Shown here: positions 1 through 64,000 of the stretch, piece by piece
Position numbering within the stretch: position 1 is the first letter of the stretch
Layout of the letters: every line of letters begins with the position of its first letter
Source: Cirrosporium novae-zelandiae
Taxonomy: Eukaryota
DNA: 64,000 nucleotides
Direction: 5' to 3'
Assembly (NCBI GenBank): GCA_026023565.1
Contig: JAPETS010000041.1
Coordinates: forward strand, 124,001 to 188,000
Notes under the pieces: model-generated
Database searches by the model: none
The model's input: only the letters and a program-made list of their open reading frames with translations
What the model was told of the DNA's origin: nothing
Position numbers and translations under genes: made by a program

Positions 1-306
1 AACGGGACCTAAAATATACATTAGTTGTTTCGTTGTCACATGGAGTAGATTACACCAACCTGGCCCACTTCCTACACCTGTATTATCTCCAGTATTTATA
101 CCAACCCCACCAATGCCTGCCGCCACTACAGGTGGGGATATGGAAAAGGACCCGTGTGTATGCGACAGTCCGCTCGGCGAGCCAAGTGGAAGGGGAGGAG
201 GGCCCATAAGCTGCGAAGGTCGCCGAGATGATGCGGTTGAGTTAGAATGAGATGGAGGAGCTCTAGGGTGGGGAGAAGGAGGAACCGAGTTAAGATCCGG
301 AGCCAT
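1..306 (-). CDS. 5' part of a conserved Pezizomycotina Pro/Ser-rich hypothetical protein (runs off the window)
   Basis: ATG at 306 gives MAPDLNSVPPSPHP...GDNTGVGSGP, then a short GTTGGT...CTAAT...TTAG intron and GPV; open frame, not in the ORF track. Confidence 0.75.
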   Translation of the reverse strand, partial: MAPDLNSVPPSPHPRAPPSHSNSTASSRRPSQLMGPPPLPLGSPSGLSHTHGSFSISPPVVAAGIGGVGINTGDNTGVGSGPGWCNLLHVTTKQLMYILGPV

Positions 307-1099
307 GATGTGTGCCTGTCAATTGCTGAAAGTTGCGATAATCTATAATCCGACTGTGGATGGTTGTAATAGAAAAGTAGTTGACATCAAACTCGACCAT
401 GGAGCTGACGAAGAACTTGACGTCAAAGCTCGAGCATTATTGGATGCGATACGGTTTGTTGCGAAAACAAGACTTTTTACAAATTGAGTGAATTCCTAGC
501 ACTGACTTGAGAGTGCTGAGGGACCTATGCGTTCAGAGATTCGAAGAGTCTGGCTGTCTCTCCGAACCACCGTCTCTAATCTTATGCACATATTTGCCAA
601 CAGGGAAGTTGTGCCTGTCAATCAATATAATTTCGGCTCTTTCACTTCCCGGACGCCTACTTTTACCCTTACAGCTATTATAGAAATAGAGCACTCTATT
701 GGATATATCCTTTTAGTTATGTAGATAGGAAATTGATCACCAACTAGGCGTACTCCAGAAGCCTCCTGGTAGGATAAATTGAAATTAGAAAATAATTTTC
801 GTCGAAATCGATTTTTACATATAGTAATTAGAACTTCAGTATTTGTAGTTTCAACTATTTTGCTCCCCTGTCTGGGGAGTGCAGGTTTCATTCTTTTATG
901 AGGACACATCTATCTAGGTGCTGACCACATTCAACTTTCTTCCAGTAGCTAAGTAGTTAAATTCTACAACATCACCATGAATAATGAATAGCAAAGAAAG
1001 ACTAAAACAATTTACACCGATCTTCATTTTTTCTCCGTTAGAAGTTCGAAGACATTCATAATCCTTGAACTCCTATCTGATCCATGGTTTAGGGCATAA

Positions 1100-2015
1100 C
1101 TAAGCAACGGGAGCGCCTCCTGATATAACAATGGATTCGCCTGGAGACCAATAATGAGTTATCGAGGAACTTGACAAGGAACGGTCGGAGGACTTACCAT
1201 TGACCCAGGTGCCATCAGGTCCGACGAGGAAAGCAACAACTCGAGCAATATCATCTGGCATGCCAATTTTGTTTAGAGGGCTAGATGCCGCAAGAGCCTC
1301 CTCTACTTGTTCATCGTTCATATTGTCCCCTCTAGGCATGTAAAACCTAGCCACCTCGGCGGCCATATCAGTTTTAACACCCCCAGGGCAAACCGCATTA
1401 ACTGTTATTTTCTTATCTCCAAAATCTGATCAAGTTGTTAGTTATTTTAAAACAGTTGATTCATACCACAATCAGGACGCATTACTTACCACAAGCAAAA
1501 CATCTAGCGAAAGCTTGCACCGCGTTCTTACTGGCTGCATAAAGAGCATGGTGTTTAACTGCCTTAGCTTGAGCACTGATACTGCTGAAGAGCACGAGTT
1601 TCCCTCCAACACTCAAGTGCTTATAAGCCTGTTGTCCAACAAAGAATTGGCCTCGAGTATTGATATTGAATACACGATCGAAGTCTTCCGGTTTTATATC
1701 TAGGACATTGCCAAAGTGCTCAATACCACTGTTGCTCACAACAATATCAAGATGGTCGTAACTCTTCATAGCCTCATCAAACATGGCAACTATTTGTTCA
1801 GGTTTGGAGACATCAGCCTTGATAGCAATGGCTTTGCGATTCAAAGCTTTAATTTCTTGGACCACAGTCTCAGCCCGGGTAGCAGAAGAATTGTAATTGA
1901 TAACCAAATCGGCACCACGCGAGGCTAACTCGAGTGCGACCTCACGACCCATGCCCCTGGTGCTGCCAGTGACCAAAGCCACTTTTCCGGAGAGAGGTTG
2001 TGCAGAAGCTGGCAT
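1100..2015 (-). CDS. Short-chain dehydrogenase/reductase, tri/tetrahydroxynaphthalene reductase / Ver-1-like; 3 exons
   Basis: MPASAQPLSGKVALVTGSTRGMG (TGxxxGxG), VSNSG, INTRGQFF, YAASK (YxxxK), DKKITVNAVCPGGVKTDM; introns 1426-1489 and 1141-1197. Confidence 0.9.
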
Positions 2016-2121
2016 ATTAATGAAAAAAATAGCTTGTAGAATGAATGAAGACAATGTTCCAAATGGAAGATAATAAAGCCTCCTTAAGATTGATAGTAGG
2101 TGAAGGATGAAAGACTTCGGC

Positions 2122-2130
2122 CTATATATA
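2122..2130 (-). promoter_or_regulatory. TATA-like element upstream of the SDR gene
   Basis: TATATATAG on the minus strand ~110 bp upstream of the ATG at 2015. Confidence 0.4.
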
Positions 2131-2927
2131 CTTATCATCTGGCTTAACTCGGTCATTTAAGTTGTTCGTGATCCATCCGCAAGACAGTTTCTATGTCGCC
2201 ATTACATCTAAGGATACGCCGCATATGCATCTTGACAAGAGCTAGGAAAGGGTTCGGATGAGAGATTTAGCTCTACATCCGAATCAGTTGTGGGTTACAG
2301 TTGGCTCTCGGGGTCTTTCACGCGAATAAGAGTTAAGTACATTATTTCACAAGGTGGTAATCATCAATATCTTGTGTTGTTTAGAAGTCTCAAAAGTTTG
2401 AAGGCGTCATAATTTTTTAAGAAGACAATGAATTGATTAGCTGGTGTTATGTGTACCTGCTTCTGGTTGGTCAATATCCCAAAACGTGCCGGGCTTTGGA
2501 AGGAGCCGAGGGAGCGAGACCGCGACCCGATGAAAGGCGAATGATGCAGACTGTTGTATCCCGAACATAGTACTTCTAAAGTAACATACTAGATAAGGCT
2601 CTAATTATCTACTTAGACTAGATGTTTCCAGAAAGAGTAAATGCAGAAATGCAGAATCTAGCTGTTTGCCCAGTCACAATTAAAACACTTTCTTCTATCC
2701 TTCACTACACTAGATAATGGTGTTCCGCATCATGAAGAGATGCGGATCGAGGACAACGAACGATCCTGGGCATAGATTCCCATATGCTGGTCTTCATACT
2801 AATCCGTTCTCATGCTGGAATGAATTCAATTCCCCTTTCTTGCGTAACGCCGAATGAACATATGCACATCAAGTAAGATCAAGGTTTCCTATTCAAGCCT
2901 AATTCCAAGAAAAAAATTGCGATAGCT

Positions 2928-5900
2928 TTAATGGCTTTCGCCGTTTGGTGCCTGGCCTCCATTTGCAGCTGCCAGGACATGGGCTTCGGCTTCGTGAATA
3001 ACCCCCTGTATTATTTGTTGCTCATCCGGATTCAATATTTTCATCAGATTTTCGTACAAAGGCGTTTGCTCTTGTTGCAGTTCTATTGTAATTGTTAGCC
3101 CTCTGCTTTGCATAGACAAAAAGGCGTCACATACTCATTAATGTGCCCCTAAACATTCCATACGGTTCAACCTTGTCTAATGGAGATTCAAGCATACTTT
3201 CTTCGTCCAGGTCCTCATCATCGTCTTCATCGTTGGCAGGATTGAATTTTTGAGCCTAAGAGCAATGTAAACTTTAGAACGATACGAGTACTAGAGCGCA
3301 AGGATCTTACCTCTTCGGTTAGGAATTCAAGATATGCAGAGCCCTCGTCTTTGACATCTGCATCAGCTGAATCTTCGTTGGTCCATTCAGCTTCATTACC
3401 CCATTCTTGCTCCTCGTCATCGCCATCATCATAATCATCCCCTAGAGGATATTCGGTAGGTTTCGAAGCTTCTTCCCGCCCTGATATTAAGTTAGATGCG
3501 CACTAGTTGATTAAACTGGAGGAGTTACTAACGTTTTAATGCGGCTGGCAATGTTTGGAATAATCGCACAATGCCCTGTAATAGGCGTGGCCAGCCTTGT
3601 TGCACGCTTACAGGTATGTCTTGCGCGTTGAGTGTTAGAAGAGAATTGATTGCTGCAATTGACAGCTTCTTGTCGTGAACCCTTGTGAAATTGTCAATAT
3701 TGGAGAACCAAGCACTGAAAAACTTGTTGGTCCAACCCTTCTGCTCTAGGACATGGAGAGCCAGGATTGGGTTGTAATAAATAGAGTTGATGACCATCTC
3801 CATTAGATGAATACGGTAGGATTTTACTTTCGTCGTGCCATCATTAAGAACATTCATAGCAAGGGTGATAAAAGTAGGGATGTATTGATCGGCACGTCCT
3901 CGTAAATTCAGCATAACGGCCTCGGCGAGCTTGCAACCGCATATCCGGTCAACACCACCGACTTTTTGATCGAGGAAGATATCTTCAACCATGGACACGA
4001 CAGCAGCAAGGTAGGCAGGATTTTGAATCAGCATATCTGTTCCATAGGCCACATAATTTTCAAGGGCTGGAAGCATATCTAAAAAAAAGTCAGTATTGGG
4101 TTGTACAAGGACTTGAATTTGTGGAGGATCCTTCAGGGGTTGAGGACTAGCGAGCTCTACTCACCTTCTAGGTATAGTTCTGCACCAGCCTTGAACGTCC
4201 TATGGATCAACTCGAATGCTTGCCACATAGTTGGGGAGATAGCCTTTGCAGCGAAAGTACAACTATCAATTATTTCAAAAACCTCATTGAAGAGATCTTC
4301 CATATCAGTTAATATTTAATTGGCAAAGAAGGGGTTAAAATCTTACCGTAAAGTTTGCTATCGAGTGTTATTTGGATGACCGGCATTAAGATGGTCTCAA
4401 GGTGTAATAGAACATCCGGAGTGCTCTCCAATGTTAGAATGAGCGTCCCTATAGTCTGAAGAACGCCCAAAGCCGTGATGCTCTTGTCATCCAGATAGTC
4501 TCCAAAGCCTTCATCTTCATCTTTGCTATTGTTCCTCTCGATTAATTCCCGTACAATGCGAAGATAAGTATCTCGCAATTGTTGACTCAGGGCAACAGCA
4601 AAAGGGGTCAGCTCGGTCGCAAACACCTCAACAAAATCTTCCATTACATTGGCGAGAGCATCCACGTCGACTTCATTAGCAAGCTTGAGAAGCTGTTGCA
4701 TGATCTGTGGTATATTTTGTCTCATGGAAGTACGGATAATATCGTGACGGATCAGTGGTTGTAGTGCTAAAGAAGCCTCCACTCGCACGGGCAGCGCAGG
4801 ATCAGCCATAGACTCCAAAATATTTTGATAAATTATGAGAAGATTATTGCTGTCCTTGAAATCAAGTTGTTCAAACTTTTCTAGAGTATCACAGGCCCGA
4901 GCCCTGAGAAATCCATATGGAGACCTAAACTCAGGGAAGACATGCCGAACAAAGAAATACTCGACTTGATCGGCAATAGGACTCTTTTTGCCTAGAATGA
5001 CACTCGAGAGTGATCCGATCATCCTCAATGCACCTTCTTTCTCTCGAGGCATTTTTTGCTCATCTGGAGCTGATTCATACTTTGTGACAACAGAATTTAC
5101 GAAAGACAGGATGCCGAACGTTTGTTTCTTGCGGCTCTTGGTCAATGCCATTAGGAAGTTTGTGGCTGCCACATCAGGTGCCGAAACCTCTTCATATAGG
5201 TTTAATTTTCGATGTAAGTACTCGGGGGGATCCTCATCGAAAAGTTCAAGATCTTCGTCTGACTGACACAATACCGGGAATAGGAGATGAGAAATAAGGC
5301 CGTCTATGTGAGGTTTAAGATGGTCCCACATATACTTTGGTTTCACACATTCCTCTAGAAACACTAAGGTGTATGATAGACAGGGTTTGCTCAGCCAAGT
5401 CGTTTTTTGGACCCATTTGTCAACTTGCTGGAGATATGTTTTCAGAATTTCGGGAGCAAAGTTGGTGATGAATGTCTTGGAGAATTCCACGTAGTCTCCA
5501 CCATTACCTTTAGACAATGTACCGGGATTTCCATATCTAACATTCAGTGAGCAAGTAGATTCCTAAGCAATTTTTTAAAAGTGTTTCGGTACCTGATGTA
5601 TAATCGATTCAAGTTTGCATATGCCCATTTCTTTGCTTTCCACCAGTGGTTTATTTCCCGTTCATCAAGGTCCTCGGGCAAGGAGCATGGCGGCGGATCT
5701 TTCGATACAATACGTAAAAATAGTGTACACCAGTCAACAGCTGCTTGCTGGTTCGTGAGGCACCTTGGAAGGTCATACTATAACTTGTAGTTAGAGAATG
5801 AGTCAATTAAGTAGGCCAAGAGCAATCCACTAACATAAATTGTATGTTTGTAGATTTTCATGACAACATGCAGCATCTCCCCTGCCTCCACACTTGAATC

Positions 5901-6585
5901 CTGTACTAATCTATTCCCAATGTTGAGAAGTTGGGGAAAGCAAGCCTGGACAATATTTTCGAAATCCACCCTATTTTCAGGCGATTTGTATCTGTATACC
6001 CGGCATATCGAAAGGAGACATTGCAGGCCAGCAAACACAGAATTGACATCATTGGCAGCCAATAGCTGAACTGTAATGTCCATAAAGGTTGGCCATCTCT
6101 CGGGGAAGTCATGTTCTAGTATTCGTTCTAGCACAGGAAGCAGCTGCATACGTATTTGTGGTTGCGACGAAGCAAGTACAGGTAAGATGCGGTCTCGAAA
6201 AGATGTCTTTTCACCTTCTGGGATTGGCTTGTGCATAGAAAATTCCTCGCCGGGAGACCATCCTCTAGTAACTCGGTTTTTTAGGTATACAGCCGCTAAG
6301 TGAATCCAATCAGTCCCAACTGCATATATTATTCTCTTGTGGTATAAGAACGTACTTGACAGACGTACGCCGCCATCCTGTTCAGCCTGAAGGATATTGA
6401 GAAGCGCATCAGGAAACCCAGGCTTATCTTCTGCCTATGTTAGAAATGTAGTCAGTACTCAACTTGGACAACTTCAAGGACCACCATAATCTTACAAATT
6501 TCAAGTCAAGCTCGGCTTGACGTCGAATATCAGCACTAGGGTCGAGGGTTTTGGCAATGCGATCACGTAGAATTCCGACATCCAT
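2928..6585 (-). CDS. NMD5: Importin-beta family karyopherin (Nmd5/Sxm1, importin-7/8-like); multi-exon
   Basis: MDVGILRDRIAKTLDPSADIRRQAELDLK, AVYLKNRV (IBN_N), DFPERWP, WWKAKKWAYANLNRL, acidic C-terminus; ORF pieces joined by GT-AG introns. Confidence 0.9.
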
Positions 6586-7790
6586 GACGGGCAGGCGGTT
6601 TTCATGCGCTAGAGTTGAAGGGGGATTTCAAAAGTCAGGTACAGAATAGAGAACTGCATGAAGGCGAGGCCTAAATATCCCTTTCCCTGTGAATATCCAG
6701 GGGAGAGGCCAACAAAGGAGTAGAGGACAGAAAATAGTTATGTGGATTGCCTCGAAATAAATATAATCGGATTTGCTTCGGCTAACACCTGGAAAGGTAC
6801 AGAGGGGCCGTCACTTCAACATGCTTTGTGTGCGCGTTAGCGTGGATCCAGAAACCCCCGGGATTTTTATTCTTCACCCAATGCATTGACCGACTTCAGT
6901 CTTATCTACGACTCCCTCCTTCGAATTTATTTAAAGGCTTTTTATGATGGCTATGTTTTACTGTGCTATTTCTAAAAAAGTGTGACTGAACGCCTTATTG
7001 AATTAAAATAGGCTTGTTTGAATGGTATCGAAAAACCTTGTAATTTTTTTTCCCTTCACTAAAACTTTAATAATTCAGAAAAGAAGCAATACCACGAATA
7101 CCTTCTAGGAATCGGGCGCCGGAGGGGTTCAGGTGGAAATCTTACCGTGTACCGTGTACAACCTGCCATTACTAGTTTGAACCGACACCCCTGCTTACCA
7201 TTACTTTCAGCCCAACACACCAACTATCTTAGGTTCAAATACATATCGATAATCGATATCAACACATTCTCCCAACTAAATGCTGGGGAAATCAAACTAA
7301 AGCAGAGTAGGGCTGTTAGTCGCGACCAATTCCTATTTAAATCATTAAGCCATACTATAATATCAGATTCCATCACTAACTACGCCGTCTGGATGGATTT
7401 TGATCCTGGTGTTGAAGATCACTTGGCAAAATAAAGGCCCAAACTAGGATTTCTCGTAGACTTTGATTTGTCAAGAGATAAATATGAATGCTATTCAATC
7501 CAATAATTAAGTCCTTGGTGATGAATAAGACCTACCTTCATCTTGCATTTTTAATAGTTGGATTGTTAACTATACCTACAACAACGATCTAACCAATGGT
7601 AAACGAAACCAATTTATTCCTTTGGATAGAAAGAAATGAGAGCAACCCGCACTTCACATTGTACTTTGGAGAGGCTTTGAAACAAATCAGCTTATAATTT
7701 AAATTAATTTTGAATAAGAACCGATAATTGTTTTTCGGACCTTGGGGAGGTCTTTAAGCAAAACCGAGCTTTGATTTAAGTTTGAATATA

Positions 7791-9581
7791 TCACCATCGA
7801 TGAAATATAGCAACCATACCCCAATCGCCAACCACAACCATCCACTTTCCATCAACACTCCATCCCACTTGCCTAGCCATAAATGCTACATTTGGCACTA
7901 CGATAGAGACATGGGCTGGAATTAACGAAAACGCATCTGTTACCATTCCTTTTTTGCCTGTAATCATATTCCCAACAATTCCGTCTTTCTTCGCTCTTGA
8001 TTCTTCACCATACCCCATAGCAGACCCAGAAGCAATACTCCCTGAGGTTGATGAAGCAACACTGGTTTCTCTACCAATTGCCAATTTGCCTTGTGGGTTT
8101 TTTGATCGCATCCATGGCATAACTCCATCCTCAGGCTCTATTAACCGACAAAGGTCCCACATTAAGATTTTGCTACCATCAGTGCCGAAAGCAAGTACGG
8201 GGTGCAGGCCCGGTTGCCTGAGAAGAGAAAATCGCATGTAAAATGATCCTGAATTAGGTGTCTCGAATTGGAGGAGGATCTCATAGCCTGGAATTGTATT
8301 GCCAGAGGTTTGGGGAATGAACGCCGAACGTGTCTCAAGGAACTGATGTGCTGTAGAAGTCTGCTGGGCATCAGGCGGTGATTTAGGTGGGAAAGATGTG
8401 ATGCGCCATAGTTTGATAACATGCTCTTCTGCACAACGAGAGAGAACCAGGTCACCATGGAACTGAACACAGTCCACATAATTGGAATGGACAGCCGTAG
8501 TAGAGAAATGGGGGTAATGGATAACTGGTAGCTCATCATTGATAACAGCCGGTGGAGAGAATTCAGGAAGCGTCCATAAGCAGACTGCACTATCAAGTCC
8601 TCCTGAGAGAAGGTACCTTCCGTTATCATGGATTCCAACAGCGAGTACTCCCTCTTTGTGACCTTCGCCTGCACACATCAATATGCAGGGATTTGAGGAA
8701 TGCTTTGGATCTAAGCTCCATACTCGAATCGTATGATCCATGGAGCTAGAAATGAGAATTGATGGGCTCAGGGGAGAAATTATAAGATCGTTAATATCCT
8801 ATTGTAAAATAAAGTTAGCTTTTCTAAGACACGAGATCTCTCCTTGTAGAATCTTACACCACCATGACCTGTCAAAATCTATTTCATTATCAGTAATTGA
8901 AAAGTACCTAGGATGAGATCCTCGAGGTTACATACGTTGACCATTTCACCGCTTTTGACGTTCAAAACTTTGATTTTGGCACTGGCATTTGGAATACCCG
9001 TACCAGTGATGCAAAGCAACGGATCTCCTGTTTCCATATCCCTACTCCATACACAGGAATTAAGTACATTATCCTATTACTCAAGTGTCAGTCGACTTGA
9101 ACAGTGACGTAGAAGGAGATACTGTTAGTAAAATACTTGCCTCGTCATCATGCCACCACCGAAGAATTTCGACTTTATTCGTTGGGTCATCTGAAGGACG
9201 GTATACTATCGTCTGTAAAGGTCAGAAAAGTGCACGCTCTTCGTATCAATGAGAGGGTAGGAGTAGGACAATGATAAGGCGAGAACAAATCGGTAAATTG
9301 GTGTACTTACATCATGTCCTGCCACAACAGCAAAAACAGTATTCTTGGAGGAGTCATCATAGGGGTAAAATTTGACATCAAAGACTGGGGCTAGAAAATA
9401 TTTATAAGCAAGATAAACAATTGAAATAACTATTAGAAATTTACTCCGTTCATTCGAGTTTTTAGGCTATGATAGTGGACATATATATTAGTACAACTAG
9501 ACCTTAAACAAAACTAGAGAGACTGACCCCAAGACGAAGAGTCGACTTTAGACGTGGTAATTCCCATTCCGGGGCTGGCAT
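7791..9581 (-). CDS. EED: WD40 Polycomb PRC2 subunit EED/ESC; multi-exon with micro-exons and one GC-AG intron
   Basis: FDVKFYPY, LTGHGGDINDL, SSSMDHTIRVWSL, GEGHKEGVL, IHYPHFSTTAVHSNYVDCVQFHGDLVLSR, FYMRF are typical of fungal EED. Confidence 0.88.
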
Positions 9582-10065
9582 TATGAAGGTATTATAAAGG
9601 AGCAAAGCTAAATTGGGGGGTTGCTATGGAATTCATTTATTATTGATGGTAATTGGGAAAGTGAATGAGAGCCTTGCTGCCTTAAGTAAACAGGTATAAA
9701 TTTCGAATAATGAACTTAAGAAAGGTAATAAAATCCAGTTCAGGTAATCATCAGTTGAGGGTCATAGGCAACGGAATTAGTAGTAGTACAGGTGTTTTCG
9801 GTTTACCATTAGTTAATTAATTATGTGCTTGAGGGATATTTGGTTTAAGAATTGCCCATTCATATCCTTCGGCAAAAATTAGAGAATAATAATTGAGCTA
9901 AAGCCAGAGGAAATTGTTCGTAACTGCCATTTGATGTAGTTGTCAAGGTCAAGTTTTAGAACACATGGTGGTGTTTCTAAGTCCAGCTACCAAGTTTATT
10001 GTCCCACCACTTCTTCATTAAACACAAATACCCATAGCAAAATTTTCTACTAGTTTGAGGCCAAA

Positions 10066-13000
10066 ATGTCGACAGACCTTCTGCAAATACTGCAGAGAGT
10101 CCAATTGCAGGATAATGACAATGCAGCACCAGAAGAAAATTGGGTCGATCCAATATTGGACCAGCAGAGGCCGTGCAAACGACCCCGCCCATCTCTCAAA
10201 AGTCAAAAGAAAGAGCTCGAAAACGAGTTTCTAAGCCCTTCCACCACCTTCAGCTCAGAATGGCTAAACAAGCTTCAGCAGTCAGTCCTGAGAACTAATA
10301 TTATGTTATATGAGCTGACACTCTTGTAGACGATGGGATGTCCCAACCAACTATGCAAACCTCTTCGCTCTCGCTCCAACCCAGACAAGAACCATCACCC
10401 GATTTACTCGCGAAGGGCTTGAGGGAAGGGTTTCGGGCTACAAGGAGGTTACGGTACCGGCAAATAGCGCTAATGCAAAAAATTCCACGTCTTTATTGAG
10501 AAAACCTGCAAATCGTGCAGACTTCGTGAGAGGCGCTGCAGGTTTCTTCCCATTTGCTCCAGGTGGGTTGGATGGTGTGGAAGCAATTGCGGCTCTAGAA
10601 GATGAAGCCCTAGCAAAAGATCAAAATATTACGTTGTCTAAGAAAAATGGCCTGGACCGAGTGTTTAGCTTTGGGGGAGGCCAAGTCCTCCTAGAAATTC
10701 CACCAGGATTCTCTAGAGGCATGAATATCGAGAATTCAAAGACTGTGGTAGATACAAATGAAGCTAAACAAGTCGAACAGACCCTTGAGGAAGAGGATAA
10801 AGAAGAGGGTGACGGCGATATTTATACTCCTAATGGAAGTGCTGAGCTAGACCTTCATGAACCCGGGACAAATGAAACATCAGAGGAGGATAATGAAGAT
10901 GAAGAAGACGATATCGATTCTTTGTTACCAGTGGAATTTCCAGCTCTAGCACCAAGGGGTCATCTTGCAGCATCTTCGACCAGGAAAGGTGGCAAAGAAT
11001 GGGCTCATGTTGTCAATATTAACAAAAACATTACAAATTTCCACGAACTTGTTCCGGAAATGGCTCGCGAATGGCCGTTTGAGCTGGATACATTTCAGAA
11101 GGAGGCCATTTATCACCTTGAAAATGGAGACTCGGTCTTTGTGGCTGCTCACACATCTGCTGGAAAAACGGTGGTCGCAGAGTATGCTATCGCACTTGCT
11201 GCTAAGCACATGACTAAGGCAATATATACTTCCCCTATTAAAGCTCTTAGCAATCAGAAGTTTCGTGACTTCAGACAAACTTTTGATGAGGTCGGTATTC
11301 TGACAGGTGACGTACAAATATCCCCGGAGGCTAGTTGCCTTATCATGACGACCGAGATTTTACGAAGTATGCTCTACAGAGGTGCAGATCTCATTCGAGA
11401 TGTTGAATTTGTTATTTTTGACGAAGTTCACTATGTCAATGATCTCGAACGTGGAGTAGTCTGGGAAGAAGTTATTATCATGCTCCCAGAACATGTTACT
11501 TTGATTCTTCTTTCTGCCACTGTCCCAAACACTTATGAGTTTGCTTCTTGGGTTGGTAGAACCAAGAAGAAAAACATCTACGTTATTTCTACTCGCAAAA
11601 GGCCGGTTCCATTGGAACATTATTTGTGGGCCAATAAGAAAATGTGTAAGATTGTTGACCCGGGGAAAAGATTCCTAGATAGGGGATGGAAAGAGGCGGA
11701 TGATATCTTATCAGGACGAGATAAGGTGAAAGCTGTTTCTACTAACGATGCACAGCAAAACAATAGAGGTGGTGGCTTACGAGGAGGAGGTGCGCAAAGA
11801 GGTGGTCGTGGTCAAGTACAGCGAGGTGGAGGACAACGAGGCGGGCCGCAAAATCGTGGTCGTGGTCAAACACATCGGGGACTTGGCAACATTGCTAGGA
11901 CTGGTAGAGGTGGTGGACGAACAACAGCCGCCCAGGATAGGAATGTATGGGTTCACCTCGTCCAGCATCTACGAAAAGATAGTTTGTTACCCGCCTGCAT
12001 ATTTGTTTTCTCGAAGAGGAGATGTGAAGAAAACGCAGATTCACTCTCTAATCAGGACTTTTGCAACGCCTCAGAGAAAAGTGCGATCCACATCGTAGTG
12101 GAGAAATCGATTGCTCGTTTGAGGATGGAAGACCGTGACTTGCCTCAGATTCGCAGGATTCGTGAGCTGCTCAGCAGGGGTATTGCGGTCCACCATGGAG
12201 GCCTTTTGCCGATTGTAAAAGAATTGGTTGAAATTCTATTCGCAAAGACGCTTGTCAAAGTTCTATTTGCGACTGAGACTTTTGCCATGGGCTTAAATTT
12301 ACCTACTAGGACAGTTGTTTTCTCCGGATATCGAAAGCATGACGGCCATTCTTTTAGAAATCTGCTCCCAGGAGAGTATACGCAAATGTCAGGAAGGGCT
12401 GGAAGACGAGGACTGGATCCTGTGGGTACTGTCATAATCGTTACTTCTGGAAAAGACGAAGCACCACCAGCAGGAGAGTTGAGACAAATGATCCTAGGTG
12501 ATCCAACAAAACTACGGTCACAATTTAGGCTTACCTATAACATGATTCTCAACCTTCTTCGAGTGGAGGCTCTGAAAATTGAAGAGATGATCAAACGCAG
12601 CTTCAGTGAAAATGCCACCCAAGCCCTATTACCTGAGCACGAGAAACAAGTCGAACTTTCTGAGGCTAATTTGGCAAATATAAAGAGAGAGCCCTGTGAG
12701 ATATGCGACAAGGACCTCGAGATCTGTCATCAGGCTTCAATGGATTTCCAAGCACTAACAGAAGAAATGCACCTCCTACTGTCATCCTCCCCTGTCGGTC
12801 GTAGATTGTTTAGCCTGAAGCGACTTGTGGTCTTCCACAAGGTAAGGAGCTGTTCTGAGTATATTGTCAACATTAAGCGCTCGATACTGACTTTGCATGT
12901 AGGATGGGATGAGAAGCGTAGGTATTATAACTAGAGAAGGTGTTTCTAAGGGACGTTCTGGCAGCCACGTCCAAATATTTGAGGCGGGTTCATTGATCAC

Positions 13001-14230
13001 AAAGCGCAACCCTGGCGATCTTCTTCCTTACGTGCCGCGGCTTAAGGAGTTTTTTGCTCCACTTCCTCAACGATCGTCGGATATGAAGCTCAAGATCTTG
13101 AACATTCCGATTCAAGACATCGAATGTGTAACTGATACAGTTGTGAAGGTCAGACCACCTATATGGTATCTTAAGATCCCTAAAGGTATTGACAGCCACT
13201 TTCTTCTAGATCGATTTAACGAATTTACTAAGAAACAATGAAGAAGCAGTTAAATTTGCGGAGCAAGAGTTACTGAACTATATGACCTCATGGACATCCG
13301 ATGCCTGGAACGAGCTAGACTGGACACGCGTGAAGGACTTACAATCAAGAAATGTGATAGATGAGCGCAAATCCAAAGCCGTTATTGCACAGAATTGTAC
13401 TTGTATCAGTTGCCCCAAGTTCTTAAAACATGTAAGTTGAAACTTGAGGAATGTGCGAAGATTAGGCTAAGGAACATACAGTTTGCCATGCAGCATGATG
13501 AATGGCTCATCAAGGAGAATATTATGCAATTGAGACAGCTCATGTCGGACCAGAATCTTCAACTCTTACCTGATTATGAGCAACGGGTTGCAGTACTAAA
13601 GGACTTAGGCTTCATTGACGACAGTTCGCGAGTCCAGCTGAAAGGAAAAGTAGCCTGCGAAGTAAGCATAATTCCCGCGAAAAAAGGAATATCATCCAGG
13701 ATATATAAAACCTAACTAACTGTGTCTAGATTCACTCCGCCGATGAGCTTGTTTTGACAGAATTGATTCTTGAAAACGTCCTCGCAGACTTCGAGCCCGA
13801 GGAGATTGTGGCACTTCTCTCCGCTTTCGTATTCCAAGAAAAAACGGATGTGGTTCCAACCCTAACACAGCGACTAGAAAAAGGCAAGAATAGCATCATC
13901 GAGATCGCGCAAAAGGTCAATGCCTTCCAGATCGAGCATCAAGTAATCCTATCCAGCGAAGATTCAAATGACTTCGTCAGCCGGCCTCGCTTCGGCTTGG
14001 TGGAGGTTGTGTATGAATGGGCGAGGGGCATGTCTTTTAACCGCATCACCGACTTGACTGATGTTCTTGAAGGGACGATTGTGCGTGTCATTGCCAGGTT
14101 GGATGAGACATGTCGCGAGGTGAAGAATGCGGCTAGGATTGTGGGCGACCCTTCGCTTTTTTCTAAGATGCAGGAGGCACAGGAGATGATTAAGCGGGAT
14201 ATTACGGCGGTTGCTTCGTTATACATGTAG
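10066..14230 (+). CDS. SKI2: Ski2 DExH-box RNA helicase (cytoplasmic exosome cofactor, antiviral); 6 exons
   Basis: [40 protein letters not shown]-rich insert, C-terminal [13 protein letters not shown] (DSHCT); five GT-AG introns restore the frame. Confidence 0.95.
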
Positions 14231-14551
14231 AGTATCATGCATAGAACATAAGGGGTATAGAGAGTATAGACAATTAGGAGAAAAACTTACGAGGTAATGA
14301 GAGCATGAACGAGGTTTAAATTGATAAGGAGTTACGAAGACTTTGAAACGAATATTATGTGCATTAATAAAAAGTAACCTATTTTCGTAGTCTCATCTGT
14401 TAGGCATACTCATCTCGGAACTCCATGCATTCATTAATACCCCACCCCCCCCTAAATGAATTTTTAGGGAGTATAGAAAAAAAAGCCATCAGCGGATATA
14501 GGAAGACCGAAAGCTCCTGGACCCAATCAATTACATCCCATATTAGTCTCA

Positions 14552-16112
14552 TCAGGCATGAATAGCTTGCTGCACATGTGGATACACTGCAATCAACCTC
14601 GCATACAGATCCGGGTGGTCTCTCATCAGCACTTCAGGGTCCCACGCGATAGCTACGAATATCGTGTCTACGCCACTAGCAATTGGCGTCATGAAGATCT
14701 GGCACACCTGAAGGCCTATCAAGAACGAAAAGGCCATGATCACAGGCGTGTAAATATTGCCGCTGTTGTAGTCTGGCTTGGTATAATGCAGGTATAACCA
14801 CGAAAGGAGGGCAGAGAGGTATGCGACGAAGATAGAACCCATTGATAGAACTGGGCCGATGAGGCAATCGTTGACGAGGGCATCGATGCCTCGGTCCCGC
14901 ATCATTTTCCAAGTGTCTTTTGCGGCAGGGATGTACGCTTTGCCGTAGAGAGCGATGTGGCAGAACGCGTACCGGTTGATGAACTGGACGGCCCAGTCCA
15001 GGAGGGAGAGAAGACAACTAAGGAGGCAGAAGCATATATAGGCAATAATATTGCCATTCTGACCTTCCTGGTATCGGGCGATGGAGACGGCTTGGCGCAG
15101 CGTGTTAATAATGGCGACGATCAGGCTTCCGAAGCTAATGCTGCCGAAACTGTATGTTAACGCACGTCTACTAGCGCCGCGGGTGATACCCTTCGGGATG
15201 CCGTCTGGGGATCCTGAGCAGAAGTACCATGAGCCGTAAATCCCGGCGACGATCGTGTGGATTGTGTTTTTGAGCCATTCGGTTATCCAGAACCCGGCGA
15301 ACGTTATCACGACAATGAGTCCGATGACCTTGCTGCTCGATGCTCCTGACCCACTTGCGCTATTGCTGCCATTATTTGTGGGTTCATATTTTGCATAGAT
15401 AGCTACCAATGTCACAGAAAACCAAGCAGCGAATGCAATGGAACAGAATCCTCCAATGGCGCTGATCAGGAAAATATGTCCCACATGCTTGGCAACGTCC
15501 ATTGCGGTCCGCAGCATCAAGGTACTAAACGGGATTCTTGGGATCCAGGAAATGAAGCATATAATTGCAAATATTGCGAAGATGGCAAACACAATGCCGG
15601 CATACCAGAGGCGCGCCGTGAGGTAGTATATCGCAGTGGCGACAGCTATGGCAATGTTCAGGATTCCAGTTATCCAAATAAATTGCTTGGTGAATGCCCT
15701 GGCAGCGAGGAAGTAGAGCCATGAGGCAACAAAAGATACACAGAGGACGAAAACGAAGAGGACTATGGTGTTCGTATTTGGGGCGAAAGTCGAGGCAGCG
15801 GAATTGTAGATACCACCTCCTTGTTGACCTTTGGTTTTGGCGTATCCTTGGAGCGAAATACCAGATATAACAACGAAACCACAGAAGGTAAGAATCAGCT
15901 AAAAGGAATTTGTCATTTTCTCTTCTGCTAGAACGTAAATGTAATAGGTGTCTCACCAGCAATCCAGCCCACCAGTCATTGTACTTTGGTTTATCCACCT
16001 TGAACGTCTGTTCAAAGGTCTGCTTGCTATCTTCTGGGACGCTGTTCCCATAATCGACACCATATTGCGGAGGCTGCTGATTGGATTTTGGTGCGTCCTG
16101 TGGAAGAGACAT
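14552..16112 (-). CDS. PNS1: Pns1, choline-transporter-like (CTL/SLC44) membrane protein; 2 exons
   Basis: FEQTFKVDKPKYNDWWAGLL, SFGSISFGSLIVA, NRYAFCHIALYGKAYIPAAKDTW, many TM segments; intron ~15899-15956; start codon not certain. Confidence 0.9.
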
Positions 16113-17214
16113 GTCTAGGAACTTGAAATTCAAATAATTAATGCAGTCGTAGGAAATATTTTGCAGCGAGGACGGGATAAATGTTCTGTACAAAGAAGGA
16201 GAGATTGCAGTGCTCTGAGCTGTCGAGAAATTGGCCTTCCAGAATATCTAGCGTGGAAGAGAGCCCAGCTTGTGCATGACCTCATAGGGCATACCCCCAG
16301 CCAACCCAGCCAGCTAGGCCTTCACAATTTCAAGCTTGAAGTTAATTGTCTAGAAGTGGTCTCACCAGACTAAAATCGTAAATCAGCTTTGGATGAAAAA
16401 TATAGAGTTTTTGTTTCTTGAATCCTAATGTTGCTTGCAAATTCCAAGAGATACTCCATGGCAAGCAGCCAGTCACCCAAGGCGATAACCATGCTGCCAT
16501 GTCTTGATTGATGAAATTGGCTTTCGATCGGACCTACAGCTCCTACGCCGTTGAAAGCCGCAACGAACCAAGCAGTTTTTGGAAAGGAAAGCGGCGATCT
16601 AGACATTACTCGAGTAGATAAGTCGCTAATTAGTGACATCTCCAGAATCTAATTAATAATTTCGGTAGACAGTCTGAAAGTCTAAAAGAAATCATAACAA
16701 AGCAGTCTTAACCTAATCCATAGCTTAGCACTTTTAGCTATACTCTACTTTTAAAAGTATACAAGTACTGTACGGGATAGCTGAAAGGGATAATTACTTT
16801 AAAAATTTCAGACAAATGACTATCTCTTGACTAAATGGGTGGGATATCAGAAAATAGTCGGATTACTTTGTACTGTACTTATCGTTATGTTTATACTTGA
16901 CGGGTAGAAATGAAAGCGACCAGGCCCAAAGATAGAACTAGAATAATGTGATCTTAAAGAGGGCTTCAAACAAAATCAATTTTTGTATATTTATAATTAA
17001 TTTATTTTTAGGGCTTTGGGGAGGTCTTCAATTGAATTGTTATTGAAAATTGATTTTGTTTGAAGGCCTCCCTAAGGTCACTTTTCTAGGTTTCATTTTT
17101 TTTGGGGTCTGGTCGCTTTCATTTCTACCTGTCGAAAGTAGTTGACGTGGAAATAGATGATACACATTTTCTTCGGCTATCTGTTGCACTCATGAGTAGC
17201 TATTCTCCAGGTAT

Positions 17215-18117
17215 TTATTTGCTAGAATCTTTCCACCAAGAATCGGCAGCTAAGCAAAGAGGAATTAATAAATGTACAATGTCGAATAGAGAACTTCAGC
17301 AACATACCATCATGAATATCAAAATGCGAGATATCCTCTCTCTTCTTTGCCTTGTCTGCATGGTGAACCCCGAAGTCCTTATTCCTCTTCTCGAGTGCTG
17401 TGTCTAAGTCACATTGACTAGGTTGGGTTAATGAACCCATTAACACAGGAGATCCAAGTGGGTACTGATCGCCTTTGTCGACCTGCCAGAAATGCCACGT
17501 TTTCCCATACAGAGTGGTGATCTCTTTCATTGCTTCGAGCTCTGCTTGCTCCCATTCCTCAGCCGTCTTGTCGGCAGGTTTTGGCAGAATCAACATGCCC
17601 GATTTGACTTCGAAAACGTGGGAGTGCCTAGAAGGAGAAGGCTATGAGCGTTATAGGATTCTTTAAGACGGCAATGCTGTTGTCGATTTAATACTACCAT
17701 ACCATAGTTTCTGTTCTTCTGGAGGAAAGCTCTCATAGACGTGCTTCGGAACCATATACTCAACACCAATCAAGCGAGCATCCTTCTCATGGGAGTCGTA
17801 GACCAGACACTGTCGAAGATCTGCCATCGGTAAGCCCTGTCAGTAGCGCAGGACTTGTTCCCGCTAGAAAACCAATGGAAACCACACCTTTCCGAACATG
17901 AGAACAATAATGAACTGCATGCACAGATCTAGTTTCTCCCTGGCGAGCCTCATCGCTGTAAATATGTAAAGCGGTCAAGAATTCGCAGATGTTGTGAAGA
18001 GGTTTAAATTCCTTTTTCGCGCCATTATTATTAGCTTCTAAACACCATATGCATGAACATTGTAATTGAAGTAATTATCATCCTTACCGGATTAGGCCCA
18101 GAGCACTGGGGAGCCAT
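17215..18117 (-). CDS. DUF1264 (oil-body-associated protein-like) protein; 5 exons
   Basis: Spliced MAPQCSGPNP|EFKPLHNICEFLTALHIY...HYCSH...RQCLVYD...RLIGVEYMV...WHSHVFEVKSGMLILP...YGKTWHFWQVDKGD...ADSWWKDSSK*. Confidence 0.85.
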
Positions 18118-18896
18118 GGTGTAAGATCGGTAGAGGGATTTTCGAACTTAGGGCAAGGCGACAAACACGTGCTATTGCGTGCTGGAATAGCTGCCAATAG
18201 CTGGAGTTCAAGAGAAATATAAAGGTATAAGAACTTGCTGTTCTCCAAAAATGCTGTTTCTCAACTTCTGACGGTGCCTTTTTATCCCTTTTACCTCCAT
18301 CGACCATTCCTCTCGTCACTTCCTATGTAATAAAGATAACGACCTACCAAAAAGCAATATGCCTCAGCTGACCATATCGTCATTAAGGAAAGTATCTAGA
18401 AAGGTCGCCGACCTCGATCCTCGTCATCTTGCTGTTGATAGGCCCTAGGCCCCTCCTCCGGGGGCTTTAATAACGCCCATACACATAACGATGGGACCGC
18501 TGTCTCCAGAACCTTCTCCACGTGAAAATGGTTGATTGCTGATAATAATTTCATTCTTATATGAATCTTAGAGTTTGTCCTGAAGTAATATGTACCTAAG
18601 AGTCACCAGTGCTGATGTTATACTCATTATCTTGATGAAATCAAAATGTAAGCATATAGCCTCCGGCTTAGATGCCGATCTTCGGCTACCTGGTGGGTAG
18701 ATTTTTGCGTTCAGTTTTTCCAAGCCTGAAATTGCCCCTCATTTTCAAGGGGGAGCAATGCCAAAGCACATCTGGTTTTCTTTTATACGAGGAAGTGCCC
18801 TACGATAAATTTATTTACTATTTTTTATATCCTCCACGATTTAGAGATTTTTTTAATTTCAACCTTTTAGGAGACAATTCTTGTCATCATTACTCA

Positions 18897-19828
18897 ATGC
18901 TAGGGGTCTTGCAGCCTTTTCGTCGCCGCTTTTCCGACCCACGCGAGCCTGAAGTTTGTCGAAACAAAACGCCTCACCGAGAAGTCTACGAATAATCCCG
19001 CACCCCGAAATGCAGTCCTCTAAGCCTGCTTCTGACTCACGGAAACTTAACTCCGAGAACTCGATTGAACTTACAAGTCTAAAGTCCTCTACTGGGGCTG
19101 GCGAACGAATATCTCCTGGGGAAAATGAACACCCGCACACTTATCAGGATGATTATGTGTCGGTGGATGAAGGAACATTAGTAGAGCAGCGAGAGCAGGA
19201 TACGCAAGAACAAGTGACAGAATCTACGGATCAACATAAAGACGCTACTACATCAGCGAGCACAACACCCCCACTAAGTGCCCCCGAAGATGGGGCATTC
19301 TCCACTCTTCGAACTTGGTGGAATGAACAAATAGCCATCGTTATTTTGGAACCCCCAGGAGACTTTCGTGATTACCTCGGTTTGTTCGCCCCCCCCCCAA
19401 AGCTCCGGTGTTCCCGATCGCTAACAATCTCAATAGCACTAGAGCGAACATATCTCGCATTTTTCAGAACCTCCATCGCAATAGCCATGATATCCGTAGC
19501 CATTTCCCAAGTGTTTCTACTGTCAGATTCCGGAACGCCAGCTAGTGATACCGACTTTCACCGCTTCGGGAAACCACTGGCTGCGGTACTGGCAGGGTTT
19601 GCATTGCTTGTAGCACTAATGGGCAGCGCCAGGTATTTTCGCCAGCAGGCATACATGTCCATGCGAGGGAAATACTCATCTGGGGGATTTGATATACTAC
19701 TTATTTTCATTATATCGTTTGCGGTAAGCGTAGCTCGACCTCTTCCACCTCTCCTAACCATCAATACTCATATTCTTGATTAGGTTAGCATAGTAGTATT
19801 TGTTGTCTCCTTGGTGATTCCAGAATAG
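18897..19828 (+). CDS. DUF202 membrane protein
   Basis: RDYL|ALERTYLAFFRTS signature, three hydrophobic segments, GSARYFRQQ; last exon VSIVVFVVSLVIPE*; start uncertain (18897 with an intron, or 19010). Confidence 0.8.
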
Positions 19829-19993
19829 ATGCAGCCCACTAAAACCGTTGATCTTACGCAGGGGGTCTGCTGGCTGAATTATATCCAATTGCCAGCCATC
19901 AGTTGATTATAGCAGCAACAATCTGGTCATCATTGGTATCAACTTGGCTTTTCTGGTACGTCAAAGGCGATATTTTTGTTGCTTTTGCACAGC

Positions 19994-22120
19994 TCATCCG
20001 GCCAGGGTTGCGTTTTCATCTACATGGAGTGAAACTCCGTCTTCGGAGGAAGAATTTGCCAGATCACTGAGCCACAAATCATCTTCGACGATACCAGAGG
20101 TGAAGCTGACTTGATCCACGTTGCCCTGGCCAAACTTTTGAGCTCGAGCAGCTAGCACCTCCCGCGCAACCCCCTGAACCTGTTGCATAACACAATGCGC
20201 AACATTCCATACCTCGCCCAATGTTTTTAGTACGCCAATAGCTAGCATAGTTCTTTGGCGGATGGCATTTTTCTCTGAAGTCGACCCTCGAAAAGAGTAA
20301 GAGCTTAGCTGCACAATGGCATTCAAAGCCATGGCACAGGTTAAGAAAGGGGTGTGCTTCCATACAGGTTTCTGAAAACTGCCTAGATTGGTAAGAGAGT
20401 TTGCCGCCCACACCGCCTTGGCCATATGCGTATATTGTTCCAAGCATGGTATATGGGGGTGCTGTTGCCTTGCACAATACACTCCGTTTCGGAATGGAGA
20501 GAATGCAAGGCTAGATCTCGGACGGTGAAGGTTTATAGAACTCCTATAGCAAGGCAATTTAGGATCCAATAGATCTGTCTGGAAATAGACCAACTCACGC
20601 GTGTATTATCATATGTGCTTGGAAAAGCATCTCATCGATATCTCCGTTCTCATCTATAATCTCCTTCTTTGACGGGGGAAGTAAGAGGAACCAGTTCGCC
20701 AATGCCTCATCTACAAGCCTAACTTCATTGTCATTATTATTATATGGATCTTGTCCAAGTATGATAATATCCGCTAGGATGTGGATAGCTTCGATTCGAT
20801 AGGCAAATGATGAAAATTTCGGCATGGTGATATCAAATGCTCTTTCTCTTAATTGAAGGACTGTTTGCGGTTCAGGGATATACTATATTCGCAAAAACCC
20901 AACAAATTAGTAGGACGTGTCAGTGAATTGGATGCGAGATGTAGACGTACATTGCTCTCTGCGTATACTTTTTCTTCGCAAGGTAGTAGAACATCTAATT
21001 CAACGATAGATGTTCTAAAGGATGTTTTTTGATGAATGGATGCTAGCATCCCGTCAATAATGTATAGTTCCCACCAAGTTCGTCGCCAGCTTTCTTCTAG
21101 CTGCGGAGACCCATGTCCACATTCCTGAGCAAACCTAGCATAATTCATCCCGATCCTCATTGCTACATCGATTGCCGCATCCATGGCTTGTATAGCTTGA
21201 TCCCGAAGGTTGTCCGCATGAAGAATGATTGCTAGGAGAAGTAATGCTTGTACCTTAAAACCAGAGTCAGGTACCTGATTCGAGAGGACGAAACAGGCCT
21301 TAGATTTAAAAGCCTCATTCTCACAAGCTGAGGTATAATGACATGCGGCATATTCCATCATATCCTTCAAATATGGCGGATACTGCACAATCGATGTTTT
21401 TAACATTCTCTTGGGAAGCAGAATAGGATGGGCCTGATGGAAATGCAGATAATAGAGGTCCAGTAAATAGCTCGCGACAGGTAATTTAGGGCCTTCCATT
21501 GCTGGCAAGCGCTGGGTGAGATTTGAGGGCAGATTTATGAAGCCAAACGCATCCGCTTGGTTCATATCATTGGATGACCCCATCTGGTAAAGGGCAGGTA
21601 TGCTCAAGACTTCATTGAGCGCACTCGTCGGGAATGATGGGTATGACGAAGTACTTGCCGTAAGTAGCGGAGGTAGTGTGGACGGTAAATTTAAAGGTGA
21701 ATCTTTTTAAGAGCACATATCAATACGTGGGTAATGCGCATTGAGGACCATCTATGCTAAAAATGAATGGAATTCCTAGATCCAGCACGTACCAATAGAT
21801 TCCTGAGACGAGTTATTGTCAGGAGCAATGCCTTTGAGAGAATCATGGTTGGTGGATCTAGCAGACTGCTGTTTCCTAAGGCCTCTATAGCCTCGTCGAG
21901 ATCGTACATATATGCACTGAGAGCCATCTGTTGAACATCTACCGCAAGGAGGGCCTCTAGCATCGCATTTCAAGTGTCTACTCCGGCATTTAATGCAAGC
22001 CAGAGACACCGGAGGTTTCTCCTTTTCTTTCTCTCTCGAACTAGGAGCTGCATTGTTGTTGACACTATTGACCGTAGGATTATTCTTGTCATGGTTGGGA
22101 ACCAGCATTGATGCAGACAT
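19994..22120 (-). CDS. Zn(II)2Cys6 transcription factor with fungal-specific TF domain; multi-exon
   Basis: ACIKCRSRHLKCDARGPPCGRCSTDGSQCIY; YYLHFHQAHPIL; EESWRRTWWELY; DEMLFQAHMI. Confidence 0.92.
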
Positions 22121-22928
22121 CGTATATAGTGTCCAGCTTCAAGGGATTAGAGAGTGTTCCAATCAGTCAAACACTCTTCCTATCGTTCGAGTCAATTAAA
22201 AAAAAAGGTCCGTTTCGGTGGTGAATTAAGACATTAATTATTTTATGTTTATTTAAAATCCGTTCCTGTCGGGCGGGCGTTCGGCCTTACATACGGTAAT
22301 TTTAGTTTAGCTGACATGCCGCCAGTCTACTAATATCCCAGCTTTTTAGCCCCAACCTCCGCTTTCAGCCGGTCCTGCACGTGTCTCGGTCCAAATCAAC
22401 CAAGTCTGGACTGGACCAAGGTTCGGTGCTCTTGTCAGCACGTCTGAGTTTGGAATCGAACGGTTGATTAATTAGTCAACTAAGTACTGTGCTGTAAGGA
22501 TATAACCATATCATATTATCATACTTCTCGAGATATGACCTTTCACAATGCATGAATAGCTAAGGGTTAAGGAACGATGGGAATAATTTTCCAGAATAAT
22601 GCCTGACACGAAAATATAATAATATCAGACTTTCATATTCAGCTTCATAATAGAGACCAAGTTGAACAAAGCTTTTGTACCACGAACGTTGTCCAATGCC
22701 AAACGACTATCACCCATAGAACTTAAGTTTTGACAACAATACGCCTGACAGTGCCCCCCAAATACGCCGCGCTTTCCCACAAATCCGGCCTTGAATACAC
22801 GCAAAACCATCGGAGGTAGCTCCCTAGTCCGCCGAGGGAAAACAGAATATGTTACAACAGGAATCGTAAACTCATAATCAGATTACTATGTGCACATTGA
22901 TAAAGGTGTGCACACTCGCAAAACCTTT

Positions 22929-25374
22929 TTAACGGAGTGAGAGAGATGGGAACGTCCTCCTTCCCTGAATATTGACTTGATATTCAAAGATTCCTTCTTC
23001 AGTACCAACATATCTATAGAATATATTAGACACAACAGAAAGAACGGAAAGAATAGGAACAACAAAAAGATTAAAAATAGGTATTATTGTCTTACAGTAG
23101 CCTTCCATCTCTACTAAATCCTATTCCAGCGGTCCCAACACCTGTTTCTGTGTTTGTGTCTTGGTGATGTCTTCGAACGATTTCGAGCTCTGGTCGAATA
23201 TAATTGCGGTCATAAATTTGGCGGGTCCTAGCACGTCGCTCAGCCTCTAGTTCAGCAGCTGCAAGAAGCCGTCGTTGCTGCTGATAGTCCTGATCTTGAA
23301 CTGTCATCCCCAGTCTCCTTTGGTTGATTTGCTCCAAAACACGTAACTCCTCAACTGCTGCTGCTTCACGCTCGAGTCGCAACCGAGTTCCTGGGTCAGG
23401 CAGGGACTCGTTTCGCATGGCTGCTTCTATTAACCGCCATGCTTGACTACTTGATTGAGGGGCCTCTGATGGCTCATTTCTAGATTCGATTCTAGTTGAG
23501 GAAAGGCCTGGAGAGGAAGTATCCATTCTTGAGACCTGGCTCCAAATGCTAGATGGCGCTCCACTAGGAAGCATGACAGAACTACGACGTCGCGGTTCGT
23601 ATCGCTCGTTTCGGGTTCGCTCCAAATTTCTATCACGAATGAAGTCACGGATAGTACTATTTAGTCTTAGAGGAGTGGAAATACTGCTGGTAGAAATATC
23701 GTCTCTGTTAGATAAATCACTAGGGGTTCGACGGGTGTTTGGTGGCGGTAGATAATGAATACTGCGCGGAATCTGATCTGGTACTTCTACGCGACTTGAT
23801 ATATTTGATCTTTCTCCAGATGTGCGTAGTGCTTCTATTATTTGTCGCTCCTGCTCCGTCAAATCGTGTGGCGAAGATTCACGCGGGCTTTCCTGACGTA
23901 CTCCTTGTTCTCTGTGACGTTCGAGCCTACGTCTTGCCGCTGACGCTTCAATATAATCAGCTACGAAATTAATCGCGGCATCACCATCTTGCGTATCTCT
24001 AGCTTCGCGATACTGTCGGATAAATCTGATCTCTTCATTAAGTTCATGCAATTCTCTTAGTTCTGGAGGGACGTAATCATCGGGGTCAAGCATTTGGACG
24101 TACTCAACGTCCGTAGCTTTAGAGTCTAGCTCCAGAATCTGTTGGTGGCGACAATCATCTCGAAGATCTATCACGCAGGCCCTGCCAAAGTCTTCTGCCC
24201 ACACGAATAGATCCCATGGCTGTGGCGAGAAGCACATTGAACGAACTGCGCCCAGAACCGGGCGAGAGGACTTGAAGGTTCGGATAATCGCTTCCTGACC
24301 GTTCTCGACCGTCTGAATTAGGTTGGTATCAAAAAATGTTACAATTCCGCCTTGACAAGCTACAGCGCAGATATGACCAGCCGGAGAAAATGCAATAGCG
24401 AAACAACATTCGGCATTTTCTTCCTGTCGATCTTCTCGACGCTCCACCGGCGGAAGGAAAGGGCTACTAATTAAGTGCCATTTATATGTCTGTTTGATTC
24501 GTCGATAGAAGTATGCGCGATTTTCGTCACCAACAGCTGCGAGGATGGATCCATCCGGGGATATTACAGCATAGTTCATTGCAACTGGGTGGAGTATGGT
24601 TTCAATCACACGGAATTGCGTTAGGGAATGGATACGGATTGAGTGGTCGTTATTCCTTTAGGGGTTAGCTAACAAGCCAGACATTGAACAGGGCAGTAAC
24701 AAACGTGAGAACAGCCACAGTTTCATCATCCAAGCCTTTTTCATTATTTCCAGGAAAGTGATGTATCGTTACTGAGTTGACAATGTGTCCACCATGTTCT
24801 TGAATCTGTATCTTCGGTTCTCTCCTATTCGAAGGTAGTGGTGATCGTCGCTCAGAGAGAATTGAAAGGGTTTGTCTTCTTGTTTCGGGATCAAGGTCGA
24901 TAGGAAGGAGAGCATCTACCTCGGCAGCTGAGCTTGAAGCTTGGTCGTTACCAGTAGACCCAGAACTAATGTCAACAAATGCGCAGAGGCCGTTGTCCGT
25001 TCCACCAACGCCTACCCAACCAAATCCAGCAACAAGGCATCGAGGTTCAAACGGTAAGGACACAACAAGTTCACGTTTTCTAGTTGGAATATGAAAAGAG
25101 TATATCTTGTCTCTCGTTGCGAAGTATATACAATCGGGCTCGGCAGTTGAGATGTAGTGACGCAGCTGATTATGCCTATTGATTCAACATGAGTTGTATC
25201 CTCCGCCTTAACTTTGTTGATTACGCTACCTGTTTGGGATCTTCTGCGGGTAGAACTTTTGAATAGATTTCTGAATTAAAGAGTCTGTTGCTTGGAACCT
25301 TCAAAACAGTAATCAGAAATGGGCATCCAAGCTGGCAAATGGAAGCTGGCTTACAAGGGATCGTCAATCGACAT
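22929..25374 (-). CDS. Fungal WD40/beta-propeller-like protein (DUF2415-like); multi-exon
   Basis: HNQLRHYIS, FEPRCLVAGFGW, IVNSVT, NYAVISPDGSILAAVGD, GAVRSMCFSPQPWDLFVWAED, YVGTEEGIFEYQVN...RRTFPSLSLR*. Confidence 0.8.
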
Positions 25375-25795
25375 GCTGTAGGAGAGGCGGCAGAACCTCA
25401 AGCAATAGTGCCGACCAAAATGTTACATAAACAGAATATGCACTGAATATCGTAAAATTTGATCGCTCCAAGTGCTTCGAAGAAATACAAAGGCTTTAGT
25501 ACTTTGTAATGCAGGTAAGGTGACTCTTGGTATCTGACGTCGAGCAATTGTTTAGACGCCAAGCAGTTGGATAGACGCTATAGGCGCCAAGCCGAATGAA
25601 GTCGCGGCTACTTAGCTTAAGGCAACTTCGGTCCGGGGTTTACGCTAAGGGAAGACTACGGAGAAAGTATCTTTTCAAATTTGTCTTCCATCATCTTCTG
25701 CGGCTTCAATATTTCTTCTCTTCACATTTTCCCACGCCACCATCTTTTATTCCCTTTTCATCCAGCATTCGCTGTACACTATACATATTGTAAAC

Positions 25796-28065
25796 ATGTT
25801 TCCTTCAAGATTGGCAAGAGTTGTAAGTTTTTCAACCCTCAATTTCATCCCATACATTTTTAACACTTTTGCCGCAGCTTCCCCGAGCTCCCAAAGCGCC
25901 ATTTTCTGCCTTCCGCCAATCCCCAATCCGCTCTCCAATCGCATCGCGGTTTGTAAGATGGAACTCAAGTGAGGGCGATGGTAAGGTGAAAGGACAGGTT
26001 ATTGGTATCGACTTAGGTATAGTCCTCTAATTCCCTAGTTTGGAAGATATAATTTCTATTTTCCCCACTTCATCACTAATTCTATTTAGGTACAACCAAC
26101 TCAGCGGTGGCTGTAATGGAGGGTAAAACCCCAAGAATCATTGAGAATTCTGAAGGTCAGAATCTGCCAGAATCTGCAATTTTTTAATGTAATTAACTCA
26201 TTCGGGGGTAGGTGATCGAACAACTCCTTCAGTTGTCGCATTCACACAAGATGGGGAGAGGCTTGTTGGCATATCAGCGAAGCGCCAAGCAGTTGTCAAT
26301 CCAGAAAATACTCTTTTCGCAACAAAGCGTCTGATCGGTAGAAAGTTCACTGATCCAGAATGCCAGCGCGATTTGAAAGAGGTGCCATACAAAATTGTGC
26401 CACATAGCAATGGTGATGCATGGGTTGAAGCGCGGGGAAACAAGTATTCACCATCTCAGATCGGGGGTTTTGTCTTGCAGAAGATGAAGGAGACTGCTGA
26501 ATCCTACCTTGGGAGACCTGTGAAGAACGGTGTAGTCACCGTGCCAGCATATTTCAACGACTCTCAGCGTCAAGCAACTAAGGATGCTGGCCAGATTGCT
26601 GGACTTAACGTTCTCCGTGTTGTGAACGAGCCAACTGCTGCTGCACTTGCTTACGGTCTCGAGAAATCTGACGATCGCGTCATCGCTGTCTATGATCTTG
26701 GTGGTGGTACTTTCGATATCTCCATTCTCGAGATCCAGAAGGGTGTTTTCGAAGTTAAGTCCACTAATGGTGATACCCATCTTGGTGGTGAAGACTTTGA
26801 TATCACATTGGTCAGGTATATCTTACAACAATTCAAAAAGGTACTTATTCTACCAAGTTCATTCCAAAGGTGTTATCCAATTAACCAATTGGTTGCAGGA
26901 TCAAGGTATCGACCTCGGCAATGACAGAATGGCAATCCAACGCATCCGCGAGGCTTCAGAAAAGGCCAAGATTGAGCTTTCTTCATCTCTAAGCACAGAT
27001 ATCAATCTTCCCTATATCACGGCCGATGCCTCTGGCGCCAAGCATCTAAACGTCAAGCTTTCTCGTGCCCAGCTTGAGAGTATGGTTGAACCGCTTATCA
27101 CCAAGACCGTTGACCCAGTGCGAAAGGCCCTCAAGGATGCAAACCTTCAAGCCAAGGACATTCAAGAAGTCATTCTGGTTGGTGGCATGACTCGTATGCC
27201 CAAGGTTACAGAAACCGTGAAGAGCATTTTCGGTCGTGATCCAGCCAAATCCGTCAACCCGGATGAGGCGGTTGCTATCGGCGCCGCGATTCAAGGTGCT
27301 GTCCTAGCTGGTGAGGTTATGGATGTCCTGCTTCTTGATGTCACCCCTCTCTCCCTCGGTATTGAAACCCTCGGTGGAGTCTTCACTAGGCTCATCAACA
27401 GAAACACAACCATCCCAACAAAGAAATCACAAGTCTTCTCTACTGCTGCAGACTTTCAGAGTGCTGTCGAGATCAAAGTCTACCAGGGTGAACGTGAGCT
27501 TGTCCGGGACAACAAACTCCTCGGAAACTTCCAATTGGTTGGCATTCCTCCTGCCCAACGTGGCGTGCCACAGATCGAGGTCACATTTGATATCGATGCC
27601 GACTCCATAGTTCACGTTCGCGCCAAGGACAATTCTACCGGAAAAGACCAGTCCATTACCATCGCGTCTGGGTCTGGCCTTTCTGATTCTGAGATCCAAG
27701 GCATGGTTGATGATGCTGCTAAATATAGTGAGCAGGATAAGGAACGAAAGGCTGCTATTGAGTCTGCCAACTCTGCTGAGGCTGTCTTAATCAGCACCGA
27801 GAAGGCTCTCAAGGACTTTGAAGAAAAGATAGATAAAGCCGATGCCGATGCGCTCAAGCAAAAGATCAATGACTTGAGAGAGTTTATCACCAAGAACCAA
27901 AGTGGTGAGGGCACCGCTACTGCTCAGGAAATTAAGGAAAAGACAGATGAACTACAACAAGCCAGTCTACCCGTCTTCAACAAGTTGCACCAAGCACGAC
28001 AGGAGCAGCAGCAATCGACGGAAAGTGAAAAACAGCCAGGGAGTGAGGGTGAGAAGAAGCCTTGA
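25796..28065 (+). CDS. SSC1: Mitochondrial Hsp70; 5 exons
   Basis: Arg/Ser-rich presequence [15 protein letters not shown]...[38 protein letters not shown], no C-terminal EEVD. Confidence 0.95.
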
Positions 28066-28784
28066 GCATCTGCGGATAAAATAAAGTAAAAGCATTAGTA
28101 TTCCCTTTTTGCTCGGAGTCTGCTGCCGAGCCTGTACTCATACATGGAGAAGTTATGTGGTGTTGTGTGTTTTTATGAAACGGCTCTTTTACCGTCTTTA
28201 AATGATGTCTTCCTAGCGATTTACTTGAAAGAAATTTTGGGTGGTGGCGCCATCAAAATGATGGACAGATCCTCTACTGTAATTAAATGCCTTAGGATGC
28301 TCATGGAATTGATGAAACTCTCCTCTCAATGAAATTATGAAAACTATGGATAAGCCGTTCGAGTATCGGATAGACACATGAGAAGGGGAGGGAAATAATA
28401 GGGGCAAAGATTAAAAAGTCCTAGAAAGTAAACATTCACTCATAACAACCTAACCTAAAAATATATCCAATGATTTAGGGCATTCTGGCTTTTCTTGTTA
28501 ATGCAATTTCGATTGTCCAGTATACTGTGTAAATCCATTGCTTGATTCCAAATTGAATACCTTGGACAGCTCTATAACATAAATTTATGTACTCAAGTCC
28601 TATTGACCTCAAATACGCCTTGAGTAAATATCAGGTCTATTTTCAATTCAAGGTATATCAGTATGCTTCATCTAATATTCTCTTCATAGCGTATATCTTC
28701 ATTTGAAAATCCTCTTCGGTTTATATAGTGAGCTTCGCCTCTATAGAGTAGTGGGAGCACTCTCTATTTAGTGCTGTTACCGAT

Positions 28785-29850
28785 ATGGACCCAATTCAAC
28801 CAAGCATTGATGCAGCCCTAGCAGCAACTAGACTACGGCTTACTAGGCTAAAAGATGTGGAACGGAGTTGTATTGAAGTTCGGAAATAGATTTTCGAGAT
28901 GAGACGTATGAAAGAGAGATTCACAGAAAACGTGCAGATGAGGATGAAAAGCTCCTAGCCAAGGGTATGAAGGAGATCGAGGAGTGGAATAAGGAAGTCG
29001 AAACGCATGATACAGAGGAGAGTGTAAGTGGACTGGCTCCTATCCTCAAGCAAAAGGGGCGTCTTCGGGTATTTTCCTCTTGGGCATTCTATCAGCCAGA
29101 TAGTCCTCCATAATTTTTGTATGAAATTTCTAGCTCTATGTCTTTTAGATTTCCAAGGCACTATCCTATAAAAATATTTGCATTGTCGTAGGAAAATTAT
29201 CATAAGAGGAATCCCTAACAACCATAAGATGCCAAAATTAACGCAGACATTAGTTCCTTCTTTTGCTACTCCAAACTAGTTCCTCATTCCACCTCATGGA
29301 TTGAACAAACAGTCTCTATCTCGAATTGTACCAGTATATTAATATTCAGTTAGCCTGGTTGCGTCAACCATACCGAAAGAATCGTCTTATAAAGGAAGAA
29401 AACGCGGGCACTATACTCCTTCACCAAATCAGCGCCAGATCGTTGTGTTTTTTCAGTTACCCACGATATAAAAGGGCGTAATTTATAGAAGCATCAAAAT
29501 GGATATTATGTTTTTCTCGTCTTTGGCGGAGCATGATGCAATAGGCTGGACCTCAAAAGTATTTACGGGCTGAAGTGCATATAACACTGCCCCATAGTAC
29601 CAAATTCGGTGACTATGATGCAGCACCGGAGGATCATAGATTCCGAATTGCCTCAGAACATGTCATCACTGGTCTACAGCCAGCTAAAATGGATACCGAT
29701 ATAGATACAGCTGAGTATATAGACTATGCTACACATATTAAAGCAAGTCTACCCTCGAGTACCAAAACATAGACTATAAAGATGGAGAGAGACATTACTA
29801 CTAATGTCGAGAGTACATTTCAAGATGGCTTAAACAGAGAAGATTTCCGA
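28785..29850 (+). pseudogene. Decayed three-exon gene with a charged coiled-coil N-terminus
   Basis: ATG 28785, donor GTAAGT ~29024, acceptor AG at 29245-29246, donor ~29441, acceptor AG at 29543-29544, all phase 0; four internal stops and one frameshift. Confidence 0.5.
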
Positions 29851-30276
29851 AATAGGAGATAATGACGTTGGAGTGAGAACATTAAATCCTAATTTGCTCA
29901 TCAACATGCATAGTCACGGTATCTTAGAAAAACAATCCTTTTTATATATGACTAAAGATTCTTTGTTAAATAACAAGGACGAAGACAATGAAACAGTATC
30001 AATATATACGCCCACCAAAAAATATAATCTGATAAAAGACATCGAAATTGGCCACTCCTGAATATGCGAAGGTCGTTTATCGAGATAGGGAAAGAAGGAA
30101 ATACTCAAATCTAGGACAATTGTGCAGGGTTACTAAAACCGGAGAATAGAGGGGGCTCTCGCTCATTACTGGTCAAATTAAAATCTCCCGTTATCCTTCA
30201 AGGAAATAGATAGCTTGACATGCATCTGGGACTTGACATGTTCCTACTTTGTTTCAGAGTCACCAATATCTTTCTG

Positions 30277-31272
30277 TCATCCTGCAGCATCAATGTTTTC
30301 TTTGAGCATGCAAATATGAATTATAAATCCTGAACTAGCTTTAAGCTCCTCACTTAGGGGTTCTTCCGACACTCTCCAGACACGAAAATATTTTAAAAAT
30401 TGAGCAAGCCATTTTTCGAATACTTCAGGCGTTCTTAGTTGATGAGCGATAATGCAGACAGTTGGCTTAATATTACTGGCAAACGGCTTTGACTTGCATA
30501 GATCCATACAAGTCTGTGTAAAGGGTGTTATAAGACCCTCGTTATAGATACAATCACAGGCGATGATTATATCAGGGGCTTCCTCTTTCACAAATAAACC
30601 AGAGTCTAACTCCCAATCAAATGCCTTCATTTGAATTTTATCTTGGAAGGATTTTGCTGGATGTAAACTTGACCGGCCCTTTCGTCGAATATTAGTACCC
30701 TTGGATAATTGTACTTGGGCGTTGTTGTCAATATTTTGAGACAGCAGCTTAAAGACATATGGTTGATCTGTTAGTATGTAGCGGCCAACGAATGGAGCCA
30801 ACGTAAGAGCAATCAGGCCTGAGATGCCACAGCCTAGCTCCAAGACTATTGATGACTGGTTCATGACGCCTGCGCGGAAAAGGATATTTTCTGGGGACGA
30901 AATCCATTCTGAAAATCTGGGGGTGACTTTCCATACGACTAGTGCCAGGGTTATATCAGTCAAAGCCACACTGAACCCAACTACCCGTCTTGTAGGGAGA
31001 AGTATGTACCCGCACCAGTTGTGCCCCCAGCTCGATTGGATGACAGGACACCAAGTGATTGACGTATGCTGAAATCCTTTTTCCCAACAGAAATATCCAG
31101 CTCGCTGGATGGGTCCAGGATGCCGAGGCTATGTGAGGGGATATCTTGTGAAAACAGGAGGAAGGACTCTGGCACTTTATTGAGCGGGGAAATCTAGGCA
31201 GGCGTATCTTACTTACTTACCCTCTTCTGCGTCCGTGATTTCTTCGCCTAGAGTAGCGAGAATTTCGTCCAT
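30277..31272 (-). CDS. RKM5: Seven-beta-strand protein lysine methyltransferase (Methyltransf_16, Rkm5-like); 3 exons
   Basis: MDEILATLGEEITDAEE|ESFLLFSQ...QSLGVLSSNRAGGTTGA|VVWKVTP; VLELGCGISG; IIACDCIYNE. Confidence 0.82.
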
Positions 31273-32882
31273 GGTGAATTGAAATGAATGGAGATGTTGA
31301 CAGATAAAGGGTAGTTATTCTCGCTTGATAGATCTACTCCACTCGAATATAGACCTGTGTGTAAATATTGAAAAGGGGTGTATACGGAGAATATATAAAT
31401 ACACTTTGAGGATAATATCCGTGTTGTTATTTTAAAGGTAATGAGACATACCCTTTGAACTACCACAAGAATAAATATCCCGCTAGTTAGAGTTGAATAG
31501 ACCCTAGCGAAAAAAAGAAACCCTTCATCAAGAAATAAGTCTTTTTCGGTGAAACACATGGTGTCATAACAGTACACTCTATAAGAATACGTGATTAAGA
31601 ATATCAAGTAAATTAATTAATCTTTCATTACTTTCTTAAAACTCGATTACCACGTATTGTTGAACGAGTTAATTATTATTCGATAGGTCCAAGGCGAGGG
31701 CTTATCACCCCGCGAAGCCAAGTTTAATGTGATAAGCCACAACCATCTGTATTGGATAGAAGTATCGAGAACTGAAAAAGTGATTAACAGTCTCGAGTCT
31801 CGATCGTTCAATCTACAGCCATGGATGAGTTTTAGATGCCCATTCGAGTCCGCTGACCTACAGCCGCGAAAGTGGAGTCAAATCACGTGTAGTGTCAGTA
31901 AGTACTTGAGTAGTAACAGCAGAAGTACTACCTTACTCTCCGTATGCTCTCAGGTACAAAGTGCGAGGGTGCCTGGAGAGACATCCTAAATAAGGCTTTG
32001 AATTCGTATACAAGAAATAGCTACAAAGTATAGTTACGAGCCAACAGTATCTGAGCGGTGTGCAGACCAAATATTTCTGTGAATGAGTAGGAAAAAAAAA
32101 AGGCTTTGTAAGGCCATGCTTCACAGTGACATGGGTTGATGTTGAGTAGAGGTTTCATAAATCCTGTGTTAGGAGAATGCTAACGGAGTGGAGGGGGGGG
32201 ATTCTCTACCAAACATCTAACAGAATGAGGCCGGATTTATACCTATCATTACCTAGTTTTTACTTTAAAAGATTGAATTCTATATGACCCCTTCTCCTAT
32301 CCGTCCGGTATTAATGATCATGCTTCCTAATACCACAGTAAATAACTCCTAATATCTTAGCAAGCGGAGCATTCGGGGTATTATGGTAGGATCGGTAACT
32401 CCGAAATTCCGTTATCGAATGGATAATTTGTTCAGTTTATTCCCAAAATTTTTAACTGAAGACGCTTGAATTGTGGTGGTGCCAAAGGAAGGCCCGTACT
32501 TGATTTATAAAGAGTTAAAGGGCCTGTATGATGATGCCAAGTGCATCATTTCAGCCTTTCAAGCCTGCGCAAGTCGGTCACTCGGCTTAAGGTCAGAGCT
32601 TCTTCGTTGCCGCAACGCAACCTCTTGTTTCCGCCCACTACCTCGCCCATTTCCCAACAGAAAACCAGCTGTCTACTTGAATCCTTACTGCCTAAATATT
32701 TTCCCATTAGATTCAAATATCCCCATACTCTCCTCGTTCCATTTATTCATCAAGTTTACTTCCAACTGCGAAGAATCTAACTTGCGGCATATCATTTGCC
32801 GCACGCGCCTGCAATCTGTGCTTTTGCATAGTATATCCAACAATTCTATTATTGTTTCTACCTAACAAAAAAATCGTTCACC

Positions 32883-35184
32883 ATGACGAAAACAAGCCAA
32901 CATTTTCTTCCCCGGCTGTTGAAAAAGCCTCCATTTTCTGTGGAGGCTCCCGGCTATGAACCAGTTGAAGGTGAAACAATCCCCCGCAGGAATCCGGCGG
33001 CCAAAGACAAGCTCATCAATACCCCATCTCCTGATCTTCATACCATATTTGACATCATCCGACATCAAGCTGATAAGCTTGGAAATGCGAAGTGTATGGG
33101 TTCGCGGAAGGTCATTAGGACACATCAGGAAATGAAGAAGATCAAGAAGGTTGTAGATGGGCGAGAGCAAGAGGTTGAAAAGAAGTGGACCTATTTCGAG
33201 CTTGGCGAATACAACTATATGAGCTTTATCGAATATGAGAAACTCATACTACAAGTAGGCGCTGGATTTAGGAAACTTGGACTACAGAAAGAGGATAGAG
33301 TACATCTCTTCGCGGCAACAAGGTAAGTTAAAGCCAATTCGTCTCATTTCTGACCAACATTAACATGATATAAGCGCACATTGGCTGGCGACATCTCATG
33401 GTGCTGTTTCCCAGTCTATGCCCATAGTCACTGCGTATGATACTCTCGGAGAGGATGGCTTAAAGCATTCCTTGGTACAGACAAGTGCTAAGGCTATATT
33501 TTGCGAACCTCATTTGCTTCCCGTATTAATTAATCCTCTGAAAGAAGCAAAAGAGATGAAGATTATCATCTATAACACAAGCGAGGATGTCAAGCAAGAA
33601 AACATTGACAAGCTGAAAAGCACGCATGAAGGTCTAACGATAATGAGTTTTGAGGAGTTGAGGAAACTTGGAGAGGATAATCCTGTTGATCCCGTCCCGC
33701 CGTCGCGAGATGACCTCTGTTGTATAATGTATACTTCAGGATCGACTGGACCACCGAAGGGTGTGCCGTTGAAACACAAGGCTGTCCTTGCCGCAAGTGA
33801 GTATAAAACCATCGCTCAATGCTTTATAAGCTAACCGTATCTGCAGTTGCTGGCGTTGATGTGGTCGTGGGCAATTATATTGGCCCTGGGGATGTCCTCC
33901 TTGCATACCTTCCACTAGCACACATTTTGGAATTTGTGTTCGAGAATGCTTGTATCTGGTGGGGTGGTACCATGGGATATGGCAATCCAAAAACGCTATC
34001 CGACGTCTCTGTTCGCAATTGCAAAGGTGATATCCGTGAGCTTAAGCCGAGTGTTATTGTCGGGGTGCCTGCAGTTTGGGAATCAGTTAAAAAAGGTATA
34101 CTTGGTAAAGTGGCTCAGAGCCCCGCCTTGGTTCAGAAGATGTTCTGGGGAGCTCTAGCTACGAAAGAATTCCTATTACGCTGGGGTTTACCTGGATCGG
34201 GTGTTCTTGACTCCTTAGTCTTTAAGAAGATCAAGGATGCAACTGGCGGAAGATTGAGAATTGCCCTTAACGGAGGTGGACCCATTGCAAGAGGCACACA
34301 AAGATTCATCTCCATGTCTATATGCCCTATGATTAGTGGCTATGGATTGACAGAGACATCGGCAATGGGAGCTCTAAACGATCCAATGGCTTGGACTTCT
34401 GACGCTTTAGGTGACCTTCCTGCGTCTATTGAAGTTAAATTAGTTGATTTTCCTGATGCTGGCTACTTTGCAAAGAATAACCCCCCTCAAGGCGAGATCT
34501 GGATTCGTGGTGATAGTGTCACTGAAGGTTACTACGAAAATGAAGAGGAAACTAGAAATGCTATTACTCTTGATGGTTGGTTCAAGACTGGTGACATTGG
34601 AGAATTTGACCACTATGGGCATCTCAAAATTATCGATAGGAAGAAGAACCTTGTGAAAACTCTGAACGGAGAATACATTGCCCTAGAAAAGGTACGCTTA
34701 TGGCATCTACAACTAGTACGGACTTTCAAGTACTAACAATTTCTAGCTTGAATCTGTCTATCGAACGGTCCCTGTTGTTGCCAACATTTGTGTCTATGCT
34801 GCCGAAGACAAGGCGAGACCAATCGCAATTATTGTTCCGGCAGAACCAGCCCTGAAGAAGCTTGCCAAAGAAAACGGCATTGAAGGCCATGGAATTGAAG
34901 ACTTGGCTCATAATGAAAAGCTTGCAGATATTATCCAGCAGCAGCTTTTGGCTGCCGGCAAGAAAGCTGGATTTTCTACCATTGAGTTAATTGATGGTAT
35001 TGTCCTAGCTGATGAAGAATGGACTTCACAAAATGTAAGGCAACCCAAGGTCCTTCTAGATACCAGAAACCTGAAATGACTAACAATGGTACAGGGTATG
35101 ATCACGGCAGCACAAAAGATTCAGCGAAAGCATATCCTCAAAAAATATCAGAAGGAAATTGATAAGGCATATAAAAGGAGATAA
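32883..35184 (+). CDS. FAA1: Long-chain fatty acyl-CoA synthetase (Faa1/Faa4-like); 5 exons
   Basis: IMYTSGSTGPPKGV, YLPLAHILE, GYGLTET, GWFKTGDIGE, IIDRKKNLVKTLNGEYIALEK|LES. Confidence 0.93.
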
Positions 35185-36189
35185 GAAACTCTCTTAGTGA
35201 TGAAGATGGATGATGTGGATAAAGTCAAACCTGATGCTGAAAGCAAAAAGCAAAAAGCAAAAAGCAATCAGGGGATGTCCCTTTGGAATTTCGCTTTTAT
35301 TGTTTCTCGTTTTCGTGTTTTCTTTTCTCAACCCTATCTTCAGTGTCTGCCTACTGAAATTCATTGTGATGCTTTCCTTTGGGGGTTTAAAAGAGACTAG
35401 CGCGGGCGACCTCTGGTTATTGATTAGTAGCAGGGATTCATTTGCTGAAAAATGGCTAATGATAAATATGTGGGGAATGTATTGCATGCATGTTTTGTAC
35501 TGTAGCTTTTGATCAAGTTTCCGAGGTTAGTAATGAATGATGGAGGTGAATGATGATCTGAAAATATCTAGATGCTCGAATGTTCCATCACAAGTAAATG
35601 CATATAGAGTCTAGACTTAACTTACTGATAAAAGACCTCGGAAGGTTGTTGGATTACATTATTTTAGCTATTTTTTTCCCTTTGGCGACGTGGGAGGGAA
35701 GCTAAGGAATTTCATTGTGAGCCTGGCATCCCGTGCACGCCTAGCTATCGGAAGTTAGAAATCTTTAAACTCCAAACACCCATTTCTCCACCCTACCACC
35801 CTCTATTACCTCCTTCACTAGAAGTCATACGACTTATCTCACCTTGAACTGTTCGGACGGATGAATTCAGTAATTCCATTGCTATCAAACCGTCCATTCT
35901 ATCGGCTAATAGAAAAAAAACACCATCTTCAATGACCATTTGATGATCCTCTTCACTTGATCGTTCTGCCTATCTCTCTATGGTCATTAGCCCTATTCAA
36001 AAAAGAAAAAGTAGTTTGCGGTAATAACTAACCACAACGTTGCAGACCTAGAAAGTACCAAGTCTAAATCCCCATTCCAGACCTACCTATACTTGTCTCC
36101 GCTTTCTCCTTACAGCTAAGACTGGACTTTCCTATAATCTCATCCAAAGCTACCTACTTTCAGAATATAATAAAACCACAAGACCCACA

Positions 36190-36408
36190 ATGTCCTTCTG
36201 GAAATCCTATACGAACCTTCCCCCACGCACGCGCCTGATTCTCGGGCTGGGTTTCATGGCTTGGAGCGCAGCTGGAATCATGTTCTCCGATCGTGCGGGA
36301 GAGGCAATTGGTATTGTGCCCTGGAATGCAGCATCCGGGGAAGGAACCAAGAAAGAAGGCAACGAGAGGAAATCGAACTGGGGGATTACAGTTGTGGATA
36401 AGAAATAG
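36190..36408 (+). CDS. Small single-TM hypothetical protein (72 aa)
   Basis: CACAATG start context; MSFWKSYTNLPPRTRLILGLGFMAWSAAGIMFSD: basic N-terminus plus one TM helix. Confidence 0.7.
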   Translation: MSFWKSYTNLPPRTRLILGLGFMAWSAAGIMFSDRAGEAIGIVPWNAASGEGTKKEGNERKSNWGITVVDKK

Positions 36409-39319
36409 AGGTGGACCCCTTTGGTGAGCAGTTGACAGTTTTGATATATGATCGATCTCAGGGGGGTTATCTATCGAACTTAGGGATGCCGGGATATCAG
36501 AGGATGAAGCTGGGAGAAGGGAGTGAGGCGGATAACTATTCGGAGAATCCAGGGAAGGAAGCCCCGCCTGTCATACTAGCCTGACAAGAGAATCTAAGCA
36601 AAGAAAATAGAGGATGCAAAAATTCAGGGCTACAACACACACACACTCACACACACAACTACTACAGGGAAAGAAAAGATCAACAGTGCATATCGCAACA
36701 CAACCACGACCATGATCTTTCCCCTGCCATAGACTCTCTTCGGCGAATTTCTCAAAGGGAGACTAAAAACTAAAAGAAAGGATCAGACCACTTTTTTCCA
36801 ATTCCTTTCGTCAGCTAGCTACCAGCTGAACAATCACTCTGGTTCCGTGCTTGTCTTCCCTGTCATGCCGCTTTGTGCATAGCAAGGCACCTCCCTGCCC
36901 TTCTTTAACCCCTCTTCTTAGAATCTATGGGGTTCAATAAAAACGATATCTTTTATGGTGACGTTATATTCAACAATACCCCAATATCCCTCAGCGCATT
37001 GAAACAAGAGGAACCGGCAACTTTCCGGTACCTAGCTTAACTATATCTATGTATGTACGCATAGAATGCAGTGCAATGTTATGCGAGTAATTTGGTCTGA
37101 TTGTCGTCGCCCCAAGTCGCAAGGGAGAGAGCAATCCCAACCGGACCAGAGAGCTCACGTTGCAATCTCAGGACAATGGTCAACTCGTCGGTGCCGCCGA
37201 GGGCTATGACCTTGGAAACTAGAATCTTAAGTGTACGCATCACGGCAACAACAGCAAAGATAGCTTAGCAAGCTAGAGGGGGAGAGGGGTGATGAAACCT
37301 CCATAGCCAACCACGCAAGAGAAAAGACATCCTCTATTTGGAAGGAGGAAATATCTGACCTAACAAAACAACACCCACAAAAACCGAACCACCCATCAGG
37401 ACCTACCTACCTGAGCTGTCGTGACACCCCCCAAAACCTCGAACCAGTCAAACCACCCCTAAACTCGGGGCATCCGGCAGAAAAAAGAGAAAGAGAGGTT
37501 GTCTTTGTCGCACGTCAAACCTAGGATCGTATGGATTCGTTTCCATAGTCCCGACCGCTTGGACCGACCCTCATTTTTGGCACGAACTCCTCTCTTCCCC
37601 TCGGCTTATTTTTGCCTGCCATTTTTGCTTGCCTGGTGTCCGAGCGGACGAACCGGTTACGCTGGCTGGGGTTGTTGGGCTTTTTTTCGTACTATGTGGG
37701 TGAGTATGTGTGTCTGTGTGTCTGGTGTGTGCGTGTGCGACTGTTACAGATTGATCTTGCAGAGAGTAGATCTGTGCGCACGGCAGGTGTCCTGATTGCC
37801 TTTGCTCTATTGTCAACTGATGGATGAAGGGGTGCAAAAAAAAACATAACACTGGCGGTCCTGTGACAGGATTGAATAATGCGAAGCGAAATGTTAGTCG
37901 GATATTGATGCCTCCACGGTCAGTTTTCCTTGATTTGTGGAGATGGGGGATCTTGGTTCTTGATTCCGTTTTTGGAGGTTTACCTGCTTGTAAATTGTAG
38001 AGGTGGGATGAGATGAGATGGGGGGGGGAAGGTAATTAATGCTCAAGGTTTCTATCAAAGTAACTTTGTTTAAATGTTGTAGAAGGGATTTGTGGCATAC
38101 ACACACACGTATCTAGTACCTAAAAAAAAATAAGCTCTGGAAAAATATAACCCACTTCACAGAAGGAGGACGAGGACGAAGGACGAAGGATGAACATCTT
38201 TCTTTTTTTTTTTTTTCTTCTCTGCGCAAGACCAAATATAGCTACGTTAAAAATTCGGTTTCCATATTTCTTCATCACACGCAACCAACCTACTTTAACT
38301 ACCTAATCAAAACAACAAGTAGTAGAAGTAAAAGATAAAAAAGAGAAGGCAACTAACGCACAGCAGCAGTAGCAACGACAACAACATACACACACATACA
38401 CCACACATAGGCACTCTCACACATTTGCCAGTCTTCTTTCCTCTTCCACTTCCTCCTTCCCACTCCTCCCCTCCCTAGAGAGCACACAAAATACAATATG
38501 CCATCATCAGTCATATTCAATTGTATGTCTCAAGTTAGTGAAGGAGTTACGTATCCCATCCCCCTTAAATCACCCAGGTCAATTATATCAGAAAATTTTG
38601 TTGCCTCCCCCTTCCCACCCCCCCCAATGTCCTATCCGTCCAATGAGTCCCCTTCCTTTGTTGCCTTGGTGATAAATAATGAAAAGAAAAAGAAAATACT
38701 TAGTAGTAGTAAGTTAGAAAAAAAGTTTGTTCCCTTCTCAGGTTTTTACCAAATTCCCCTCGATGATGCCCTTTCTTTGATTGCTCACTACAGATCACGG
38801 CCGTGACATGACATAACCTGTTCGCCTCAAATTCCCCCGATCTTTCCCGAAACCTATTCTTTTTTTGTTTCGCCAGTCCCGTTGCCCCCCTATCCGATCC
38901 TTCCGAGTTCAGCCAGCGCCATCGCCATGTGAAGAGAAATGAAGGGAAGTACTAGAAATTAAAGTTCAAAAAGTCTAAGGTCCAAACAAGAAGCAAAGGT
39001 AGATTTCATAAGGCAGAATGAAGAAAACAAAATTGGAAACAACAATAAACACCCAAAACATAAAATGTCAATAACAATCGCTTGTTCCGTAAACATCGCT
39101 CCGGTCCTCGTCAAATGCTTCTCAAATTGCCGTATAGGGGACCTGTAGTAATCAGGGTATCTCTTCTGATGATGATTCGTGGGCTCGTCAAGTATGATGA
39201 TGGTGATGATGGTGATGATGATGATGATTTAGTAGCGTAGATCTTAAGCAAATGCTACGCTAAACCGAGGTGATTGTATGCCAGCATGGTCTCGTTCGTG
39301 AAAAATAAACAACGTGCCA

Positions 39320-42300
39320 TCATAAAGCCGTCTGCGTTATTTCAGGATAGTATCCTCGACTCGACTCGACTCCTTGGAATCTGCTTCCGCAGTTTCGAGA
39401 GCTTGTGCTCCCACCAACGGAGCCGTACGACCAGGCACTACCAAAACTAGGGAGCTGACGGTGGTGGTTACTTTGTGGAGAGTCTCGAGGATCCCGACGG
39501 TTGCTGTCGGTCATTTGAGAACGAGAGTCGGACGTGGAGGAAAGATTGAAACCAGATGGGGTGCCATTTACAGGTCTCATGGTTGCCTCCGAAGTAGAAG
39601 AGACAGGACGCGGGAGCTGTATACGATCTTGATGGGTAGACGATCGAGGATCTTCGTGTAATATTGGAGACGGGTAGTATTGATATCCTGGAGTCTCTTC
39701 GATTGCTGCTTCCTCTTCTGCAGTAAGGATCATCTCGACAGGTACATGGGAAGCTGGTGCACCATCGTAGCTGGCAGAGGAAGCCGAAGAAGGTAGTGAC
39801 ATGCTTGCGCTCCGCGAATGACCTTGTGTAGCATCAGGGCTATGATAAGAGTTGCCTCCTAGCCGTGATCCACCACTAACGTCGCTGTAGGAAATAGAGG
39901 GCCGCGATGGTCCCCCTGAGCCTCCAGAAGGGGGCATTGTGCTTCCCGGGCCTCCATCTCCATTTCCGCCAGAACCATCCGGACCCATGCTCGACGAGCT
40001 GTCGCGTGTCCTATCTTTGTAATGTCCTGGAGAGCGGCCCCGAACAATCATAGGCGCAGACTGTTTCGTAGCGATCTTCAAGAACCGAGATTCAGATGAA
40101 CTGCTAGATCTCCCAAGATCAGCGTACAACTCCACCACAAGATTGTAGTATTGTTGAGCTGCTCGTCGCTTTCCGTTGTTCGCAGTGGCTTTCTCAAACT
40201 GAATGCGCTCAAAAACAGCTTGATGAGGAGTTTGTCCTGCGAGTCCTGTTAGACCATTTGAATGATCATACCCCATCGACAGCCCAGAGCCTTGCAGCCC
40301 ACCTGAAACTGAAAACGGAGCCTCGAGCCTGTACGATTGGGAGGACCCAGCGTACGAGCTCAATGACCCCGTTGGATTGGGGAGTACTTTCAGTTTTGCT
40401 GGTTTCGATGTTTCGTCTTTGATTCGCTTGGGAGTATGCTGAACCAAGCCCATGGGTTTTCCCACCTCTCCATCTTGTATGGCAGAAATGGTCAGGTAGA
40501 AGCCATGAATAGGTTCGGGATTCTCTCGGTGGCTATGCAAAAACAATTGCACCGACGGCGCATTCGGTCGCAAGCTGAATGACGATTGGACCGAAAAATA
40601 ATTCCTACGGTAGCATGTCCACTCTGAACCCACTTGGAAAAAGCCCTTGTCAATTTTGGCTTGAACTTCAACATTTATAGGCTGATTGTCCATGGCAGTT
40701 ATGGGGTACAAGATTTTGGTCTTTTCGAATGGCGGTGCGTCCGAATTCATGGCGTTGGGATAAGAGGATGTGGGATCTAGCGTTAATGCATTATTTGAGT
40801 TTAGATAGCTAGGGTTTGATGGGGGTGAAATCGAGCTGTTTATCGAAGGGTCGATTGTTCGTGGGGTGCTATAAAAAGGTTTGGCAGTAAAGTCATTTGC
40901 TGTCCTTGGCGAGAGATTGTGCCTATTCATGCCGGGTGTTGCTGTCGTGTAGTTTTCCCTTGCGGCGCCAACCAACGATGGTGACATGGAGTGGTGGGTG
41001 CCCGGTGAGCGTGAAGGAGGAGGCATTCCGGCAACAGATTGACTGACAGTAGCAGAGATTAGTGTCAGGCTAGATCCGCTTCGTCGTACTGGGGATGAAG
41101 CAGTAAACACGAGAAACAGAAAGAGGAAGGAGAATAAACATACAACGCGGGCATTCGCGGTTTGATGTCAGACATGGTGTGGGCACTGAAGTGGGAATAG
41201 TTTGACACATGCGTAAATGGGGAGGAGGTCGAGGCAGCATCGGGGTCAGTGCTGCAGACAGATGCTCCGTTGTGGAAGACATCCGCTAATGGCGAATAAG
41301 CAATTGTGGAAGACACGGCTGACGCTGGGCTCGTAGATATGGACGCATATGTCGAGTCGGCTGGGCTCACGAAGAGACCAGGATGAGTTTGAAAACTGAA
41401 GTTTCACAAGCATATATTAGCCAAGCCTTCATTGGAGGTCGTCTGGTTCCCGGGGAAGTGTTCTCGAGGATAGCGCACGCTGATAGGCTCGAAAGTGCCG
41501 GATGCACCCCTCAGCTAATGCATGGCTAGAAAACGAACGGTGACGGAGCCTCTCCGCGTGATCGCACGAATGCCACGAGGCTTGTCGCAATAGGGCAAAT
41601 GCGCGACAGACAAAAGAAGCAAATCGTCAATTGATGTGCCACGCAGCTGGACTCATCGGCGGGACGAAGGAGGGGGGCACAGAGATTGATGAACCAGTGC
41701 AACGGAAAAGATGGCGCATGTAGAGAGTAACAACCCACCAGGCACAAGGTCTTGGGATCAAGTAAAACAAAAAAAAAACAAGCAACAAGCAGCAGGAGGA
41801 TCAGGGCCAAATTATGTAGAAATCCAACGAAAGGAGTGGGCTTACTGAACGTCCTGCACCTGGGCATCATTTGTGAGACATGGATAACGGACACTGTTGA
41901 CGAAGCTCAACGACGGAGGATGCAACAGGGAATGGGATAATGAGCCGCCCCGCGGAAGATGTTGCACAACCTCGTCGTTGGCGTAATTCGATGGGCTTGA
42001 GAAGCCTGAAGATTGATTGATAGAGTCTGATTGAGTAGAGGGGGGGTAGTCGGGCTGAAATGGTGACGAGTGGTGAAGGAGCGTTGCTGTAGGTGGTTGA
42101 ATTCCAGGTTAGCGAATCAGACCCAAGACGATGTGGCAGTCAAAAGTGCATCAGCAGGAGCGTGAAGATTTTCGGCTACAAGAGGAAAATCAGGAAATGG
42201 AAAATCAACCATCAGACGATGGCAAAGTGAACCAGGATCAGCCAGAGTATCGGGACGCAGGTAGACCAAGGTAGCCACCGAAATGGCCAGTCGCTGCGTT

Positions 42301-43475
42301 GATATCTGGCCTGGGATCGCTCACGTTGCACAAAGCTGGAGCAGCTTTCTCCAGATCGCCAGTTGGTCTGTTCAGCCGAAGATCAAGGGAAAAATGGAGG
42401 GGCAGGACAATGCGCAGTTTTGCTCGGCCGAAGCGAGACGCAAAAAAGACCCTCACCTCAAAAACAACAGAGGAATTCACAAACTGGCCCACAAAGGCTG
42501 CGGAAGGTGAGATTGATCTTGGGGGAAGTAAAATGGCTCGAGAAAGTGGAATCAGAAGTGTAGAAGTGAAGAAAGGAAGAAAAGAGTTGAGCGAAAGATC
42601 AAGGCACCCAAAGATCACCACCAGTAGTTCAGTAGTTCAGGTAAGTGAGGTCAAGGCACCTTTTTTTCTGAGTAGTCGAGTAACAAGGGTAAGAAGAGCA
42701 AGCAATAAAGGGAACTAGCAAGGTTGAACGAGAAGAAGGGTCGAAAGCTAAAGAGGTTTTAAAGCGGGTATAGATAGCAATTCGAGCAAGTCGAAGCAAT
42801 TCCAGCACTTGGACGGAGCAAGACCCCATTTACTGGGGGATGAATTGGGGGGGTGGGTTGAACATGGATGTTTGAGAAAGGTAAGCCAAGTTAAGGCCCC
42901 CTCGGGGCCAGCAGGTAAGGACCAAGTTGGGGCCAGTGGTTTAAAGAGAGGGGGAGGGGGGACCGGGTAGCTTAGGAGCTTAGGTGCTTAGGTAGGTAAG
43001 ATTAGATAATAATACCCGTGGTCCGTGATCCCCCGACTAGCCCCAAAGTAGATAGTCCAAGAAATTTAATAAACCATCCACCCACCATGGTCGAAATGGT
43101 AATTCGCTTCTTTTGGTCACCACAAGGGTAGAAAATTGGGCTGGCTTCCAAAAAAAATAAAATAATAAAATAATAAAAATCAACCATTCCCCTTCCACCC
43201 CCCCTCCTCCTCTTAACCCTTCCATAAATAAATCATAGTAATAATAATAATAGTAATAATAATAACAACAATAATAATAACCAAGTACAGTACTGGGTTG
43301 TTGTTGTTGTTGTTGTTGTGCAGTGCATGCTTTGTATTTTGCAGTGGAGAAAAGAAAAAAAGAAAAGAAAAGAAAAAAGAAAAAAAAGAAAAACACTTGC
43401 TTCTGGGTAGAATGGCTGGCAATGGTAATCTTCAACAGGTTCATATTGTGTAGATGACAACGTACCGTGGTTCAT
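39320..43475 (-). CDS. NDT80: NDT80/PhoG-family transcription factor (Ndt80/FSD-1-like); long model 741 aa in 4 exons, short model from ATG 41175 (584 aa)
   Basis: KIDKGFF, WTCYRRNYF, LVQHTPKR, FERIQFEKATANNGKRRAAQQYY, IVRGRSPGHY; exons 43475-43466, 42086-41846, 41395-41144, 41042-39320 are phase-compatible; the core is certain, the 5' exons are inferred. Confidence 0.85.
42970..42993. repeat. 8-bp tandem repeat (GCTTAGGW)x3
   Basis: gcttagga gcttaggt gcttaggt. Confidence 0.8.
43236..43393. repeat. Compound microsatellite: (AAT/AAC)n, (GTT)7, A/G-rich tract
   Basis: Directly visible; lies just inside the inferred NDT80 intron 1. Confidence 0.9.
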
Positions 43476-46400
43476 TGGGGAGATAGCCAGGGTCCGAGTG
43501 TGAACACCCAGGTTCACACCACAGATTCCGTTAAAGTCCGTCCGTCCACTCCAATCGTCTCCAGTCTCTTCGGTCAGTACTAAAATTCGTCCCGTCCGAT
43601 CAACAGATCCGATCCCTCAACAAACTGTTAACACAATCACATTCACACAAAAGTTCCCAGGTTCAAAACAACTAATCAAGGCCTTCCAGCCTGCTCAACT
43701 TATGTCTTACCTTAAATTGCTCTTCTACCCTTCTCCCTGATCAATGATCACAAGTGATACACCCCGCGTTCAGAGGAGGCCAGCAGCAGAAATGTCCCGC
43801 GATGATATCCTGTGACGACGGTACAGGATTGGACCTGTTTTGCTGCCACTGCTTACTCGAGACCTCTCCACCCCTTCCTTGCACAATGAAATATTCACAG
43901 ATGAATATCTTCGAGTAATAATACGCCGCCAAGCTCCTACCTTTTCCGCTCAAGGCTTCTGCCGCCTATCAGGGATGACAATTTGCGACGTCTCCGCCGG
44001 GCGTACACAGTAAACGAACCTTGAACAAGACTATCCCCGGGACGAGAGAGCTGGTGACACGAAGGCGTCTGCAGGTGCGACCAAATTAACGCAATAGTCC
44101 ACTCAAGTCCACTTACGGCTTGGCCGATTAAACCCTAAGCTTTGCGGATTCCAGGATTGATCAAGGGTTGGTCCAGGGTTATTTACGGACTATTCAAGGG
44201 TTGGGATCCAGAGTTGCCGCCAATCCCGCGAAGGTGAGAGATGGTCCCAACGATGGCGGGCGCTTGGGGCGATTGAGGGCTCTAGGGCCAAGGAATTGGT
44301 GCGTAAGGGAGCGTAAAGGCCTTTGGGTGGGGTTGCCGCCGCCAGTCCTCGACTTAAAGCCACGCGTGAGAATCAGTACCCTAGTGCAAGGTGAGCAATC
44401 CGAACAAGCAAGCGATGGTCCCCAATTGGTACCAGATCACCAAAAAGCACCAAGGCAAAAACTGGTCTGCAAAATATCTGGGCTATTCTCAACTATCTGA
44501 GAAAGAACGACCCACTTTGTATTGCCCGAATTGCTCTTAACTGCCCTTGTAATGGGAGTAGTGAAAATTAGATGTCCGAGTAATAGTCACTTAGTTTCAA
44601 TCTTCTTTCTCTCCCCTATTTCCTTTTTTTTGGATTTTCCTTTTCTTTTGATGGTAAAATGGTAAAATGCTGTGAGTTGAAAGTGCTTTTACTTCTTAAC
44701 AGTTTAATAATAATTGGAAGTGTTGATCCAATCAAATAACTTCTGTTTCCGGCGACCAGCAAAGAGGCTGTTCGGCAATAAATCCCAGGCTCTCCCTCAG
44801 TCTCTCAGTCTCTTCTTGTCTCTCAGTCTCGTACTCAGTAGATCCTCGGGCTTCTCAGGCCACAAGGCTCCAAAAGCTTTATTAAGGCTTTCAAGGCTTT
44901 TCAACCTCATTCAGAAAAGTCCCCGGTTGGCAGCTGTAATTGAGCTGCGGGTTCCAAAACGGTCCGGTCGCTAGATTGTGTGCACGTACCAACACCCCTC
45001 GAGAATTTGTCCAATCCCCAATGCCTCTCCTGAATTCCTGGATTCCTGGAAAAGATTCCGAGAAAGCAATCTTGGTGAAATCTACTTAATCCGACGTCAA
45101 GCTCACTCAGCCTTCCCTTCTCAGCTTTAGAATGCAGGAATAGTAGCAATCCAAAACCCAGGAACACCAACATGAAATTGCCCGGGATGCAGACTCAATT
45201 AATACTCGGGACGATCCTAAGAGATTATCTTGTTCCTTCTATTTCTCCGCGATCGGCCAGTCCGAGCACTTCCTGATATGTTTGTTTGATGGTTGATGAG
45301 GCGAAATCGCCGATTCACACTTAACCAGGTATATGGACAAGCACCCCGAATTGTCTTAGTTGAGATCAGTATCGCCGCGCAGCACCGCTTGTTGGTCGCT
45401 ACTTGACGGTGATCTTGGGGCGCTGAAAGCTTCTGCTGGAATATCGTGTGCTCTATCGTCTTAAAAATCCTCTGTTATAATGCTAGGTTCTTTGCCTGAT
45501 TGCTGACTGTTTCGGCGCCGGGCGAGGTGTACCTTTTTCCTTCACTACTTATCCTAAGATTGGCTAGCTAGGTCTTCAACAAATAGCCTCTCGAATTGTC
45601 GAGATGAGCAAGATCGTCGTAAGATAGAAAATGTAATTGTTCGAAGAGGGTAGTCTTCCACTGACTTCGATTTGGACGATTCTGGCTGTAACTAGCAAGG
45701 CCTATCTTATATGCCTGTTGAGGTTTGTCTGTCGTTGCTGATTTCATCTGGTTGCGGGCGCGAATAAATAGGTTTCACGAGCTGGCTTTTCTCCTTGAAA
45801 CCCTCGATATGATTTTCTTCTCTCGTCTTTTTGGCAGGATATGTTCAAACAGAGTAGAGCTGTCCACAAATACTAACGAATTGAGGGAAGGAGAGAACGG
45901 ATTGCAAAGTCAAAGTCAAGAGAAAAAAATGGTAGATACTTTGATACTTTTGTGGGTTGTACCCCAGGATTGTGAATACTAGGGGAGGGATTAGAAGGGC
46001 TGATATCTGAGCTCATCTAGCCAAATCGTACTTATGCTACACAGCCAGAGGAGAATAGCGCTGCACTGTCCAGCGGTGGCCGAAATAGGCGTGAGGCTTA
46101 CAGAGCCAACGAACAGCCAGGACTGGAAATTTGGGTATCAATGGAATTAATGGCCATTGGGAACTCGGTGGAAATTCATTGGGTCCTTGGGGATCATCGT
46201 GGCCCACTACTGATTCTGCCGTTATGTCAGCTGCGAGGATGAGCTGCCTGTGCTGATGAGCTGCGTCGGCCTTAACCCGGCAGGGTCTACGAAGGCATCT
46301 TGCAGCTGCGACGTTGCCTCCGTCTCTCTTTCGTCTGGACATTGTTCCTGCGCCGGTGCCAACTACACGGTTGGTGGCGGATCGATACAATGGCTTCGAC

Positions 46401-48686
46401 CGCTTTCGACACCCAGCACGTCCACATCCGCAATATCTAGCATCTGTCGACGCGCTAGAGTTACGGGGAAGAGGTTGTCAAGACTACAGACGAGGACATG
46501 AAGGAAGGAAGAGAGATCTATCCTCTCTCTAGATCTTTGTGTATCTTGGATCGATGCTACGTGCTGTCTAATATGGCCGTCTATGTGTGCCCTCGGGCCA
46601 TGACTCCCTATCATACTGTCCGTTCATCTGCAGGAACACGGGTTCTGTCCTCAATGGCATGATCTTCTTTCCGTCGCTACTTCGAAGTTGATGTTTTCTA
46701 TACTCCAATATGAGCCGCCGTTCTATTATCGATTAGACATAGATCGACATGCCCAATTATAGCAAGTCTAAACATGATGCAAAGCATTTCAGATGATTCA
46801 GAACTCGGGGTCTTGGCATTATCGCAACAGGTCCCATTTTTCATGCAGCCCCAGTGAAGGGGAATGGGGAATATTCAAGCATAAGATGAAATGATGCAGG
46901 CTTTTCTCTGCGCATGTCAAGCTCATGTCATGCCAGCTGGGCTGCATGGTCCTAGAGGGTGATGAGCGACATGGGGGGAGGGGAGAGGAGGTGGTTGTCT
47001 TCCGTGTCTTCCAATGGCTTTCCATCCCGTAGACTTCACAGGTTCAATTATAAGTCCCTATTTATCTATTCCCGATACGGCATGTCCTCGCCACCGCCTC
47101 TAAGAAGATATTGGAGCCATGCAGGCAAGACCTCTAAGCTTCTCAAAATAACTGGGCCCCCACTAGAGCCTCGAAAGCTACAAACTGCTCCAAACGCTTC
47201 TTTACGGTTGGATGCCGGGAGAATCAAGCCGTCAAGCATGAGACTATTCTTTCACGAGAGGCCGAGATGTAGTAACTGTTCTTGTTTCAAGGTCGAAAAG
47301 GCTACCGACTACAACAGGGGAATAAAATTATGAGAAAAAATCAAGGAAATATTCTGTTATCTTTGGACCAAAACATTTAGATAGTAAGAGGGTGAAAATA
47401 GGAATGTTCAGGCCGCCAGGCTTAATTGAGTGTTTGGGGAATGATGACTGAGGAAGAACCAAATGTAAGGATTAGTAGGAGCATGAAGCCGGATCAGCAC
47501 CCATTAGCCAGGTCGAGCTGTCCAGAAACCGGAAAACGAAAAAAACATGGGGGCTTGGGGAGGGTCCCGTGATGGGCAGCTCCACAATCCTTGCCCAGTG
47601 CAGCACTCAGCATTAGTCTTGCATTCTGCATTCCCTTTTACTACTTCGACTTGAATTAGAGATAACTTAGATTGAATGGAGTATTTGATGAATCCATCTG
47701 GAGTAACAGTATGGGAAATGAAAAGATATGATGACCAGTTGGAAATTTGGAAACGATTAGGGAGGACGAGAAGTTTGTTGGGGGGGAAGGAATTTGTAGT
47801 AGTTGTAGCTGGAGCGAGTTATAAAGGTATGATGAGTATGATGGGGGTACTATGGAGAGTAAAGATAGACTCAAGACACCAATCTCTTCATCGGGATTGA
47901 TGGGGATGGTGAGATGAAGCTAAGATTGAGCCAAGAGTAACTAAGTAGCCTACTATCCGTTGCCTCATTCAAAGCCGGTAGATCTTTCCTCATCCAACGC
48001 CTATCAACCAATCCTCCCCCGGTTTCGACTTTTGTTTTGTTTTATTTTTTTTTATTTTTTTTTGAATCTTCGGCACATAATTCATTAGGCTTACGCTTGT
48101 TGGTGTTATGCATAAGCCTAAAAGGAAGAAGGGGGAGGGAGGGGAGGGGGGGAACCAAGAAAGATAGCCCCGTGGAGCTTCTTTTTATTCGTCTCCATTC
48201 TAATCATATTATTGGAGACCTTAAGTTACTAAACTTTACTGAAGAGATGGAGAGGGTAAGAATTATGGGGAAGAAACAGAAAAAGAGGAAGACAACGACA
48301 ACGACGAAGCAGAAGAGGAAGGGGAAAGATAATAGCATGAAATGACCAAGTAATAATATTAATCCAATAGTCGATGTTTTTTTAATAATTGTTGACCGCC
48401 ATCTCATTACCAGGCATAACCCATATACCCACCCATAACACCAATAAGCGGCTACCTAAATAACTTCCAAGTCATCCAAGTCAAGTCACCCTAAATTATT
48501 TCCTGCAATTCTGCAACTCTACAATTCCGCATCTGAAACAGCTTCAACAAGCTTGCCGTCAACACTAGGCTAACTAGGCACTCGGGCAGATGGACAATCG
48601 ACAGCTAGATAATTAGTTAGTTGGTTTAACCTCAGCTCCTTCAAGGGTTCGAGGGGAAAAGAAGAAATAGAGGAATGATTTAAATT

Positions 48687-48731
48687 GTTTAGATCGTTTA
48701 GATCGTTTGGATCGTTCGGATCGTTCGGATA
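48687..48731. repeat. 9-bp minisatellite x5
   Basis: gtttagatc gtttagatc gtttggatc gttcggatc gttcggata. Confidence 0.9.
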
Positions 48732-49014
48732 GAATATTCCGTACTCCAACCTATTTATTTGTTTTGCTATCTATCTAGGTATCTAGATGAATTCATGGCA
48801 CAAATCCAGGCACATTGTCACATCCCCCCTTCTCCCAACCCCCACCTTTGAATACCCTGGGGGATACTTTGGGGATATCTTGGGGATGACCTTGGGGGGG
48901 GGCTTTCATCAGTCAGTTATGATCAGCAGTTCCAGCCACGTCGTCAAAGGCCCAGTGAGGGAAATGCACGGAATTCAATAAACCGGTCAGCTCACTCCTC
49001 TCAGTGAAAATAAG

Positions 49015-49046
49015 TGAATGACTGAATGACTGAATGACTGAATGAC
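49015..49046. repeat. 8-bp tandem repeat (TGAATGAC)x4
   Basis: Four perfect copies. Confidence 0.9.
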
Positions 49047-51464
49047 TTGGATGACTGAGTAAAATCCCAAAAGGCCTGAAATCTCGAAGCGCCGTTGTAG
49101 GCTGCAGCGAGGCTACTCTGACTTTCTACTTTGTTTTCTATGAGACGAGTTAACCCTGAACCTAGATGTCTATCAATTAGGTTGGAACATGACCAGAAAT
49201 GGCATCTGTACAGGTTCACTAATGATTAATTCTGGCATTGTTCAGTGATGACATGTCTTTGACTCGTTAGAGTAAAAGAGGTATGCTGACGTCCGATTTT
49301 CTATTCTGACTCTGACTCTGCCTTGGGGGTTATAAATAAACAAGTGCGGCTACATGAGGAAACAACCTTGCCTATACGCTATTCGGTCCTGTTGATCCTG
49401 TTAACCCTGCTATTTGCTGCCATTTGCTGCGACTCTCCTTGATTGCATATCCCATTGCATTTTTTTCTGCGTCGACATCTTTTTCAACTTGCAACTTACC
49501 ACATCAGCGGCTCCATTTGGACCCCAAATCCGGCCAGAGACACTGCCAGCCGAATAACTTCGAATTCGTATCAGCCTTTTTGATATTTTCGCGTCTTTCC
49601 TCCTGTTGATTTGAATTCTCGTCTTCGCTTCGGCTTACGCTCTCCCCCATTGGATTACCGGTCCCTTGGGAAATATCAAAGCGTCTCTCCGTCCTCTTCA
49701 ACTGTTCGCCAATTGCCAATTACTCGCCTGAAGCAAAAATTTCCCTTAACACATTTCGAACTCACTGAACACACTGAATTACGACGATTAAGATTGCATC
49801 CATTTGATTTGGTCTCGGAAATCAGTCTGGATCATTCAAGGTACATCCCAGGTTCCTTCAGATTCAATAAACCTTTCTGTCGCTATCTGATTGCTGCATC
49901 CTCCCGTTTATGGGATTTTTATCGACGCCTTTTTCTCTCCAATCGGCGAGAAAATTTCGTCACGTCCATCTCAGCTGCCCAGCCTTTCCATGAAGAAAGG
50001 AAACAAGCTAGCTGCCTTGAAATCAATAGGAGACTCAGCAACCATGGCATCCCTTGCTTAATTCTTGACCCTTTAGTCTAATGTTTAGAAGGGAGTCGAG
50101 GTCACTGAGACCTTAAGGGCGAGAGCGGCAAATGTTCAAATATCAGCCGATCCAATGCAACGGCGCGACCCGCGAACAACGCCTCTGCTTCAACTATGCC
50201 CTAACACTCTAAGAGCAAGGTTCAACCTCGCCGAGAGCCTCGTGGGTCCATCTTCCTGTGACACCAGTATTAGTCCCAGAAGCCGATAACTAGAGATTTA
50301 TTAGTCTTCACTCGCCCATGATCGAGCACTCTGACGTAACGTGTCTGCATCTGCCAAGGTGCCTTGTTTCTTCTATCTCTTTCATTCATTTCACGCCCCC
50401 CACCCCCTTTGTCTTTTTTTTTTCATCTGGTCCAGACACTTGCTCAGGAAAAAAAGACCCCATTCCATGGTCCCTTCTCGTCACCATGTGATACACCCGC
50501 TTTGCTCACGATAACAATGACAACCAAACAATTCCTTTGACATTTTAGCCCCTGACCCCGAACATGGCCGTTGGCCGTCAAAGTCGCTCGCCATCATCCT
50601 GGAGGTTCAACCGTTTCCCGTCTGCGCGAATCTTCTCCACTTCGAGTAACGTTTTACAGGATGTACGCAGCAGTGCTCCCTTCCCCGCGACACATTAAAC
50701 CTTTCAACTTTGTTTTCTGTTGCAGCAACTTACCGGTGGCCTCGTGGTTTTTGAGAAGAAAAAGGAGTTCGCAGAATTTACTGTAGCGGTTTGCGAAGGG
50801 GAAGCTGTCCCCTTGGACCATTAAAGCCCCCGTCCCCCATAAGGGTAATACTGTTGCAACTTGGCGGCGGGGCCTGCAGAATCGACACGGCAGCATTCCT
50901 GGTTTTCTCTCCTTCAACTTTGAAGCGCACCGTGGGAGAGTTTATCCCTTCTTCTTTTTTCTGGGACAAAGTAACTAATTGTAGGTTGCACCGTGCGACG
51001 ATCTCGAAAGATCCATCGCCTTTAGTTCCGGGGAGGCCGAAAATCCTTCAAGGAGCTTGTGTAGATCCTTGGGAACAGGTATGACAGCTATCTGGCCAAA
51101 TCTTAACTACACACAACTTTTTTTTTGCATCTAAGGGATACCCCTCCCCTCTCTTTGAAGCTTCAATATTTTTTGAGGGGGTTTCTAATGAAAGGCTAAA
51201 CTTCACATGATATATGAATTTGGGAGAATATGAGGAAAGGGGGGTCCAAGTGTAAACGGACAGACAGATATAGACAAACCCAACCTCTAATAGTCCCCTA
51301 AAACAAACAGTGATGAGGCAATAAAGCCATTTATACCCTAAACTGTATCCTAAATAAAGCCCTTCCTAAACTCACATCATGATGATCTCCACATTGATTT
51401 CACCATAGTTCGTTCCAACATACCTAGATACATTTATTTCAATTATTTTTTTAAACTACTCTCT

Positions 51465-51506
51465 CTTCTTCTTCTTCTTCTTCTTCTTCTTCTCCTCCTC
51501 CTCCTC
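51465..51506. repeat. (CTT)n(CTC)n microsatellite
   Basis: Directly visible. Confidence 0.9.
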
Positions 51507-52621
51507 TCACCCCCCTCAGCATTATTCATACCAAACAAATAACCTAAATAACCCCCCCCCCCCTTATTAGTAGCAGATAGGAAAAAAACTTCACAGTTAA
51601 AACAAAAACACGAATGCAACTTAGATAGTAAAGTAAACAGTAAATAGGTAGATAAACAATCATTCTATAATGGGGTTGTTTTTTTTATTTTATTCGTATA
51701 ACTAGTACCAACCCCCACTACCTACTATCGCTATCCTTTATTTTTTATATCCTGTTCTCTTTTTCCCTTTTCCCTTTTCTCTCTTCTTTTTTTCCTTTGC
51801 CCTTTTCACTTTTCTTCAAAATCTAGGACTTAGATATCTACAGTAAGTATTTGTTCTATTTACCACATCACATCGTATCATCCATGAAAAACAATGGATG
51901 AACAAACCGAATAAATACTTGAAGGATCAAGTGAATTTCCATTTCTTCCTCTATCTCACGAAGGGGAGAGCAAGATTGGATGGATGCTTGGGATATATTG
52001 GCTAAGTAGGTGTAAGAGATGAGAATAAAATTATAGGGTCAAGTAAGGCAAAATGACGTGGAAATCAGAAAAAAAGGGTCTGAAGGAGTTATGATTATCT
52101 ATGATTGATATATATATTTGTTTTTATCAGTATCAGTATCGTAACAAGTAAGTAGGGCCTTGCTTGCAACTATAGTGACGGTAAAAAAGAAATATGATGT
52201 TGTTAGGACTTGCTACACAGATCTAAAAGAAATGTTTTAGAAAGCATTAAGATATTCTTATTTCCTTATTTTCTCTCGTTTTGCTAAATTGTTCTCAAGA
52301 GCACGTTTAGACATGTGTAGAAAAAACTTTTTTTTTTTGGTTTGGATGCACTGTGGTATCGCAATTTCATTTATCTATCAAGAAGTGGCCATTTATAGCA
52401 CAGCAGCACCCACAAAAAAACCATTCATCACAAGAAAAAAAAAGCCATACTTTGCCTTGTTGTCCGTTTTTCTTTGCCGTGCTCTATTTTTATCATCGTC
52501 GTCGGTTGAGAGAAAAAAGTTTGAAATAATCAAGCGTCATCATAAAATGCCAATATGTAAAAAGAATTTTGAGCAAGGGTTGATTGATTGATTGATTAAT
52601 TGATTGGCCGATTGAAATATT

Positions 52622-53660
52622 TTAAGTTGATCGTTTGGCAAATTCAACGCGTAGGATCAAATGTCCATAACCAACTGCAGGAGGTTTTGTTTAGTAAGAA
52701 ATTCTGAACAGTAATGTATAAAAGTGAGATAAGGGAATGTTTTTGCTTACAGCCATCCATCTTCTCGCAAGCTTTGGCGGCGTCGGCTCGGTCTGCGAAA
52801 CTGATAAATGCGAATCCCTTTGCTCTGCCTGTCTCTCTGTCTCTGGCTAAGAATACCCTTGTGACATGGCCGAACCTGGAGAACATGTCTCGGAGGTCTT
52901 GTTCTTCTGCGAATTCGCTCACCTAAATGACGCTTAGCTGTGAATGGAAACAGTAGGCTCGAAAATCCACTCACGTTTGTGACACGTAGTGTGGCTAGAT
53001 CATCTCTCTCGTATTTGCCACTCATCCTGTCGCCACCGCTGGCAGCAGCTCCTCGTAGATGTGGTGGGACATAACTCTTCGAAGTACTTCCAATAGCCCC
53101 AATCGCAACATCTTCATCTATACCTTCTTTGGGCGCTTCATCCACGGGCGCCATCGTATCCTTGAATGGACATCTGGCTGTGAAATGCTCCCCGTTACAA
53201 ATTCTGCACTTGACTTTTTTATCCTTGAGCTGTGCCTTCATCTTGTCGGTGTCGCCCTTGTCCTCTTGGCTGTGTGCTTTGTAGTTTGTGCTGAGTCTGA
53301 ACTGAATATCCTCTCCCAACGTGGTGGTATCTGACTGGGGCCCTGCGGGTCTTCCTTTCTCGTCTCCGAATTTCTCCCATTGTTTTCGTTCCGCCACCCG
53401 TGGGTTTACCCGCTCTTTAACAATTGTGGTCTTGATTTTGCGGGTGGTTTTCACCTTTTGGCCTCTGTCGTTGAAGTGGTAGGATGTTTCGGTTCGAGTG
53501 CCATCTTCATTGTGAATTACTTGGGGGGGAGGTAGAGCAGTGGGATCGTCGAATTCTTCGTCATCGGCCCAGTCTGCGCGGCTATAGAGGAGTTAGAAAT
53601 ATCTGGTGGCGGAGATGTAATGGGCTGTAAATAGAATGAATACCTTGCGATCTTCGACAT
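52622..53660 (-). CDS. TIF35: Translation initiation factor 3 subunit G; 4 exons
   Basis: [33 protein letters not shown] zinc knuckle, YVPPHLR, RRM with KGFAFISF. Confidence 0.95.
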
Positions 53661-54015
53661 ATTCGGTTACTTTTTATATGTTCGATATTTTCTGGGAGAA
53701 TTTGTCAAGGGGATACGTTGGCTGTAGAAGTATTCTTGAAGTAACACACTTTGGTGGTGAAGGAGACAATGATATCGAATAATATTAAGCCCAAACTGCA
53801 GTGGGATTTGAAATAATCGGCTACAACTTAAGAGCTTTGTGGGGCAAAAATAAGGTTCAACGATACGGCGTTCGGAAGAACCTCCGCTACCGTTCATCTG
53901 ACAAATGAACTAAATAGTCTTTATGTTTTACAAACAAACATGCAATCATCAGTGCAGCACAGCTGCTTGTGACGGTGATATCAAGTTGATATAAATATAC
54001 AGTTACGACACAATC

Positions 54016-54709
54016 ATGTTCTTTAAATCGCGCTTCGGATGCGCTTTGCTTTTACTTTTCTTGTCTATCTTTATTTCTACCGCTCTTGCAACAGGTTAGC
54101 AGCCTCTCCCTATCGGTAATACGATTCTCATGCAAATGCAGCTCCGACATCCTTCTGCAAATGTACCTGCTTCTCTAATAGTACTATCATACCCTTAAAT
54201 CCACCTTCTTCTCAAGCGAAGCCCGGATACTCGTATCGTAGTCTTTTCGACCGCACGGATCGCAACCACAAAGGAAATGAAAAACAATATCGTGCTGGCA
54301 ATTGCAATGACTGCAACCGACAGTTCTGTTTAGACTACAACTTACCCTTCTGTAAGAATGCGAAGGAAGAGGATGTTTTCACTACTTGCTTTCGTGAGTG
54401 CCTGTCGTTTCGCATTCTGTAATATTGCCTAGTTGAGGGGGCGTTAAGTTGAAGACGGAGGACTTAATACGCTAACGCTGGTTTATTGTAGAACGTGATT
54501 CGAGGAAGGACGAAGCTATTGTATTCATTTTTATCATCGCGACAGGTGGTTTATTGATTTATGCGGCTATAAAGCCTTGGTTGGAGAGGGTACTCGAGGT
54601 ATACCACATATACAATAAACGTATGAAGCAATTGTTACTAACCCGTTAATTTCAGGCTGCTCGTGAGAGGAGATTATATATCCCCATTGCAGATCATGGG
54701 GAATCATAA
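54016..54709 (+). CDS. Cys-rich type-I membrane protein, 163 aa; exons 54016-54094, 54142-54393, 54492-54598, 54656-54709
   Basis: Signal peptide, FCKCTCFSNST...CNDCNRQFC...FC...TCFQRDS, TM segment IVFIFIIATGGLLIYAAI; GT-AG introns give a 492-nt open frame. Confidence 0.85.
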
Positions 54710-54926
54710 AATATGGCAAAAATTCAGTTCGGCCATAGGGTCAAATGCAGATTATATCGTACACTTCTAGACATTGGGTTCTAGCATCATCTGTAGCCTA
54801 CTATGAGGAGAGATCTGTGGCATCTTCCAGGACCAGAACATTTACAGTAAAAACTGCTGGTATAATACAAGAGATGCCAAACAGATGCTTGAGCATATAC
54901 CAAACCATGAATATAAAACTATTGCG

Positions 54927-55838
54927 CTACCGGCCACCAAACCAACTGGACCATGACTTTTTTGAGGTTTGTGCAGTATTTTCTCCTAACTTTTCCAATT
55001 CATTTCCCTGGGCTTCAAGAATATGTGATTCCTTTTCCGCCTTGCCTCTATGGGAGTCCACAGCCTGAACAACCTCGAAGGGTTTTTCTGTAGACAGCGC
55101 TAGGTCCGAGGAGCTTTGGGAAATGCTCTCTACAACCGTGGACTCTGGAACATCTTCCTTCTTCAGTCCGCCAAGCAGGAAATCCTTCGTTCTCTTAAAT
55201 ATACCGCCTCTTGCTTGTTTTGCGGCCTCCGCCTCCTCCGCGGCACGCTCTTGATTCAAAAGTAATAGTTGATCTTCGTTAAGAGTGCCGCTGGCAGCGG
55301 CTTCCTTAGCGGCTGCAAGCCTTTGAGCGCGGAGGTTCCGCTGTTCCTCATAGAAAAGTTTCGTTTTGCGTCGGTTGTAGACAATCATGTCTGTGAGAGA
55401 GTAGATAGTGACAAATCCTGCGATACCTGGAGGGACATTCAAGCCGTTAGCAGTAATTTATTATCTGTTCCGATTAAGCCGTAAGAGTTCCCTAGCCAAT
55501 AGCCCACTTCAATGTAGTACTTCCTTCATATCAAGTCCACAGCAGATAATTATAATTTTATAAGACAGGAACGCACCAGTAGCTGCTATCAAGCTCAATG
55601 CAGTAAACCTATGCGCACGATCTGCCCATATCCGTCCCCGGTCCACAATCCGGTCAAATTTGGAGACCTGCGCCAATTGCTGTTTCCTCCGGGCCTCCCT
55701 TAATCGTGCGACCTTCTGTGCAGGAGTTTCACCTGGCGGACCAGGAGCAAAGTGTGGTCTATTAGACGGCTGATGAGCAGCATGAGGACCAGTTGGTGTG
55801 AAGCGGGTGGCATCGGCGGCGGAGCGGGAAACTGTCAT
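54927..55838 (-). CDS. Cox14-like cytochrome c oxidase assembly protein; 2 exons
   Basis: SRSAADATRFT, ETPAQKVARLR, RIWADRAHRFTALSLIAAT|G TM segment, charged tail. Confidence 0.72.
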
Positions 55839-56284
55839 GGTGGTCGAAAGTGGAGAATTATTGGGCGAACGTGCCCGGGAGAGGGGAGACTTAGTCTTGC
55901 AAAGACAGCTAAGCAAGTGTTGGTTGATGACAAGAAGTATCTAAGGCGAAATTTTTGGAATATTGGATGTCATTACAAAGTAGCAGAGATTATGTGCATA
56001 AAGTTGACTTTCGGCAGATATAGTTCGTGCGAGTTACCGTAGTGAGCACTCTGTATATCATTGAACAGGACTAATGTTATTGTTCTAGAACATCCATTCA
56101 TTCTACAGTACTGTTGTAACCAAAGCTCGCTCGCTCAACTACATTATCACTTCCATTGCAATTCATTAGCAAGCTCACCATGTCTCGATGATAATATACA
56201 TCCTGGCAGTGGATAGAACCTGCAATTGAACCTCCCTCAAACAAGTCGAGTAAACCTCCAACTGCAGCACAGAATGAGACCAAG

Positions 56285-57361
56285 ATGAATTACAATGGCC
56301 AGCTGGCGCCTAACCTCGCCGAGCTTCTCAAATCTCTAGCAGTTCCACAGGAGCAACAGCAACAATATCAACCCCAACAACCATTAGCACAGCAACCCCC
56401 AAACCAAGCTTTCAACCATGTAACATTTCCTCAACAGCAACAACCTACAATTCCTATTTTTCAACCTACGTCACTTCAAGGGTTCTCTCAGTCGGATTAT
56501 AAACCATTCCAGTCTTCTCTACCTTTCGAAGGAGTAAATGCCGTTTCCCCATCAGTCCAACAGCAGCATTACCAGTCCGCGCAACAGCTTTCGTTCGAAC
56601 CTCCCTCAGCTCAAGATTATACCCCGCAGCTCACTACACAATATCAACCGTCGTCGACCCCTCCATATGAACCTCCAATTACTGTCACCCCAAAGCCTTT
56701 ACCAGTCCCCTTACCTAATCCTTCTCAAAATGTACCAATCTCAAAACCTTCAAACCCCCCATCGAAGGCTAAATCGGTCGATATTACGACCATAACAACC
56801 TACCCCGCTGCTCTCCGACATATCATGCAACTTGTTGCCTCCGATCCAAGTTTAACTGCTCGCATCCGCGGCCTCATAGATCGCCAGGCAAAGCATGAGC
56901 GCCAATGGTGGACCGGTCGCCAGGAGCTAGTCGCTAAGCTAGAGAAGCGCGGTGAAGGGCGGAAGAAACTTAGGGGGGTGTTGTAAGCTACACACGATGC
57001 TACGTTAAGGAAGTATAGGTAGAACTGATAACTCTATAGGCAGTCACTGGGAGCCAAGGTATCCGCCTCAAATGCCATAGAAGTAGAGGCTGAGGAAGCA
57101 GCAGCCCTGGAAGAAGATAAACGTGAGCTTCAACAATACGACAGGAAAGTCTATGCAGCTAGTCGGGACATGGAGAAGGGTATGGGGGAGGAATTAGCTG
57201 GGTGGGGAATACCCTTCTTTGGGGTAATTGTAGAGGAGAAATGGGTAAAAGGAGGGACAAGAGGCGTTGTTGCCAAGGCAGACGAACGAGTGAGAAAGCA
57301 GAAGCTGCTGGTCATGAGAAAGAAGGTTGTTGAGCTACTGGAAGATTTGTGCAAAGAGTAG
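56285..57361 (+). CDS. DUF2458-like protein with Gln/Pro-rich N-terminus; 2 exons
   Basis: ITTYPAALRHIM, QAKHERQWWTGR, ELQQYDRKVYAAS, GIPFFG, VELLEDLCKE*. Confidence 0.8.
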
Positions 57362-57905
57362 CAAACAAATTACCCCTGAGCAATGGGCATCAAGTGGTCT
57401 GTCAAAGCTCAAGAAACAATTAGACCACGGGGGCATGCTATACAATATAGTGATCTGGTAAGTGTCCTTGATATCATATCAATCATCTTGTCTTTCGGTA
57501 TTTTGGATTATGCAAGTAAGCTTGTATCATAAATTTCGGGGTGTTGCTTGAAAATGCTGATGGTAATCAGGAGCTAAAAACTGTTTGGATAGGATTTGTG
57601 GCTTGTATTTAGTCTATAGCCTAGTTGAAGGCATGGATATATTAAAGATGCAATGCAACCTCAAGCGACGATCGAAATTGAACTCCTGATAAGCTGGATC
57701 GGATGGAAGATCTCCCCCTAATTCTAAGAAGCTGCTGAGTGTGAATGTTTCAAATTCGATACGCTCTAAATGGGAATTCACAAACTTTTTCCACTGGACA
57801 AGTAAAAGGGAAACCAGCCTGAGAAAGAAAATGCAACACGCTAGAAGCAAACATATGTCATCAAATAAAAATACGTTACTGTCGTCTTGTACTGTCCCGG
57901 TGTTT

Positions 57906-59189
<1,284 letters not shown>

Positions 59190-59320
59190 CTTGATATAGC
59201 TGTCTGTGTAACACAAAGCTTAAGCGAATATAGGTTGACAAAATGAGTAATCGAAGGGAAATTGGGGGTTTCAATATAGTTATTTGGAGAAGAATAAGAC
59301 GCTCTTGGGTTTCTAAAGTG

Positions 59321-59425
59321 TTTATATAGACAAATATAATCCACGTCCGTACCTTGCAGTTTGACTCACTCGTCCTTGTGGATTGACGTTTGACTCACAC
59401 GCCGTAACGGGATGTTGGTGAGTAA
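59321..59425 (-). promoter_or_regulatory. DAHP synthase promoter: TATA box plus Gcn4/CpcA sites
   Basis: TATATAAA (minus) 59321-59328; TGACTCA at 59362-59368 and 59391-59397; TGAGTAA at 59419-59425. Confidence 0.8.
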
Positions 59426-59770
59426 CCCTTGCTGCTGTGATATGCACACCAACGGTCTTGAATCCTTGTATAGTCTGGATGCTGGAGGCCTTATCAAGTA
59501 GACGTGGGTAAATTTCGGCAACGGCGATTAAAGGTCAGCAATGTTTTGGTAGTCAGTGAATGATCAATGAATGGTCAATTGGTTTTTAGCGAATGGTCAA
59601 TGGGAAATTTAGGATTTCAAAGATTTTTTTCCTGGAGACGGAGGACCGCGGGTTAAAGGTACGTGTACTAATGTACAGAGTACATTTACACTTTCGAGGG
59701 GACCCCCCAATTCGTTTATCCGTATCTACATTGTTCCGCGGCCGTACCTTGTTTTAACCCCGGTCGACAA

Positions 59771-59852
59771 TTGCACTATTTGCACTAATTGCACTAATTA
59801 AACATTAATTATTAATTCTGAAGCAGCGACTATGGTAATTAATTAATTACCA
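59771..59852. repeat. (TTGCACTAW)x3 followed by a 20-bp perfect palindrome
   Basis: Repeat at 59771-59797; TGGTAATTAATTAATTACCA at 59833-59852. Confidence 0.85.
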
Positions 59853-60678
59853 GTCCTCGAGTAAACGTGATAACATGGACGGACCAAGAGGACCCTCGCT
59901 GGTACAAAGTATGTGGTTGGGTGGATATCCCTCGTCCCGTCCCTTAAGGTTATTCCATATTCGATTGGCCTCTAACCTTGGTTTAATTCTTCGACACGCA
60001 CAAAGCGATAGCACTAACGCCTACTGTATGGCAAAGGTTGTTGTTGTGCAAGCTGAATGACAGGGCTGCACGTGGGTTGAAATATCTATGAAGCTCTCGT
60101 CAGCATATTTCTCACTATTGTCATCTGCTGAAGGCCTTGCATGTTTTTCATAGTGAAAAAACTTGAGGACCCCTACGGGTCGAAAAAGAAAGTAAAAGGC
60201 AAGTCAGAATCATCGAGGAGAGATAATTATTGAAGGCTGAAGGCCTCTCGAGATTGGGGTTTTTATCTGATTGGGTCACTTGTTGGGTGAGTTCTTCAGA
60301 CATGCGGTTCAGTTTCAGGAAGCATGAATTTGACTAGAAAAGGAAAGAAGCTGCGGGGCTGAGACGGAGGAGCAAGAAGGTGCAACACTATCTACCTAAA
60401 AGTAAGCTTCGTGAGCTTAACAACTCGACAAAGGAATCAACGTCACCGAATTATCCTCGCAAAGCCTGTAGCGTCTTATGCTTGTCACCACGCACTAACA
60501 ATTCTTTTTGACTCTAAACAGCTTATTATTTAGCCCTCAGCATCGACCTATATGAGTCCCCATATCCATCCTTGTTTTGAGGGCATGACACTTTGTCTCC
60601 TTCAGCTAGATATTGCATGATTATTTCCCTAAACCATCAGCTCATACTCAAGACTAGACGATCAGATATTTCCGAAAA

Positions 60679-61587
60679 ATGTTTGCGGTTTTGCCCCCGA
60701 GGATGAATCTCAAGCGTGATCATGGTCAGATAGAAGATGAGAGTGAAGTGACCGGACTGCAAGATACGAGGTATCAGCATAAGGTATACCATTGTGGCGC
60801 CATCTACGTCCACTATTTTCTACCGATTTGCTAATACCAGTGCTCTACAATTTAGAGGATTCGATCGCTCCCTTTGAGAATCTCACCGACCATGAAGCAC
60901 CTTACGCTTTACCCCCAAAGCCATTATCCATATCGAGACCCAATTCCACCCCCCACACCCTTGGACAGCCCATCTGGTTATACACATACAGACCCAGATG
61001 ATATGCAACTGTCTGATTCAGACGTTGCCCCCAACGCGTCTCAGCCCACCGCCAATTCATTACTCGTTGCTGGTAGTAACATGGAGGTGGATGACAACCA
61101 GCTACAAAATTCTCCTCACCATTGGAATAATATGCCGATTACATCCAGGGACGGGGCCCTTTCTATTCCTCATATAACACAGAATGTTAGTGGGGGTCGA
61201 GTGGCTACACCTATTAGCGGGCACTTCGATCAAGATATTCGAATGGGGTCTGATAACGACCAAGGTTCCATGGTTGGGCGTACAAACAGTCCTATTATTC
61301 ATGTGCCCTGGAAGAGGTGGAAAGAAGGAGGAATTCCGAGTCCTGTACGTGAGGATGAAAACAGTCTTAGTCCAACGGTGGCTGCTAGTGGAATGCTTAA
61401 TAGGCTTGCTGTTAGTAACTCGACCCTGGATGATCATGGTCCGAGGGATACGGTGGACACTAAGAAACTGCCAAATGGGAAGCCAGCTACCGGAAAGCTG
61501 ACTCTTTCAATGGGCTATCGTGCCGACTGTGAAAAATGTAGGAAGCGGGTTCCAGGCCACTACAGTCATTGGGTACAAAAACAGTAG
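60679..61587 (+). CDS. Disordered hypothetical protein with a C-terminal Cys/His motif; 2 exons
   Basis: MFAVLPPRMNLKRDH...HK|RIRSLPLRISP; GGRVATPISGHF, IPSPVRED, MGYRADCEKCRKRVPGHYSH. Confidence 0.8.
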
Positions 61588-62191
61588 GATAGCTGTTTTA
61601 TATAGGCATTGAGGCTTTGTTCATGCCGACACTTTCAACTTTAACAAGGCCATTTCTCTTAAAACCTTGGGGTATTTTGAATTGGGGATAAATGGAAATG
61701 AGGCGGGGATAGATCTATGCTAAGTTTTGATGATACCCATTCGTTACATTTGATGGGACTCAAATAGATTTGACTTTCTTTGCTGCGCATCGCATCGTTC
61801 ATTTGCGTTTACCAATATATAGTCTGTCCTTGTGATGGTAGTGATGCTATGCGTAGGGTAGCACCGTTCCATAGCTAGTATAAGAAGCATATATTTTAGT
61901 TCTTAAGTATTCCCAACTTTTACTATGCCAACATCTTCATCTTATGCATTTCATAGTCAATTTAGGTTATATTCTTGGTGAAAGAAGGTGGAAAACACAT
62001 TTGTGGGAAATTGGGATTCAGGCGCTCATGAGTGTTGGACCTGGTCTCTATTAAGAAAAATCTACCGCTATATAACGCTTTGAAACCACTGGTGTCTCTA
62101 TATGCGCCGAACTAGCAATGCCACCCAACCAAAACTCCAGCATAGCGTTATGAACAGATAGTCTAAAGTATAAATTAATAACTTAAAGCCA

Positions 62192-63184
62192 TTATACACT
62201 CATTTTCATTGCAATTATCTTGTGGGGATTATATCCTTTGACTTCAAAGTCTTCTGGCTTCCATCCATCAATGCTGCCATCCTTGTCACGGTGGATTACC
62301 AACTCTGGAAACTCTCTTGGCTCACGCTCTAGCTGAACTTTTAATGCGTCTACATGATCCATGTAAACATGGGCGTCACCCATCGTATGTATAAATGTTC
62401 CAGGAATAAGGTCACACACATGTGCTAGCATATGTGTAAGAATGGCATACGAAGCGATATTAAAAGGAACACCAAGACCCATGTCGCAGGACCGTTGATA
62501 AAGCTGGCAGGAGAGAACGCCCCTGGATCCAGGTCCGCTGGGAAACGCAACATAAAACTGCGAAAACATATGGCAGGGCGGTAATGCCATCTTCTTCATA
62601 TCCGCAGGATTCCATGCGCTCATTATGATGCGTCGATCATAGGGATGATGCTTTAGCTTGTCGATGACTTCCGCTAGCTGATCGACACCTTGGCCGGTGT
62701 AGTCTGTTTTTGCATCTACGTACTCGGCGCCAAAATGCCTCCACTGGAATCCGTATACGGGACCTAGATCCCCAACTTCGCGGTGGGCCAGCCCCACGCT
62801 ATCGAGGAACTCGCGACTACCGTTGCCATCCCAGATTTTGATGCCCTGCTCAGACAGGGGAAGGGATGATGTGCTGCCGGAGATAAACCACAAGAGTTCG
62901 GCGATGACGGCACGGAGGAAAACACGTTTCGTGGTTAGGAGGGGGAGGATTGGGATCGGAGGTTGGGTGGGATCGGAGGACAGTTTGCTCAGGGAAAAGC
63001 GGAGAGCATTTGGGGCGAATACGGCGATGGTTCCGGTGGAGGTGCGGTTGGAGCGATGTTCACCGGTTTTGATGATGTGGTCGATTAGAGAGAGGTATTG
63101 GTATTCTTCATGAGGGGGGTTGTCTTTTTTTTGGCTTGGTGTGTTACCATTGAGCATTACTGAAGTAGTTTGCATGATTGTCAT
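62192..63184 (-). CDS. CDC21: Thymidylate synthase, intronless
   Basis: [60 protein letters not shown]. Confidence 0.97.
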
Positions 63185-63888
63185 TATAAACAGAAAAATA
63201 GCAATTGAGATTCCTTGTGGTGAAATATGCCAGCTAAATTTTGAAATAGCTAGAAAATGAATTTAAAATTTGTCCACGGCATTGGTAACGTGTCGGTTGC
63301 ATGAATTACACGAACTTGACGCGAAAGAACTAAGGTTAACCTTTCTCATTTAACTAATCCAGCAACTGATCACTTCTAAGGGACGAGGAATTTCGTTAGA
63401 CGGAATAAAAACTACCAAGACGAATAGGGCCATATAGCACCTAAACAAGGCGACAATATATTGAACAGATTGCTACTGAAGAGTACTTCTTGCCGCAATA
63501 ACGATCTTCCGCACAATCTAGAGGGAAACGCCTATATTTACATAACCCAGGGCGTTTTTTTCGCTAGCAAGTAGGAATGAACAACAGCCTTCCTTTGATC
63601 TTACAAACTAGCTCGTAACTATGAAGAATAATAACAGTAATAATAACTTTGATTAGAATTGACTAGCAATTTTTGTTTCTTTTTTAAATATGAAAAAATA
63701 AATTACTACTACTACTGCTACTACAATTAAAGAGCGTAATATCTCCCTCTCCTTCTCCTTCATAACGCAACATACATGAAAAAATAACCATCAAGTCGTT
63801 AATTCATCGGAAACAAAAGCCTGCTTTTTGTATATATCAGCTTATATTGCCTGGATGAACAGAATGATATGATCTTTTGCGGGGTTGA

Positions 63889-64000
63889 TTAATGAGTCCC
63901 GTTGGGTTTGACGACGGCAACAGTATCGCGGACAGGAAGGTTGATATCGTCAAGGTCGTAAGGAGGTTCCCGCGCAAATACAAGATCGACTCCTTTTCTG
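63889..64000 (-). CDS. Probable 3' end of a gene entering from the right
   Basis: Open frame RKGVDLVFAREPPYDLDDINLPVRDTVAVVKPNGTH*, higher GC, followed by AT-rich UTR-like sequence. Confidence 0.5.
   Translation of the reverse strand, partial: RKGVDLVFAREPPYDLDDINLPVRDTVAVVKPNGTH

What the first reader, a model, noticed from the sequence alone, without database searches (positions are those of the whole stretch)
41144..43475. Hidden 157-aa N-terminal extension of the NDT80 factor via a 10-nt coding micro-exon and a 1379-nt intron
Seen: ATG AAC CAC G|GTACGT at 43475-43460 is a phase-1 donor. It joins the acceptor GCTAAC...TACAG at 42087. The next 241-nt exon is stop-free (ATLLHHSSPFQPDYPP...DAQVQDVH) and splices GTAAGC...GCTAAT...TTCAG (450 nt, phase 2) into a stop-free 252-nt exon that contains the obvious MSDIKP start. 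All phases match, giving 741 aa versus 584 aa. Most introns in this window are ~50-100 nt. Known: NDT80-family factors regulate fungal sexual development, and from memory Neurospora fsd-1 has several 5' isoforms. Inference: alternative promoters yield isoforms with and without a Ser/Pro/His-rich disordered domain.
Basis: partly seen in the sequence, partly recalled or inferred. Interest (0 to 1): 0.72.

Follow-up and report, generated by a model that had tools for sequence, protein, structure and literature searches.

The report
Conserved N-terminal extension of ndtA gene

Summary
The four exons join to 741 aa, against 584 aa from MSDIKP.

The extension is real coding sequence:
- Its start, MNHATLL, is identical to Eurotiomycete orthologues.
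- Five related metagenome loci share the three introns, the phases (1, 2, 2) and a 10-13 nt coding first exon.
- One cDNA-like contig, L022, encodes the whole extension without introns.
- dN/dS of the extension is 0.13-0.25.

The extension is not truly hidden. The public 825-aa model of this gene uses the same ATG and donor, but adds 94 residues with no homologue anywhere.

The gene groups with Aspergillus nidulans ndtA (AN6015), whose 521-aa reference model starts at the position of MSDIKP.

The alternative-promoter isoform idea has no direct evidence; no RNA run was listed.

By-product: intron 2 carries a deeply conserved non-coding block of unknown function.

The parts
43466..43475 (-). Coding part of exon 1: ATG AAC CAC G (M N H plus the first base of Ala). 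It is followed by the donor GTACGT in phase 1. The exon's 5' UTR extends upstream to an unknown transcription start.
   Evidence: the only phase-1 candidate in 3.4 kb. Homologous 10-13 nt coding first exons occur in L001, L003, L021, L071, L048, L065 and L066 (10 nt) and in L008, L028 and L004 (13 nt). The start MNHATLL is identical in P0128 and near-identical in P0129 (MNHATFL).
42087..43465 (-). Intron 1, 1379 nt. The branch-like GCTAAC and the acceptor CTACAG are at its 3' end. It is inflated by simple repeats.
   Evidence: One search found 11 TRF rows, including (AAT)n, (GTT)n and A-rich runs. In relatives the homologous intron is 352-434 nt.
41846..42086 (-). Exon 2, 241 nt (A)TLLHHSSPFQPDYPP...DAQVQDV(H).
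   Evidence: blastp E<=1e-3 to 10 of 268 stored proteins, and tblastn E<=1e-3 to 4 of 79 loci. In the profile search, 27 of 70 hits are ORFs that stop at this exon's 3' junction.
41396..41845 (-). Intron 2, 450 nt, phase 2. Its position is conserved and it is long in all relatives examined (about 313-443 nt).
41475..41594 (-). Conserved non-coding block inside intron 2. The GATCACGCG core is at 41555-41563 and TCTAGCCATGCATTAGCTG at 41512-41530, about 130 nt upstream of exon 3.
   Evidence: Alignment. nhmmer E=2.4e-16 in the window, and hits in 22 loci, always once and in intron 2. The core motif occurs in the gene's orientation in 24 loci. No Rfam match and no conserved RNA fold.
41144..41395 (-). 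Exon 3, 252 nt: FQTHPGLFVSPADS...STSPASAVSS...HTMSDIKPRMPA. It contains the MSDIKP Met, whose ATG is at 41174-41172.
41043..41143 (-). Intron 3, 101 nt, phase 2 (GTATGT...CTGAC/CTAAT...GTCAG).
   Evidence: The homologous introns are 90-96 nt in five loci.
39320..41042 (-). Exon 4, 1723 nt including the stop TGA. It holds the NDT80/PhoG DNA-binding domain at about 40010-40624.
   Evidence: Pfam PF05224, E=1.3e-40, 140 bits against a cutoff of 27. phmmer to yeast Ndt80 structures, E=2.7e-10.
42267..42497 (-). Extra exon of the public 825-aa model only (AFVGQFVNSS...GGYL). Judged spurious; it lies inside intron 1.
   Evidence: donor GTCTAC. With the next part it forms a 94-aa insert that gives 0 of 268 proteins at blastp E<=10 and only chance-level tblastn hits (E>=2.6) in 79 loci.
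42123..42175 (-). Second extra exon of the public model only (AENLHAPADALLTATSSW). Judged spurious. That model then enters exon 2 late, at 42054.
   Evidence: donor GTCTGA.

Best explanation
This is the ndtA/Ndt80-group NDT80-family transcription factor gene of a filamentous ascomycete. An identical protein stretch is filed at NCBI under a Cirrosporium novae-zelandiae assembly.

Translation starts at ATG 43475. After only 10 coding bases a phase-1 intron (1379 nt here) is removed. Exon 2, a 450-nt phase-2 intron, exon 3, a 101-nt phase-2 intron and the large last exon follow.

Exons 1-3 encode a roughly 170-residue, Ser/Pro-rich N-terminal region that is predicted to be disordered. It carries short conserved motifs:
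- MNHxTLL..F..DYP
- RRxGxLG
- NGxRY
- VQDVxF
- SPxDS
- STSPSSxxSSxAFSP
- MS[DE][IF]RxR

This region precedes the DNA-binding domain. I infer, without having shown it, that it is a regulatory or activation region.

Shown: the gene structure, its conservation and purifying selection. Inferred: the role of the region. MSDIKP is most likely an internal residue of a conserved motif. It has been taken for a start because gene callers pick the first ATG before the big exon.
For: Coordinates and frame: confirmed.

N-terminal agreement with long homologues:
- Homologues with long N-termini have 162-171 residues before the MPPPSRSP motif (P0075 171, P0096 171, P0117 165, P0103 162).
- The extension aligns block by block with these homologues.
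- Eurotiomycete orthologues start MNHATLLQ (P0128), MNHATFLH (P0129), MHHTALLQ (P0123) and MNNTTLLE (P0130).

CDNA-like and genomic relatives:
- L022 encodes MNH-TLLQNS..FQLDYP...LQDVSSF... through to the stop as one ORF. It is 37% identical over 169 aa, E=2e-19.
- The related genomic locus L021 has introns at all three junctions.

Gene models built in five loci (L001, L003, L004, L008, L048):
- The same three introns and phases are present.
- Exon 1 coding part is 10-13 nt, intron 1 358-434 nt, exon 2 229-238 nt, intron 2 368-443 nt, exon 3 228-243 nt, intron 3 90-96 nt.
- A sixth locus, L071, did not yield a sensible automatic model.

Selection:
- dN/dS of the extension is 0.25 (L008/L028, 161 codons) and 0.13 (L001/L003, 154 codons).
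- The first 100 codons of exon 4 in the same pairs give 0.215 and 0.264.

Profile of the extension against 1.84 billion proteins:
- 70 hits at E<=1e-3.
- 27 are ORFs ending at the exon 2/3 junction, 7 begin at exon 3, and 14 span the junction.

The GenBank-only donors are GTCTAC and GTCTGA.

Structure prediction: no fold, mean pLDDT 50.8.
Against: - There is no transcript evidence from this organism; no RNA run was listed.
- L022 and the Logan-derived proteins are only inferred to be cDNA-like, from contig size and the lack of introns.
- Identity of the window's extension to any single relative is modest (27-43% in tblastn), and the sequence is compositionally biased.
- Most of the listed homologues start at MPPPSRSPG in the last exon. 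I attribute this to ORF calling on unspliced contigs, but I did not prove it.
- The 1379-nt intron 1 is three to four times longer than in relatives.
- The function of the region is entirely inferred.
Confidence: 0.9

Rival explanations
1. Two products. Besides the 741-aa protein, a transcript starting inside intron 2 (an internal promoter), or leaky scanning, yields the 584-aa MSDIKP form without the disordered region.
For: - The Met is present at this aligned position in most relatives.
- Intron 2 is long in every relative (about 313-443 nt).
- Intron 2 is more conserved than intron 1: 86% and 74% identity against 63% and 65%.
- It holds a deeply conserved block about 100-140 nt upstream of exon 3.
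- The reference A. nidulans ndtA model starts at the equivalent Met.
Against: - There is no RNA evidence of any kind.
- Peptide conservation continues across the Met (NERMSDFRSHR, TNMSEIRPRMPS), as expected for an internal residue.
- P0096 has Val at this position, and L004 has no Met there.
- The window has several ATGs between the block and MSDIKP. These would hinder scanning from a start inside intron 2.
- Database models starting at this Met are explained by gene callers.
Confidence: 0.2
2. The public 825-aa GenBank model is right. Two further coding exons (42267-42497 and 42123-42175) lie in what the reader calls intron 1, and exon 2 starts at 42054.
For: It is the deposited annotation, and all of its frames are open.
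Against: - The 94-aa insert has no counterpart in any aligned homologue.
- It gives 0 of 268 proteins at blastp E<=10, and only chance-level tblastn hits in 79 loci.
- Its donors are weak (GTCTAC, GTCTGA).
- It deletes the conserved TLLHHSSPFQ stretch that relatives retain.
- It gives 257 residues before the MPPPS motif, against 162-173 in relatives.
Confidence: 0.03
3. Only the 584-aa protein is made. Exons 1-3 upstream of MSDIKP are untranslated leader, and the open frames are chance.
For: Many database models, including A. nidulans AN6015 (521 aa), start at or after this Met.
Against: - dN/dS is 0.13-0.25 in the extension.
- Peptide-level conservation holds across several fungal classes while the introns diverge.
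- L022 has a contiguous ORF.
Confidence: 0.03
4. The conserved intron-2 block is a regulated alternative 3' splice site. It has a branch-like GATCAC core, then a T-rich run, then CTAG. Using it would give an unproductive mRNA and so tune NdtA levels.
For: - The core lies 29-38 nt upstream of a pyrimidine-preceded CTAG in 6 of 6 sequences that have the full block.
- Used as an acceptor, it gives a premature stop after 10-37 codons in 6 of 6.
- CTAG acceptors are used elsewhere in these genes.
Against: - This rests purely on a sequence pattern.
- GATCAC is a poor match to the fungal branch consensus CTRAY (recalled, not tested).
- The Dothideomycete-like loci keep only the core, not the CTAG part.
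- No reads are available.
Confidence: 0.12

Closest known systems
[quoted passage not shown] 2013, PMC3821154; passages read)
   Same: - Same Pfam domain.
- The window protein's best Aspergillus hits (P0092, P0108) are 58-62% identical to the AN6015 family over 96-100% of the query.
- AN6015 itself (P0264) sits in the 90% cluster of P0184.
- Relatives in the neighbouring 90% clusters (P0250, P0254) and a same-cluster member (P0268) carry the homologous N-terminal extension.
   Different: - The reference AN6015 model (521 aa) starts at MPDFRAHR, the position of MSDIKP, and so lacks the extension.
- The window protein is only about 44-47% identical to the Aspergillus proteins over 60-70% of its length.
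- Function in this fungus is untested.
Saccharomyces cerevisiae Ndt80 (solved DNA-binding domain, e.g. 2etw, 1mnn)
   Same: The Ig-fold DNA-binding domain is recognisably homologous (E=2.7e-10). The IDxGF..EW.CY+RNYF, LVQHT.KR.K and RGRSP..Y motifs are shared.
   Different: The part of the query before the DNA-binding domain did not align to the solved Ndt80 chains, which are constructs of the DNA-binding domain only. From recall, yeast NDT80 has no introns. Overall similarity is low outside the domain.
XprG/RON1 and VIB-1 clades of Pezizomycotina NDT80-like factors (Kappel et al. 2016, PMC4950302; passages read)
   Same: Same DNA-binding family. That paper also noted that gene models in the family often had to be deduced by hand.
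   Different: - XprG/RON1 genes are often linked to the GlcNAc catabolic cluster. None of the 20 neighbouring ORFs scanned here belongs to it.
- No XprG or VIB-1 sequence was available to me for a direct comparison or a tree.
Neurospora crassa FSD-1 (NCU09915)
   Same: According to Kappel et al. 2016 (passages read), FSD-1 is the characterised filamentous-fungus member of the Ndt80 superbranch. This gene appears to belong to that superbranch through NdtA.
   Different: No FSD-1 sequence was compared.

Membership tests
[quoted passage not shown] | A DNA-binding domain matching the family profile above its gathering score | tested here: met
   E=1.3e-40, 140 bits against a cutoff of 27. The match covers profile positions 1-180 of 180 and residues 140-344 of the exon-4 translation.
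[quoted passage not shown] | Sequence homology to the solved Ndt80 DNA-binding domain, with conserved core motifs | tested here: met
   phmmer E=2.7e-10 to 2etw/1mnn. WTCYRRNYF, ATANNGKRR and VRGRSP.HY are invariant in a 25-sequence alignment.
[quoted passage not shown] | Sequence-specific DNA binding and transcriptional activation | not testable with these tools
   This needs EMSA, ChIP or reporter assays.
NdtA/FSD-1/Ndt80 orthologue group | Closest Aspergillus relatives are the AN6015 (ndtA) family | tested here: met
   The window's best Aspergillus hits, P0092 and P0108, score E=5e-202 and 1e-182 against the ndtA-family query P0185. AN6015 is in the cluster of P0184, which is 88% identical to P0185.
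NdtA/FSD-1/Ndt80 orthologue group | Placement inside the Ndt80 superbranch, and outside XprG/RON1 and VIB-1, on a tree with named references | not tested
   No XprG, RON1, VIB-1 or FSD-1 sequences were at hand, so no tree was built.
NdtA/FSD-1/Ndt80 orthologue group | Shared gene architecture and N-terminal region (a 10-13 nt coding first exon, introns in phases 1, 2, 2, and an MNHxTLL start) | tested here: met
   This feature is defined by this work, not by the literature.
XprG/RON1 clade | Frequent linkage to GlcNAc catabolic genes (hxk3, dac1, dam1, ngt1, nag3; Kappel 2016). This is typical rather than strictly defining. | tested here: not met
   The 20 ORFs scanned between 23 kb and 63 kb of the window hit AMP-binding, Methyltransf_16, eIF3g, Hsp70, DAHP synthase, thymidylate synthase and similar families. 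None is a GlcNAc gene.

The most novel reading that the evidence does not exclude
Intron 2 of ndtA orthologues carries a cis-element conserved across the window's genome and lichen-fungus-like and Dothideomycete-like loci: GTGGC..GATCACRCG..TTYTCTAGYCATGCATTAGCTG. Their proteins are only about 40% identical.

The novel reading is that this element controls expression of this regulator, whose Aspergillus orthologue is needed for sexual development. It could act as an internal promoter giving an N-terminally truncated NdtA, or as a regulated unproductive 3' splice site. Either way the long 5' introns would be a conserved regulatory device rather than junk.
Probability: 0.25. Interest if true: 0.6.

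Novelty: already known. Interest (0 to 1): 0.33.

Why it matters
For this genome the result is a gene-model correction. The right protein is 741 aa, not the deposited 825 aa and not the 584 aa of the obvious ORF.

More generally, the ndtA/Ndt80-group gene of many filamentous ascomycetes starts with only 10-13 coding bases before a long intron. Gene callers therefore often lose or garble a conserved N-terminal region of about 170 residues. The reference A. nidulans AN6015 model appears to lack it too.

Anyone tagging, truncating or complementing ndtA or fsd-1 orthologues should use the long model.

The conserved intron-2 block is a testable lead on how this sexual-development regulator is controlled.

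Tried and rejected
- **RNA evidence.** The look-up of sequencing runs (kind rna) on 39300-43700 listed no RNA holder.
- **Whole genome.** None is held for this window, so paralogues in the same genome could not be counted.
- **Hutchison and Glass 2010 (PMC2927755).** The paper is not held.
- **Literature on the extension or isoforms.** Three searches returned 13, 4 and 3 papers: NDT80/XprG/VIB-1/FSD-1, fsd-1/Neurospora/isoforms/NCU09915 and ndtA/Aspergillus/Ndt80/sexual development. In the passages I read of PMC4683649, PMC3821154, PMC4950302 and PMC11904784, none describes an N-terminal extension, a micro first coding exon or isoforms of ndtA or fsd-1. I saw no supplements and no figures.
- **Rfam.** A scan of 41000-43900 on both strands at E<=1 gave only a chance CrcZ-like hit in a repeat (16.9 bits against a gathering score of 95).
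- **RNA structure of the intron-2 block.** RNAalifold on 9 sequences predicted 3 pairs, none with covariation, at -0.72 kcal/mol. A structured RNA is rejected.
- **Ndt80 MSE core (CRCAAAW).** There were 47 matches in the window against 43.4 expected, with no clustering at the gene. Autoregulatory MSE enrichment is rejected.
- **First extension alignment (A3).** It was built from exon pieces only and was misaligned, so I discarded it. A4 replaced it.
- **Automatic gene model for L071.** It was nonsensical and I dropped it from the structure table. Its exon 1 and intron 1 were read by eye.
- **nhmmer profile of the block.** It found nothing in the Eurotiales-like loci.
- **The search of earlier findings.** It returned nothing for this genome.
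Full report
**Observation**

On the minus strand the sequence reads tccccaATGAACCACG|gtacgt, with the ATG at 43475-43473. The other sites are the acceptor ...gattcgctaacc...cctacag| ending at 42087, the donor CGTTCA|gtaagc after 41846, the acceptor aacttcag| ending at 41396, the donor CGCGTT|gtatgt after 41144, and the acceptor ctgtcag| ending at 41043.

Joining 43475-43466, 42086-41846, 41395-41144 and 41042-39320 gives 2226 nt, with no internal stop, and 741 aa. MSDIKP starts at residue 158, leaving 584 aa. The introns are 1379, 450 and 101 nt, in phases 1, 2 and 2. The last exon holds an NDT80_PhoG domain (E=1.3e-40).

In the 3.4 kb upstream of exon 2 I searched for an ATG followed by 3k+1 bases (k = 1-7, no stop) and a consensus donor.

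**What public data say about this gene**

A protein identical to the last exon's product is on record: P0001, 825 aa, named at NCBI as a hypothetical protein of a Cirrosporium novae-zelandiae assembly. It begins MNHA, so it uses the same ATG and the same donor.

- The insert has no counterpart in any aligned homologue.
- It gives 0 of 268 stored proteins at blastp E<=10.
- In 79 loci it gives only chance-level tblastn hits, with E>=2.6.
- Its donors are GTCTAC and GTCTGA.

**Is the extension coding?**

Most of the 120 listed homologues start at MPPPSRSPG, the first Met of the big exon. Most come from ORF calls on metagenome or read-assembly contigs, so they are not evidence against upstream exons. 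I infer this; I did not prove it.

Homologues with long N-termini have 162-171 residues before that motif. They align block by block: MN.., DYP, RRxG.LG, NG.RY, VQDV.F at the exon 2/3 junction, SP.DS, STSPSS..SS.AFSP and MS[DE][IF]R.R.

A second search from an intronless relative returned Eurotiomycete proteins starting MNHATLLQ (P0128), MNHATFLH (P0129), MHHTALLQ (P0123), MNNTTLLE (P0130) and MNQSTLLQ (P0133). The window's joined start is MNHATLLHH.

**DNA of relatives**

A scan of metagenome contigs gave 79 loci with upstream DNA. tblastn with the extension found exon 2 and exon 3 homologues upstream of the main exon in many of them.

Locus L022 (3094 bp) encodes the whole protein as one ORF, from MNHTLLQNSFQLDYP to the stop. 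It is 37% identical to the window's extension over 169 aa (E=2e-19). The related genomic locus L021 has extra sequence of 352, about 313 and about 68 nt exactly at the three junctions. L022 is therefore either a spliced-mRNA-like contig or a gene that has lost its introns. In both cases it confirms the joins.

Short coding first exons with a phase-1 donor were found in the following loci:
- L001: ATGAATCACA|gtaagc
- L021: ATGAATCATA|gtaagc
- L003: ATGCATCACA|gtaagc
- L071: ATGAATTCAG|gtaagt
- L048 and L065: ATGAACCAAG|gtcagt
- L066: ATGAATCAAG|gcaagt, a GC donor
- L008 and L028: 13 nt, MNNN
- L004: 13 nt, MDRD

Exhaustive splice-site enumeration scored against the window's model gave the same architecture in five of six loci tried. 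L071 failed. L028 was later modelled by hand, by analogy with L008, and matches it.

| Sequence | Exon 1 coding | Intron 1 | Exon 2 | Intron 2 | Exon 3 | Intron 3 |
|---|---|---|---|---|---|---|
| Window | 10 | 1379 | 241 | 450 | 252 | 101 |
| L001 | 10 | 358 | 238 | 368 | 243 | 92 |
| L003 | 10 | 420 | 235 | 404 | 228 | 93 |
| L004 | 13 | 415 | 232 | 443 | 228 | 92 |
| L008 | 13 | 384 | 229 | 372 | 243 | 92 |
| L048 | 10 | 434 | 229 | 437 | 231 or 237 | 96 or 90 |

The window's intron 1 is inflated by simple repeats.

**Selection**

| Pair | dN/dS, extension | dN/dS, first 100 codons of exon 4 |
|---|---|---|
| L008 / L028 | 0.25 (161 codons) | 0.215 |
| L001 / L003 | 0.13 (154 codons) | 0.264 |

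The extension therefore evolves as coding sequence.

A profile of the extension (alignment A4, 24 rows) was searched against 1.84 billion representative proteins and found 70 at E<=1e-3:
- 27 are short ORFs whose match ends at the exon 2/3 junction and at the ORF's own end.
- 7 start at exon 3.
- 14 span the junction.
- 7 are 500 aa or longer. The two new ones I read, P0284 and P0320, carry the NDT80 motifs.

**Which NDT80-like gene?**

Kappel et al. 2016 (PMC4950302, passages read) divide the Pezizomycotina proteins into an Ndt80 superbranch (which includes FSD-1), an XprG/RON1 clade and a VIB-1 clade.

- The window protein's best Aspergillus hits (P0092, P0108) belong to a family whose Nidulantes members I searched with (P0185).
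- The 90% cluster of P0184, which is 88% identical to P0185, contains 'AN6015.2 / protein ndtA [Aspergillus nidulans FGSC A4]' (P0264, 521 aa).
- The window protein also matches the solved yeast Ndt80 domain at E=2.7e-10.
- No GlcNAc-cluster gene lies among the 20 neighbouring ORFs scanned.

I therefore file the gene with ndtA and the Ndt80 group. No tree with named XprG, VIB-1 or FSD-1 references was built.

The AN6015 reference model starts MPDFRAHR, at the position of MSDIKP. A same-cluster Logan protein (P0268, 637 aa) and close relatives (P0250, P0254) carry the extension. The reference model is therefore probably truncated in the same way as the 'obvious' 584-aa reading here.

**Nature of the region**

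The extension is 21% Ser, 9.6% Pro and 7.6% His. AlphaFold2 on the L022 extension with alignment A4 gave mean pLDDT 50.8, pTM 0.14 and no secondary structure. This is consistent with an intrinsically disordered region carrying short linear motifs. A role as a regulatory or activation region is my inference only.

**The isoform claim**

Nothing here tests it directly.

For it:
- The Met is widely, though not universally, conserved.
- Intron 2 is unusual (see the by-product section below).

Against it:
- Peptide conservation runs straight across the Met.
- Several ATGs lie between the intron-2 block and MSDIKP.

I put it at about 0.2.

**By-product: a conserved block in intron 2**

Intron 2 is as conserved as the exons between close pairs: 86% and 74% identity, against 63% and 65% for intron 1.

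It contains a block, GTGGC..GATCAC[A/G]CG..TT[T/C]TCTAG[C/T]CATGCATTAGCTG, shared by the window (41475-41594) and by L001, L003, L004, L008 and L028. The GATCACACGAC core is also present in L048, L065, L066 and L071.

- An nhmmer profile finds the block once per locus, always in intron 2, in 22 loci plus the window. It finds nothing in the Eurotiales-like loci.
- The core occurs once in the 64-kb window.
- It matches no Rfam family and has no conserved fold.
- Read as a 3' splice site, its CTAG would give a premature stop in 6 of 6 sequences. That is an idea, not a finding.

**Verdict**

The isoform part is untested.

As a discovery it is ordinary: a conserved N-terminal region of a known transcription-factor family, already present in many database models. 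It has practical value for annotation, and it leaves one open lead in intron 2.

Noticed in passing
window 41475-41594 (- strand), inside intron 2; also L001 965-1073, L003 9143-9275, L004 9476-9607, L008 7773-7891, L028 6944-7064, L048 9472-9595, L066 898-1024, L071 9540-9666: A deeply conserved non-coding block, GTGGC..GATCACRCG..TTYTCTAGYCATGCATTAGCTG, lies about 100-140 nt upstream of exon 3. It is shared between genomes whose proteins are only about 40% identical. It contains the mini-ORF ATG CAT TAG. It has no Rfam match and no conserved fold. Its function is unknown.
   Followed up: partly
window 42267-42497 and 42123-42175 (- strand): The deposited 825-aa model of this gene (P0001) contains two exons with weak donors (GTCTAC, GTCTGA). 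They add 94 residues that have no homologue, so they are probably gene-predictor artefacts.
   Followed up: yes
P0264 (A. nidulans AN6015/ndtA, 521 aa) versus P0268, P0250, P0254: The reference ndtA model starts at MPDFRAHR. Same-cluster or near relatives have 110-135 more N-terminal residues, homologous to the window's extension. The model-organism annotation probably misses the short first coding exon.
   Followed up: partly
L066 41-56: Intron 1 of this relative appears to use a GC donor (ATGAATCAAG|gcaagt) at the conserved position.
   Followed up: no
window 42087-43465 (intron 1): Intron 1 is 3-4 times longer than in relatives. It is full of simple repeats, (AAT)n at 43231-43280, (GTT)n at 43297-43319 and an A-rich run at 43348-43393 (plus-strand units), and has strongly skewed composition.
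   Followed up: partly
L022 1-3094: This metagenome-collection contig carries the whole orthologue without any of the three introns that the related genomic locus L021 has. It also has UTR-sized flanks of 443 and about 520 nt. It looks like an assembled mRNA rather than genomic DNA.
   Followed up: partly
window 43476-46000: About 2.5 kb upstream of the start codon has no ORF of 130 aa or more. This is an unusually long promoter or leader region for this compact window. I did not examine it further.
   Followed up: no
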